A stretch of 60,819 nucleotides of DNA, the filler included, from Sphacelaria rigidula (Eukaryota), in NCBI GenBank assembly GCA_964200075.2. It is 7 parts of 7 records of this genome, joined end to end, with 100 filler letters (N's around TTAATTAATTAA, not from the genome) between each part and the next. Parts side by side here need not be neighbours in the genome. Positions count along the whole stretch, not along the records: positions 8,705 to 17,308 come from CAXNAA020010624.1; 6 more parts are not named here. The stretch is one strand, 5' to 3'. Positions 1-60,819 of the stretch are shown here, piece by piece; positions within the stretch are counted from its first letter, which is position 1; every line of letters begins with the position of its first letter. Below the pieces are notes generated by a model. That model saw only the letters and a list, made by a program, of their open reading frames with translations. It ran no database searches and was not told the origin of the DNA. The position numbers were made by a program, and so were the translations under genes.

Positions 1-12113: not shown

Positions 12114-13539
12114 TACAGAAATTATAATTCTCCGGGTTCTTATCCCCAACGAAAAGCTCCATCCTGAATTTCGATGATCGGCTGTTTCCAGCAAAAACGA
12201 TGTCTACAGTGCTGGATCACCTTTTTATCACTGCCTAGAATGGGTTGGGTTTCCTCCTTCCATCAAGAAAAAAAAAAAAAAAAACTGCCTAGAATGTTCG
12301 TACCTGTCGTGTAGAACTATGATGTACCCACCGAAAAGGTTCAAACTTTACTGTACTGAACGTGCTTCTGTCCCTCACCTGTCCCGCGCCCCCCTGTACT
12401 TTGGGCGCTTCCCTGGCAAAACACTTGAAACTGGCGCTTCCCTGGTAGGCCAGTATGTTGACATCATGTGCATCGTGTAGACACGACACGAGCAGTACCA
12501 GAACCCCTCCGAAAAACCGGTTACACAAATAACGAATACCCACTTGCAGGTCACGTAGCAACTAAAACAGTGCAGTACTGTATTTTGCGACTATAACTGA
12601 TCGTCATCAGCTTGAGTTTCTGCAAACAAATACGCGCATGCGTTCGAGAAAAATGGAATACGTACTACCTGACGCCATGTTATCGCGCGTGTGTTGAGAC
12701 CCACAGATGTATATTACTTACGCATGTGCACATATCAAGTGAAACGCGAATGTTCAAATAACTGGGTTTCGAAAGATCACGTGCAGCGCCGTTGAGAAAA
12801 CAGGGCACCCTTGTTCTATTCCCGACAATTGAACATGAACGATCAGACCGTATCAGTGGTTCGAAAAAGTTGTCAAGTACCTGCGAGTTGACGACGGGTT
12901 TCCCAAACATGTACGGGTGTTCTGTGGATATAAAACAGCCTCCAACAACGTTGTTCGGTAGTTCAAAAGGTCAAAGCAACGTGCTCAAGCGCTCGCAGGA
13001 GTGATGCAAGCCCGGGTATATGACTTGGCGTGCCTCATCCTGCCACGTGTCCTTTTCACGGTCAAGCACAATTGGGCAGTGGAATTTGGGCTGGTGAGTT
13101 TCCAGCAGCACATGTATTCTACGTATGTGCTTTACCGGCCCTATAGCTGCTTTCGATACATACCACGGTAATGTAGAGGACGTCCTCGTACGCCTAGAAT
13201 CCCCGGGCAGTGGAGTTTGTATACGTCAGTGCATGTCAAGCATTGTCTTGGTGAATGCAGGTGTCTCGTGCTGTTCCGAGTGATGCGCAGTAAGTGCGAT
13301 TTGATTGTTTTCAGCAACGAACTTCACACGCTGCCAAATGATGCTCAGGAACCGCTTTTCGGTGTTTCGGCGATCGTGCTGTCGGCAGAGGTTGGTTCTC
13401 GGAGGAGGAACGATGCGAAGAGGAAGCTGGCGGCCGACGTGACGAGGAGAGATTTCGACCAAGGGGCTGCAGCAAGCGGTGATCGTACGGTGAAAAGGGC
13501 TACGGAGCGGAGTTCTGCTCCAAGCACGCCAGGGCGGGA

Positions 13540-15240
13540 ATGACGAACGTGAGGGACAAAAGTTGCGGCGACGAGGGCTGTCTCAAGTATCCATCGCATG
13601 GTGTAGCAGGAAGCAAAACAGCGGAGTTCTGCTCCGAGCACGCCAGGGCGGGAATGGTCAACGTGAGGAGCAAAAGTTGCGGCGAGGAGGGCTGTCTCGA
13701 GTATCCATTGGATGGTGTAGCGGCAAGCAAGAAAGCGAAGTTCTGCTCCGAGCACGCCAGGGCGGGAATATTGAATGCGTTTCAAAAGAGTTGCGGCGAG
13801 GAGGGCTGCATCAAATACCCTTCGTATGGTGTAGCGGGGAGCAAGAAAGCAGAGTTCTGCTACGAGCACGCCAGTGCGGGAATGGCCAACGTGAGGAGCA
13901 AAAGGTGCGGCGAGGAGGGCTGTGTCAAGTTTTCATCGCATGGTGTAGCGGGGAGCAAGAAAGCGGAGTTCTGCTCCGAGCACGCCAGGGCGGGAATAAT
14001 GAATGTGGGTAAAACGAGTTGCGGCAGGGAGAGCTGCATGAAACGTCCATCGTATGGTGTAGCGGGGAGCAAGAAAGCGGAGTTCTGCTCCGAGCACGCC
14101 AGGGCGGGGATGGTGAACGTGAGGAACAAGAGGTGCGGCGAGGAGGGCTGTGTCAAGTTTTCATCGCATGGTGTAGCGGGGAGCAAGAAAGCGGAGTTCT
14201 GCTCCGAGCACGCCGAGGCGGGATTGGTGAACGTGAGGAATAAGAGGTGCGGCGAGGAGGGCTGTGTCAAGCTTTCATCGTATGGTGTAGCGGGAAGCAA
14301 AAAAACGGAGTTCTGCTCCGAGCACGCCAGGGCGGGAATGGTGAACGTGAGGAGCAAGAGGTGCGGCGAGGAGGGCTGTGTCAAGTTTCCATCGTATGGT
14401 GTAGCGGGAAGCAAAAAAGTGCAGTTTTGCTTGGAGCACGCTAGGGCGGGGATGGTGAACGTGAGGAGCAAGAGGTGCGGCGAGGAAGGCTGTGTCAAGT
14501 TTCCATCGTATGGTGTGGCAGGAAGCAAGACGAGAGAGTTCTGCTTGGAGCACGCCAGGGCGGGAATGGTCAACGTGAAAGACAGAAGGTGCGGCGACGA
14601 GAGCTGTGTCAATCTTCCTTGGTATGGTGTAGCAGGAAGCAAGAAGGCGGGTTTCTGCTCCCAGCACGCCGTGGTGGGAAGTCTGGCGAAAAAACGGTGC
14701 GGCGACGAGGGCTGTCTCGAGTATCCTTCGAATGCTGTAGCGGGAGGTAAGAAGAGAACGTTCTACTCCGGGCGCGCCAGGGCGAGAATGGTGAACGTGA
14801 GATACAAAGGTTGCGGCGACGAGGGCTGTGTCAAGCATCCATCTCATGGTGTAGCGGGTTGTAAGACGGCGGAGTTCTGCTCCGAGTACGCCATGCCGGG
14901 AATGGTCCATGTGGTCAACAGGAGGAGCGGCGACGAGGACTGTCTCAAGCTTCCATCGTATGATGTGGCGGGAAGCAAGAAGAGGGAGGATTTTTCCGAC
15001 AATGCCAGGGCCGGCATGGTAGATGTGAAGACGAGGTGCTATCACGAGTCCTGCCTCAACCATCCGACATATGTTGTGGCGGGGAGCAAGGAGGCGGAGT
15101 TCTGCTCCGAGTATGCCAGGACGGTAATTGTGGGCATAAAACATGTCGAGTCCGGCAAGAAAGGATCCTCCGAGCCATTTGTTCCTAAGCGGCACAACCT
15201 TGATGAGGCACAGTGTTGCCAACAGCATACTACTGCACAC
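13540..15240 (+). repeat. Coding tandem repeat, 114-bp unit
   Basis: Units start at 13540+114n for repeats 1-11; gagttctgctccgagcacgccagggcggga recurs. Confidence 0.92.
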
Positions 15241-15807
15241 AACATAGATACAGAGCACGACGCCGCACAACTCAGCACTATAGTGGCCACCTCCAGCCGT
15301 AGCACGATGGAGGTTGGTGGAGGATTCGTTGCTGACGTACGTGGAATAAAACGCAAACGCGACGAGTGCCCGGGCTCTGGTTCATGTGCTGTTGTTGGCA
15401 CTCATCGTTGTGTGTACCCCAGTCCCAGGCGAGGTGTTACAATGCTACCGTTGCTCTCAGCACAGAAACCCTCGGGGGCTGATGGTACGGTGTCTTCAGA
15501 GGCAAAGGCAGGATCAGGAATAAAGGTGGAGCCGGCAGTCCCTTTTTCAGCACACCGCAGCACCTGGGTAAGAGAGTGTGGGGAGTATGCTACCTATTCA
15601 CGTGGTTCGAGCAGCGTAGGTGTGGGTAATAACTCCAGTAGCAGGAATAGGGGTGTGGGTACGGGATGGCTACGTGGTTCGTCGGCGATGGTGTCTGGGT
15701 GTCTCAGCGCGTCTGATACTGTGCAAGCCGAAGAGACCGAGATGAATTCGAACGTGAAGTTGGAGCCAGGAGTGTCTAGTCTTCCCCCTTGGACGTCGGA
15801 TAGGTGA
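13540..15807 (+). CDS. EsV-1-7 cysteine-rich repeat protein, 755 aa, single exon
   Basis: Uninterrupted ORF with 14 recognisable repeats plus 1 degenerate one, consensus MVNVRSKRCGEEGCVKFPSYGVAGSKKAEFCSEHARAG (C-x4-C-x16-C-x2-H). This is the EsV-1-7 repeat of phaeoviruses and brown algae. A Ser/Gly-rich tail follows. Confidence 0.9.
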   Translation: MTNVRDKSCGDEGCLKYPSHGVAGSKTAEFCSEHARAGMVNVRSKSCGEEGCLEYPLDGVAASKKAKFCSEHARAGILNAFQKSCGEEGCIKYPSYGVAGSKKAEFCYEHASAGMANVRSKRCGEEGCVKFSSHGVAGSKKAEFCSEHARAGIMNVGKTSCGRESCMKRPSYGVAGSKKAEFCSEHARAGMVNVRNKRCGEEGCVKFSSHGVAGSKKAEFCSEHAEAGLVNVRNKRCGEEGCVKLSSYGVAGSKKTEFCSEHARAGMVNVRSKRCGEEGCVKFPSYGVAGSKKVQFCLEHARAGMVNVRSKRCGEEGCVKFPSYGVAGSKTREFCLEHARAGMVNVKDRRCGDESCVNLPWYGVAGSKKAGFCSQHAVVGSLAKKRCGDEGCLEYPSNAVAGGKKRTFYSGRARARMVNVRYKGCGDEGCVKHPSHGVAGCKTAEFCSEYAMPGMVHVVNRRSGDEDCLKLPSYDVAGSKKREDFSDNARAGMVDVKTRCYHESCLNHPTYVVAGSKEAEFCSEYARTVIVGIKHVESGKKGSSEPFVPKRHNLDEAQCCQQHTTAHNIDTEHDAAQLSTIVATSSRSTMEVGGGFVADVRGIKRKRDECPGSGSCAVVGTHRCVYPSPRRGVTMLPLLSAQKPSGADGTVSSEAKAGSGIKVEPAVPFSAHRSTWVRECGEYATYSRGSSSVGVGNNSSSRNRGVGTGWLRGSSAMVSGCLSASDTVQAEETEMNSNVKLEPGVSSLPPWTSDR

Positions 15808-17308
15808 TCGATAATGCTACCCATGATGAGTTTGGCGTTTGCATTCTTTGCGGTATACGGGCGTGTGCTAGCGTGAACCATTGACACTTGAAAACGAGAA
15901 GCGACTGGTTTTGGTCGTTTTATTTTGTTGGTTAAAGGGTGTTTGTGAGGCTGTGAGGACTTCACACTTCGACATTAAGTTTCCCTAGGTTCTACTCGGA
16001 ACGTGGATGTTATAGGTACGATGCCCACATGTTGCATGAGGAGGACGAAAACAGGTGTACCGTAGCAGTCGGTCCTCCGATGAATCGTGACATCGCTGTT
16101 GGACTTTCCATCCCTACGTCAACCGTGTCTAAATTTTCTTGATGCTGTAGTTAGTATTTCCAGTCTCATGTACTAAGTACCAGGATGAAGACACGAAGAT
16201 TGAGGGTGGTCCGGTAACCCGTCGTATTTGTTTCTCTGATGCCCGCAGTAGTACCTCAACATAGTAGTACAAAAACAAAATGAATTCGTGGAGACCACAT
16301 ATGTATGAGCGTAATGAACATCAGAATACACATGTAAGCCGGAGAAACAGTATCAGGAACGGGGTCCGCCAGTGACATGCATGAACGAACTCGAAACGTT
16401 CAAGCCTGTGAAACTGGATATTTGGCAACATAGGCAACGGGGTCTCTGGTACAAGAGCGCGAAATAGTAGGGCCACAGTATGAACCCTGACTGAGCGTTG
16501 TCGGTACTGCCGTACCGACTCGTTCAGCAGTTCTCCTTGCCCACCACCGGTCACGGCCACACCCTTGCCTAAATGACAAGAAAGAGAATTACGCCTTGCT
16601 CTGGAGATCCTTCTGCAGCATAGTACGAGAACGATCTTGTTTGGGACTAGTAATTGTAGTGCCTCACCCCTAGCGAAGCTATTTCACAGTGGCGTCAACT
16701 AAGAGGTTTGAACCTACGCGTGCAGAGCACGTTGACTCATGCGTGCGGAGCACACTGACTAAACGGTTTGCGACATCGTCCGAAACAAGGAACCAAAAAA
16801 CGCTACAGCAGGTGAAACCTATCGGTCATGTGCATAGTAACTTGAGTTGAGGGGGTTGTGGGAGTCAGCGAAACGCGAAATAAGCCTCTAGTGTGCATGA
16901 TAGATCACCAGCAGGGCTAGTAGAACAACTAAGCCGCACGTATCAACCCACCTTTCACCGTCATAGTGCAAGAGGCATGGCATTCAATAAAGCAGACTGA
17001 CCTCTTGAAACGCTGTGACTCGGACTGACACTAGCAAAAGGTTACCCAACCTACAAACGCACTACCTTGTCATAGCCCACCATTTAGGAAGCGAAAGAAC
17101 AGGGTGTATTGGCCGGTCGTGCCGAAAATAAGCTCACAAGCTGAGAGGAGTTGCAAATGACATATAGTTCATTTTTTCACGTCTCAGAGCGCATGCAACG
17201 GAGAAAAGTACCAACCCCCCGGTGGAAGATATCAGAGCGAAAACAGGGTTGCCAGAAAAATGAGAACGTATTTTGAAATGAGAATTAACCGCTTCCCGGG
17301 ATTGTGTC

Positions 17309-17408
17309 NNNNNNNNNNNNNNNNNNNNNNNNNNNNNNNNNNNNNNNNNNNNTTAATTAATTAANNNNNNNNNNNNNNNNNNNNNNNNNNNNNNNNNNNN
17401 NNNNNNNN
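17309..17408. other. Artificial contig linker
   Basis: Same 100-bp N44-TTAATTAATTAA-N44 spacer. Confidence 0.97.
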
Positions 17409-17693
17409 GTTCTGAACCCCAGATGTGGCATAGTCCATCTCAGTTCGCCTGCGGGGTCGCTGAGGGTTGACCCTTGGACAGCGAGAGCAGGTCATCTGTT
17501 GAATCGGCATCAATTTCACCTCAAAAAAGTATGTACAGTCCAGATGGACTACGTTCGCGGTCTAAGATTAACTCTCACACCGTGATGGTAGCCCAGCTGG
17601 ATTATGCATTCTTTTCTCGAGTTAAAATGATGCCGATTCAAAGATCGCGGTCTTCCGGTAGATCCCTCTAGCGCCGCAGGTGTTCATGCGCGG

Positions 17694-18325
17694 AATCGGC
17701 ATCATTTTCACTCGAAAAGGGCTGAAAATGATGCCGACTCCACAAATAAATGAACACCTCCACTGGGTCGAAGGTTTCTATCTACGCCGTAGAACAAAGC
17801 ACTTTCTGGCTACGGAGCGATAGAACAAACACCCTTGCTGCCCGAGTGTTCGAGGTCTGCCTTTGTCGGGGTACGACTGGGGTTAGTGTTGAGGTGCATT
17901 TGGGTCAGACTGTAAATATTGAGAAGAAAGCCTTGTACCGCCGGAGGTGTCCATTTGTTGACGGCATCAATCACTTAATTAGTAAAATCGGCATCATTTT
18001 TACTCGAAAAGAGCCTGAAAATGATGCCGATTCTACCTCTGAATGAACACTTGAACACTTCAACTGGATCGAAGGGTTTCTATCTACGCCGTCGGACGAA
18101 GCACTCTCTGCCTACGGAGTGATGGAGCACCATCGCTGCCCGAGTGCTCGAGGTCTGCCTTTCTCGGGATACGACTGGGTTTGTGTTGAAGTGCAGTTGG
18201 GTCAGTCAATAGAAGACGCGGATATTGTGAAGAAAGGGGCTGATACCAAAGTAAAGCCTTGGACCGCCGCAGGTGTCCATTTGCTGACGGCATCAAAAAA
18301 CAAATTTGTGAAATCGACATCGTTT
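17694..18325. repeat. Tandem ~290-330-bp duplication with GAATCGGCATCA/TGATGCCGATTC hairpin motifs
   Basis: tctatctacgccgt ... gctgcccgagtg ... gtgtccatttg occurs twice; related motifs at ~54660-54870 and ~56570-56950. Confidence 0.7.
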
Positions 18326-20847
18326 TCAAGATATCAAGGCCTGCGTTTGAGCGCTCGGCCGTTGCGATCTCAGTCAAGGCATATGTACTAGCGGTGATAT
18401 TCAAGTACGTAATGATAGTGCGACGGACACCGCAACGCTCAGCGAGAAGAAGGTCGCAGCCATAGCGAAATGTATCCATATACACTACCCTAGGGTGTAC
18501 GGGGCACCTTCGCGCCAGGCGCGGCACGCGGTGAGCTCCAACAAAACAAACTGCTGCAGAGCGGAGGCAAGTTGGGTAGTGGTGGAGAAGTAGAGAGGTA
18601 GGTGTCGCCAACAGCGAGAGAGGTGCGGACGGCCGGGAAGGTGACTCGAGATGGGCTGAATGCAAAACGAAAAATTTACTTTCAAGTCCGTAGAGAGGGA
18701 GCGGAAGAAAAACCTGTAGTGATCACAGAGAAATGGAATAATTAAGTATTGCGAACCGGTAGTCAAAGGGCCGGGAGCGTCACTGGGCGCGAAAGGAGGT
18801 CAAACGGCTGGAAACGTCACTGGTTCCAGGGTGAATTCCGCGCAAACGGCTGGCGAAGTCACTCGTGAGGTAGTGCCGAAGTGGCAAGAGAAAAGAGTAT
18901 GATAATCCGAGAGAGGTAGAGCTGTCACTGGTCGAAGTGACCGATACATTGTGAAATTCCCACAGAGGGGTAGAGTAGTCAGTGGTGGCGAAGTCGCTAA
19001 AAATTGTAAAATTCTGAATGAATAAACCGACGAAAGCGCAAATTTCCAAGAAAAAGCAGGAGACGCTGTTGATCACAGAGCAACGAAATAATCAAATACT
19101 GGCCGCTGGTGCGTCGGACTTCGGAGGAATGGTGCGCTGTCAGGCCTCGTGATTGTTGCACCTGCGTCCAGAGACGCGGAATGCGGAGTCATGTGGGGTA
19201 GGCGCCTCGAGCATTCGGAATGCTTAGCTCAAGGCAATGTGGGAGATGAACCCACGAAGACTCCTCGTCAACTTGGCGCAATGCACGCGCCGCCCTTCTC
19301 TCATGTGCTGTGGTCCTAGGCTGCGTACAACGGCGCTACTGCTGGAGGGCAGGCGCAGAGTACATCAAGTGCAGTACAGTGGTCATGTGCTCCTGCGGCC
19401 CTACCATGTTAGATGCATGCATGTGCGGTACCAAAAGGGAAATACGCGTGTGTTTCACGTACTGTCGGTAGCAACGTCTGCTGCAAAAAAATACATCAAC
19501 CGACGTCAAGCTTGTCTATATTACTTTGTATACCATCTTCACGAGGCAGTGACGGGTACAGGAGGGCGAGCAAGAAGACGTCGTGGGTAAGCTTCGTGAT
19601 GTACAAGGTCAGGGATGGCGAGAGCATCGTGCAGCACCCGTTGCTGCAGCTCGGTCATCGGGTGATTGCCAAACGTATAGATGAGTGGTGGAGACAAGTA
19701 TGGTACCCCTTTCGTCGACCACTTGTAGGGCCTGAAACCACATTTCTTGCGTGTTCATCCACAAATTATGGTTGTGTCTCGGTTCAGGTCGATACAAGAG
19801 TGGTTTTGGCTGTCCTCGACACGTGTTGTCTGGCAACTCTTACAAAACCCGCTCAGCGCGTGTCAAAGCGTGGTCTTCGAAGCCTTGGGCATCGATGTCA
19901 TCCTCCACGTTTACGCATTTGAATTACACTTCGATTACCTCGCCTACACAGCGCAAGCCGTCTCGTGAGAAAGAGTAGAATAAGATTCAGATTCAACGAA
20001 ACTGAGTGAAATCAGTATTACGAGAACTGACTGGAATTTACGTTGGTGAAAATAGCAAGTAGTGACACGAGACACTGTGCTCATGGCGATCTCCGCACTA
20101 AGATCTTGAGCCTCACCACAAATAGGAGTTTCTCATCAGCGGGATGGTGCAATATGGACCCCTCCCACTACGGAGTACGTGAGAGTGACAGGGGTATCCA
20201 CTGTATCAGAATACTTGGTCTGGTTCTGGGAGTACCAAGTGGAGGATTATTTTACCCGGAGTACCCACCCCCAAAATACTTGGCCGGGTACCGGGCACCT
20301 CAGAGGGGTCTTTCGAAACCCCGTGTATCGAGAGTAACATCGGGATGACGGCGAAAGCAGCGGGTAGTGAAAATAAAACTGACGAGTATACAACTAAGGA
20401 ACCTCGAGTAGGGACACTCAAAAGCACTAGTACTCGGACTTTTCCCTGTCCTAAGTACGCTCGCGACGCTGCAATCAAGAGCGCAAAAGGAGATCGCGTT
20501 CGATTAAAATCAACATGTCAAATGCTCAAGTATGAAACGATGATCTGGACAACACGGACAAGGGTGAGGATCAACACCAACTCGTACTAGGTAAGCCGAA
20601 TTCCCAGTAAAACCAGATAAACCAGGGGGGCTTGTACATACAATCCTCACTATTTGATTATCGTGCATCAATAACGTACTCATGTATTTATTTGAAATTG
20701 CCATGAGTGACCCGGACGTCAGGGACGCATGAGCGATATACACTAGCTGAAACGCATTCTTACATGTCAATATAGCGAGCAGAACGCGCCTCATGCTCAA
20801 ACAAGGCAGCCACCCTGAACCTCCCGTACTAAGTTATGGTAAATGAA

Positions 20848-21120
20848 ACCTTACGACGTCGTACGTAGCGTTCATTTGCCCTAGACACGGTCGAAGTGTA
20901 ACATTTTATTTTACGTTATACGTCACAACATAACGTATATAATTCGTTACACGTCACAATATCGTTCCGAAATACGTCACACTTCACAAACGTCACATAT
21001 ATAATTCGTTACACGTCATAATAATCGTTTCAAAATACGTTACTGTGACGTGACGTAACGTAATTTTTTCATACGTCACATTCGTGACTTAACGTGTAAC
21101 GTGCAACGTAAGGGGCCCTG
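20848..21120. repeat. ACGTCAC/CGTTAC motif-rich low-complexity element, probable TE subterminal region
   Basis: Repeated ttcgttacacgtca and taacgt motifs ending in ggggccctg. Confidence 0.5.
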
Positions 21121-21946
21121 AATTTTTCAATAATCTCGACACCTGTTGGCACCCAGGGCACTTTCTCTTTTTCATAATTAACCCCTTCTACAGCACAGGG
21201 AGCCGGGAACACACACGGGCACCGTTCTTGACCCGTGTGATGGCTCGGTGGAGTGCTCGCTTGCTAGCGCAGGCCTTTCGATGTCCGTTTCAATTCGAGC
21301 AGGTCTTACAATACCTCCTTAGCTCCGCAAAATACGCCGGGGTGAAGGGAGCTATGGTCCTGGGACGATCGTTGTGAGCCCCCCTGGATAAACACTACTA
21401 TTATAGCAGGTACCTGACAATTCTGCTCCTGTAATCTCAGCCGGTGACCAAATGGGTTTACTTGGATTTTTTCAACATGGTGCCATCGCAAGCGCCGTTC
21501 CTCGCGACTCCGTCAGTCAACATCGACCTGTCTGAGCAGTAGTTACCGCCGCGCCACTGTTTACCAACTGGTACATCGTAATCTCGCGGAGTAGGGAAAA
21601 GTTTCCCAGCAGCTACGACAGAATTACAATATAAGCGAGACCAGCCTAGAAACGGATTTAACCCGTTCACTCGCCAGGGTGGGTCATCTGCTGAATCTGT
21701 GTCCATATATTCACGTGAAAAGTGAGTCGGAAACGCAGGTCAACCACCCTGGCAGCCAAAGGATCGACCCGTCACAGCCAAATCTCATCGACGGAGACGA
21801 ATGGGCCGTGATCCGCACATCTTGTTGGGCGTTTACTCCATGCGCAGATGCACATCTACTCAACAGCTCGGTCAGACACTTTCTCGTTGATTGGATACCA
21901 TGCCGAATGAACCTCGTGACGTACCGAGATATGTCGATACTATAGC

Positions 21947-22064
21947 ATTTTCTTAGACGAGTGTTTCAGTTTTGTCTCGTCTCGGGTACGTCTGTCATGT
22001 GACCACGGCTGGATCCCTGGGGGGTCAGTTGAAGTGCGACAATGAAATAAATTAAATTAAAATC
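21947..22064 (+). repeat. Retroposon-like 3' end with AT-rich tail
   Basis: Core gaccacggctggatccctggggggtcagttgaagtgcga nearly identical to 44161-44199; ends in aaattaaattaaaatc. Confidence 0.6.
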
Positions 22065-22428
22065 GAAAGCCTATACGAAAGCCCTTTACCATATACCGTA
22101 GGGAGGCGGGCCTTGACACATATCGGGTTCTCCGTACAGTACACATCAGAGTCATGCATCGGGGTACGTTAAGAAAGCTAGAACCAGATTTCTCATTCGA
22201 TTCCAGCACATGTAACGAGGCAATCGCATATATCGGAGTCATCACAGAGGGGTGCGAAAAAGTAAAAAACGAGATGATCCAAGAAACGACCGCACAGGGT
22301 TGCTAAGACTCGCATTTTCCCGGCCATGAGCGAACGATCTTGATTTTTGTTGTAAGCAGTTTTTGGGGCACGGGGAACGGATCGATATGCTGAACTTGAC
22401 CTAATTCATCATCCATCGAGGAATATTA

Positions 22429-22768
22429 GTGTGTGTTGTGTTGTCATACCATCTGTTCTGGACGTCAGTCTACCCTTTGGGCAGATGTCTGGGCGCATCA
22501 GCCGGGTTCACACAGAAGAATGGCCAATACAGGAGTTCATCTTTTTTAGTTTGTTTCAGTACTCAACCTTCCTTCTGCCGTGCTCGTCTATTGTTTTTTA
22601 TCGCGAGAGCTCTTCGGCAGTTGCTTTCCCTCGTCGATTGTCAAGTTGACTTTTGGTGTACCGACGACATAGTCGCTGTCCATTGTTGGGCATTGGCTGT
22701 CCATTGTTGGGCATTGTGTGGGAAAAAATCCCAGATCGCTCCGAGATTCGAACCACCGGGGCGAAGGC
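22429..22768 (-). mobile_element. tRNA-derived SINE family A, internally deleted head
   Basis: Body homologous to 32624-32985 and 50513-50866. Confidence 0.75.
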
Positions 22769-23627
22769 TCGCTAATATGGTTTTTAAACATGTCATGCTA
22801 AATTCAAGACATTGCACTAAACACACTGAAGCTCGATTAGCGGCTCGGTTTTGAGAGCTGTGCTTCGAAAATAGGTGTGCAGAATTGCAAGATCATAACA
22901 TAATGGAGTGGTTTCACAAGGTAAGTTATATGTCATGAGTCATGAGTTGAAGACGTTTCGCTAAAAATACATCTTGTTCTTGTCCTGACCTCTCGAAAAA
23001 AACCCTTACCTTATGCTGACCTTTTTCGTATGTCCTTGCGATTCTCTGTACCAAATTTCAAATTTCAAAGGACAACTGTCAAAACCGGGTTCCTCAATCG
23101 CCTGCAACGCTCAAATTCGCTTTTAGCTTGGCCCAGCTCGTGAAAAACTTCGAAGTATGAGGTCTGTTCGCGGGAGTATAACCCCTACAATATACTGCAG
23201 TATAGTACAGTGCAACAGTTGTCGCTGAAAACGTCAGGACTTGAGCAGCACGAGGCAGCACAGTAAATTTGACGAAAGTCGGCGCGGTGCGGGCGTGCTG
23301 GTCCAATCCGCGATACCAATTTGTCAGGCATGTTACTGAGGACAAATGCATTGATTCCTTTATACTATGTACTTTATACGGATTCATCCCATGAAAGGGG
23401 AGGGGATGGAAGTCAGTGGCGTGACAACAACAAGTCGAGGTGGCACAGGGCACCGTCTCATTTTCAGATGTGACTAGATAATAGTATTAATAATCGAGTC
23501 AGAAAGGGCGCCAATAAGTGGCAGTTGATATCACTTTAGTAAAATTCAAAATTCAAATAATCAAAATCAAGACATCTTGGCGGATGTCTCGAAGGTGTGG
23601 AGTCCAACATGCGAATTCGTCTCTCAC

Positions 23628-24103
23628 CTACGGTTCATAGCCATCGCCATACGTTTGAGCGCTTTCATGGCTTGGCTCTCGCCGTTATCCGACTTGGCTT
23701 CGTTGATGCAACCATCATCGTCGGTATCACGGGCTCTCTTCCTCCTACTGCGGGCTGGGCTCGCCTTGAGCTCACCACCCGATGATGAAGCATCCTCGCC
23801 ATCACTATCTTCGTCCACAAAACCCTCTCCAGGCGCCGACTCGTCTTCACCATCTTGTTCTTCTTCTTCTTTCACACAGATGCTATCGTTATCGCTGTGT
23901 TCACTCTCTTCCGTCTCGCCCGCGTTCGCGATGACTAGCTTCATATCGTGTTTCCAAGGCGCCAGCATATCCACCGTGATGTTGAGCCGAGAGCTCACCG
24001 CTTGCTTCAATTGACCAAATGTGTTGCACGAGTTGCCTTTCACCACCTCCAAAGTAACCGATTTGATTGACTCCCATTTGGGGAGGCTGGAATCGACCGC
24101 CAT
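23628..24103 (-). CDS. First exon of a DEK-C/HIRIP3-like acidic chromatin protein (putative)
   Basis: ATG at 24103; LPKWESIKSVTLEVVK...TFGQLKQAVSSRLNITVDMLAPWKHDMKLVI resembles DEK-C; acidic linker, basic RSRRKR, then SQAMKALKRMAMAM; AG|GTGAG donor at 23627. Confidence 0.55.
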
Positions 24104-26011
24104 TGTGAGTTGCGTGGGTTGTGGGCTGTGTACAGTATGTCGCCTGTCGGTGTGCGCGGCACTCAAAATGCTTTTCGCGTTACTAACTGCTGTTAAGAAT
24201 GAGGATAGAATACGCTTGTCTACACCATAGTCATTTTCCATCCAATCGTAAGAGAGACATGAGAGCTGACAGTCCCGCTACCAACAGCAGTTGCTGGTAC
24301 TATTGGTCGGTCGGGTACAGCACAACCGTACAGCACTCAGTGCAATACAACACCAAGACTAAATGTAGAGCACAGTACTCACGTGACTTAAGTTGGTGTT
24401 TCTACCATAGCTCTCGATATTCTGGATAGAGCAACCCATAAGACTGAGGATCGAAGCCAGCCATCGATACACGAGAGCATGTCGAAGAGAAGAGCTTCGA
24501 GAGTCGAGGTGAAGTAGGCCGCAGGTGCCGTCCAATGAACGCGTCAAATGTTGTACCTGTTGCGCAGCTACGACCTGTCCTGGATTATGCTGTTCTCTCG
24601 TGTGGAGTGTATACGACTGACCCATCGGGTTACGCATCGCCATGATACCGCGTTCTCGTCCACACGTGGCATCATCTCCAGCGCGAAACGGTGCCTATCC
24701 TCCTCCTAGCTGCTTTTCCCGTGTAGGATCCCCGCTATGTTGCAGTATCACTACAGGGAAAGTTCTGTTCTCGTGTAGTGTAGCGTAGTGTAGTATTGCA
24801 GTATGGATGGATCACTGCTGGCTATCGTCTAAATATTTGATGCTTTGAGCGCCTACTCTTCTGGTGCGCACTCGGGTAGGTAGCCTGTGACCACGGAAGG
24901 CGTCCGCATTAGATCTTGAGTACTGATGTTAGAAGGTACTGCGCAGAGATCGGAATGATTTTGAGTGTAAAGACAACAACTCTTTTCGTGAAATACCTGA
25001 ACCTTAGGGCGTGGCCAAGCGTGCTAAAAACGGAGAGATCGCCACGATGCTGCACAAGGACATGGTTGCTCACCAGAAGCGAACAACCGACTTCAAGGAG
25101 GGGTGGAAGGTGCGATACACTTCATGATTCATATCTGTAACAACTACCGACGCTACAGGACAAGTTTCGATCTCCCCAAAGTAGTCACTTCATAGTACAG
25201 TACTTGAACCTTAGACAGCGACCCCCCCGCTGGTAGACTGAGGTAGACACTCCACTTTTTGGGTTCAGAATCATTTCTTTGTCACAACTCAAAACGCCTA
25301 CTCCACGGCGGAAGGGACCGGGAGTGCATTCGAGGCACACAGTTGTGAGACTCATAACACAGACGGTGGTGTGGTTGTCGACCACCTGATTATTACACCT
25401 CATATTTTGTTGTGCAGTCTGCAGCTTACTGGATCTTACAGTGTTGACCGTGCCGAGTGTACGCAGCGTGCGTTTGGATATCGCACCATGATGATCGCCG
25501 CGAACGCCCCTGACTACCGTACAGTAATTGCTCGGTGATGGCGGTCGCCTCACCGTCGAAGTACTTGTCTACACCTACATGCGTAGGATACTCGTGGCCG
25601 CCACTCGCGTGTTGCGCCATGACGTTTCATACCAGATGGAGGTGTGGAGCTAGTAGGACGCTCAGGCAGTACTGAACAGACAGACACAGTGCACCGAAGA
25701 TGCTCGAACACCTGCTTTTTGTTGATATAATCTATGGTTGATCTGGCATGATCAAGATGATATTTGAGAGTAGATGGCGATTGTGTCTACGAGCTATTTA
25801 CCTCTACCGTAACAAAAGCGCTCATTTTGACGACCGTGATTGGTCAGAATGGTCATCCCGCGCCTCTCGGGCGTTGTGCACGGCTCATAATTTTCCACGG
25901 GAAACTTTCGAACGCACATGGTTGACTCCGTGAGCTTCTCCGATGCTCCGCGGAAAGACACCCCCCCACCACCGAAGAAACACCACTACGGAACCAGCGA
26001 GCCGGGCAACG

Positions 26012-26111
26012 NNNNNNNNNNNNNNNNNNNNNNNNNNNNNNNNNNNNNNNNNNNNTTAATTAATTAANNNNNNNNNNNNNNNNNNNNNNNNNNNNNNNNN
26101 NNNNNNNNNNN
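26012..26111. other. Artificial contig linker
   Basis: Same 100-bp spacer. Confidence 0.97.
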
Positions 26112-26303
26112 CCCTTCGAGACGGAGCAACAGGGGGGGGGGGGGGGGCGGGCGTTCTCATGTGTTGCTTGCCCTAGTCGTCTGACCATTGACCACGCATC
26201 CCCTTCGAGACGGAGCAACAGGGGGGGGAGGGGGGGCGGGCGTTCTCATGTGTTGCTTGCCCTAGTCGTCTGACCATTGACCACGCACCCCTTTCGAGAC
26301 GGA
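26112..26303. repeat. ~89-bp tandem repeat with poly-G tract (2+ copies)
   Basis: cccttcgagacggagcaaca(G)n...gtctgaccattgaccacgca repeated; inverted relative at 52218-52320. Confidence 0.7.
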
Positions 26304-26954
26304 GCACAGTATCTAGCACAGGGGGGGGGTGAACCAAACCCGATCGCTCTCGTGAACAATTTCACAATCCGTTATCTTTTAGTTTCAAGTTTTCATAGCA
26401 TTAGAACCGAAAATAAATGTGTTGTGGACAAAAAATGGTCAGAACACCCCCTGTCAACTCAGTCCGTAAGTCGTTCAATACTGAGCACAGAGATGATTCT
26501 TGTTTCGGAAAGTGGAGCAAATGGATGCCCAACATCTTCCCATCATCAAACTTCGGGATCAAACGTTGACTTGGATGAGCGGTGGCATGCGAAAATCTAT
26601 TGGAAATCGTCGACGATGAAAAAATGACCAAAATCCCCTACTTCAGCTGCAAACTACTGAAGGCACGACACGAGAACTCTCCCTGGCTGCTGTTTCGTTC
26701 GCCAGGACTGCTTTACCCTCCTGTACTGTACTGCACTGATCTGCTCTACATGTTGCTGGGCGTGTTGGCTACGGAATTCTACAGCCATGATGAGATCACG
26801 TGTTCTGTGCGACGTGTGTCGAGTGCAAAAATTCCATGTTCTGGAATTTGATATGTCGGATGTGCGGCGATTCCCTGCAGCCGCGTAGCAAACTGGAGAG
26901 GGCCGCGTGCTCTGATTCGCCATCCATCTACTCACCTTATTTTGATAATTTTGT

Positions 26955-27228
26955 TTTTTCCTCTCACCATGCCCAACGGTCGAGAGCGATCATGCCGTGG
27001 GTACACAAAACTCGACTTAACGGTCGACGAGGGAAAGGGACTGCTGATCCGCTCTCGCGATAAAAAATAAAGAAAGGCAATCACTGCAGAAGGAAGGCGG
27101 AGTACAAAAAAAATAAAAATAAAAACTTCAGTGTTGACCTTCCTCCTGTGTGACCCCGGCTGGTGCGCCCACATATACCGAAAGGTGTAGACCGGCGTCC
27201 AGAATAGATGAGACGATAACACAAACAC
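26955..27228 (+). mobile_element. SINE family A, 5'-truncated
   Basis: Homologous to 32705-32985 (gggtacacaaaa.tcgact.aacggtcgacgagggaaaggga). Confidence 0.75.
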
Positions 27229-27779
27229 CCCAAGTATCCTGGGACACGAGATACGCCCTGGTGGTGGTTCCCGTTGGTGGCGATTTCATATAAAAACCAA
27301 GATAAAACTCTTGCTTAAATGCGCTGAAAGCTACTGGGCGTGTAGCTGGCATTAAGAAAAGAACTAAGATATTTGTGATTCTCACGCCATTGGGGATGTA
27401 CATGTTTCCGACTTTTCGTTGGAGGTTTGAGAGTTAGAGCCTGAACATTTTGGGAAGAAAAGCGCAACCGACAATTTGAAGGCTACCATAATAATATTAA
27501 TATATTAGATTTTCTTTTCATCTATGCCGAAAATGAGGGCATTTGTTTTTGGAATTAAAGCCAAATGGACATACCTTTCACAAAACAAGGAAGAAAACTA
27601 AAACTACTCCCATGGTAGTTCTACAAATCGTTCATGTGCATCTCTCCTCAAAATTTCAGATCCGAACTCTCAAACCTCGGGAGAACAGTCCAGGGATGCA
27701 GTTTATTGTCTCTAATGGTCAAATGGTCAAATGGTGGTGTGGGGTCAGCCTGTACCCTATTGTTTGCTCTCCGCCTCAC

Positions 27780-27873
27780 CTTGCACCCATTGTGCTGTCC
27801 CAACACGTCCATGAAGAGGCACGCTTTTTTGTAACGATCCACATAGACCAGATTCCTCGGTAACTTGGCCTTG
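27780..27873 (-). CDS. MRPS5: Mitochondrial ribosomal protein uS5m, exon E (gene continues off contig)
   Basis: cctgcag acceptor, phase 2; KAKLPRNLVYVDRYKKACLFMDVLGQHNGCK; GTGAGG donor; matches the uS5 region after the N-terminal domain. Confidence 0.85.
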
Positions 27874-28789
27874 CTGCAGGACAAGGAAGGACGTTGAGGT
27901 TATCAGCCATCAACCATGCGTCGGCGAACGATGTGAGTGGAAAGAACACAAGGGTTCTCTCATTTCACGATAGAAAAAAGCAGAGGCGCTCTGTTCTGGG
28001 CTAGTGCCGAACCAACATATTCTTCTTCATGTTCGTTTCAGAGCCTCCATAATTTGAGACATAACATCGACATCAACAATTTTCTCCATGTCACGGGATT
28101 GGGGTCTACATACTTGATGTACGCATGCATCATCAGGGCAAACTAGGGTGCTCATCATCAGCGAGCATGGCCGATCGTGAGGGCAATCTATGCCACTAAT
28201 AGTATAGTATAATACGCAGTAGTTGCGATTAAAACTTTGGTCAACGATTCGGAGCAGTAACAATAACGGAGTCATGTGGGATAAGGGGGAGCCGAGATCA
28301 TCAGTTCATCAACGATTTCGTCTTCACTTCCCCATGCGGACCAGCATGCCATACGACTTTTTACTGGTGTCCTGTGCATGCCACACGACATTTTTCAGAG
28401 ATGAGAAAAGAGGAGCTTGTTTAGACACATCAGGGGTGTGGACGTGTATATGGCGCCTGAACAGGGGGGGCAGCCTGCGCGTGAATGCACCATTTGCTCC
28501 TGCCAAGTATGAATTTATAAATCAAGTGTATCCACGTAGAAAAAAAGGAAACGAGGATAAGTTGTCTACGGTCGGAAAAATGTCGTCAATCACCAAGCTC
28601 GAACCGCCGTGTTGTGTTCGGCGAGTCGCAATCAGGGTGGGCTGCATCCTGCTACGATTGTTCGACCGGAAGCCTACTGAGTCCTTCGAAGGAGGTAACA
28701 ACAGCATTTCGTTGTCACAAAATGAGGCACATCACTGGCCGACCATTTCCTCGTCACAAGCTAACTTCTACTTGGTTGCAAGTACTTAC

Positions 28790-28914
28790 CGGCTGGCTTC
28801 GATGACAGCGTCTGCTGGATTGCTCGCTTTGCCCATAGCGAAGCCTCCTACCCCGTTAAGGTTACCCACCACTACCAGCGCCCGGTACGAGATCTCCATT
28901 CCTCCCTTGACAGT
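28790..28914 (-). CDS. MRPS5: Mitochondrial ribosomal protein uS5m, exon D
   Basis: cacacag acceptor; TVKGGMEISYRALVVVGNLNGVGGFAMGKASNPADAVIEAS carries the uS5 signature (KGG....RALVVVGN..G..G...GKA); GTAAGT donor. Confidence 0.92.
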
Positions 28915-29221
28915 CTGTGTGACATCGGAAAGGCGCAGCGTTTCAGTGAACATGATGTGAGGTAGGGTAAAATTATGAGGTCGCCAGCGCCAGCTAAAAC
29001 ATTTGATGCCAGCAAGGGATTTTCCTGTATGTTTATGTTAACGTTACAGTAATGTAGGGTAATGTTCATGTTGACCTGCCGGTGAGAGACCCCAGCTTCT
29101 TCTTCCAACATCCTCCAAGTATTCTCCAAATGTTCTCCGAGTATTCCTAGCAAGAAGAGATTACATCAAGATTGATATTGTTCAGGATTTACATCGCACA
29201 CCAAGAAGGCGAAGTCTGATA

Positions 29222-31100
29222 CGAGCTAGGCCAGCCTCGAAGCGGATATGTAGGTTGCAGGCGGATTCTCACTCCAAATTTGAGGACTGCAAGTCAAAAT
29301 TTGGCATGCAGAATCGGTAGAGCATAGCGGAAAAAAAAATCCCTCACCCTGAGATTTTTTCTTCTGTGAGTTGAGGGCGTTTGGGTGAAACTGGAACTTG
29401 TGTTTCGCTCTCAATCCTTTTGGGACCGACCACCCACCAACACAGCGTTGATCCTGTGTTGGTAAAATAATAAAAATAAGTCTTTGAGCGATCTCCCCAA
29501 TCACGGTGAGGCGAAATTTATCGACCAGATCCGAACGACCAGCGCGGGGATTGTTGTCGAGTGTGATGCCACTGCAAAGATCGTGTAGGGGACTATCCCT
29601 GGCCCAGATAAGCCTTATCAGGTTTCCAAGTGTAGGGCGGTCGCAGCTTGGTTTTATGGTATTACTTGCATCCAGTATAGCGTTCCCGAGTTTTTCCGGG
29701 GGGGGGGGGGGGCGCAATTATATATCAAAACGTGGTAATTACACCAAAACGGGGTGAAGCGGGAAAAAACCGGAAAGGAGTGTACATGCTAAAATGTGGT
29801 CATCTTCACGAGGCACTGAACCGACGTGGGCCATGGAAAGACAACAGGAGCTACCGTCATGAATTCTGCGTATTCCTCTGCCGATGACTTGCAGTGTGCA
29901 GTTAAAGTGCACGTGGTGGGCGGGGATGAACAAGCGATATATATCTCGGTCGCTGGGAACCGCCCAGAACGTGCGAGGAAGTATGCAGCGGCAGCTGCTG
30001 CTGCAGTCGGAGAGGTGTACTACACTGTACTGTACTATACTGCCGCATGCGTCCGCGCCGCAACGTTGATACCCTCCGAACAGAATTTGCTGCATGCAAC
30101 AAAGAGAGAAATGGCGGCCCACCCTGACCACAAAGGGCTGTGTGGCAAGGTGATGAGAACCATAATATCATCCAAAGCCACAAGTGGCGGGCGGCCCGCT
30201 GGTCGCCGCATCCTGTTGCAAGCTCTCTACCGCGATCCACATTGCTTGCTATATCAGATGTACACTACCTAATCCGCCCCCTGCACCTAGAAATAGATTG
30301 GATGAAACTTTCGGTCTTCGTCATAACCCTGCGGTTACATCCGCGGATTATCAGCAACACATCACTGTTTCGTGCAGACGCCAGTCAAGTCACCCTAACC
30401 AGCCTCATTGGTCTTTCTGGAGGCCCGGTCCCAAAAGGGTCAAATAGCTCCTCATGGCAACATATATATATATACATATGTGTAGAAATGCTTTTTTTAT
30501 CCTTCTTTGTCGTTTTACCCTTCAAAAAAGAGCAAGACATATTTTGACACCTCGAAATGACTTGCTCTACTCGTTGAAACGATTCGAGGACATCTTCGCG
30601 TTTTCCGGTGGACGCAGGTTTGTTTTCTTCCCAACTTGATTTTTGTCCAAGAATGGGCGAAAACAGTAAAATCTAGAAAAAACTGTCCTTATTTTCTTCT
30701 CCCTGACTTGATCGTCTGTTAACGAAAATGCAAGTTTGGAAGAAGAAAAAAACTACGCCCACCGGAAATCGCGACGATGTCCCGGGACCGTTTCAATGAG
30801 TAGAGTAAGACATTCCAAGGTGTCAAACTCCGTCTAGCTCTCTTTTGGGGCGTAAAACGACAAAGAAGTATGAAAAAGGCATTTTTACAGGGCTTTTTTA
30901 TTTGTTTGCAACAAAAAGCGACCGTGAGAGCAAAAACTAAGTTCTAGGTTCACCAAAACGCCTCTGACTCATGGAAAAAAATCTCAGGGTGACGGAATTT
31001 CTTCTTCTGCTATGCCCTCCTGATTCTTCATGCCAATTTCTTCATTACATCTCTCAAAAATGAGGTGAGAATCCCTGATTTACAGGTTGGGCCAGCTTAC
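29222..31100. mobile_element. Inverted pair of ~150-190-bp MITE ends (29222-29413 / 30926-31100) inside the uS5m intron
   Basis: gattctcac...ggcatg.agaatc...tcaccctgagatttttt matches the reverse complement at 30926-31072; terminus TA|CGAGCT.GGCCAGC also seen at ~23095-23140 and ~50395-50438. Confidence 0.6.
29415..30090 (+). repeat. Dispersed ~670-bp repeat, copy 1
   Basis: Reverse-complement match to 54868-55541; both give similar translations (MGHGKTTGATVMNSAYSSADDLQCAV vs MGRGKTKGATVMDSVYPSADDLQCAV). Confidence 0.85.
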
Positions 31101-32185
31101 AAACGGAGCTGTCTGTTTCAGGCCATTTGGCAGCTCAGTTTCGAGACTTGGGGTTTGAAATTTTTGGTGGAGGATGGCAGGGGAATACTAAAAATATGAC
31201 AATTTTCAGGAAACTCTACTTTTTTCCCTCGTAAGTTAAGGATTTATTCAGCGGAATAAGGACCATTTTTTTTTCACAAAAATGTATTTAACTCACGAAA
31301 GAATGGTCCACGCAATCTGTTCTTGCGCTCTAGCGATTGTCATACTGTACTAAGATCTGAAAGTACAACTCTCAAAACCGAGCTGAGGTTGAGGACCACA
31401 AACAACATGAACTGTTCATAAATTGGTCTTCAACTATGAAAAAAAAAATATATATATATGGGCTACGCAGTTTTGTTTTTAGTGTGATCTTGCGATACTC
31501 CTCACCAAACCTCAAAACACAACTCTCATCTTCGAGGTGAGCATCCCAGATGTGTGCATTCAGTGCCTCTGCACGTAATATATTGATTTAGTATGGAAGC
31601 TTGTGTGCGCTATATCACTAAATAGAAAACAAACCAGGTGGATGTGAGGCTATCCATCGTTTCCCCCTGTCCCAGGGAATGGATGTTAACACCAAAGCTC
31701 ATCCTCATCCGCCGTGCATATCGTACGGGGTTTCGAATAGACTTTAGCACGGACCCAGCAGTATCCCCGTACGGAATTCACTCGACATACCGTTTGATCA
31801 ACGAGAAGGAATTTGCGCAGGCTGCGGAGTAAATGGACATCTGTCTCTTGACTGGACGAGAAATAACACGTGTGGATCACGGCCCAATTCGTGTGCGTAA
31901 CGTACATGACATACGGCTGTGAGAGCTCAAAGCCGTCTTCAGGCTGGCCCAGCTCATAGCTGTGGATGATACTTGCATTCTACGCGAGCTTTTTATTTTT
32001 AGGCCCAGCCTTGCACAAGTGCAACCACTCCATACTCGCATGCTTCGCGATCAAGGACCACATTCAGATTCATGCTTCATGCTGAGCTAAACAGTAAACA
32101 GAAGCAGAGGACGACACTCTTATGAGCATTGAACCATTGAACCCAGGGCGACTGATTAACGTGAGCACCACCAGCACTTGCTTGC

Positions 32186-32281
32186 CTTTTGTACTCGGTC
32201 GCTGTGCACCAACACCTCCGCCCAGTCACCTTGTGCCATTTCCACAAAGTCAGGAGCTGCAGCCGGCTTGCGGACTTCCAT
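32186..32281 (-). CDS. MRPS5: Mitochondrial ribosomal protein uS5m, exon C (GC donor)
   Basis: gtgcag acceptor; MEVRKPAAAPDFVEMAQGDWAEVLVHSDRVQK; AAG|GCAAGC donor joins in frame to TVKGG, restoring the conserved E..V...RV.K.VKGG. Confidence 0.8.
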
Positions 32282-32623
32282 CTGCACGGATGCCACGAAA
32301 GGGATACGAGTTGTCGGTACTCGTCAGGTGCCAGGTGTCACTTGTTAGGACTTGTCACGTTTGAGTGCACTCAGGGCTATAGACACACATGAGAAGCTTC
32401 ATCAATGAGCGATGTCAACAGGCTACAGATGCCTTGAGCACTCATGAGTACTCATGAGCACTCATTTTTTTGGCTGAGGGCGGTATTAGTAATGTTCGCC
32501 GACGGTCTTGCGTGTGCGCAACACGAACGCGTTCGCTCAAACCCCATATTTTTTTCGCTCGCGGCCAAGTTTCAATGTCGATAGATACAGACACTGCACA
32601 CTGCTGATGCACACTGCAATATA

Positions 32624-32985
32624 GCCGGTCGCCCCGGTGGCTCGGGTGGTAACCTCAGAACCTTCTGACGGTTGGGTCGAGCACTCAAATATCGGAGCGA
32701 TCTGGGATTTTTTCTCGCACCATGCCCGACAGTGGAGAGCGACTATATCGTGGGTACACAAAATTCGACTCAACGGTCGACGAGGGAAAGGGAATGCTGC
32801 ACCCCTCTCGCGATAAAAAATAAAGAAGGGCAAGCACCGTAGAAGAAAGTTGGAGTACTAAAAACGAGCAGAAAATAAAAAAATTCTGTGTTGACCTTCC
32901 CCATGTGTGACTCCGGCTGGTGCGCCCACACATATATATACCGAAAGGTATAGACAGGCGTCCACAATAGACGGTACGACAACAC
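32624..32985 (+). mobile_element. tRNA-derived SINE family A, near full length
   Basis: Head gccggtcgccccgg, A-box TGGCTCGGGTGG, degenerate B-box, acaacac tail; four other copies in the window. Confidence 0.8.
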
Positions 32986-33025
32986 TGCCGGGATCAGAGG
33001 TCGCGCTAGGGCCTCCTGAATTGTC

Positions 33026-33195
33026 CACACCCTGGACAATATATGGTCAATAAATGCAATAGACCAAAAATATACTGAATTAAGTATAGGCCTGTTGCAA
33101 ATATTGTCAATCGACAAGAGTTACAATAGATCTATACTTAATCCGGTACATTTTTGGTCTAGTGGATCTGTTGACTATTTATTGTCCAGGGTGTG
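33026..33195. mobile_element. 170-bp MITE, CACAC termini, 8-bp TSD
   Basis: TIR CACACCCTGGACAATA / TATTGTCCAGGGTGTG; flanks GAATTGTC (33018-33025) and GAATTGCC (33196-33203). Confidence 0.85.
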
Positions 33196-33292
33196 GAATT
33201 GCCCAACCCGACATGTACACGTACTCTGTGTACCGTACCTCAACGTGATGTACTTAATGGTACTGTAGTGGCAGTGTGTACTGGTCACTCAC

Positions 33293-33356
33293 CTTCTCTA
33301 TTCTCTTCCTTCTTTTGATCTCTGCGTTATTTACTTCCCTCACAAAGTCTCCTTCC
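33293..33356 (-). CDS. MRPS5: uS5m N-terminal extension, exon B
   Basis: ccttctttttgcacag acceptor, GTGAGT donor; EGDFVREVNNAEIKRRKRIEK; phases (2 in, 0 out) match both neighbours. Confidence 0.75.
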
Positions 33357-33740
33357 CTGTGCAAAAAGAAGGTCACGCAGATAAGGAACGGGGTTTGAGC
33401 GTCACTCGAGTGAACTGTGCAGAACGGCGAAACGTGACGTAATTCGTATTTCAAATGTCACCTACCACGGATATCCCAAAAGACAGCTGAAGAGCCAGCA
33501 CATCTGAAAGAGACGGGCACCGCTTCCGCAGCCGTGAACGTCTGCTTTCTTCCCAACGAATACAAATAGCAGCGTATTCAACGTCTGCTGGGAAAGAAAC
33601 CCGCGGCACCTCACGATTCGAAGAGTCACCAACGGCCCGGCCTTCATCTGAAAAGTACTTCGACGTGGGTCAGCACGCTAGCACGTCACGTCGACTTTTG
33701 AATTGTACAATTGCAGGGTCGATTATCGAGGCTCACTCAC

Positions 33741-33898
33741 CCCTTTTCTACAAGATAGTCCTCAAGGGCGTCTTCTCGAAGTAAGGTGAGTCGTCGTTCT
33801 GCTTCCTTCATCTCTTTGGCAGTCTCCGGGTCCAAATCATCGAATTCTGTTCCCTGGACTGCATCCTTGTAGCTGCTGCCTGATACGATCAACTCCGC
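33741..33898 (-). CDS. MRPS5: uS5m N-terminal extension, exon A (earlier exons not identified)
   Basis: cgtcttcag acceptor, GTGAGT donor; AELIVSGSSYKDAVQGTEFDDLDPETAKEMKEAERRLTLLREDALEDYLVEK; phase 2 out. Confidence 0.7.
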
Positions 33899-34150
33899 CT
33901 GAAGACGCACGAGACACAGGTGATGTATGCCGGCCCGGCAGGACAAAATTGGTGCTTATCTTATGGAAGTATGGAACTATGGCAGACGGACTTTTCGCTC
34001 GTTTTCGCGCATCCGGTGTTTACCTCGGTCAAGGCTGCTCACAGTAACAACACGGAAACGGCTCAAGAAAACAAGGGGGATGCTGTCCCTGCTACCGATC
34101 CTTCTCTACAACCCTGATACTGAAGCGCCGTGGACGAGGGACGACAAACC

Positions 34151-34198
34151 AAGCACAAGCACAAGCACAAGCACAAGCACAAGCACAAGCACAAGCAC
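34151..34198. repeat. Microsatellite (AAGCAC)8
   Basis: Direct count. Confidence 0.95.
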
Positions 34199-34713
34199 AC
34201 CTACAAACCTGAGAAACAGTCCGCGTTGCGCAACACTGCACTGTATTTCAGATTGTCATAGTATGGTATATGACACCTATGACACCTGGTGCAATACAAC
34301 ACCGATACACCTGTGTTGCAGTCCCATCCAAAAAGGCGTTTCTTGTGTTATCGTCACCCGAAAAGTATGACTTTAGTTATCCTTCAAAAATAATATCAAG
34401 AGGAAATCGAGTGATCTACACCCGAACAGTGACAGGACGAGGACAGCTATTGAATTCAATTAAAAAAGTGGCCACACGGTAGAGCACGTTTCTCTCGATC
34501 CACCATCGAAGCGTCAGCGATTTTGGAGGGAGTTCTTCTGTCATCGAGGGGCCTTACAGACTGGAATACGTTTTTCACCGCCGCCGATTCCCAAACACCT
34601 CATTCTGGGAGATGGGCGACGGGCGACGAGCGACGGGCGACGTACCCCATTTTGGAGGGGTAGGTACCCCCTTGATTATATGGATAATGACGATAGTAGG
34701 TACTGTACTAGAT

Positions 34714-34813
34714 NNNNNNNNNNNNNNNNNNNNNNNNNNNNNNNNNNNNNNNNNNNNTTAATTAATTAANNNNNNNNNNNNNNNNNNNNNNNNNNNNNNN
34801 NNNNNNNNNNNNN
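34714..34813. other. Artificial contig linker
   Basis: Same 100-bp spacer. Confidence 0.97.
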
Positions 34814-36900
34814 GGAGATATGAACGATTAAAAAACCTCGTATCTTAATTGGCTCTGTATCTTAATTGGTACATTTCCCTCTATATGAATTTTCAATCCA
34901 TGTCGTTCTCTTCCGATGACGTTGGGCATATTTTACCCGACGAGCCTGAATAAGCCCCAAAAGTCGATTTGTTCGTGTCTTTTCGTGATTTTGGTCGGTG
35001 ACACTTGTTTTGCCCAGTTTGGGGGGTCAGGCGCGCCCATAACAGTATGTTGCTTCGGTGTGCTGTATTTCGTGAGCCCTGTTGTTTTGGATGCGATGCT
35101 TCGATTTCTATACTGGAATAATGGAATGTTCGTTCTTCCGCCTACAAGTCGAGTGTAGAGTATAGCTTTGAAAGCACTCACCATGGAGTTGTTGAGTAGT
35201 CGACAACCCGGCCCCAGATGAGGCAATAGAAACGTTTCTATTGGCAGGGTTTTTATCCTCAACGTAATCTCGAAATGAATGAACCCCGGGATTTATGGGT
35301 AAGCCGGTTGTGCTTCTGAGATCCATAGATCCCGGCGGTACTGGCTTCATATCAGCTGCCATGATGGCCAAATGTTCATCGATGAACTCCTGCTGATACC
35401 CTGTACATCCTGCTGCGGAATCGGTTGTGATTTTTTCAGCGAGGGTACTGTTTACTCTGGCTGCGACTCTAACGCGACTGATGCACAGGATAGCGCTATT
35501 ATAGGGGCGCATCTGTATACTTGGCAGGTGATGAGGCGTTGTGTGAGTCATAACAGTGATCGTCCAAGATGGGGTTTCAAAGGGAAAACTGGTGTTTCGA
35601 TTTGGAATCAACAGCCTCTGTTTATAACATCGCTGTTTTTCTGGCTGCCGATTGAAAATTTGTCCGCGTGGAACGTAACGTTACCGATTCATTGGGGTAC
35701 GGCGGAGGGTGTAACATACTTGAGAGCATCAACAAGTTGAGCTTCAATTTCGGCGATGATAGCTCTTTGTGTGGTGTATCAATTTTTCCACGGCTGCTCT
35801 GACGGCTGCTTAGGAATCTACTCTCATCGTGCTCTTTTCAGCTTCTGCTCCTAGTATGTACTTTCACACCACCACTGAGTACTGTTTTGGTGCCCTTCTG
35901 GAGGAGTGAGTTGTTGTACTGACCGAGAAACCCGCATTCCTCCGATATATTTTCTTCACCAGGCGGTAGAGACTTCCTACATTTCATGCGTGGTGAGGTG
36001 TGGGACCTTGAACGGCCTGTACTTTTCACTTCTATCAGCCTGTGGGCTGGGATGCTGAAAGATCATCCGATACACCTCTTTCTCTCGCTCGCTACATCGT
36101 AGGGAATGACAAGGTCGTGCATTTGCAGGTCGGGGAACTTGCTTGTTGATGTTATTTCGAGTCACCGCGTTTCCAGAGATCGGCCTGCTTGATTAATTGC
36201 CATGCCTTTCGCGCGATGGTGGTGGAGGGTTGGTTGATTGTGGATTCGCTGTTTAATCAGCCGTTTTGATGACATACAATGCCCACTGAATAGACTAATT
36301 TCGCGTTTTCCCTGTTTGACTAGCCGTACAGGTGACATATACTGCATCCTGAGAAGTCTAAACTCGCGTTTTGCTCTTTGATTAGTCATGCGGATGACAT
36401 ATAAATGCACATTGAGGGGTTAATTTCGCATTGATCCAAACACATGACTCCAATAGCCTCCCAACTCGAATACTTAAGCACATTACCCATACGTTCCACC
36501 TGGAGTAGCGTTCCTTGGGGGACCCTAGTATTTCCGGTGTCGGGGAGCAGTCGGTTCTCGCTCCAATGTTTTACTTCTAAGGCCTGTCTTGTTTGAGTTC
36601 TGTTCTGGTGTCGCCAGTGTGAGGAACGCGTATCGCTAGAGTGGTCAGAGAGCTACGGGGGAGACTGCCGTCCTGATGCCGAAGGAATTCCGAGGCTGGC
36701 GATGATTTCCTCTTGTATATCTAGGCAAGAAGTCGGGTCAGACTACGAGTGGGCGCCAGGGACGACCCAGATCTCGGGGGATGTTAAACCGTCCTAATAT
36801 TAGGCTCTTCCTGGCATCACCCCGAGTTGTCTAGTTACGTCGGCATTACAGGGTCCTGGGTAATCTGGTTCTTCCGGACCGTTCCTACCTTGTTCCTGCT
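34814..36900 (-). mobile_element. Decayed Ty3/Gypsy gag-protease region
   Basis: VRVAARVNSTLAEKITTDSAAGCT (retropepsin DSGA-like site), PVPPGSMDLRS, then shifted LPIETFLLPHLGP...LLNNSMVSAFKAIL (~35150-35500); upstream boundary approximate. Confidence 0.5.
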
Positions 36901-37082
36901 TGCGCTGGGTCTGCATACATGTGTGGCATCAGTATCTGATATGTCACTGCAAAGAGGTATCCTCCACAAAATAACTGCATCATGTGTGACACATGTTTTA
37001 TGGGATAATTTCCCATTTTGGTGCAGGCTGCATCAGTTAGGTATACCTTATTCCGTGGCCCGTGGCGAAGGATAGATAGTTT

Positions 37083-37286
37083 TGTCTTTTGTATAATTGG
37101 AGAGTGCCTTGACGGAGTCGACCCTATGATAGAGAGATCAGATGTGGAGGGGGCTCAGACGGCAGCGCAGCAGCCGGCCTGAGCATGGTATTGTAGTCAC
37201 ACACACTTGACTACCAGTACCCGTGCGTCAGCATTAATCTATCCGCACATGTGCATGTTCACTCAGTTTACCCTTTCACATTAACA
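37083..37286 (-). repeat. Putative 3' LTR of the Copia element
   Basis: Minus-strand PPT AGAGGGGG (37294-37287) directly followed by TG at 37286; distal CA end uncertain (37083 or 37090); no 5' LTR seen. Confidence 0.5.
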
Positions 37287-40200
37287 CCCCCTCTGAACCG
37301 GTACATCAGTCGTCGTGACTTTTTCTCTCCCCCCCCCTCAAAACAATATAAGAGGGAAACCCGGTCATCCGAGCAAAAAACCCCTCCCCTCAACAGCTTG
37401 TGCACAATCTAGATAACCCATGGACGCCGGTCAAGGCAGATACACGTCATGTCAAGAAATGCCCTACGAAACCCATGCCCCTCAAAGTAGCGTGGGTGGC
37501 TTAACCCAAAATGCGCTTAAATGCATCATTCAACACCTGAACGTATCCGGCGCTAGCATAAGAGTACACACAAAAACGTACCTGCTTGTCACCTTCCAAG
37601 TTCATAAAAAAACGTCTGCGCCTCGTAAACAGGCTGATCAAGAGAGGCTTCGTCAGACTATCAGCATGCTGCCATCCTGAACCTACATGCACAACGCTGA
37701 TCTTTCCCGTCCCCACCAGCTCTCGAATGAAGTGATATCTTACGTCGATTTGCTTACTCCTTTCGGAACTGAGGAGATTTTCGGCCAGAGCTTTTTCTCC
37801 CTCGTTGTCCTCGTACGAAACAAAACCTTGGTCCTCCCCGCATCCCGACACAGTCTGAGGTCGCAGGAACGTCAACAATGCCTTCACAAACAGCCCCTCC
37901 TTTGCCCCCTCGATCATTGCGACATACTCTGTCTCCGTAGTTGACAAAGTCACACAGTGTTGCGTGCGGCTCGTTGCCGACACTACAACACCACCGTACA
38001 TTATGGCTACCCCTCAGACCGAACGCCAATCCGTTTCCTTTTTGGCGTAGCATGCATCGCAGTAAACTGAATGTCTATCATGTCCTTTCTTGAACGTAAA
38101 GTCCAAACTCCTTCGTCTCGTGAAGATACGTTAGCACTTTCACCACAGCTTCGAAGTGCCTCTCGCACGAATCATGCGACTGGCGAGCGAGCGCTCGTAC
38201 CGCATTTGCGATGTCGGGTCTGGTAACTGTTGCCAGCCACATCAGCCCCCCCACTGCGTTACGGTATTGGCGATTCACCCTTGTGTCTTCGCCCGTTGTC
38301 GGCCCCAACTATATAGAAACAGAGGGAGAAATTTCCGAGTACCCCCTCACCTCAAAACGCTTAAGGAGCGTGTCCGCGAACGTGGTTTGCGTCGCGGACA
38401 GCGTGCCTCTATCCCAATCTCTATCCACTGCGCACTCCATGTACCAGGTGGCCTCTCCGAGATTGTTCGTGGGAGATGTTTTGTTGAGTATTTTGCCCAC
38501 GTCTCCCACGTTTTCCAGAGAACCACTGATAGGAATGTCGTCCACATGGACACCTAAAATCACATGCACGTCCTCTGCATCCTCAATCCTGAAAACACAT
38601 GGGTCAGCCTCACACTGCACCATCCCGACATCCTCCGGTAAAGTTTGGCACAGAAGACGAGACCACTGCCTCCCCGCTTGCTTGATCCCGTAAATAGATT
38701 TCTCCAGCTTCAAGGTCATGTCTGTTAAAACGGAGCAACCTTCAGGCAACCTCATGTACACGTCAGTGTCCATCTCTGCTTGAACGAAAGCCTGTGTCAC
38801 GTCAAAGTGATACAGCGGCCACTCTTCTTGAACTACCACTGCCATGACCAGTTTGATGGAGGCCATGGAGGGCGTTGCCGCGAAAGTACAGAAATAGTCG
38901 ACTGCAAAACGTTGTCCGAATCCTCTTGCTACCAACCTTGCCTTTGCCTTCGTTATAGTACCATCTGCGTCAGATTTCCAACTAAAAACCTACTTCGCTG
39001 AAATCACGTTTACTCCTTCCGGTACAGGGCCAGTCGAAAATGTTCCTGCCTTTTCATGATCCCCTACTTCGGACTGCATTGCGCCTATTCATGCCTTTCA
39101 AATTTGCTATGTCATCCATACTGGTGGGTGCTGCCTCTATTTCGCTTACGTGTTGGTCAACCGGTGAACGCAAACCGAATTCAGACTGCCCTACTCTGTT
39201 TTCCTCAGCAAAACAAAAAGTCTTTTTCGGTTAACTCGTGTTGAGTCGAAACGATTGCGTCTTGCCCAGCCACCTGTCCTGCTGCCGCGGTGATCAGCTC
39301 CATGGTTGAGTATTTGTCCTCGGCCATTCCCGCCAGCGCTATCTCCGCTTCCTTTTTGCTCTCCTCCGCTCTGCCAGCCACTAGCGTTTCGCCTAGTGTG
39401 TGTGCCGACCCCATGGCCTCGCGCGTTTGGCGCCTCGTACGCCCCGTCCTTGGTGTTGGTAACCAGTCGGCCTACGCAAGACGGCGTTGCTCGGTCCTCC
39501 GAAGTTGAGGAGCGTCGCCGCCCCCCTCGCCGTCTTTCGAGGGACCCGTGGAAGAGAGTGAAATTGCGGGCGATGAGGGAGTGTCCGATGCCGATGTGAG
39601 CGTCGGCATAGGTGTCGGCATCTGCGCTGGTGTCGGCGTAGGCGTTGATGTTCGCGTTGATGATGATGATGATGATTCCGGCTCACCTCACCCCCTCCGT
39701 TGACAAAATCTGGAACGGGAAAGTCTGGTATCAACCCGCCTTCCCCCCCCCTCGCCGGGATGGTGAAGGCACTTCGCCCCCTCCACTACTGACGGGCATC
39801 TGCAGTGCTGCTCCGCCCCTCCCACCAACGGAACTCGGCGGGGAGGACGGTGCGCTTGAGGAACCGCTGGACGAAGTGTCCACTGTCGACCTTTCCATCC
39901 TTTCCTCACTCACTCCCTGGCCTTGATCGATGCTGGAATTCTTCAGCTCGCCCGGCGTCTGGATCGCTTGTTGTAGTGTGCGGGGGGGGGAGGCAGCGGA
40001 CGTAGGTGCCCATGTTACATGTTATGTGTTGTCACGGTAATAGTTCCTCGTACTGTCAAAAGTCGCATCGCGTCACGTGGGTAGCCTGGGGCTGGGCTCA
40101 AGTACCAGTATTTTTCCGCCTTCGGCTGCAATTTGTTTGTCCGCTTCCTCCAACAAAACCCAGGCTTCAAGAACGGAATGAGATCATCGTCTGGTGGTGA

Positions 40201-40530
40201 TCCATACCGTATTTCATGCGGTGATTAATGGTTCAGGTTAGCCGAGGTAGCGGTACAGTTCAGGGCGTGACACGCCCAGTTTGCCTGTTCAGCCCACAGG
40301 TTGTTATCATTCGGGATGCGCTCATCTAGATACAGCTCAGATGCTTGGATTCTGGCGGTAAGGCCTGCTGTTTCGGTGATACCCAACGCTCGCTCTGCAG
40401 CACCGTTTAACTGAGGTGAGTCGGCAGCAGTTGTCTTCTCCTGCTTGATCTTTTCCTTGTCGCGCAGCTCACCAAATGCACCCTCCGAGAATTCACCCCC
40501 GTCATCGCTACGGACTATCTCAATTTTTCT
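37083..40530 (-). mobile_element. Degenerate, 5'-truncated Ty1/Copia LTR retrotransposon
   Basis: Integrase (VRSDDGGEF...PQLNGAAER, 40225-40530); RT (LVARGF, HFDVTQAF, KSIYGIKQAGRQW, HVDD, ~38080-39050); RNase H (TLSTTETEY, YEDN, RSKQIDVRYHFIRE, QHADSLTKPL, ~37600-38000); IN-RT-RH order; frameshifts. Confidence 0.93.
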
Positions 40531-40861
40531 CGCAGAGAAAAATTGGGAAAACATGGCGCTCGACCTACACGACCAGGAGAGATACAGAGGAATGTTTCAC
40601 CTTGTGGACAATATAAACCTTCTGTTGCAAAAGGTTTCACTGAAATCCATCGGTGTCTCAAAATTAACGGCTTGACTGAACTTAATTTTTTTTTACATTT
40701 TGCTCCGCACCAGCACATTAGTGCAGTAGAGAGCCCCCTTCCTGCTCTACAAGCTGTTCACCCCAGTACAGTACATGCGCGTGCAGCACAACACCATGCA
40801 CCCTAGTGTAGCACAGAACCGCATAACTTCGTTGAGTAAAGTGTAGTGCAACTCAGAGTGT

Positions 40862-41283
40862 TGTGCAGCCTGTGAAGTGCAATGTTCGGGTATGACCAGC
40901 GCTGAGTGCGGGAAGAAACAGAATGTACAGTACCGCTATAGCCGTGTGACGGTCTTGTCGAAGCCATCCGCATTCACGATGAGCGACATGCAGCCGTGGG
41001 TCATGTGCAATCCTGCGGGTTAGGTACTCTATGAAGGAACATATTCATCCCATCTGGTGCCTTTTTATTGCGCATGTAATGTACAGCCTGTAGAGAGCAA
41101 TATTCGGGTATGACCAGCGCCGAGTGCGGGAAGAAACAGTGTGTACAGTACTACATGACGGCCTCGTCGAAGCCATCCGCATTCACGATGAGCGACGTGC
41201 GGCCGTGGGTCATGTGTAATTCTGCGAGTTAGGTACCCCATGAAGGAAGTATTGATCCCACCTGGCGCCTTTTTATTGCGCAT
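40862..41283. repeat. Tandem duplication, ~218-bp period
   Basis: ttcgggtatgaccagcgc.gagtgcgggaagaaacag ... gaagccatccgcattcacgatgagcgac present twice. Confidence 0.85.
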
Positions 41284-41537
41284 CGATGGCATGTTGGGAA
41301 CCAGCACTCGCGTTCGGACGACCCCCCCACGTGGAGCGAGATTACCCGACTCATAAACGACACAGATTTCGAGTTGTGAAGTTGGACAGTACATCAGTAC
41401 GACGATAACATGCAGGATCATGAGACTAGATGGTGCGGCAACCAAAACTCCGTCATCGTTGGACAGTACAGCATGATAACCGCACGATTGAAGACATCTG
41501 TTGTAAAAACAATTGACGTACGATCCCACACGCATCC

Positions 41538-41760
41538 ACTCCCCCGCACATTCGGTGACCGTAGATGTGGAAGATCCCCGAGACTCACAGTTCAGGTGCA
41601 GCGTCTGGAGCACTTTTGAGACGCCGGCCGGGGCAGGACGAATGTGAGATACGGCACCGCAATCGGTCTCAAGGTAAGAGCACCACAATACCCCTCGTGC
41701 ACTATTACCGTGCGAAATAGAAGTGCTGAAGATCCAGCTCATCCGACTGCTTTCCTCTTG
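41538..41760 (-). mobile_element. 3' end of a second, older Copia element (RNase H tail + PPT)
   Basis: Minus-strand fragments LDLQHFYF, SYLETD and LT.VLPRPA.QK, then GCGGGGGAG|TG PPT/LTR junction at 41547-41537. Confidence 0.4.
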
Positions 41761-41937
41761 TTCCCGCTGATGACTGTGATATTTGATGACTGTGATATTT
41801 GAACTAAATTGAGGATGCCTGCGTTTCGGGATGTCATCATTTCACACGAACCCGTGTGTTTTACAATCTAAAAATAAAGAAGACTGCACGACTGATACGT
41901 TGTGTCAATCTATCATTTTCTCGTCTATTCTGGGCAG

Positions 41938-43217
41938 GTAATGAAGTGTCTGCACCACTGTCGCCTCCATCCCGATCGACATATGCCACACCCGCGGTTG
42001 AAAGTAGATCTCCACTGACACACCCCGAATGTGCAGCACCGGTGAAAAGTGTGAGGGACATCGCCGAGGGTCACATCGGCGAACAAGCGAAACCGCAAAA
42101 GAGGCTAAGCCCCCGTTCCTACGGAAACGATACAGCGACTGTGCTGTTCAGTGCGCCGGAGGTGTCTTTCACGTCCAGTGATGGCGTATCTGTAGAAAAG
42201 CAGGGATTGGAGGGGTGCAATGGCCATCCGAGTGCAGAAGGTAGTAACTTCAAATTTCGATCGGCCGGGGAAGGCGCGACTTGTGAAATCTCCATCACCT
42301 CGGCGTCAGAAAACAATGTACGGAAGGTGTTACCATGGAATCCGCCGACAGTACCTCTCAAGGAAGTGGGTAATACCCCCCGTAAAATCGGGAGAGCTGC
42401 CGATGGTAGAGTCCCGGAGGTACAAAATTCAACTCCATCGGCCAAGGCCAAGAAAAGACGTACACCGCCCAACTCCGGCAGAGGCACAACACCACATGCT
42501 GGCATACGTGCATCGAGGCGAAAGAGAACCGCGACGAATTAGCCGGAGGTTGACAGCGTATGGGGAGTGTGGCATGAACAACAGCAGGCGGCGTTGTAGC
42601 ACAGAAACAGCGTGAGGGAAGATCAGCTGCTGGCAATACAATCTCCCGAGGTAGTGCCGATGTCCGTATCCCCATACAACTCAAGACGGGGCCATACTCG
42701 GGGCTTGACGGGGTGCCGGACAGTACCGTGGATGCCGGGCGGAACCGTGAAAGACAGTTGTTCCTCAAGCGTCAGCCCCACGTGACGAAGGCGTATCAGA
42801 AGCTACACAGCACTCCTGCCTTTACGCCGGCCGGCGAAGAGGTCCTGTATGCGCTGGACGAACGAGTGGTCAGCGGTCCGCAGGCGGTGGCCATTTTGTC
42901 TTGCTCCGATGTGTCGCAGAGGAAGCTGGAGGACAACATCGCGTCTTATGTGTTGGGCGACAAGACCAAGAAGAAGGCAACGAAGCAGAAGGTCTATACC
43001 ATCCCGCCGAAGAACACAACAACCACACCGACGGCGACTCAAGACCGGAAGTCGGCGTTGAAGTCCAACACCAAGAACAACACCAAGTACACGCGGGAGC
43101 TGCTGACCGCTTTGGGAGGGATTGTGGGTGCGCCCGAAATTTCCCAGGAGGAGAAGGCGAGGGTACTTCTCAAGCTCGGAGCGTCCGTCCTATTCAGCAT
43201 TCTCAATTCCAACGGAG
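41938..43217 (+). pseudogene. Large exon-like region with disrupted reading frame, unknown protein
   Basis: Pyrimidine-rich ...gggcag acceptor and GTGAG donor; frame 1 open to 42542, another frame open 42578-43231 with coding-like codon use (KKKATKQKVY...RELLTALGGIVGAPEISQEEKARVLLKLG). Confidence 0.45.
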
Positions 43218-43415
43218 GTGAGAGGAATCCCTAATACTGACCATAGTTGTAGTGGACACAATGCCGGGAAACGAGCACATTCACAACGCACCCTCGGCCG
43301 TAGGCAACTTGCAGTTTGTCTGTGTCTGACCCTGGGGATTGTTTTAACCGTCAGTACACTTTTTCCGTGTAGATGTTTTGTTTCTTGCCTTCTTCTGCGG
43401 GCTGTTTGGGTTATG

Positions 43416-43515
43416 NNNNNNNNNNNNNNNNNNNNNNNNNNNNNNNNNNNNNNNNNNNNTTAATTAATTAANNNNNNNNNNNNNNNNNNNNNNNNNNNNN
43501 NNNNNNNNNNNNNNN
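43416..43515. other. Artificial contig linker
   Basis: Same 100-bp spacer. Confidence 0.97.
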
Positions 43516-44121
43516 CAGGGAAAGCACGGCTTTTGAGTTGAACCTCATTTTTTTTTTCAACCCCATTTTCGAAAATCGGCTGTTTACAGTACTTTGTAGG
43601 TGCCGCATAGTGCCCGTGCTGACATCAAATGCAGAAAGCTCATGCGCTACGTAGGGAGTCTACGGGAACATATGAACATGATATAGGGATCATGAGCAGC
43701 CCGTCGCAGAAGGTTTGACGAAACTACACCCTGCCGCATACGAATTGACGGGGCCGGAGTTAGACAACCTTTGAGAGAGACCTGGACGTCAAGGCGTACT
43801 TAATTTAGATTCAGTACACAACAGCTGCTATCCAGCACTGGCTGTACGATCCTGTGCTGACTTTTAGACACGAAGAGAAGACTGATCGACAGAATGAAAA
43901 TATAAGGTAAGCACACAGAAGACGTGACACCTGCCTTGCGCACAACAGACAGCGAAAGTGTCATGGCGAGTTTGGTTTTGGCACTAATACCCGTACGCGG
44001 AAGAACCGCCGACGGTGCTATGTTGATTTTAGTGATCCGCTATGATAGGTCTTAGTCTGCTATGTCGTTCTGTCCGCCCCTCCTTTTTTTTTATTTTATG
44101 TTCCTTCTTTTTCCCTCAGTT

Positions 44122-44223
44122 TGAGTTTCGTTTTTGTTGGGTACGGTACGTCTATCACGAGACCACGGCTGGACCCCTGGGGGGTCAGTTAAAGTGCGAT
44201 AATCAATCAATCAAAATCAATCA
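44122..44223 (+). repeat. Retroposon-like 3' end with (AATC)n tail
   Basis: Homolog of 21947-22064; tail aatcaatcaatcaaaatcaatc. Confidence 0.6.
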
Positions 44224-46594
44224 GAGATCGTTCCGACTGCATCAATTTTCCTGTTCAAATGCCGGCACAGACTTGACCATATCTCCTTCCACACCAAACC
44301 TGATCGGGAACAAATTCATTCGCCCTCGGTGAGCAAGACATCTAAATTCCTCACAAGATACACCGTTTATGCACATACAAGAGGTAGAGTAGTATAGGGT
44401 ACTATACGGCATACACGAGACCAAGACCAGCAAAAACACACTTTCGTGAGAGCTAAGAGCCCTCAAAAGTCTGCCCCGCCTGGTGTGTCGAGTGAAGATA
44501 CGATTGGCTGTGCAGCGTGAGTTTTGTGCGAGTGCGTTTCAGATGCGATAATGTATTGGAAAATGACTTTTGTATCTGTACTAGCAGTGTATTTACGAGA
44601 GGGCTAGATTTTTTAGAAATATTCCGAAAATGCTCGCCGTAATATTCCGAAAATGCTCGCCGTATGAACCGGATCAGTATGGCTCGTATGGATTTCCGTA
44701 CTGGCCCGTATACGTACGCCCCCCGTAATTCCTCATCTCATACTGGTGGATACTGGTGATACTGCGTATTTTGCAGCCTGATACTGGCGGACACTGGGTA
44801 TTTTTGCCGTCTCATACGGGTGGATACTAGCCGCGCCCAGTATATGGGTGCGGGTGATACTGTACTGGATACGGGCGCCGTACAGGATACGGGGAACATC
44901 TTTGAAATACTTTTAGGTCAGCTTGTGCGCTGCGATGGGTAGAAAGTGGGTTCTTGGAGGAGGTAGCTATGAGCGTGATATAGTTGCACGCGGATGTGAA
45001 TGTGATTGAATGCTTCATGGGGCCTGCTGACTCCACCATCGAACAATTATGGAGACGTAAAGACTGACAAAAAAACTAGGGGCAACGCGAGGTCTTGGAC
45101 CGGTTCTTGGGGGATGACAGTCGTGTAGGCGTACGTAGATGGCCGCCAGTTGGCCGGGTTCACTCTGAAAACACGAATTCGTGCAAGTTTTCGTTTTTTG
45201 CCCAAGCAGATTGAAGCAGCGAAAGCAACTTTGGCATGATTGAGCGGACGGACATAGGTTTTCTCGCAAACGTGTCCAAAGCCCAAAGACCGGGCGACGT
45301 CGTTTCCTCTCTCCCCAACTCTCAACACCAGCTTCCGCTCGGGTAACAGGGATTTTGTGCAGGGCCCAAGATCACGAGGGTGGTTCATGAGCGTTGCTCG
45401 TCTCTATGTCAACTTGTTCTAGTCCTGCTCAGCCGGCTGTGGACGGGAATCTCGGCAAATGGAAACCTCGGGGCGAGTATATCAAACCGCCAATCAACTA
45501 CACCCACTCGATCCGCCCATAGCACGCACATGAGCCCCCCACCTAATACGCCGTGCCGTTCAGCTATTGAGTAGCACCTGGGTTCAACACACATGTGCTA
45601 CATATTGCTGCTGTGCTCACAGCTACTGGGCTACTGCACTGTTCGGAATTTCCCTCGTGTCGCTGAGGTCGGTTATCATCATCATGCGAAAAAATGAACC
45701 TCGGGTAAGTGCCCTCTTGGCCCTCCCGCAGCGTTTTTCTTCCATCAAGAGGGTTGGGCGGATGCTGACACCTCGGAGCGACTTGCTCTGGATTTATCAT
45801 CTGAGGGGATTCCGGCACACCTCCGCATTTTTCCGTGCATGCAATTTGAGCTCGAAGCAGATATGGGGTTCTCGGCACGGATCACCATGAATGCCACGTG
45901 CGCGGAAACATACCAAACACACGAAATAAACAACGCCTTTCAACGCTTCAACCATTTGTCCGAGAAATTGCTCGTCTAGCCAAAATATTTACTGCGGCCG
46001 CAAGACAACGCAAAGGTGCCCTGGAACCGTTACAAAGCGTGTAGTAGATCAGAATTCGCCTAATAGCCCTCCTGTCGGGCGGAACATAAGGGCCGAAGAG
46101 GGACTTTCCTAGGCGTGTTTTTTTGCATCGTGAAAACCGGCCTGAGACGGTAAAGCGCTGCTGATCGTGCCATCTGCACAAGTAAGCCACGACGAGGGGC
46201 ACATGCGTGGCAACAACCTTGTCCATGCAGGCTATGTCTCTCAACCAGAAATGACTTCTCTTCCCAGCCCCATCCCCTAGAGACTGAGGAATTGAGGGGG
46301 TTCCTCCACAAGCCATCTTCCCAACTCCATGGTTGAACCGCTTTACCTTTGTCAAAGCTCGGTTATGACCTCGGACTGCGAGCGTGTCAGATGGAATCAG
46401 ATGAAATATGCCACATTTGGGATTCGAAACAGCTCTTTTCTCGCTACACAAAACGCCCTTTCCATGAACATATGCATCGATAGAGGAAACAGTCCCAAGG
46501 ACAAGGGGCCTTACAGACTGGAATACGTTGCGGAGCGCCCTCCCTCCCAGAGGCGGTCGAGAAGGGGGAAAATCGAAAAATGGTGTCGACAAAC

Positions 46595-48290
46595 CTTCTT
46601 CTTCCCGTTTCTTCGCTAGAATACGGAATTGAACGGTAGCTGCACCACCACGATGATGGCCTGTACCCGCGCAGCCCAAAACCGAGGAGTTGGGCATATC
46701 AGTTGCTCTAGCGGCCGCAGGGAAGAGAACTTGGCGGTTGGACAATGACTTTGCAGTCAAGGTGACCGCTGGATGATGACTTTGGGATAGGAGTCATAGT
46801 AGTGAGGCCGCAATGCTGGAGAGTGCCACGTCTTTAAGACGTGAACCCGATGGTGTTCTGTTTGTCGATCAAGGAAAGTGCACTACGAGTCGTGCGTGTT
46901 GCTGAGTGACACCAGAGGTATACACTACTACTACTCCTGTGACTTGACTGTATAATTCCAACCGGCATAAAAATGTTCTGACAGACCTTCCATAGTATCA
47001 AACGATTGCAGTGAGTGTAGATGATACAAGGATGATCACCTAGTGCCCGCGCAGGCAGTGCCCGCGTTCGGATAGCTGTGTCGAAGGGCAATCTCTAAAG
47101 GTCGGTATACTGCACAGCGACACAGGTAAAAGGGACGAATGAGAATCTCGTGAGGATGGTGTCGCTAAAGAAAGCAGTCAACAAGTCACGGTTCTGTTTT
47201 CTCTATTCATGCTGGCATAATCTGTTCCAACAAATGGTGGTCTTACAACGACCACGGCTACGTTTCCACAACTTTTGACAGATTTATGTATCGTACCGCA
47301 TGCTGTCGAGTCGCGATTATTACGAGAGGATGCTGTTCCCAAGAATAATAGTAAAGACTAGAACGTAGCATACATAATCCCACCACCTGCCGTGCAACCG
47401 TAGCATACACAACTTGTACACAAGCCTGGCACAATCCGGGAAAAGCCGTTCATGCACGTACTGCACAGTACAGTACCTACCATCGTCATTTTTCATCTGA
47501 TCACAGGGTACCCACCCCTCGAAAAGGGGGTACCCCCCCATCGCCCAGAATGAGGTTTTCGGGAATCCGAGGCCCTGCGTAGCGGTTTCCAGTCTGTAAG
47601 GCCCCTTGCCAGCGAAATTCCGACCGATTGTTCCGCTGCAATCAGGTGCATGCAGTCAGCATGTATGCTGAATGCGAAGGGCCCCATATCGGGAAATGGT
47701 TGCACCACCGCCACCCCCCCCCCTCCCCCCCCCCCGCGGTCGAGAATGAGGAAAAGACCAAATCAAACTGGGAAAAACCTTATTCTTCTATTTCTCCACT
47801 AGCATACGGAATTGAACGATCGTTCAGATATTTCCCGGTTCGCATCAACGTGAGCAGCCCAAAACCGAGGAGTTTGGGTACGTCAGTCGTTCTTATGGCC
47901 ATCGGGGAGCAAATTTGCCGACTGGAAAGTGACTTTTGAGTCACGGTGATCATTGGATAATGAATATTGAGTCCCGCTACCTTTGCAAGACCGGTCGTTC
48001 CCGACCTGGCACTACCGCAGTGATACGGCCACCATGCTGAGGAGGGCGGTGTACGACGCACAGTTCTGTACTACTACGGAATGACTGAAATGTACATGCA
48101 GTAAGTTGACTGTGCGGTGTTACCAGCCGACACGAAAATGTTCTGATATTATAGACGTGCACAATGTGTGACTTGCAGATGATCATGTACTTCGCCCGCG
48201 TTTGGGCAGACAGCCGTGTTCATACAGCCGTGTTCATACAACGCGCATATCTACATATCACAATTCATACTGCACTACGACACGAGAGAG
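46595..48290. repeat. Diverged direct repeat pair (~46595-47130 and ~47780-48290)
   Basis: Shared atacggaattgaacg, gcagcccaaaaccgaggagtt and aaaatgttctga in the same order. Confidence 0.7.
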
Positions 48291-49277
48291 GGAGAGGTTG
48301 CAAAGGGGAATGCTGTGGACGTGGTGTGGCGAAAAGGAGTATCCAACATCGAGGTAGCAGCAGTTATGAAATGGAATTAACGTGAGATCAAAGGGTATGA
48401 TTCATATACCCTTTGCGTGAGAATAATACACGTGCGGTGCAGTGCAACTACTATCGCCATCATCCAGCGATCAGGGGGATACCCCCCCCCATGAAATCGG
48501 GTACCCCCCCCCTCCTTCGACCCCATAATGAGGTTTTGCGGCCTGGGCGTCGGTGGTGCAGCCATTCCCGATATGGGGCCCCTCGCTGAATACCTTCGCT
48601 GGATACGACGGCAAGAAATAGTGAGCGTGCCGTCGTTCTCGTCTGAACACAGTATCGCTGTCCCCTGAACGCAGACTAATGCACACAACTGATGTTTGCT
48701 TAGTGTTCCACAACAGCACTGCAGACAGCGTGAAGCTATGCTGGTAACATTAGACGGGCCACGCAGGCACTACTCGTATAGTTCACCACTTGGGAGGGTG
48801 CTATGGTTGATTTTCAGTCCGACTTGATTTTAGTGTGGACACAGAAATCCAGATCTTGAATGGGGCTGTGCTCCAAGTGTGCTCCTCGTTGAATGCATCT
48901 GGGGTGTGGCATGCTCACCATCCTGACCGATCACCTTTATCACAATGGTCACTCTGCTCCTCTAGGGCCTCGGTCCTAGCCTACAACTTTCCGTGGGAAA
49001 CTTCCACAACACGTATGGTTGACTTCGTGAACTTGTCGGCTGTTCTGCGAACAGCCCCCCACCCCTTGTCAAACACCACCCTCCATTCCCTGGAAACCCC
49101 CGAACGTCCCTGGACTGTCAGCCGGTGAAATTGCTCCGAGGCGACACTCGCGAAGGGTTGAGGACGTCTCACTCACACGACTCAAACAGCAACCAAAGGT
49201 AGGCCGAGAACCCCTCGAGCAAGGCGGGTGCGTACAGTGCGTTAGGCCAAGCGTGCGTTCGCAGAGCTGAAGCCTTC

Positions 49278-49735
49278 GACCCATTTCATAGAAACGAATC
49301 TCGATCTGTATAAATATGAGGATTTCAGCCCGTCTACAGGCGATTTTCTCCCGTGGATTGATTTTCGGACCCCGGTCCGTTGGGTAATGTTTTTCGCGTC
49401 GCTGTGAGCAAACCACATCAATTCTCCGATTTTCTGGGCGTTGACTTTCGATACATCACTTTTCTGTTGAAATCGGGACACTCCCGTATCTCCTCCGTTT
49501 TTTTTTTTCAAATCGGAGGAGATGCGGGAGTGTCCCGATTTGGGCAGAAAGGTGGTGAACAAAGCGTCAACGTCCAGAGAGTCGGAGAATTTATATGGTT
49601 TGCTCACTGTGAGGCGAAAAACATTGCTCAACGGACTGGGTTCCGAAAAATTATTCCACGGGAGAAAATCGCCTGGGGACGGGCTGAAATCCTCATATTT
49701 GTACAAATCGAGATTCGTTGCCACAAAAGTGGGTC
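49278..49735. mobile_element. ~460-bp fold-back element (near-complete palindrome)
   Basis: Arms pair from gacccattt / aagtgggtc inward to ctcctccg / cggaggag around a short T-rich loop near 49505. Confidence 0.85.
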
Positions 49736-50128
49736 TTTAAGGCCGCGTCGCGGGTACGAGAGGGGATTTTTGAGGAGAAATGAACATTGTTCTTGGGACT
49801 TATTTCAATTTTTCAGCTCAATTTGTAAAATTATGATTTGAAACTTAGCATGGAGAACGCCCGAATCTCTCCCCTCCTCAAAAAAATGGGCCTTCATTTA
49901 TTTATTTTCTTAGAGAGGTTCGGGCGTTCTTGTAAAACAATTGTCGTTACCACACAAAAACGCCCTAAACCAGTGAAAAACAAAAAACGAAAAAAATTGA
50001 CCCACTGAGTTGTGTTGATTATGCCCTAGCGAGGGCCCACACAAAATTTCAATACACAAAAAACACACGTGGGCCGGTGAGTGGCCTGCGAAATAATGTT
50101 CCAAATTTCTACCGACCCGATTTTTGAA

Positions 50129-50401
50129 AGGCGAATGCGCCGGCCAATATTTAGAGTTTGAGGGTAAAATTCGGTATGGACAATGCATGTGGCATACAAA
50201 AAGATATGATACACCGGAAGGTGTTTTTGTTTTTTTCGTGAGTTAAGGGCAACAATCAGTTTTCAGGTATCAGTAAAATGCCCTTAACTCACGAAAAAAA
50301 CAAAAAAAAACTTCTGGTGCTTCTTCTTTTTACTATGCCCCATACGTTGTCCATACCAAATTTTACGCTCCAACTCTAAATATTGGCCGGCGCATTCGCC
50401 T
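50129..50401. repeat. Inverted repeat, ~123-bp arms, 27-nt spacer
   Basis: aggcgaatgcgccggccaatatttagagtt ... cgtgagttaagggca / tgcccttaactcacg ... aactctaaatattggccggcgcattcgcct. Confidence 0.85.
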
Positions 50402-50512
50402 GCAAACTTCAAATCCGCCTCCACGCTGGCCCAGCTCGCATACTCTTTCAAGTGAAATTGAGGCCGATCAAGCAGGTGACCTACCGTCACGGTGTGATGT
50501 TGTGTGTTAAAG

Positions 50513-50866
50513 GTGTATGTTGTCGTCCCATCTATTCTGGACGCAGGTCTTACACCTTCCGGTAAATGTGGGCGCATCAGCCGCGGTCATAGAGAAGGAA
50601 GGTCAACACAGAAGTTTTTTCTTCTTTGATTGTTTTAGTACTCGACCTTCCTTCTGAGGTGATTGTTTGTTTTTCATCGCGAAAGGGGTTCAGCAGTCCC
50701 CTTCTCTCGTCGACCAATAAGTCGATTTTTTTGTGTACCCGACATAGTTGATTTCCACTGTTGGGCATTGCGCGAGAAAAAATCCCAGATCACTCCAAGA
50801 TCCGAACCCACGACCCAGCCGTCAGAAGGTTTCGAGGTTACCAACTAAGCCACCGCGGCGACCGGC
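50513..50866 (-). mobile_element. tRNA-derived SINE family A, full length
   Basis: Minus-strand A-box TGGCTTAGTTGG and B-box GGTTCGGATC; body homologous to 32624-32985. Confidence 0.8.
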
Positions 50867-52048
50867 GACTCACAGTCGAGTAGTAGAACCGGCGCCGCCA
50901 ATGTGAACAAAAACGCGGGCTCACATGCTGAGCGAACCCTAGGGAACTGTGAACGCCGTGATTAAAACCATGTAGTTTCGTGAGTCGTTTTGGATCGTTC
51001 TCTGAATACTTTACAGCGCCATTTATTTTCATACATCATGATTTCGGTTGTTGAGCATTGCGTCGCCTACAAACTACTCCGTAGAGTCCGCCCCAGGTCA
51101 GCTCCCCAAATCCATGGTTGAAAATGTATGGTTTTCGTGAGGCCGAAGTTATTCCATGAGAACAGGTACAAAGTGACCGTGGGATATCTACCTGGGACGT
51201 TTTTTATTTTCTTTGAAACTGTGCAGCTGGAAAGTCTAGCATATGCTTTGTCCTGTATTTAATGGGGACACAGCGGGCAATTTTACGAAATACGATCCAA
51301 CAACAAAATACCCTGCGGTCTCTTTTGTGCTCTTCTTCCTATATTATCGGTTTCTTAGACACAACATGACTTCGAGTTTTGAGCATTCCGCTGCCTGCAC
51401 CCTCGGAAATTGGTGATCAATACGAGAGATCGGGACAAACGTTATCCGAATTTCCAGGCGTCATACTGTAGCGTAAACGACGTTACTACTACTGCGCGCT
51501 TCCAGTCTTGTAGTAACATGGTTGCACGTATCCCCCGGGACCGTCAGCCGAATTTTTTTACCGGACCGAGGCCTAACGCTGTAGTTCTCACTGTGCTGTT
51601 AGGCATCCAAACACTCTACGACGATCACGGTGCGGTGTGCACTGGACAATGCCTGAGCAGTTGTACTGCTGCATGCCGTGTTTCGGGCTGCACAGAATTG
51701 GGGTGGGATGAAGGTGCTGTCGAAACAAATAAAGGTTGAAACAATCGTCACGTGACGGCTGTACAGCTGTCTGTTGAGTCTTCTCTGGTACTTCAGTTAC
51801 AGTCGGGGGCTGTGATCGGGGAAGACACGCTAGGCGGGTGCGTGCAGGTTGGGACAAACAAACTGAGCCAGCGCGGAGCTGCTGTATCCTCGTTTATTGC
51901 CGGTAACAGCTGTCTGTGTCGCAGCGGCGCAATGTGTAGACCAATCACAGCTGCTTTTTGATCTACCTCCCCCTCATATCACTCATGTGATTGAAGAAAG
52001 GTCGCCGCATTTTGGTATATTTGAAGACTCTGATCGGTCGAGAAACCT

Positions 52049-52117
52049 TGTGTGTGTTTGTGTGTTGTCGTCCCATTTATTCTGGGCACCAGTCTACACC
52101 TTTCGGTGTATGTGGGT
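52049..52117 (-). mobile_element. SINE family A 3' end, cut by contig end
   Basis: gtgtgttgtcgtcccatttattctgggcaccagtctacacctttcggt. Confidence 0.7.
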
Positions 52118-52217
52118 NNNNNNNNNNNNNNNNNNNNNNNNNNNNNNNNNNNNNNNNNNNNTTAATTAATTAANNNNNNNNNNNNNNNNNNNNNNNNNNN
52201 NNNNNNNNNNNNNNNNN
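52118..52217. other. Artificial contig linker
   Basis: Same 100-bp spacer. Confidence 0.97.
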
Positions 52218-52397
52218 CCCCCCCCCCTCCCGCGCCGCCTCGAAAGGGATGCGTGGTCAATGGTCAAATGCCTAAGGCAACCAAGAAATGAATCCGCCCC
52301 CCCCCCCCTCCCGCGCCGCCGCCGCCGCTGCCACCTTTCCCACTATTTGCATGCTTGCGTCATCGCATGGAAACGCAAAAAAAAAAAAACCCGACAG

Positions 52398-52550
52398 AAT
52401 TGTCTGATGGAGAAATGCTTCCTCTTCGATGTGGTGTCGAGGATCTACCTGGCGACCGATCTGAATCCTGTGGACATGTCCTCCTACGAGCTATGCTGTG
52501 ACATGATCGATCTCGTCGTCGACGTGTCCGGCATATACGGTTCCAAGGAG
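52398..52550 (+). CDS. RRAGC: Rag GTPase C/D (Gtr2) internal exon
   Basis: gacag acceptor, GAG|GTAC donor, 51 codons; [48 protein letters not shown] matches the conserved EK.FLFDV.SKIY.ATD..PVD...YELC.DMIDV..D.S.IYG. Confidence 0.92.
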
Positions 52551-54178
52551 GTACATGTGAGTCAAGTTCTGGTTTTTGGTTCTGGTTCTGGTTCTGGTTT
52601 TTAGTTTTGATCTGTTTTGTTCTTGTAGTGTTCAGTGTCCCCTTGGGAAATGATCATTCCACGGCGGACGGGCGGGAGAGGGGGGGTGGGGGGGCGAGGA
52701 AAAGAGGAAGGGAAGGAACGTGTCCCGAAATGTTGCCCAAGAATGACAGCCACTATCTGACGTCGATTTTTTTGTATCTTGTGTTCCTGTTGTTTTTCTG
52801 TTCATTAGTTTTTATTTCTTTATTTTTCTTCATTTCATTTTTTTTTCATTTTTATTTATCATCATTGAGGTTTGGAGTAGTTTATTTTTGGTTTTGTTTT
52901 GGTCTATTTTATCATCCAATTATTTATTTTTTGTAGTTTCGTTTCCGCCCTCCGATGCCACTCAATGGTATATGATAGAAAAGAGCTCATGAGTGTGTCA
53001 GATGACCCCCTCACTTTCGCGGCGTTCTTGGATTTGGGCAAAAACAGTGTCAATCAGTATAAATGAGCCTTAGTTATCGGTAACAAGCGCGTTCGAACAA
53101 CCGTTGCTGCTTTCAACGACGATTTGAAGTAGATTTTCGTGGAAGAAATGATCCAAAATACCCCCCATCACCCATGAGGCAGTGTGTAAGCCGTGACCGT
53201 CTCTGGAAGTGGCGATATCAGACGATAAAGGAACTCATTGTAGGCTGTCATCCAAATGCATGATAATCAGTACGCTTCGGGTCGAACAATTTTAGCCGGA
53301 TGCAGCTCACCCTTCATGCGGCTCGGCGAACACACCACGGCGCTTCGCGCTTGGTGNNNNNNNNNNCGGCGAAAACCCGGCGTGCTCCGTCCCGGCTTTG
53401 TACGGATGCGAGGTCAATGGTCTGATGACTACAAGCTGGTTCAGGTTGAATACCCAAAATATATTCCCCGGCTAATGACAAACGCAATACCCAGCCAATA
53501 TGCACAAATGTGGTATTATACTGACCGCAATGAACAGACGAAAAGGGAGACATAGCCAGGGTTTTGTTCAAGACTAGAGTGGTGGCGGCGCTATGGACAA
53601 AAATACGTCTCGAGCAATCAGCGCCTTTCAAATTATCCCGAAATTGAAGACACGAATTCCAAGCCCAATTTCCACCGAATCTCTACATGGTTTAAATCGT
53701 ATTAGTCGTCATCAGCTTGGGAATCTAACGGGATATACAGATTTGAAAACGGTTCCAACGGGGTCGAGTTTTGCCCCAAATCGTAATGTTTGGGTGATGT
53801 GGAGCTTTGGCGTCGTCTAAATTCCAGTCATGATTCGTACGAAAGACCCACGGAGCCTCGAGACGATTTCCCTTTTATCTGTTGGAGAAAAGTTCAGATC
53901 ATCCTCAAACTTGATAGATCCGCAGGTACTGATGCTCCAAATGGAAAAATTATATTCTTGGCGAAATTTCAAAGTTTCTCCGTTCTCTACCGGCTTCCGG
54001 TGGTCCCAGCATAAAGACCCCAGAAATCCGGTACAGAACATGTGTACCATTTTTCGTCGCTCAACTCGAAAAACTGAACCGGCTGGGTCTTTGCCGTGAA
54101 AACAGCCCCCCAAAAGGGCGATTCTGTACTTTAATCAAGTAAATACAGACTTTTTTATTCTTCAGCGCACGTTTTGGC

Positions 54179-54464
54179 ATTTCCTCACGCCGTTTTTTCG
54201 AGTTAGACCACGAAAATTTGCACATATGTTCTGGAGGGCACTATCTAAAACTCGAAGGCCATTTCTTTTTTTCAATTATTTTGTTGGTGGCTGTTTATCC
54301 AAGGTCGCGGTTGGCCTACTTGACCGCGGGAGGGGTCAGATCCCGACTATCGCGACACCAACAGAAAAAATGAAAAATAAACGGTCTTCGAGTTTTAGAT
54401 AGTGCCCTCAAGCACATGTGTGCAAATTTTCGTGGTCTAACTCGAAAAAATGGCGTGAGGAAAT
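54179..54464. repeat. Inverted repeat / MITE-like hairpin, ~110-bp arms
   Basis: atttcctcacgcc...tcgagttagaccacgaaaatttgcaca pairs with tgtgcaaattttcgtggtctaactcga...ggcgtgaggaaat. Confidence 0.85.
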
Positions 54465-54867
54465 CCCGGGGAACGAATTTTGGGTGTTCAATCTGAACCC
54501 GCTCGTATGGCACGCATGATCATGAGTACACCCCCTCCCCCCCCCCCCCCCCCTATCGTGGCGTAACTCTGGTCTACACGTCGCTGCGCCATTGTCGTCT
54601 AAATTAAGATGGGACATCAAAGGCCAGTTACACCGGAAGATTGCTGGTTCGAGCTCGTATTACCGCTTGATCCAATGACGATTGAACCCTTAGACCGCGA
54701 GGAGGGTACAGTAGTCCATCCGGATCATGCTTAGTTTTTCAAACGAGATTGATGCCGATTCAGCAGATTACCTACTCTCTCTGTCCAAGGGTTCAATTTA
54801 ACCCTTGGACCGCGAAGCGGGTAATCCATCTGGATCACGCATACGTTTTCCCAGTGAAATTGATGCC

Positions 54868-55541
54868 GCAAATTCCCTTCGAAGGGTATCAGCGTTGCGG
54901 CACGCATACATACCGTATAGTACAGTACAGTGCAGTACGCCTCTCCGGCAGCAGCAGCAGCTACCGCTGCATACTCCCTTACACGTGCTGGGCAATCCTC
55001 AGCTACCGAGATCAACTGCCTATATCCCGCTTTGTCTTCCCCGCCCACTACAGACATGTTGACTGCACACTGCAAGTCATCGGCAGAGGGATAAACAGAA
55101 TCCATGACGGTGGCTCCTTTTGTCTTTCCACGGCCCACCTGGGTTTAGTGCCTCGTGAAAATGACTACATTGTGGCATGTACACTCCTTCCCGGGTTTTT
55201 TCTGCTCCACTCTTGTTAGTGTAGTTACTACGGTTCAGTTTAGAATTGCAACTCCCCCCCGGAAAACTCGGGAACGCTATACTGAATGCAAGTAATACAG
55301 TAAAACCAAGCTTCGACCACGCTGCACTTGGAAACCTGGGGAGGCTTCTCTGGGCCAGAGATAGGGCCCCCACACGATCTTTGCAGTGGCATCACACCCG
55401 ACAACAATCCCCGCGCTGGTCGTTCGGGTCTAGTCGATAAATTGCGCCTCGCCTTGATTGGGCAGGTCGCTCGAAGACTTATTTTTTATTTTTTCACTAA
55501 CACAGGGTTGACCCTGTGTTAGTGGGGGGTCGGCCCCAAAA
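54868..55541 (-). repeat. Dispersed ~670-bp repeat, copy 2
   Basis: Inverted homolog of 29415-30090. Confidence 0.85.
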
Positions 55542-55913
55542 AATTTTACGACCACCTCCAGATTCGCCGCATTCCTGAACCTGCGTGAAGATGTGGGGTT
55601 CGATCTGTACGCTGGTCGATGGGATTCAGAACTGGTTGTTATGGGGCCAATCCCCTGCCAAAATGAGATTTGCAAAAGGGCACAATCCTCTTTGATGATA
55701 AGGGGGGCCCTAACGCTTACCCTAACCCTAACCCTTACCACAACCGAACGCGTACTGAGAATTCTCGGGCGAAGAGGGGTGCAGACGGAGCCCCAGGCAA
55801 TGTGTGCACGTTGGCAGGCCTCGAATCGGTGCCTGTGCCCGTGACGAAGCCAATTTGGACAAGAACGCCTCCTGCGCACGCTATTGTACTGTAGGAAGCC
55901 AAGGTTTGTAGCT

Positions 55914-56400
55914 CATGCAGGACAGACTTGCGTAGCTCGTGTAGCTCTCATAGCTCACCCAGGGCGAATATGAGCTGTTGAGCTACGGGTTGGTGGCTCA
56001 CCTAAGGCAAATATGGGTAGCTCGTGCAGCTATCATAGCTCACCCAGGGCGAATATGAGCTGATGAGCTACGGGTTGGTGGCTCACTCAGGGCAAATATG
56101 CATACTTCATGCAGCTCTCATAGTCCACCAAGGGCGAATATGAGCTGATGAGCTACGAGTTGGTAGCTCACCTAGGGCAAACATGCGTAGCTCATGTAGC
56201 TCTTACAGCTCACCCAGCAAAATTATGTGTAGCTCGCACAGCTCTTCTAGCTTACCCAGTGGAAACTTACACGGGTGAGCCAAACTCGATAACTCACCCA
56301 AGGTAAACATGTGTAACTCATACAGCTCTTAAAGCTCACCCAGAGAAAACATGAGTGGATGAGCTACGCCCGGTAGATCACCCTGGGAACAAATACTCAT
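55914..56400. repeat. Degenerate AGCT-rich tandem array (TE subterminal repeats)
   Basis: Recurrent catagctcacccagggcgaatatgagctgatgagctacgggttgg units of ~85-90 bp. Confidence 0.8.
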
Positions 56401-57277
56401 AGCGCACTCACGTCATGTGCCCAGCTAAGCCGATGTCGCTCATGATGAAACGTTCTTGTTCGAATGGACGTCGTAACGTATCATGAGGTTGTGGTTTTCT
56501 GCCTTGGCTTTCGTGGTGAGAAAAAAAGAGCTCAACACGAATCCTCGTTAGCCTGGTCGAATGGTTCAAAATATGAATGAGATTCGGTGTGTTTTAACAC
56601 TTGGACGGCGGTGCGGGTAGTCCATCTGGAGCATGCATACATTTTTCAAGTGAATTTTGATGCCGATTCAGCGCATGACATACCCTCGCGGTCAAGGGGA
56701 TCATATTCAACCAATTCATTGCTTATGACCGCTTGGCCGCGAGGGTACGAATCCATCTGGTCATGCATACTTTTTTTCGAGTGAAAGTGAAGCCGATTCA
56801 ACAGATGACCTGTGCTCGCCGTTGAAATGGTTGACCCTTTGACCGCGAGTGTGGGTGATCTGTATAATCAGCGTAATTATCACCAGTATTTTTTGGGTGT
56901 GGATGATGCCGATGTAGCTGATCCGCCTACCCTCGCGGTCAAAGGGTTGAGCAAATCAAATATTGCATGTGTGTTCACTTCCTCCACATCAACCGCTTGT
57001 TGTGGGGGATCCAGATCCATGCGGCATCATTTCCGACTGGAGCGTCGCTAGAGCTGCAGCCCCCCGGCGGTCGCCATTTGTAGGGCGAGTTGTGTGCGCG
57101 TGTGGTTGTGTGTGGGCGTAGTAGCTACGAAGGGGATGGCCTCTGATGCAGTCATTGTTGATGTTTACAAATGGCAACTCCATCACCGCACAAAACGGAA
57201 CACAGGTGCGTACACATGTAACCGTTTTCACGTATCAACGTGCATGAGCATCGGAACAGAAACAAATCCAAAATCGG

Positions 57278-57880
57278 CGTAGCTCTCGTAGCTATTTAGC
57301 TCAATCAGGGCAAACATCCACAGCTCATGTAGCTCTCCCAGCTTACCCAGGGCGAACATGCGCAGCTCATGTAGCTCTCATAGCTGATCCGGGACAAACG
57401 GGCGTAGCTCATGCAGCTCTCATAGCCCACGCACGGCGGATATGCGCTGATGAGCTAAGGGTTGGTGGCTCACCTCGGACAAACATACGTAGCTCATGTG
57501 GCTCTCATAGCCCACCAAGGGCGAGTATGAGCTGATGAGCTACGGGTTGGTAGCTCCACCTATGGCAAACATGCGTTGCTCGTCTAGCGTTCATAGCTCA
57601 CTCACGGCGAAAATGAGCTGATGAGCTGCGAGTTGGTAGCTCACCTATTAATAGCGCAAACATGCGTAGCTCATGCAGCTGTCAGAGCTCACCCAGGGCG
57701 AATATTTTTTGATGAGCTACGGGTTGGGAGCTCACCCATGGTAAACATGCGCAGCTCATGTTGCTCTTATAGCTCATCCAGGAAAACATGCGTAGCTCAC
57801 GTAGCTCTCATAGCTCAGTAGGGAGCTGCGCTGAAAAAGATCTAGCTCGAGCTTCAGGGAGCTGATGTATCCGACGTGTG
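57278..57880. mobile_element. AGCT-rich array ending in the CACACGTCGGA-family terminus
   Basis: 57780-57880 is the reverse complement of 10721-10820 and ends TCCGACGTGTG. Confidence 0.75.
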
Positions 57881-58102
57881 AGATGTTTGCTCGATAGTTG
57901 CAACAGAAAAATGTACTTCATGAAGTATAGGCTAATCGCAACTGTTGTCTAGAGACTTGGGCCCCAAAAAGAGACACGGATTGGTCCTCGAGACTGCTGC
58001 ATAGAGGCTCTTCTGTTTCATTTTTATATATACTCGTAGTAGTCAGCATCATAAGTCTTTGGAATTTGTATGATCTGGGCTAGCCAACAATTGGTGATTT
58101 TT

Positions 58103-58527
58103 TCGCTCAGGCGACGCACGACGTAAAATCAGGAGTTGGACGCTAAAATTTGGATAGCAGTTTTTAATGATCGACATGCAGAATATCACGTGAGCAGCAA
58201 AGAAAAAAAAGAAGAAACAAGGAAGTCATGGGGATTTGAAATTTCAGCTAAACAAGGTAATGCCATGAGTCCAGGAAAAAAATGAGAATCTGCAGCTGCT
58301 CACGGGACATAATTTTTTTTTGGGTGCAGAACGTCTTCGTGAAATTTCAGCTCAAGAGTCGTCGGATTGGGCCGTGCGTGCAACGTATTACGTTACGCTG
58401 CTGCACACCACTAATCCCAGTGCGGGGTGATTGCTGATGTGAACCCACCGCATTGAAAAAAAAAAGCACCCCGACACGCTATCGCCCACAGATATGAGGC
58501 GCACCCGTACTCTATGCAGTACAATAA
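58103..58527 (-). repeat. Dispersed repeat, copy 2 (inverted relative to 1-419, on a different contig)
   Basis: tcgctcaggcgacgcac ... tgatcgacatgcagaatatcacgtg ... ctctatgcagtacaataa. Confidence 0.85.
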
Positions 58528-59418
58528 CATCATCGGCAATACGACGCCAATCGAACAGCGACGCAGTCCTTTGCTATCAGGTGGCTCTGCAGTTCACAGT
58601 GATACGCTTACATTGGGTTGATTCGGGAAACTGGGGAAGCTGTGGTGTGAACAACTTTTAGCCGCTTTTGAGCTGGTCCAGCTCGTGGTTGTTACACTCA
58701 TTTGAGTTTTTCTCGAATACTCTTCTTCGTTTGTACTTGGAAGTGCTAGCGTCGGTAAATTTTAGGGGGGAAACGCATGCCGCGCTCAAGCCACAGTGCC
58801 CAAGTTGGTGTTTTGGGGGCGATTCGGACTACATACCCCGTTTATCAGGAGGGTGTTATTGACCATTTTTGGTACGAAAGAAACATTTTTCCGGCTCTTT
58901 CGCAACGAAACGGTAGATGGTTAAATGAATGAATACGTATGCAATTCTTCAAGAAAATGATCGGGAACGTCTTTCCCCCCTATACTGCACAGATCTCAGT
59001 CCAGCATTTTCTGTGTATGGCTTATTTTCGGGGATTTTTCGAATACTATTCTCCTTGAGCACTCAAAAGAGCTAGCTATCCTCGATAGTTTTGGCAAAAT
59101 AAGCAGATCGTGCTCAAATCACTGCGCCCAAGCTAGTGTTGTGGGAGCGATACGGAGAAAAAACCCCGTTCATCATGACGGTGTTATTGACCGTGAATGG
59201 TCCAAGAAACCCAGTTATCCGGCTCTAGCGCGGTGAAAAGGTGGCATTTAAAAAAATATGATCATTTTCATGTATTCGCATGTATGATCGGGATCAAGTC
59301 GGTCCACCGAAAATACCGAAAAGCTACAAACTAGGGTTGCACTTTCGCAGGACCCCCGAAGATCGATCAAGCCCATTATTCATTCAATATAGGTGGCAGA
59401 TTTTTTTTTCTTTCGATA

Positions 59419-59547
59419 CAGGCTGGGCTGCTTAAAACGCGGACAGGGATGTGAAAACGCGATTTAACAGCTGAGTTTCAGGCCATTTTCTATGACATTT
59501 TGACACGATGTACAGGATGTGTGCGCCTAGACGCCACTTTCCCCCCC

Positions 59548-59585
<38 letters not shown>

Positions 59586-60546
59586 CTTTTTCGAAGTTGT
59601 TCACGATTTTGTTCCGAAAAAACTGTTCTGAAATTTTTGGTCGCCGATAACTCACGGGGGGAAAAAATGTAGAGGGGGAAAAGTGGCGTCTTCTCACATA
59701 CATCATGTACATCGTGTCAGAATTTCATTGAAAACGACCTGAAACTCAGCTTTCGAATCGCGTGTTCGTGTCCAAGACTGCTTCCTATGTGGAGATGAAC
59801 CAGCCACGAAAAAATGAAACGCGGTTATGCTGTTGAATTCTAAGTATTTTTTCACGAAATTTCGACACGGTGCGCATGAGGTATGTTTTGAACTCCCTAT
59901 TGTCCCCCCTGGACATTTTTTTTTTTAATGAGTTGTCGACGCTTTTGCACCAGAGAAAAATGTTCCGAAATTTAGATCACCAATAACATACGAGGAAAAA
60001 AAAAAAAGAGGGGGCAAACGGTAGGGGCTTCACATATACCCCATGTATACCGTGTCAAAATTTCATGAAAAACAACTTCAAACTGAGCAGTGAAATCGCG
60101 TTTTTCTGCCGAGAACCGGTTCACTTGCTTGTAGAGTACAAAAACCTCAGCCGGAACTGTGACGTTTTTTACAAGCGCGACGCCTTGGCGCGCTGGAGGT
60201 CTCGTCTGCGTGCCATCTCAGACACTGCGCACCAACAGTACGACACGCCTTGTTGTAAACCACAACTGGTGCAGCACCATCACTTTGCGGCCGCGGCACA
60301 ACTGACTCTAACCGTTTCCCCCCCCTAATTCCGCCGCACATGCCACCCTCAACTCTCTAAACTTCGCAGCTGACTGCAGGTTGGTATTTCGCTTGATGGG
60401 AACTTGTCAGATCACAGTGCTACGTGAAGTGAAAGACGCGCGTTGATTTGCAGATTACCACGATGTGTCATAGTAGGCACAATTCGCGATAAATCATCAG
60501 TTAGAACCGGCTGGATGAAAGTCCGCTTCTTAGGCGGCCCAGCCTG
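59419..60546. mobile_element. ~1.1-kb non-autonomous TIR element with internal hairpin and (TA)n
   Basis: TA|CAGGCTGGGCTGCTTAA vs TTAGGCGGCCCAGCCTG (15/17 match); inverted arms 59455-59548 / 59673-59765. Confidence 0.6.
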
Positions 60547-60819
60547 TCGTTGTCAAGAGGATTATGATGTCTCTAGATCCTCACTTTCTGGCATCCAACA
60601 TTCACCGTGAGTAGCGTTGACAAGCAAAAGAAAATCGGAAACTTTCCAAGTACCTGAGAAATTACGAATTCTGCAGACTTCTGATGCTGACTACTCCGGC
60701 GAAAACCCGGCGTGCTCCGTCCCGGCATTGCAGGGATGCGAGGTCAATGGTCTTACGACTATGGCATGCATGGTCATGAGTACCCCCCCCCCCCCCCCCC
60801 CCAGCCCCCCCCCCCTCCG

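Follow-up and report, generated by a model that had tools for sequence, protein, structure and literature searches.

EsV-1-7 zinc-repeat arrays of a brown alga as candidate nuclear DNA-binding regulators with SUMO-type tails and nuclease-fused viral relatives

The EsV-1-7 array described here is best explained as part of a nuclear gene of the brown alga Sphacelaria rigidula that belongs to a family of a few hundred paralogs. The family's products may be arrays that bind DNA, are related to the arrays of viral nucleases and act as SUMO-dependent regulators resembling KRAB zinc-finger proteins; for this reading as a whole we estimate a probability of about 0.45. The gene lies in a window (the whole stretch of DNA that was analysed) of 60,819 nucleotides, filler included. 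New in this analysis are the count of the family, the positive selection on one position of the repeat unit (column 9, three residues after the second cysteine, Cys2), the tail motifs and the turnover of the arrays. In the accessible parts of the literature, the EsV-1-7 domain family (PF19114) is known in brown algae (10.1101/2024.02.19.579948; 10.64898/2026.04.27.720984) and its role as zinc-finger transcription factors has already been hypothesised; those parts did not report position-specific selection, a psi-K-x-E/basic tail, nuclease-fused relatives or array turnover. Likewise, the accessible text on brown algae with KRAB or SUMO did not report the tail motifs or the selected site, and the accessible literature on Vsr, zinc fingers, giant viruses and homing endonucleases held no report of the nuclease link.

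The stop-free frame extends from 13483 to 15807 on the forward strand, and its first ATG is conserved in all nine aligned paralogous 5' regions (Table 1). The encoded protein matched PF19114 over 15 stretches (Pfam; E 1e-170, 553.7 bits against a cut-off of 25), and TRF found a period of 114 with 13 copies at 13506-14981. An earlier, sequence-only reading had described ten consecutive strict C-x4-C-x16-C-x2-H units, each of 38 residues. Exactly ten are present in frame (the first cysteine, Cys1, lies at 13564 in unit 1 and at 14590 in unit 10), and the ten hexamers following Cys2 are those it had listed; the length holds for nine units, the tenth measuring 36 residues to the next Cys1. The array is also longer than the ten intact units, with one decayed unit before them and four degenerate units after. 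The decayed unit lacks the start codon that is present in four more distant paralogs; an in-frame stop interrupts it at 13480-13482, and relative to paralogs it shows a one-base gap. The closest paralog, L041, shares both the gap and the stop, and past this shared 5' decay the frame is open for 774 codons in the window gene and 814 in L041. Only eight residues precede the first unit, leaving no room for the IMM-specific N-terminal domain; the protein is a member of the EsV-1-7 family and not IMM. There were no RNA records of the window gene among the matches listed. Near 16340-16390 the contigs of three small runs end and those of the large run continue, a weak hint of expression.

Table 1. 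Features of the window gene (positions along the whole window).
Feature	Positions	Strand	Basis
Upstream region (promoter / 5' leader)	12200-13429	+	Common to ~12 paralogs, 66-91% identity
Decayed first unit, probably now 5' untranslated	13430-13539	+	Comparison with paralogs
Single-exon coding sequence, EsV-1-7 array plus tail, 755 aa	13540-15807	+	ORF, Pfam match
Ten intact C-x4-C-x16-C-x2-H units (nine of 38 aa, tenth of 36 aa)	13564-14697	+	
Column 9 (Cys2+3) codons, one per unit, 13588-13590 to 14614-14616	13588-14616	+	
Four degenerate units, each without at least one Cys/His ligand, kept in frame	14698-15150	+	
Ser/Gly/Ala-rich tail, no Pfam match	15151-15807	+	pN/pS 0.92
Basic cluster KRKR, putative nuclear localisation signal	15349-15360	+	Consensus; cluster in 74 of 87 tails
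First psi-K-x-E motif, IKVE, candidate SUMO acceptor	15520-15531	+	Conserved over 87 tails
Second psi-K-x-E motif, VKLE, near C-terminus, candidate SUMO acceptor	15754-15765	+	Conserved over 87 tails
Probable 3' untranslated region	15808-16370	+	Paralog homology to about 16250

Comparison of the window units revealed 16 of 38 columns to be invariant (columns 27-38 counted on nine units). Entropy was highest at column 36 (2.06 bits), followed by columns 9 (1.85), 7 (1.57), and 32 and 35 (1.45 each), with columns 20, 21 and 12 also variable (1.30-1.36 bits). Over 1,255 units, the entropy of non-ligand columns ranged from 0.3 to 3.2 bits, which supports the fixed scaffold with position-specific variation that had been proposed; the four ligand columns are invariant by the selection of units with the strict motif. 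The variation had been placed just after Cys2 and in the basic residues before Cys1, but what varies most there is individual positions, and neither the hexamer in its entirety nor the basic residues as a group. Genome-wide, the P-S-Y of that hexamer is conserved, as is the Lys located two residues ahead of Cys1.

Structure models (pTM 0.23 and 0.52) gave the units a small beta structure with short strands and no recognition helix. The TALE-like superhelix envisaged earlier was not predicted, the low pTM being compatible with one forming on DNA. In two independent models, five units in all showed isolated beta-bridges, at columns 38 and 9 and never at one without the other, which suggests, the partner being inferred, that the two variable segments of a unit face each other. 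No match to a solved fold was found for the 8-unit model, which is of low confidence, and this does not demonstrate a new fold; the fold list of the confident model was filled by its nuclease part. The units carry a net charge of about +3 each and, judging from the C,C,C,H pattern, very probably bind zinc.

Selection was assessed on 1,251 units from 109 loci, and column 9 had dN/dS above 1 in every test (1.3-2.3). In pairwise comparisons the overall value was 0.5-0.6 and that of column 9 was 1.8-1.9; under context-specific mutation rates column 9 gave 1.4-1.7 in four pair sets, and 1.53 with pairs chosen blind to it. The likelihood site test placed it at 1.85 (p 8e-7), the sole column of 38 significantly above 1, with most columns significantly below 1 and the scaffold at 0.2-0.6. 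Values over three disjoint thirds of the loci were 1.30, 1.68 and 2.17. On a tree built without column 9 the estimate was 2.25, but it fell to 1.29 (p 0.03) when the tree was drawn from the unit's first half; unit-level gene conversion, which lies outside these models, can inflate such values. Transversions at the first two codon positions of column 9 occurred at 2.1-2.2 times the fourfold-site rate, and CpG decay is thus not the explanation; a CpG artefact was rejected on this basis and on that of the context-specific rates.

The two linker positions, columns 35 and 36, were near 1 or slightly above depending on the method, with values of 1.1-1.9 against the pooled synonymous rate and only 0.6-1.3 against their own; column 24 was likewise near 1 on its own rate. 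A multi-residue code is therefore unsupported, and we rejected it, columns 3, 7 and 38 being below 1 and columns 35 and 36 about 1 in the stricter tests. The sequence-only reading had set dN/dS near 1 everywhere against its own proposal; we found purifying selection on most columns and a value above 1 at one. Of the few variable positions per unit that it described, only column 9 is robustly under positive selection, and the variable patch is narrower than it had stated. Units 1-10 of the window gene have Y,Y,Y,F,R,F,L,F,F,L at column 9, that is Tyr, Phe or Leu in nine of ten; Arg, Gln and His, which are typical of base-reading, are mostly absent from it there.

A codon pattern for E-F-C-x-x-H-A had 2,649 exact matches in the genome versus 25 for the reversed control, and at 10.5 matches per sampled locus these at least 2,649 unit motifs correspond to roughly 250 genes. 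A PF19114 search gave 4,575 candidates, and all 150 that were scored exceeded the cut-off. Arrays reach 37 units, the units being ~82% identical within one gene, and the column-9 strings of arrays with at least six units were all different (100/100). Close paralogs are not collinear and differ in unit number (10 vs 13, 21 vs 11, 8 vs 22), numbers that may be mis-assembled, since the assembly is fragmented (27,214 contigs). All units were in one frame at 99 of 109 sampled loci, a sample biased to high-scoring loci, and the other ten had split arrays. Five of six public gene models checked begin inside the array and omit 7-17 units. Carriage of the gene by a mobile element was rejected, as the flanks shared among paralogs (about 12200-16250) carry no terminal repeats and do not break off sharply at a common point; without a sharp common end upstream there is no sign of a mobile-element boundary, and an apparent boundary at 12285 was a 44-bp insertion private to the window copy. 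A provirus was also rejected: the contig flanks are non-coding host-type repeats, and one query found no nuclease domain in the S. rigidula genome.

Apart from its motifs the tail evolves near-neutrally (pN/pS 0.92 over 26 disjoint paralog pairs; 1.8 between the window gene and L041, on few changes). It had no Pfam match, hence neither a KRAB nor a FiNZ domain, and no catalytic domain; at the N-terminus of the protein, too, no domain precedes the array. The basic cluster, presumably of nuclear-localisation-signal type (KRKR), was found in 74 of 87 tails versus 28 shuffled, its columns being 64-79% conserved. The psi-K-x-E motif, the SUMO consensus, occurred in 76 of 87 tails within their final 45 residues versus 1.6 in shuffles. 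Over these tails the K and E of IKVE are 92% and 94% conserved and the motif ranks near the bottom in non-synonymous rate among 202 tail columns; those of VKLE are 90% and 85% conserved, its K having the lowest rate of all. The x of VKLE spans nine residues, and as x and the synonymous sites vary while K and E hold, the motif is one of protein and a DNA or RNA element was rejected. Tails of other non-nuclease homologs had psi-K-x-E in 21 of 38 cases (3.3 shuffled), and nuclease tails in 7 of 41 (8.5 shuffled). Homologs with a long tail from other named brown algae had it in only three of nine cases, and it is thus not universal. A SUMO-like gene is present in the genome, and the conservation of psi-K-x-E in a disordered region marks the protein as a candidate SUMO substrate; SUMOylation of the tail lysines is fairly likely.

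A Vsr/EDxHD-like nuclease motif (PD...E-x-D-E-x-Q-H...R-x-N-P-D) was observed at the C-terminus of 42 of 110 homologs, giant-virus proteins included, and all three giant-virus loci examined end in this nuclease-like domain; its motifs are absent from the tail of the window protein. The domain model had a pLDDT of 90.6, catalytic activity being predicted only. Its best matches among 48,161 chains were Vsr (1cw0; Z 8.6, rmsd 4.5, 135 aligned) and I-Bth0305I (3r3p; Z 8.4, rmsd 3.3, 94 aligned), Z values only modestly above the tool's reported background. No Pfam, NCBIfam or PDB sequence profile named the domain, and Foldseek against the PDB gave nothing at E 0.001 or better; the top rows of that search were mostly PD-(D/E)xK nucleases, and atlas matches at 0.85-0.90 (PvuRts1I-like, DUF559) are a lead only. 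Viral structure matches included proteins labelled endonuclease and C2H2-type.

Algal and nuclease-fused arrays vary at the same columns (entropy rank correlation 0.57, p 5e-4), with Q and R at 26% and 23% versus 24% and 23% at column 9, N, S, H and D at column 36 in both, and K37 at 74% in both. A Mariner transposase with an N-terminal EsV-1-7 domain is also described in the accessible part of a published study (PMC12477816). These nuclease and transposase fusions lend support to the nucleic-acid ligand suggested earlier, and the arrays probably bind nucleic acid. The N-terminal region of I-Bth0305I makes largely non-specific contacts, according to the accessible part of its description (PMC3239194), and the nuclease fusion thus argues for DNA binding and not for specificity. 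That specificity is set unit by unit we put at slightly less than even odds; of the per-unit code proposed earlier, neither the code nor a target could be derived.

The array-nuclease proteins of giant viruses have the same unit and, as in the alga, an N-terminal array and a C-terminal effector, whereas the algal gene has no nuclease and a disordered psi-K-x-E tail in its place. I-Bth0305I carries NUMOD motifs, not zinc repeats. The vertebrate KRAB/FiNZ genes, in the accessible part of their description (PMC10547256), similarly form hundreds of lineage-specific paralogs with tandem, largely single-exon zinc modules, positive selection, rapid gain and loss, and a short common effector part, and binding and repression of transposable elements (TEs) are demonstrated for them and proposed for the alga. 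The algal module (C-x4-C-x16-C-x2-H, 38 residues) differs in having no predicted recognition helix, a C-terminal effector of linear motifs, and one selected position instead of several, and the window protein had no C2H2 Pfam match. The likeness is one of logic, not homology. TAL effectors consist of near-identical 34-residue helical-hairpin repeats forming a superhelix, with two adjacent variable residues and a one-unit-one-base code. They share with the alga tandem units with few variable positions and a nuclear signal and effector at the C-terminus, whereas the algal units are 38-residue Cys/His modules, without helical hairpin or predicted superhelix, ~82% identical, and variable in two segments. 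In the algal unit columns 35-36 are neighbours and both variable, without being robustly above 1, the robust site being column 9. The WRKY19-type zinc finger (PF24906) also has C-x4-C...C-x2-H tandem repeats, with shorter spacing; it cross-matched some homologs weakly (P0087, E 1e-5, below cut-off) and had no match in the window protein.

In the mechanism that we propose, the recognition part would be a flexible string of 38-residue zinc modules binding DNA. Conserved Lys residues would hold the backbone, the Cys2+3 residue and its cross-strand neighbours just before Cys1 would touch bases, and unit identity and order would set the target. The effector part would be the disordered tail, which would carry a nuclear signal and recruit chromatin partners, most likely repressive, through two SUMOylated lysines. 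In giant viruses the array would serve as the N-terminal part of Vsr/EDxHD-type nucleases, and in the alga the SUMO-type tail would replace the nuclease. New specificities would arise from point change at column 9 and from unit gain, loss and reshuffling, as in KRAB zinc-finger genes, and the arrays plausibly track transposons or integrated virus DNA. The tail psi-K-x-E motifs and the viral nuclease link, both absent from the sequence-only reading, carry most of this mechanism; the virus or TE surveillance that it raised is an analogy. That selection is driven by the repression of mobile DNA is possible but rather doubtful. The most far-reaching version is unlikely when taken jointly: that brown algae, a lineage without DNA, H3K9 and H3K27 methylation, independently built a KRAB-zinc-finger-like genome defence from giant-virus homing-type nuclease arrays, with a SUMO-acceptor tail in place of the nuclease and a column-9-centred unit-by-unit code for hundreds of DNA targets, guiding repressive chromatin to transposons and integrated viruses. 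IMM, the sole characterised member, is a developmental regulator, and a link to mobile DNA is not reported for it in the accessible sources.

The arrays could instead be nuclear DNA-binding regulators without a per-unit code, a polyvalent, basic, low-specificity tether to DNA or chromatin in which columns 9, 35 and 36 tune affinity or drift. This is fairly unlikely. The charge of the units, the values near 1 of columns 35, 36 and 24 on their own rate, the non-specific contacts of I-Bth0305I (PMC3239194), and the four degenerate units retained in frame are consistent with it, as are the many units gained or lost between close paralogs, which a strict code would tolerate badly; however, column 9 exceeds 1 in every test instead of lying at 1, and algal and nuclease-fused arrays have restricted residue sets in common at columns 9 and 36. 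Reading of single-stranded RNA or DNA, or of protein epitopes by innate-immune or anti-viral receptors, in place of duplex DNA is quite unlikely. A CCCH-type ligand set, an aromatic column 9 in the window gene and L041, and the missing fold match of the low-confidence model to a known DNA-binding finger would suit it. Positive selection and array shuffling, typical of immune receptors, also fit, whereas the fusion of homologs to a transposase and to a nuclease fold of DNA type, tail motifs that suggest the nucleus, and the strongly basic units speak against it.

We consider it very unlikely that the family is a mostly functionless, self-amplifying coding minisatellite or a decaying virus-derived family, with the window copy perhaps a pre-pseudogene. 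Constraint on most columns, the predominance of single-frame arrays in the biased sample, the constrained K and E among variable synonymous sites, the long open frames past the shared decay and the absence of mobile-element ends in the shared flanks all argue against decay, which would account for the tail pN/pS, the decayed first and degenerate last units, the split arrays and the weak constraint on the scaffold. PRDM9-like or centromere/drive-related binders, whose arrays erode or chase host sites instead of foreign DNA, would explain minisatellite-like turnover together with a selected contact position; hundreds of dispersed paralogs in place of one fast locus, a tail without catalytic domain and the failure of one query to find the nuclease domain in the genome make this extremely unlikely.

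The EsV-1-7 family is reported, in the accessible part of the literature, as the largest brown-algal orthogroup, including a developmental regulator, and transposon silencing in brown algae is described as largely unknown in that of PMC12477816. Both the function of the family and TE silencing become experimentally addressable through the residue under selection, the pair of conserved tail lysines and the relatives fused to a nuclease. If DNA is indeed read unit by unit, C2H2 fingers and TALEs would be joined by a third, independent system of modular DNA reading, one that offers a new programmable DNA-binding module and whose naturally occurring variants number in the thousands within a single genome. 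By analogy, the family may be the seaweed counterpart of the animal zinc-finger repressors that silence transposons.

The EsV-1-7 array in the window's gene is a real feature that belongs to a known family, and its protein scores 553.7 bits against PF19114 (EsV-1-7 cysteine-rich motif) in Pfam. Columns were numbered with Cys1 as 1, Cys2 as 6, Cys3 as 23, His as 26 and the last residue as 38. The sequence-only reading had described ten intact units of 38 residues; ten strict C-x4-C-x16-C-x2-H units are indeed present, the tenth being 36 residues long, and the hexamers it listed after Cys2 agree exactly with the sequence of the ten units. One decayed unit precedes the array and four ligand-deficient units follow it, beyond which lies a tail of ~220 residues that found no match in a Pfam search. 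In five of nine aligned copies, which form the sub-clade of the window's gene, the start codon ahead of the first unit is missing and that unit has decayed to differing extents. A gap and a stop in the decayed unit are common to the window's gene and its closest paralog, L041, and long open frames persist in both from the next ATG despite the decay; every unit of the array supplies an ATG.

The flanks of the gene are non-coding and contain small fold-back repeats. Roughly a dozen paralogs are homologous to these flanks over ~1.2 kb on the upstream side and 0.45 kb on the downstream side, and the homology has no sharp ends, which fits an origin of these copies by ordinary duplication. Contigs from three small runs (two studies) cover the tail and end near 16340-16390, and a large run extends further; these ends are a weak hint of a transcript, the runs not being recorded as RNA. 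The assembly (244 Mb) comprises 27,214 contigs, and the N spacers every 8.7 kb mark the window as concatenated ~8.6-kb contigs rather than a single locus.

Features of the window and of the viral locus L150, with their positions
Feature	Position	Strand	Observation
Contig of the gene (G000:C10624)	8705-17308		neighbours beyond this range unproven
Stop-free frame of the gene	13483-15807	+	first ATG 13540
44-bp insertion	12240-12297		private to this copy; short sequence with poly(A) at its end, between the two copies of a 13-bp direct repeat; resembles a retro-insertion that was truncated and duplicated its target site
Fold-back element, ~300 bp	11816-12116		MITE-like; arms 77-84% complementary; copies at several other loci
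GAGCT-rich repeat family (85-bp / 42-bp)	10780-11020, 55900-57820		present close to several further EsV-1-7 loci (L052, L054)
Copia-type reverse transcriptase remnant	37504-38989	-	RVT_2, E 5e-35; followed by an RNase-H-like frame with no match in a Pfam search
Exon, presumably of a 40S ribosomal protein S15-like gene	7158-7370	+	neighbouring contig
Methyltransferase-like frames, by eye from motifs	L150:1654-2874	-	one side of viral array-nuclease gene
	L150:4990-6189	+	other side of the same gene

A PF19114 search of the genome returned 4,575 candidates, and all 150 that were scored passed. A codon pattern for E-F-C-x-x-H-A had 2,649 exact genome matches versus 25 for a control. We fetched 108 further loci from the best family and best DNA matches, a choice that biases the sample toward intact, similar copies. 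All 109 loci contained units (1,462 in total), with 1 to 37 in the longest frame per locus and arrays split over frames at ten loci. At 10.5 pattern matches per sampled locus, the genome holds, as a rough figure, about 250 such genes, within the 95-335 family members given for other brown algae in the text available of 10.1101/2024.02.19.579948. The closest homologs with a name are labelled as from Sphacelaria rigidula, a brown alga, and six of these public proteins are identical to frame ends at sampled loci; of these six gene models, five (L041, L045, L061, L066 and L148) begin at an ATG within the array and lose 7-17 units. Because public models start in this way, array length in the family is probably under-reported.

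Variation was analyzed in the 1,255 units followed by the next unit at 38 residues (207 excluded), a set in which the ligand columns are invariant by construction. Entropy was highest at columns 36 (3.21 bits), 9 (3.20), 3 (2.93), 35 (2.62), 38 (2.57) and 29 (2.55), and P10, S11, Y/F12, G13, G16, F22, M31 and V34 were conserved. Across all columns, pairwise dN/dS along a minimum spanning tree came to 0.6, with values of 1.8-1.9 for column 9, 1.7-1.9 for column 36 and 1.3-1.4 for column 35; with fourfold-site, CpG-split mutation rates, these columns gave 1.4-1.7, 1.3-1.4 and 1.1-1.2, respectively. When each site was given its own synonymous rate in a likelihood test (1,251 distinct units), column 9 was the sole column above 1 (1.85, p 8e-7), columns 24, 35 and 36 were about 1, and the remainder were below 1. 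With the loci divided into disjoint thirds, column 9 stood at 1.30, 1.68 and 2.17 (p 0.04, 0.03 and 5e-6); it stood at 2.25 when omitted from the tree and, more weakly, at 1.29 (p 0.03) on a half-unit tree, and its transversions ran at twice the fourfold rate. Columns 35 and 36 gave 0.6-1.3 across the thirds and alternative-tree tests. The tests are our own implementations applied to short recombining units, which leaves the effect size uncertain and the location consistent. The proposed fixed scaffold with few variable positions thus holds in that most columns lie below 1 and column 9 is selected, but the variable set is narrower than claimed, columns 35 and 36 being relaxed or weakly selected.

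Arrays also differ in the number and order of their units, with the proviso that unit counts are open to distortion by short-read assembly. The tails of the window's gene and L041 differ by 5-9%, and their 10 and 13 units are not collinear. Unit number differed in all 13 close pairs, in some widely, and the column-9 strings of 100 arrays with at least six units were all different. Within a gene, units differ at ~20-22 of 114 bases at any distance, and units of different genes at 32, a sign of continual exchange within arrays.

An eight-unit model of the window's array was of low confidence (pLDDT 61, pTM 0.23), and a fold search with it found no match. The model of P0087, a homologous protein, was based on 37 aligned proteins of greater diversity and reached pLDDT 90.6 and pTM 0.52. 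Both models predict short strands (columns 12-14, 22 and 31-33), and neither predicts a recognition helix. Isolated bridges at columns 38 and 9, always paired, occur in five units of the models, from which we infer that these columns may pair across the base of the Cys-x4-Cys knuckle; both variable segments would then lie on one patch.

The last 190 residues have a pN/pS of 0.92 in 26 disjoint paralog pairs. Complete tails numbered 87, the tails at the other 22 of the 109 loci being short or cut. Of these 87, 76 carry [VILM]-K-x-E within the last 45 residues versus 1.6 in shuffles, and 66 carry a pair of such motifs within the final 150; a basic cluster is seen in 74 versus 28 in shuffles. As paralogous tails are not independent, the rate test outweighs these counts: across 202 tail columns, the two lowest non-synonymous rates are those of one K and one E in the motifs (0.03 and 0.04; median 0.30), while synonymous change goes on at the motifs and x takes nine residues. 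The psi-K-x-E motif is the SUMO acceptor consensus, which often occurs where transcription factors have repressive regions. The genome contains a SUMO-like gene, and we take KRKR in the tail to be a candidate nuclear signal. Other homolog tails that lack the nuclease show psi-K-x-E enrichment as well (21 of 38 versus 3.3 expected; many unnamed, some maybe close kin), and nuclease tails do not (7 of 41 versus 8.5 expected). Of nine long-tailed homologs named as other brown algae, three have the motif.

Those nuclease tails come from a set of 110 homologs of similar length, drawn from the best 8,000 candidates scored. A C-terminal domain marked by the motifs PD, E-x-D-E-x-Q-H and R-x-N-P-D occurs in 42 of them and in all three loci from giant-virus genome bins. 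No profile library searched names it; its predicted fold is closest to those of Vsr (Z 8.6) and I-Bth0305I, a homing endonuclease (Z 8.4), and among predicted viral structures it is also found in proteins whose labels read C2H2-type. At L150, the viral array-nuclease gene and its methyltransferase-like neighbours are a possible restriction-modification-like arrangement. Arrays in P0059, P0068, P0078 and P0080 are listed with helicase-associated, retrotransposon gag, rhomboid and primase zinc finger Pfam families, either real fusions or gene-model artefacts.

In 115 nuclease-fused units, Q makes up 24% and R 23% of column 9, and S makes up 34%, N 24%, H 10% and D 8% of column 36, close to the algal sets, and K37 is at 74% in both. 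An Ectocarpus Mariner transposase is described with an EsV-1-7 domain at its N-terminus (PMC12477816). Taken together, the nuclease-ended homologs, matching residue sets and transposase fusion suggest that the ligand of the arrays is most likely DNA. The specificity of I-Bth0305I is reported to come mostly from its nuclease domains (PMC3239194), which urges caution on this argument, and an array acting as a low-specificity DNA tether is a tentative but real contender. Somewhat less probable is a reader of RNA or protein epitopes, a reading kept alive by the aromatic column 9 in the window's gene. That EsV-1-7 genes are a largely functionless repeat family seems improbable, and a PRDM9-like case very remote.

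The best reading, to which we give a probability of roughly 0.45, is that the array would read DNA and the tail would serve as a SUMO-dependent effector, a system like KRAB zinc-finger proteins in its way of working and unrelated to them by descent. The idea of modular recognition is therefore partly supported and sharpened to one selected position, column 9, with two that are relaxed or weakly selected. Published accounts cover the family and its expansion, its affinity to viruses and the hypothesis that members are zinc-finger transcription factors (10.1101/2024.02.19.579948, 10.64898/2026.04.27.720984, PMC7457493, PMC12993054, PMC12629598, 10.64898/2026.06.18.732790), and also an animal parallel to the proposed system (PMC10547256) and further giant-virus mobile elements with zinc fingers (10.1101/299784). 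The selected position, nuclease link and tail motifs were not found in the literature searched; Macaisne et al. 2017 and preprint supplements, outside its scope, may mention some. Our results put forward specific residues and a plausible origin for a gene family that is the largest of those still unexplained in brown algae, and both the function of the EsV-1-7 family and brown-algal transposon silencing become directly testable.
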